Source: Escherichia coli (GTDB taxonomy: Bacteria > Pseudomonadota > Gammaproteobacteria > Enterobacterales > Enterobacteriaceae). From it: 64,000 bases of DNA. The DNA is taken from NCBI RefSeq assembly GCF_030384885.1, contig NZ_CP128613.1. The stretch is one strand, 5' to 3'. The notes beneath the pieces were generated by a model. That model had not been told where the DNA came from and searched no databases. It saw only the letters and a program-made list of their open reading frames with translations. The position numbers were made by a program, and so were the translations under genes. Positions 1 through 64,000 of this stretch are shown here, piece by piece. Position 1 is the first letter of the stretch, and each line of letters opens with the position of its first letter.

Positions 1-42825: not shown

Positions 42826-43848
42826 TCAGAAATCGTATTTGCCGATATTCTCTTTGTTGAATATCACGCGCTCCGGTAACAGTACGATGCCATTACCATC
42901 CGCTTCGTAGTCATAGCCCTGAACGCTGTTTGGCGAGACTTCAACCTGACCTACGCCCTGAATATTCAGCTTGTCGCCCGTTTTCATTGATCCTTTTTTC
43001 AATAATGCATCCGCGACATAAACTGAAATTTTGCCTTGCTGAACCACATCCCACAGGCCAAATTCTTTCACCGTGCCGCGCTCTACATACGGACGCATCA
43101 CGTTTGGCGTACTGAATCCGACAATCGCAACTTTGTCATTTTTCAGGTTTTCTGCGGCTTGTGCGGCAGCGGGCAGGGCGTTGGCGTCCGGGGCGATAAT
43201 GGCGTCGAGATCGCTATAGGCTTTTAATATTCCTTCTGCGGTTTGTAACGATTTAGTGGCATCGTTATAGCCAAACTGCGTAGTGACAATTTCCCAGCCT
43301 GGATGGTCTTTGGCGATTTTCGCTTTCGCCTCTTTCACCCACTGGTTTTGGTCCGTAACGGTGGGGCTTGAGTAGAAAAACGCGACTTTGGCTTTGTCTT
43401 TATTCACCTGACGCGCCGCCATATCCACCAACATACCTCCCAACTGGGCGGGCGTTCCCTGATTAATGTAGTAAGAACGGCACTCCGGTTTAGTATCAGA
43501 GTCCCAGGTCAGCACTCTCACACCACGTTGCATGGCGCGTTTCAGTGCCGGACACAAGCCATCAGGCGAAACCGCAGAGACGATAATGGCGTTATAACCC
43601 TGATTGACGAAGTTATTAATCAACTGTACCTGACCAGAAACACTGGGTTCTGTCGGTCCGTCGTAGGTCACATCAACGCCCAGCTCTTTACCCGCTTGTT
43701 GTGCGCCGTTGCCACCGCTGGTAAAAAATCCCACGCCAACCAGTTTGGGAATAAATGCAATACGCTCTGCGGCCTGCACATTCATAGAGATTGCGGCAAA
43801 GCCAAGCGCGCTAAGTAAGGCGATTTTCTTAAAGCGATGAAGTGTCAT
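42826..43848 (-). CDS. lsrB: Periplasmic autoinducer-2-binding protein LsrB
   Basis: 340 aa with signal peptide. Confidence 0.9.
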
Positions 43849-43859
43849 GAAGATATCCT

Positions 43860-44852
43860 TTATGGCAATGGGTTATTGGCCCGACGCGCCAGCCACTCTT
43901 TAATTTGCTGGCGATGCAGGCTAACGGAACGACCTACGACAACGACGATAAGTAGCGCACCGGAAAGGGCGCTGGACACCTGATTTGGCACTCCTGCCAT
44001 TTGCAAACCTTGTTGCAAATATCCCACTAATAAAACCGCAATGGCGGTGCCGATAATGGAACCAGAACCACCATAAATATTGGCACCGCCGAGCACTACG
44101 GCGGTGATGGCGGGCATCAGAAACGACGCACCGAGATCGGAACGTGCTGAACCAAAGTACGATACCAGCAGCACAGCGGCGACCGCAGACGCCAGCCCCG
44201 TCATGGCATAGAGTGCACATAAGGTGCGGTTAACCGGAATCGCGCTATAAAGCGCCACGCGCGGGCTTTGTCCAATCAAAAACACATTACGTCCGGCATG
44301 GGTTTTATGCAGCCACAGCCAGAAAACGATGAGACATATCAGAAAGATAATCAGCGGAACGGGAAGTCCCAGCACATCCAGGTTAGCGAAATCTGTAAAC
44401 GCCATCGGGAATCCACCAATACCTTCGTATCCCGTCGCTCCGGCCATCCCGGAAAGCAGCAGAGCGCTTCCGGCAAACAGATACAGCGTGCCAAGCGTAA
44501 TCACCAGCGGGTTAACTTTGGTATAGATAATTAATCCGGCGTTAATCAGCCCGCACAATGCGCCGAGCAGAAAGGTCAGAAGAATCGCCAGCGGCATCGG
44601 CACGCCGCTTTGAAACAGTACGCCTAATGCAATGGCGCACAAGCCGATGGTCGAGCCAAACGAAATATCGATCCCGCCACTGACAATCACCATCGTCAGC
44701 GGTAGGGCGACAATGCCAATGCAGATAAAGTCACTGGTGCTGAACAGCAACATATTGAGATCTAACATCCGCGGGTTAATTGCACCAAATGCGACAATCT
44801 CAATAACGAGCAGTGCGGCAAGAGCTAGTTCCCAACCGTAGCGAATACGCAT
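43860..44852 (-). CDS. lsrD: AI-2 ABC transporter permease LsrD
   Basis: 330 aa polytopic membrane protein. Confidence 0.9.
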
Positions 44853-45880
44853 TACGCGGCCTCCCGTTTTTTACCTGACGAAGCGGGTTTAACGGATGGC
44901 GGTGGCGTCATAAAGCGGGCATATTTTTGCCGCCGTAGATTACGTTCCAGCGCACAACGCAGGCGTCCATCAAACACCAGCACCGCCAGCAGAACCAGGC
45001 CCGCGATAAAATCATTCCACCATGCCGGAATGCGCAACAGCACCAGTACACTATCGATCTGCGTCAGGAACCATGCGCCGAGTACCGCACCGATGATCGC
45101 ACCGGAACCGCCGAGCAAACTAATACCGCCCAGCACGCAGGCTGCAATCGCTTTCATCTCCAGCCCGGTACCGGTCTGGTTGGGAATAAAACCGATCTGC
45201 GAAGCAAACACAATCCCCGCCAGTGCCGCCATGCAGCCGTTCAACGAAAATGCCACAATCCTAATGGCTTCCGTACGAACGCCCAGTTGACGAGCGCCCT
45301 GCAAATTATCGCCCGTGGCATAAAAACTGCGTCCAAACGCCGTCTTCGGCAGCAGCCAGGCCATAAATGCCACCAGAATTATCGTCAACCAACCAATTGC
45401 TGAAACGCCAAACAGCAGCGGGGCGGAGAGTTGTTTCAGTTCGGCGGGTAACCCCTCAATCCATTTACCGCCAGTCCACAGCAACATGATGCCCCTGTAC
45501 AACCCTAACGTGCCAAGGGTGGCAACAATGGCAGGGATCTTTAGCCACGCGACCAGGACACCGTTGAAAAATCCCGCGAGCAAACCAAGCAGTAAAGTCG
45601 CGACACAAGCAACAGGTAGTGAATATCCTGCGTTTAATAACATCCCCAACAGCACCGCGCACATTCCGGTAATCGAACCCACTGAAACATCAATATTGCG
45701 TGTCAGCATCACCAGCGTCGCGCCCATTGCCAGCAGGATCAGGATTTGCGCGCTGCTATAAACCATGGTTAGCGTTTGCAGACTTAAATACTGGCGGTCG
45801 AGAAAACCAGGCAATACAAAAAGAAGCACCACTGCCAGCAGGGCCGTGATTTCACGGTTGTTCTGGATAAATTTCAGCAT
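44852..45880 (-). CDS. lsrC: AI-2 ABC transporter permease LsrC
   Basis: 342 aa polytopic membrane protein. Confidence 0.9.
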
Positions 45881-47409
45881 GACGCCTCCTTGCGGTGAGC
45901 ATCACCGAAGGCGACACGCATAATGGTATCGACATTAATATCGCGTCCCGTCAGTGCCGAGTGGGTAATCTCTCCCTGATGCATTACATACACGCGATCT
46001 GCCATCAGTTCGATCTCTTCCAGATCGGAGGAGATAAGCAGCACAGCCACATTTTGTGCGGCGATGCTGTGCAGCAGCTGGTAGATATCACTACGGGCCG
46101 AAACATCAACGCCGCGCGTCGGCTCATCGACAATCAATACTTGCGGCGAGGCTTCAAGACACTTGGCGATCAGGATTTTTTGCTGGTTGCCACCGGATAA
46201 TGTCCGTGCAGCTTGTTCAGATTGGTTAAATTTAATATTCAGCGCCCGACGATAACGTTCCAGTGTGGCATTATCTTTCGCAGTTTTCGCCCAGAATCCA
46301 CGAAGGTTGTGGGTCAGGGCGCAAACGTTCCAGGCCAGCGAGGCATCGAGATTCAATCCGGATGACTGGCGATCCTCCGGCAAATAAACAAGACCGCGCA
46401 GTAAACGTTCTCCGGTAGATAATTTATTGATCTCCTTACCATTCAGCATAATGCATCCGCCACGCAAAGTGCGTAAACCATATAGTGTCTCAGCCAGTTC
46501 CGTACGTCCGGCACCCACAAGCCCAGCCAGCCCCAGTATTTCTCCGGCATTAAGCGTCAAGCTAACATTCATAAAACCTTCGCCGGTCAGGTTTTCCAGT
46601 GTCAGCACCGGCGTTCCGGCGGCATGTTGTGGGCGGTTGCCAGGTAACTCCAGCCATAATTTTTGGCTGGCAGAGAGCGATTTTTCCCGTAGCGCTGGCG
46701 TGATGGCCTGAATGATGTCGTCGGTAGACAGCTCACAGGTTTTGCCACTTAACGCGATAGTTCCGTCGCGCATCACGCTAATACGATCGGCAATTTGGCG
46801 AATTTCCGGCAGTTTATGTGAGATAAAAACAATACCCACGCCAGTGGCGAGCAGTTCCCGTAAACGGCTAAACAAGCGTTCGGTTTCCGCAGGGGTAAGC
46901 GACGCTGTAGGTTCATCGAGAATGAGAATTTGCGAATCGCGCATCAGACCGCGCAGGATTTCCACCATTTGGCGGTCGGCAATATCCAGCGATCCTGCCA
47001 GACTATGCAGATCAAACTGGCAGCCCAGCGCCGCCAGCAAGTTCTTCAGTTTCTGCATGGAGAGCTGTTTTTTTGCCAGCCCAAACAGAATGTTTTCTTT
47101 TATCGACAGGCTTGGGAAAAGCAGCGGTTCCTGGGGAACGAGATAAATACCCAACTGATGAGCATGAACTGGCGTTAATCTGGTGTAGTTGTTGCCCCCA
47201 ATCTCCAGCGTACCGCTATCAGCAGGGGTAATACCGGCAATGATCTTCATTAACGTCGATTTACCGGCACCATTGCCGCCAAGCAGGGCGTGGACTTCCC
47301 CCTGATGCAACGTAAAATCGATGCCTTTCAGGACATTAACCCCTGAATACTGTTTATAAACCGAGCGGGCGCAAAGTAGCGGTAACGCGCGGGTATCACT
47401 CGTTAGCAT
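45874..47409 (-). CDS. lsrA: AI-2 ABC transporter ATP-binding protein LsrA (two ABC domains)
   Basis: 511 aa from [23 protein letters not shown]...; two Walker A motifs ([18 protein letters not shown]); ORF-track start 47496 is a 29-codon extension. Confidence 0.9.
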
Positions 47410-47574
47410 GTTTCCCCCGTTCAGTTTTGCAGGTGAGTTTTGAACAAATGTATTTCTGCTTTCAATTTGTTCATAAACCTTAGGTGGACATTGCACATAT
47501 TTCCGACGAATAGATCACAATTTATGCTATTTTGATTTTCACGGTTGCGTTTGTTCATGCTCGTAGAGTCAAAC

Positions 47575-47590
47575 TGTGGTTGCTATCACA
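47575..47590. promoter_or_regulatory. Candidate CRP site (TGTGG-TTGCTA-TCACA) in the lsrA-lsrR divergent promoter region
   Basis: Near-consensus CRP palindrome in the 249-bp AT-rich intergenic region; lsr is known to be CRP-dependent. Confidence 0.5.
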
Positions 47591-47658
47591 GATATAAATG
47601 CGCAAGAACTGAACAATTGCATTAAAGATTTAAATATGTTCAAAGTGAAGAATGAATT

Positions 47659-48612
47659 ATGACAATCAACGATTCGGCAATTTCAGAACAGGGAATGTGT
47701 GAAGAAGAACAGGTCGCGCGGATCGCGTGGTTTTACTATCACGACGGGCTGACCCAGAGCGAGATCAGCGAGCGTCTCGGGCTGACTCGCTTGAAAGTGT
47801 CGCGATTACTGGAAAAAGGGCATCAGTCCGGCATTATTCGCGTGCAGATTAATTCTCGCTTTGAAGGCTGTCTGGAATATGAAACTCAATTACGTTGTCA
47901 GTATTCGCTGCAACATGTCCGGGTGATCCCTGGGCTTGCGGATGCTGATGTCGGTGGGCGACTAGGGATAGGCGCGGCGCATATGTTGATGAGTTTACTT
48001 CAACCACAACAGATGCTGGCGATTGGTTTTGGCGAGGCAACCATGAATACGCTGCAACGCTTAAGTGGTTTTATTTCGTCGCAGCAAATTCGCCTGGTCA
48101 CGCTCTCCGGTGGCGTCGGTTCTTATATGACGGGTATCGGGCAGCTTAATGCGGCGTGCAGTGTGAATATTATTCCGGCTCCGCTGCGGGCATCCTCCGC
48201 TGACATTGCCCATACGCTAAAAAATGAAAATTGCGTCAAAGATGTTCTGTTAGCCGCACAAGCTGCGGATGTGGCGATTGTCGGCATTGGGGCCGTGAGT
48301 CAACAAGACGACGCGACGATCATTCGCTCCGGTTATATCAGTCAGGGCGAACAGTTAATGATTGGCCGAAAAGGGGCGGTTGGCGACATTTTAGGCTACT
48401 TTTTTGATGCAAAAGGTGACGTTGTCACGGATATTAAAATACATAACGAACTGATTGGCTTACCTTTAAGCGCGCTGAAGACCATTCCCGTCCGGGTTGG
48501 CGTGGCAGGGGGAGAAAATAAAGCCGAAGCCATTGCCGCTGCAATTAAAGGCGGCTATATCAACGCACTGGTTACCGATCAGGACACAGCAGCGGCGATT
48601 TTACGTAGTTAA
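47659..48612 (+). CDS. lsrR: lsr operon repressor LsrR (SorC family)
   Basis: 317 aa; N-terminal HTH; divergent from lsrA. Confidence 0.9.
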
Positions 48613-48690
48613 ATTTGCATGACCTTATTACCGGGAATGATGGAGAACGTATAGAGGAACAGACAGAACGCATAAGCCGAGGATAATCTA

Positions 48691-50283
48691 ATGGCTCGAC
48701 TCTTTACCCCTTCAGAATCAAAGTACTACCTGATGGCGCTGGATGCAGGCACCGGAAGTATTCGGGCTGTGATATTCGACCTGGAAGGCAATCAAATAGC
48801 AGTGGGACAGGCGGAGTGGCGGCATCTGGCAGTACCGGACGTTCCTGGTTCTATGGAATTTGATCTCAACAAAAACTGGCAACTGGCGTGTGAGTGTATG
48901 CGCCAGGCGCTGCACAACGCCGGCATAGCCCCGGAGTATATCGCTGCCGTTTCGGCATGTTCGATGCGCGAAGGCATTGTTTTATATAACAATGAAGGAA
49001 CACCGATCTGGGCCTGCGCCAATGTGGATGCCAGAGCGGCGCGCGAAGTTAGCGAACTTAAAGAACTGCACAACAATACCTTTGAAAACGAAGTTTATCG
49101 CGCCACCGGACAAACGCTGGCTTTAAGCGCTATTCCCAGATTACTTTGGCTGGCGCACCATCGTTCTGATATCTACCGACAGGCGTCGACCATCACCATG
49201 ATCAGCGACTGGCTGGCCTATATGCTCAGCGGTGAACTGGCGGTGGATCCCTCTAACGCTGGCACCACGGGACTTCTTGATCTAACCACCCGTGACTGGA
49301 AACCTGCATTGCTGGATATGGCCGGACTGCGGGCCGATATTCTTTCTCCTGTCAAAGAAACCGGCACATTGCTGGGCGTGGTAAGTTCACAAGCGGCGGA
49401 ACTCTGCGGTCTGAAGGCGGGCACTCCGGTGGTCGTTGGAGGAGGCGACGTGCAACTTGGTTGCCTGGGGTTAGGCGTTGTCCGTCCGGCACAAACCGCT
49501 GTTCTTGGCGGTACATTCTGGCAGCAAGTTGTAAACTTAGCTGCGCCGGTGACAGACCCAGAAATGAACGTGCGCGTTAATCCTCATGTTATTCCTGGCA
49601 TGGTACAAGCTGAATCTATAAGCTTTTTTACCGGACTCACCATGCGCTGGTTCCGCGATGCTTTCTGTGCCGAAGAAAAACTGATTTCCGAACGTTTAGG
49701 CATCGACACCTATACGTTGCTTGAAGAGATGGCAAGTCGTGTGCCGCCTGGGTCGTGGGGCGTAATGCCGATATTCTCCGACAGAATGCGCTTTAAAACC
49801 TGGTATCACGCTGCGCCTTCCTTTATTAATTTGTCTATTGATCCGGATAAATGTAACAAAGCGACATTGTTCCGTGCGCTGGAAGAAAATGCGGCGATTG
49901 TATCAGCGTGTAACTTGCAGCAAATCGCTGATTTCTCGAATATTCATCCTTCATCGTTAGTCTTTGCCGGCGGAGGTTCAAAAGGGAAATTATGGAGTCA
50001 AATTCTCGCTGATGTCTCGGGATTACCCGTCAATATTCCAGTGGTCAAAGAAGCCACCGCATTAGGATGTGCCATTGCAGCTGGCGTCGGTGCCGGAATT
50101 TTTTCATCAATGGCAGAAACCGGAGAACGCCTGGTTCGCTGGGAACGGACGCACACACCAGACCCGGAAAAGCATGAACTTTATCAGGATTCACGCGATA
50201 AGTGGCAGGCAGTTTATCAGGATCAGCTGGGGCTGGTTGATCATGGACTGACGACGTCGTTATGGAAAGCGCCTGGGTTATAG
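48691..50283 (+). CDS. lsrK: Autoinducer-2 kinase LsrK (FGGY carbohydrate kinase family)
   Basis: 530 aa [30 protein letters not shown]... Confidence 0.9.
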
Positions 50284-50812
50284 TTTCATTGACAGCCACA
50301 TCATGATGACTGTGGCTGTTAGTTTTTGAGTATTGGTATTCTTATTTCCCTTCTTTAGAGCTGGCTTGTTAAATGCCAGCTTGCAGATTCATCGTTCCAT
50401 CACCAGTACTAAATTCAAGGGAAAATTGCTATTTTTCTTAAAGCATTAAGCATAACCCTTATTTTATAGCGAATATTCCTAAAGGCATTAATGGATGAAA
50501 AAGGGTTTTAATAAACTTCTGTTTTTAGCAATTAGTGCTATTCTTTGTTAAATATGATGATGATAATCTTCTTATTGAAAGAAACAGTTTTCTTATTAAG
50601 CAACAATAACTCATGGTTCATTTTTAAATAAAATAAGAACTATGCGATTTTTAATCTATCGATTAGAAAGTATTAGCAAATTAGCCAAATTGACACCTTC
50701 CCACCTCCAACCAACACTCAATACAGACCTCTGACAACTTAATAAGTTTCATTTTTAACGTCTGATGACTCATCTCTTTCGTGGCTGTATTGTTTGTATA
50801 TGGAGCGTTTAT
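50284..50812. promoter_or_regulatory. About 530-bp strongly AT-rich noncoding leader upstream of the autotransporter gene (likely nucleoid-silenced promoter region)
   Basis: No ORFs; long A/T tracts (for example TTTTTAAATAAAATAAGAACTATG...). Confidence 0.4.
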
Positions 50813-53800
50813 ATGAATAGAATCTATCGCGTGATATGGAATTGCACCCTACAGGTATTTCAGGCCTGCTCGGAATTAACTCGCAGGGTAGGTAAAACAT
50901 CAACGGTTAATTTGCGTAAATCCTCTGGATTGACAACGAAATTCAGTAGATTGACGCTGGGTGTTTTGCTGGCACTAAGCGGTTCAGCGTCTGGTGCGAG
51001 TCTGGAAGTTGATAATGGTCAGATTACCAATATTAATACTGATGTTGCTTACGATGCCTACCTGGTTGGGTGGTATGGCACTGGAGTGCTTAATATTTTG
51101 GCTGGCGGTAATGCCTCCTTAACCACTATTACTACCAGCGTCATTGGTGGTAATGAGGACTCAGAGGGCACCGTTAACGTTTTGGGTGGCACCTGGCGAT
51201 TGTATGATAGCGGAAATAATGCAAGGCCTTTAAATGTGGGTCAATCCGGAACGGGGACGCTGAATATTAAACAGAAGGGTCACGTTGACGGAGGATATTT
51301 AAGGATAGGTTCTTCGACAGGAGGCGTCGGGACGGTCAATGTTGAAGGAGAGGACTCGGTTCTGACGACCGAATTATTCGAAATAGGGAGTTACGGTACA
51401 GGCTCATTAAATATTACGGATAAGGGTTACGTCACGAGTTCAATAGTCGCCATTGTAGGATATCAGGCGAACAGTAATGGTAAGCTTGTCGTTGAAAAGG
51501 GTGGCGAGTGGCTAATAAAAAATAATGATTCCTCAATTGAATTTCAAATTGGTAATCAAGGGACGGGCGAAGCAACTATTCGCGATGGGGGGCTAATTAC
51601 GGCTGAAAATACGATTATCGGTGGCAACCTCACCGGTATCGGAACCCTGAATGTGCAGGATCAAGACTCTGTCATCACGGTACGCAGACTCTATAATGGA
51701 TATTTCGGTAATGGCACAGTCAATATTTCCAATAATGGACTGATTAATAATAAAGAATATTCATTGGTGGGCGTTCAGGACGGGTCCCACGGTGTCGTCA
51801 ACGTGACCGATAAAGGGCATTGGAATTTCCTCGGAACGGGCGAAGCTTTCCGCTATATCTATATCGGTGATGCTGGCGACGGTGAACTTAATGTCTCGAG
51901 TGAAGGCAAAGTAGATTCGGGAATTATCACTGCGGGGATGAAAGAAACAGGCACAGGCAACATTACTGTTAAGGATAAGAACTCCGTTATCACTAATCTC
52001 GGAACTAATCTTGGTTATGACGGCCACGGCGAAATGAATATCAGTAATGAGGGGCTTGTTGTCAGCAACGGAGGAAGCTCACTCGGTTATGGAGAAACCG
52101 GCGTCGGGAAGGTTAGCATCACCACGGGGGGGATGTGGGAGGTCAATAAGAATGTCTATACCACTATTGGTGTTGCGGGCGTCGGAAACCTCAATATCAG
52201 CGATGGCGGTAAGTTCGTATCGCAAAATATTACTTTTTTGGGCGATAAAGCAAGCGGTATCGGCACACTGAACCTGATGGATGCGACATCATCGTTCGAT
52301 ACTGTAGGTATCAATGTCGGTAATTTTGGTAGCGGCATCGTAAATGTCAGTAATGGTGCCACCCTTAATTCAACGGGCTATGGATTTATCGGAGGAAATG
52401 CCTCCGGTAAGGGGATAGTTAATATTTCAACGGATAGTCTCTGGAATTTAAAAACGTCATCTACTAACGCCCAATTGCTACAGGTCGGTGTATTAGGCAC
52501 GGGTGAACTGAATATTACCACCGGAGGTATAGTTAAAGCGCGTGATACACAGATAGCTCTCAATGACAAAAGTAAGGGCGACGTGCGGGTGGATGGGCAG
52601 AACTCTCTTCTTGAAACATTCAATATGAACGTAGGGACGACTGGCACAGGTACGTTAACCCTGACGAATAACGGCACGCTGAATGTCGAAGGTGGAGAAG
52701 TTTACTTAGGTGTTTTTGAGCCTGCTGTAGGAACGCTAAACATTGGTGCTGCTCACGGTGAGGTGGCGGCAGATGCCGGGTTTATCACCAATGCGACGAA
52801 AGTGGAGTTTGGTCTTGGCGAAGGCGTTTTTGTCTTTAATCATACCAATAACAGTGATGCCGGCTACCAGGTCGATATGCTGATTACGGGTGACGATAAA
52901 GACGGAAAAGTGATGCATGATGCAGGCCATACGGTGTTCAATGCAGGGAATACTTATAGCGGTAAAACGCTGGTCAATGACGGCCTCCTGACTATTGCGT
53001 CACATACGGCAGATGGGGTAACAGGCATGGGTTCGAGTGAAGTAACCATTGCAAGCCCCGGTACGCTCGACATTCTCGCATCAACGAACAGCGCAGGAGA
53101 TTACACGCTGACCAATGCGCTCAAAGGCGATGGCTTGATGCGAGTGCAGCTGTCATCCTCCGACAAAATGTTTGGCTTTACCCATGCAACAGGAACTGAA
53201 TTCGCCGGTGTTGCCCAACTGAAAGACAGTACCTTCACACTGGAACGCGACAACACCGCTGCGCTTACTCACGCGATGCTTCAGTCTGACAGTGAAAATA
53301 CCACATCGGTAGAAGTGGGAGAGCAATCCATTGGTGGACTAGCCATGAATGGCGGTACGCTCACTTTCGATACGGATATACCTGCTGCGACGCTTGCGGA
53401 GGGATATATCAGCGTCGATACACTGGTTGTCGGCGCGGGTGACTACACCTGGAAAGGCCGTAACTATCAGGTAAACGGGACGGGCGACGTGCTTATCGAC
53501 GTGCCTAAACCGTGGAATGATCCCATGGCGAATAACCCTCTGACTACGCTCAATTTGCTGGAACACGATGATAGCCATGTCGGCGTTCAACTGGTGAAGG
53601 CGCAAACGGTTATTGGGTCGGGTGGCTCATTAACGTTACGTGATTTACAGGGCGACGAGGTGGAAGCGGACAAAACGTTACACATTGCACAAAACGGAAC
53701 AGTGGTCGCCGAGGGTGATTATGGATTCCGACTCACGACCGCACCTGGTGATGGTTTGTATGTTAACTATGGGCTGAAAGCGCTGAACATCCATGGTGGG

Positions 53801-64000: not shown

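Follow-up and report, generated by a model that had tools for sequence, protein, structure and literature searches.

The lsrR-proximal CRP site of the divergent lsrA-lsrR promoter region in a strain of Escherichia coli

Among the arrangements known for CRP-activated promoters are tandem sites ('class III', for example acsP2) and divergent pairs that share their CRP sites, as in araC-araBAD and malK-malE. The region between lsrA and lsrR of E. coli has several properties in common with these types, namely two CRP sites, one strong and one weak, upstream of weak promoters, a requirement for activation, and a specific repressor as the second input. It is unlike them in that its sites are spaced by 71 bp, a non-integral number of helical turns. 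The individual site considered here, a 16-mer that we refer to as CRP site II, corresponds to the K-12 site placed by RegulonDB at -142.5, with which it has in common the locus, the pentamers, the flanks and the place in the lsrA-lsrR spacer, and from which it differs by a T for a C in the 6-bp spacer and by lying 1 bp further from the lsrA start. Site II is already known, as part of ordinary textbook regulation found in RegulonDB and in the literature, and it is intact and conserved in the present strain. We consider it very probable that the 16-mer is a genuine cAMP-CRP site, the lsrR-proximal of two, feeding a sugar input to the LsrR-gated divergent promoters. Four things about site II are shown by the present analysis: its sequence, the statistics of the match, the footprint across genera and its identity to the site in the catalogue. 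CRP binding in vitro and dependence on crp and lsrR come from the literature and concern the K-12 allele.

Layout of the lsr locus and its CRP sites

The DNA analysed, here called the window, is a stretch of 64 kb in which the features relevant to the argument are as follows.

45874-47409, minus strand: lsrA, encoding the AI-2 ABC transporter ATPase, heading lsrACDBFG-tam; ATG at 47409
47410-47658: lsrA-lsrR divergent regulatory spacer, 249 bp, 34.9% G+C
47439, minus strand: lsrA transcription start implied by the RegulonDB positions -71.5/-142.5; 30 nt upstream of the ATG in K-12
47441-47473: LsrR operator box A of the lsrA promoter, TGAACA-N21-TGTTCA, overlapping the RegulonDB-derived lsrA start and the core promoter
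47504-47519: CRP site I, TGTGATCTATTCGTCG on the lsrA strand, centre 47511.5; catalogued at -71.5 of lsrACDBFG-tam
47552-47557: orphan TGTTCA within TTTGTTCAT (47546-47558 region), between CRP sites I and II
47575-47590: CRP site II, TGTGGTTGCTATCACA, or TGTGG-TTGCTA-TCACA, centre 47582.5; the nearer to lsrR of the two CRP sites
47610-47642: LsrR operator box R ('p-lsrR-box') of the lsrR promoter, TGAACA-N21-TGTTCA
47652, plus strand: lsrR transcription start from K-12 TSS profiling (Kim et al. 2012 Table S1; 3 reads, 7-nt leader)
47659-48612, plus strand: lsrR, encoding a SorC-family repressor; ATG at 47659
48691-50283: lsrK, downstream of lsrR

A preliminary description of this region, made from the sequence alone, had proposed a CRP site of this very sequence in an AT-rich stretch of 249 bp between divergent lsr operons, and these elements are borne out: the coordinates and the letters of site II are exact, the two ATG codons bound the spacer on opposite strands, and the spacer, at 34.9% G+C versus 48.2% for the window, falls within the lowest 2.7% of 249-bp windows. 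Its anatomy was right as to the one CRP site that it named, and it missed site I, both LsrR operators, the orphan TGTTCA and the lsrR-proximal placing of site II. The gene identities are supported by NCBIfam equivalog scores (947.7 bits for LsrA, 613.7 for LsrR, 999.2 for LsrK, 667.8 for LsrC and 596.5 for LsrD, all well above cut-off), and the RefSeq annotation of E. coli 2013C-4282, whose lsrA-lsrR spacer is 100% identical to that of the window, agrees with them, showing lsrACDBFG-tam divergent from lsrRK. A similar spacer is found in 4178 of the 5426 complete E. coli genomes and is missing from the other 1248; three of 4180 matches to it are on plasmid-classed records. A search of 47250-47800 against Rfam (E<=1) produced no match, and the small ORFs within the spacer were set aside as purely mechanical.

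Downstream of lsrK, a long ORF (50765-56233, 1822 aa in the mechanical listing) is annotated in E. coli 2013C-4282 as an intact autotransporter of the ECSE_1600 family, with hipBA next to it; at this position K-12 presumably carries gene fragments only. The seawater isolate E. coli MB06101 (record L053, 4001-4047) has lost lsrR and lsrK, both CRP sites and the autotransporter gene's 5' part through a deletion that leaves about 47 bp upstream of lsrA; lsrACDB are kept.

Measured against TGTGA-N6-TCACA, site II agrees at nine of the ten core positions, the sole departure being A to G at position 5 of the pentamer, with TGTG and CACA intact in the two halves. The G:C pairs contacted by CRP are those at the two G's of TGTG in either half. 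When one mismatch is tolerated, this core occurs six times in the 64 kb, versus 1.99 expected, and none of 100 shuffles gave six; about 0.008 such matches are expected per 249 bp. Fit to the consensus was ranked by mismatches and not by a full PWM because the RegulonDB list has many misregistered or weak sites, and in a sample of 68 distinct catalogued CRP cores, drawn from Shimada et al. 2011 Table S4, only about 9% match the consensus as well as site II does. For five of the six near-consensus cores in the window, K-12 has a coinciding CRP box under a SELEX peak (Shimada et al. 2011 Table S3). The cores other than site II are these.

211-226: mlc/dgsA, a CRP box under a K-12 SELEX peak
19283-19298: ydfH, a CRP box under a K-12 SELEX peak
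28270-28285 (TGTGATTTAAATCAAA): the sixth core, with no counterpart in the literature examined
31459-31474: yneK/ydeA, a CRP box under a K-12 SELEX peak, 1 base different
39825-39840: yneE/uxaB, a CRP box under a K-12 SELEX peak

As to the catalogue itself, Shimada et al. 2011 (PMC3105977) give in Table S4, under RegulonDB identifiers, two CRP activator sites for lsrACDBFG-tam. Set beside these mapped K-12 sites, as the preliminary description had advised, site II proves identical to the one at -142.5, ATCTGTGATGGCAACCACAGTT (PMC3105977), but for a single base of the 6-bp spacer (C in K-12, T here), the catalogued sequence being the reverse complement of 47572-47593. The one at -71.5, AATTGTGATCTATTCGTCGGAA (PMC3105977), is the reverse complement of 47501-47522. 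Likewise, the CRP box that Table S3 assigns to a cAMP-CRP SELEX-chip peak between lsrRK and lsrACDBFG-tam is TGTGATGGCAACCACA (PMC3105977), the K-12 allele of site II on the lsrA strand, from which site II departs at one base of the 6-bp spacer, and two SELEX clones in Table S2 come from the lsrA-lsrR spacer (PMC3105977). A full-text literature search with the site sequences returned no paper, and they were found only in the supplement of Shimada 2011. In Hauk et al. 2016 (PMC5137460), the order of elements is p-lsrR-box, CRPII, CRPI and p-lsrA-box, with CRPI beside TGTGCAAT. Read on the opposite strand, this octamer is 47490-47497, and it flanks site I on the side of lsrA; the arrangement suggests that CRPII is site II.

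On the lsrA strand, one half of site I is a perfect TGTGA (GATCACA on the plus strand) and the other half is poor; with four mismatches to the ten core positions, site I is the weaker CRP site, and the closer of the two to the AI-2 uptake operon. The two centres are 71 bp, or 6.8 helical turns, apart, and their phase is imperfect.

The role proposed earlier for the region, activation by cAMP-CRP and repression by LsrR, agrees with the published genetics as well. Site II is a RegulonDB-listed activator site with a SELEX peak and clones, deletion of crp abolishes Plsr activity, and deletion of lsrR raises Plsr with sugar repression staying in place (bioRxiv 10.64898/2026.06.09.730415). Both LsrR operators are present in the spacer. 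The authors of that preprint conclude that lsrA and lsrR are both CRP-activated, and they predict CRP sites in the lsrA-lsrR spacer of about half of 14,923 lsr-positive Enterobacteriaceae genomes (bioRxiv 10.64898/2026.06.09.730415).

Conservation of site II across genera

Scanning representative genomes for LsrR led to lsr loci in Escherichia, Citrobacter, Kluyvera, Superficieibacter, Buttiauxella and Edwardsiella, and in records titled Izhakiella and Serratia. Fifteen orthologous lsrA-lsrR spacers make up the alignment referred to as A2, and two further ones were scanned only. In these 17 enterobacterial spacers (Buttiauxella left out) a CRP-like core is found at -75/-76 from the lsrR ATG, with Escherichia, Citrobacter, Superficieibacter and Edwardsiella among the genera. 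The right pentamer is TCACA in 17/17 and the left one TGTGG in 14/17, with CGTGG, TGCAG and TGAGG in the remainder, and the 6-bp spacer takes 13 distinct forms among the 17. Conservation of the site, as required by the preliminary description, is apparent in A2, where the ten core columns are conserved at 97% versus 47% for the six spacer columns and 74% for the whole lsrA-lsrR spacer, and where the contrast between core and spacer in a 5+6+5 pattern reaches its maximum over all registers exactly at 47575. Pentamers that are kept and a 6-bp spacer that is free to vary are the footprint expected of a dimeric protein reading two pentamers. Within E. coli, the 44 bp around site II are present at an identity of at least 90% in 4171 complete genomes. 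Likewise, GATCAC of site I is invariant in A2.

Two positions at site II call for a separate comment. Every aligned ortholog has the non-consensus G of 47579, position 5 of TGTGG, as well as the G of 47591, directly after TCACA. Invariant G's next to a freely varying 6-bp spacer suggest that selection acts on something beyond maximal CRP affinity; the G at position 5 may reflect a tuned affinity, or another, overlapping constraint.

Two records in this set have lsr spacers close to those of Enterobacteriaceae, Izhakiella australiensis (L013) and Serratia sp. H1w (L015), the former nearly identical to that of Citrobacter, which suggests horizontal transfer, contamination or mislabelling.

The lineage of the present strain carries its own allele of the lsrA-lsrR spacer, with C at 47463, in the spacer of box A, and with an extra A in the run 47475-47477, outside box A. 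The exact 60-mer of this allele is found in only 18 of 3937 E. coli genomes, and the extra A in none of the 14 other spacers aligned in A2; with it, the distance of either CRP site from the lsrA core promoter grows by 1 bp. On a larger scale, the window is oriented opposite to the K-12 map, and the distance between the mlc and lsr CRP boxes is 67.35 kb in K-12 versus 47.36 kb here. The shorter distance implies that about 20 kb is missing between ydfH and mlc (window ~211-19283), where we take K-12 to carry the Qin prophage.

LsrR operators, promoters and competing explanations

Perfect copies of TGAACA-N21-TGTTCA occur exactly twice in the 64 kb, both in the lsrA-lsrR spacer, and their hexamers are 99-100% conserved (100% in box A). 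Box R includes AACAAT (47612-47617) and AAGATTTAA (47625-47633), elements important for LsrR binding according to Hauk 2016 (PMC5137460), and the stretch between them matches positions -214 to -208 from the lsrA ATG in that paper, allowing for the 1-bp difference from K-12. No LsrR operator comes closer than 16 bp to a CRP site, so that, with no overlap, CRP and LsrR can bind independently, in agreement with the genetics.

The closest described operator is that of DeoR from B. subtilis. LsrR, a tetramer in crystals, belongs to the same SorC/DeoR subfamily as B. subtilis DeoR, and its match to the NCBIfam DeoR model has an E-value of 1e-46. The B. subtilis operator, ATTGAACAAAATTTCAATTACCAATTTACATATGTTCAA (TTGAACA...TGTTCAA), which is tetramer-bound (PMC11229326), has in common with the LsrR boxes the outer TGAACA/TGTTCA and a similar span, whereas the inner half-sites differ. 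In addition, B. subtilis DeoR has one operator, at the dra-nupC-pdp promoter, whereas lsr has two operators and an orphan half-site. The literature search found no LsrR-DNA structures. By analogy, each 33-bp box is probably bound by one LsrR tetramer.

The orphan half-site is part of TTTGTTCAT, nine nucleotides that repeat the right arm of box A exactly. Its conservation across genera is 96%, versus 51% and 42% for its flanks, and in most genera it is fixed at -107/-104 from the lsrR ATG; Escherichia, Citrobacter, Superficieibacter and Edwardsiella share this position, and Kluyvera and Buttiauxella have no such element. It is placed midway between the two operators, its start being 84 bp from the TGTTCA arm of one and 85 bp from that of the other, approximately eight helical turns each way. 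No description of it was found in the literature examined, a search that did not extend to the mapping paper of Xue 2009. A third LsrR contact at this place, by which tetramers would bridge or wrap the region into a higher-order LsrR-CRP assembly as opposed to four independent sites, strikes us as doubtful. If such an assembly did exist, the invariant G of TGTGG would keep the affinity for CRP tuned to the architecture.

The promoters themselves are less sharply defined. No lsrA start was found near the locus in Kim 2012 or in the Cappable-seq supplement data. Relative to the RegulonDB-derived start, site II is at -142.5 in K-12 and -143.5 here, site I is at -71.5 and -72.5, respectively, and LsrR box A spans roughly -1 to -34. 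Counted from the lsrR start, which has 3 reads, the centres fall at -69.5 for site II and -140.5 for site I. On these weakly supported starts, each CRP site would have its nearer promoter some 70 bp away, a distance of the class I type. A sigma-70 consensus scan of 47300-47760 detected no promoter and no terminator, a result that suggests little beyond the promoters being weak, and the text searched for constitutive RpoD promoters does not list the lsrA-lsrR spacer. Both of these observations fit with activator dependence. An alternative class II layout, with the CRP sites at -41.5 and with TAAGGT (lsrA) and AACAAT (lsrR) as -10 elements, was set aside as less likely because the RegulonDB positions and the Kim 2012 start of lsrR point to a geometry of about -70.

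How much of this regulation should be credited to site II is the question on which other explanations differ. The most sceptical of these, that site II arose by chance as a palindrome in AT-rich DNA and regulates nothing, may appeal to the fact that AT-rich spacers often hold short palindromes and that one position of the site is off consensus; given how few matches a sequence of 249 bp should hold, and given that a SELEX peak and a RegulonDB entry both exist for it, we regard chance as having practically no probability, and the conservation of the pentamers around a free 6-bp spacer, along with the published in vitro selection, refutes it. A more serious proposal is that site II acts as a class I activator of essentially lsrR only, leaving lsrACDBFG to rely on site I alone. 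The distances speak for it, site II being about 70 bp from the reported lsrR start versus about 143 bp from the lsrA start in a mirrored layout in which each CRP site has its nearer promoter at about 70 bp, as does the direct activation of lsrR by CRP in the bioRxiv model (10.64898/2026.06.09.730415). However, RegulonDB (via Shimada 2011 Table S4) assigns site II as an activator of lsrACDBFG-tam, site I, with its four mismatches in ten, is poor and may need the help of the strong site, and the lsrR start amounts to just 3 reads. We therefore hold exclusive service to lsrR to be possible, though unlikely, and prefer a site II that contributes to both promoters.

Other regulators have also been connected with this promoter. 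A 2021 study reported, by EMSA, that Cra binds the lsr promoter, and also that it activates lsrACDBFG-tam; a search for the Cra motif GCTGAANCGNTTCA with up to three mismatches found none in the lsrA-lsrR spacer, the nearest being within lsrR at 47781. More elaborate is the idea that CRP sites I and II scaffold a CytR-CRP repression complex (cf. deoP2), so that site II would repress as well as activate. In Hauk 2016 (PMC5137460), a G-to-A change in TGTGCAAT, beside CRPI, strengthens the promoter, and this octamer scored best (0.741) among CytR half-sites in the lsrA-lsrR spacer. However, CytR binding there is an in silico prediction only, the candidate is on the lsrA side of site I, outside the CRP pair, and no CytR data for lsr were found in the literature search. 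The geometry is also at variance with a CytR complex. In CytR-regulated tandem CRP promoters the CRP sites are typically spaced by roughly 53 bp. The 71 bp of the present spacer is wider than this, and it does not fit the layout of such promoters, in which CRP sites some 50-53 bp apart flank the CytR operator. Overall, a CytR-CRP complex at lsr appears improbable, and we retain site II as an activator site.

Proposed mechanism and significance

A model in which site II serves as an activator would run as follows. When preferred sugars are absent, cAMP would rise and CRP would bind sites I and II, recruiting RNA polymerase to two intrinsically weak divergent promoters, with site II working at lsrA jointly with the weaker site I. 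LsrR, probably as one tetramer per 33-bp operator, would cover both core promoters and block transcription until released by phospho-AI-2 made by LsrK. The two inputs would be read independently, CRP being required and LsrR acting as the gate. In this model we infer the promoter served by each CRP site, the class of activation and the stoichiometry of LsrR.

The present scan does no more than confirm that this strain has an intact regulatory region, in which a rare variant alters the spacing by 1 bp. The site is of relevance to the biology of quorum sensing and to synthetic circuits that use the lsr promoter, as it belongs to a pair of switches through which E. coli confines import and destruction of the interspecies signal AI-2 to times when preferred sugars are gone.
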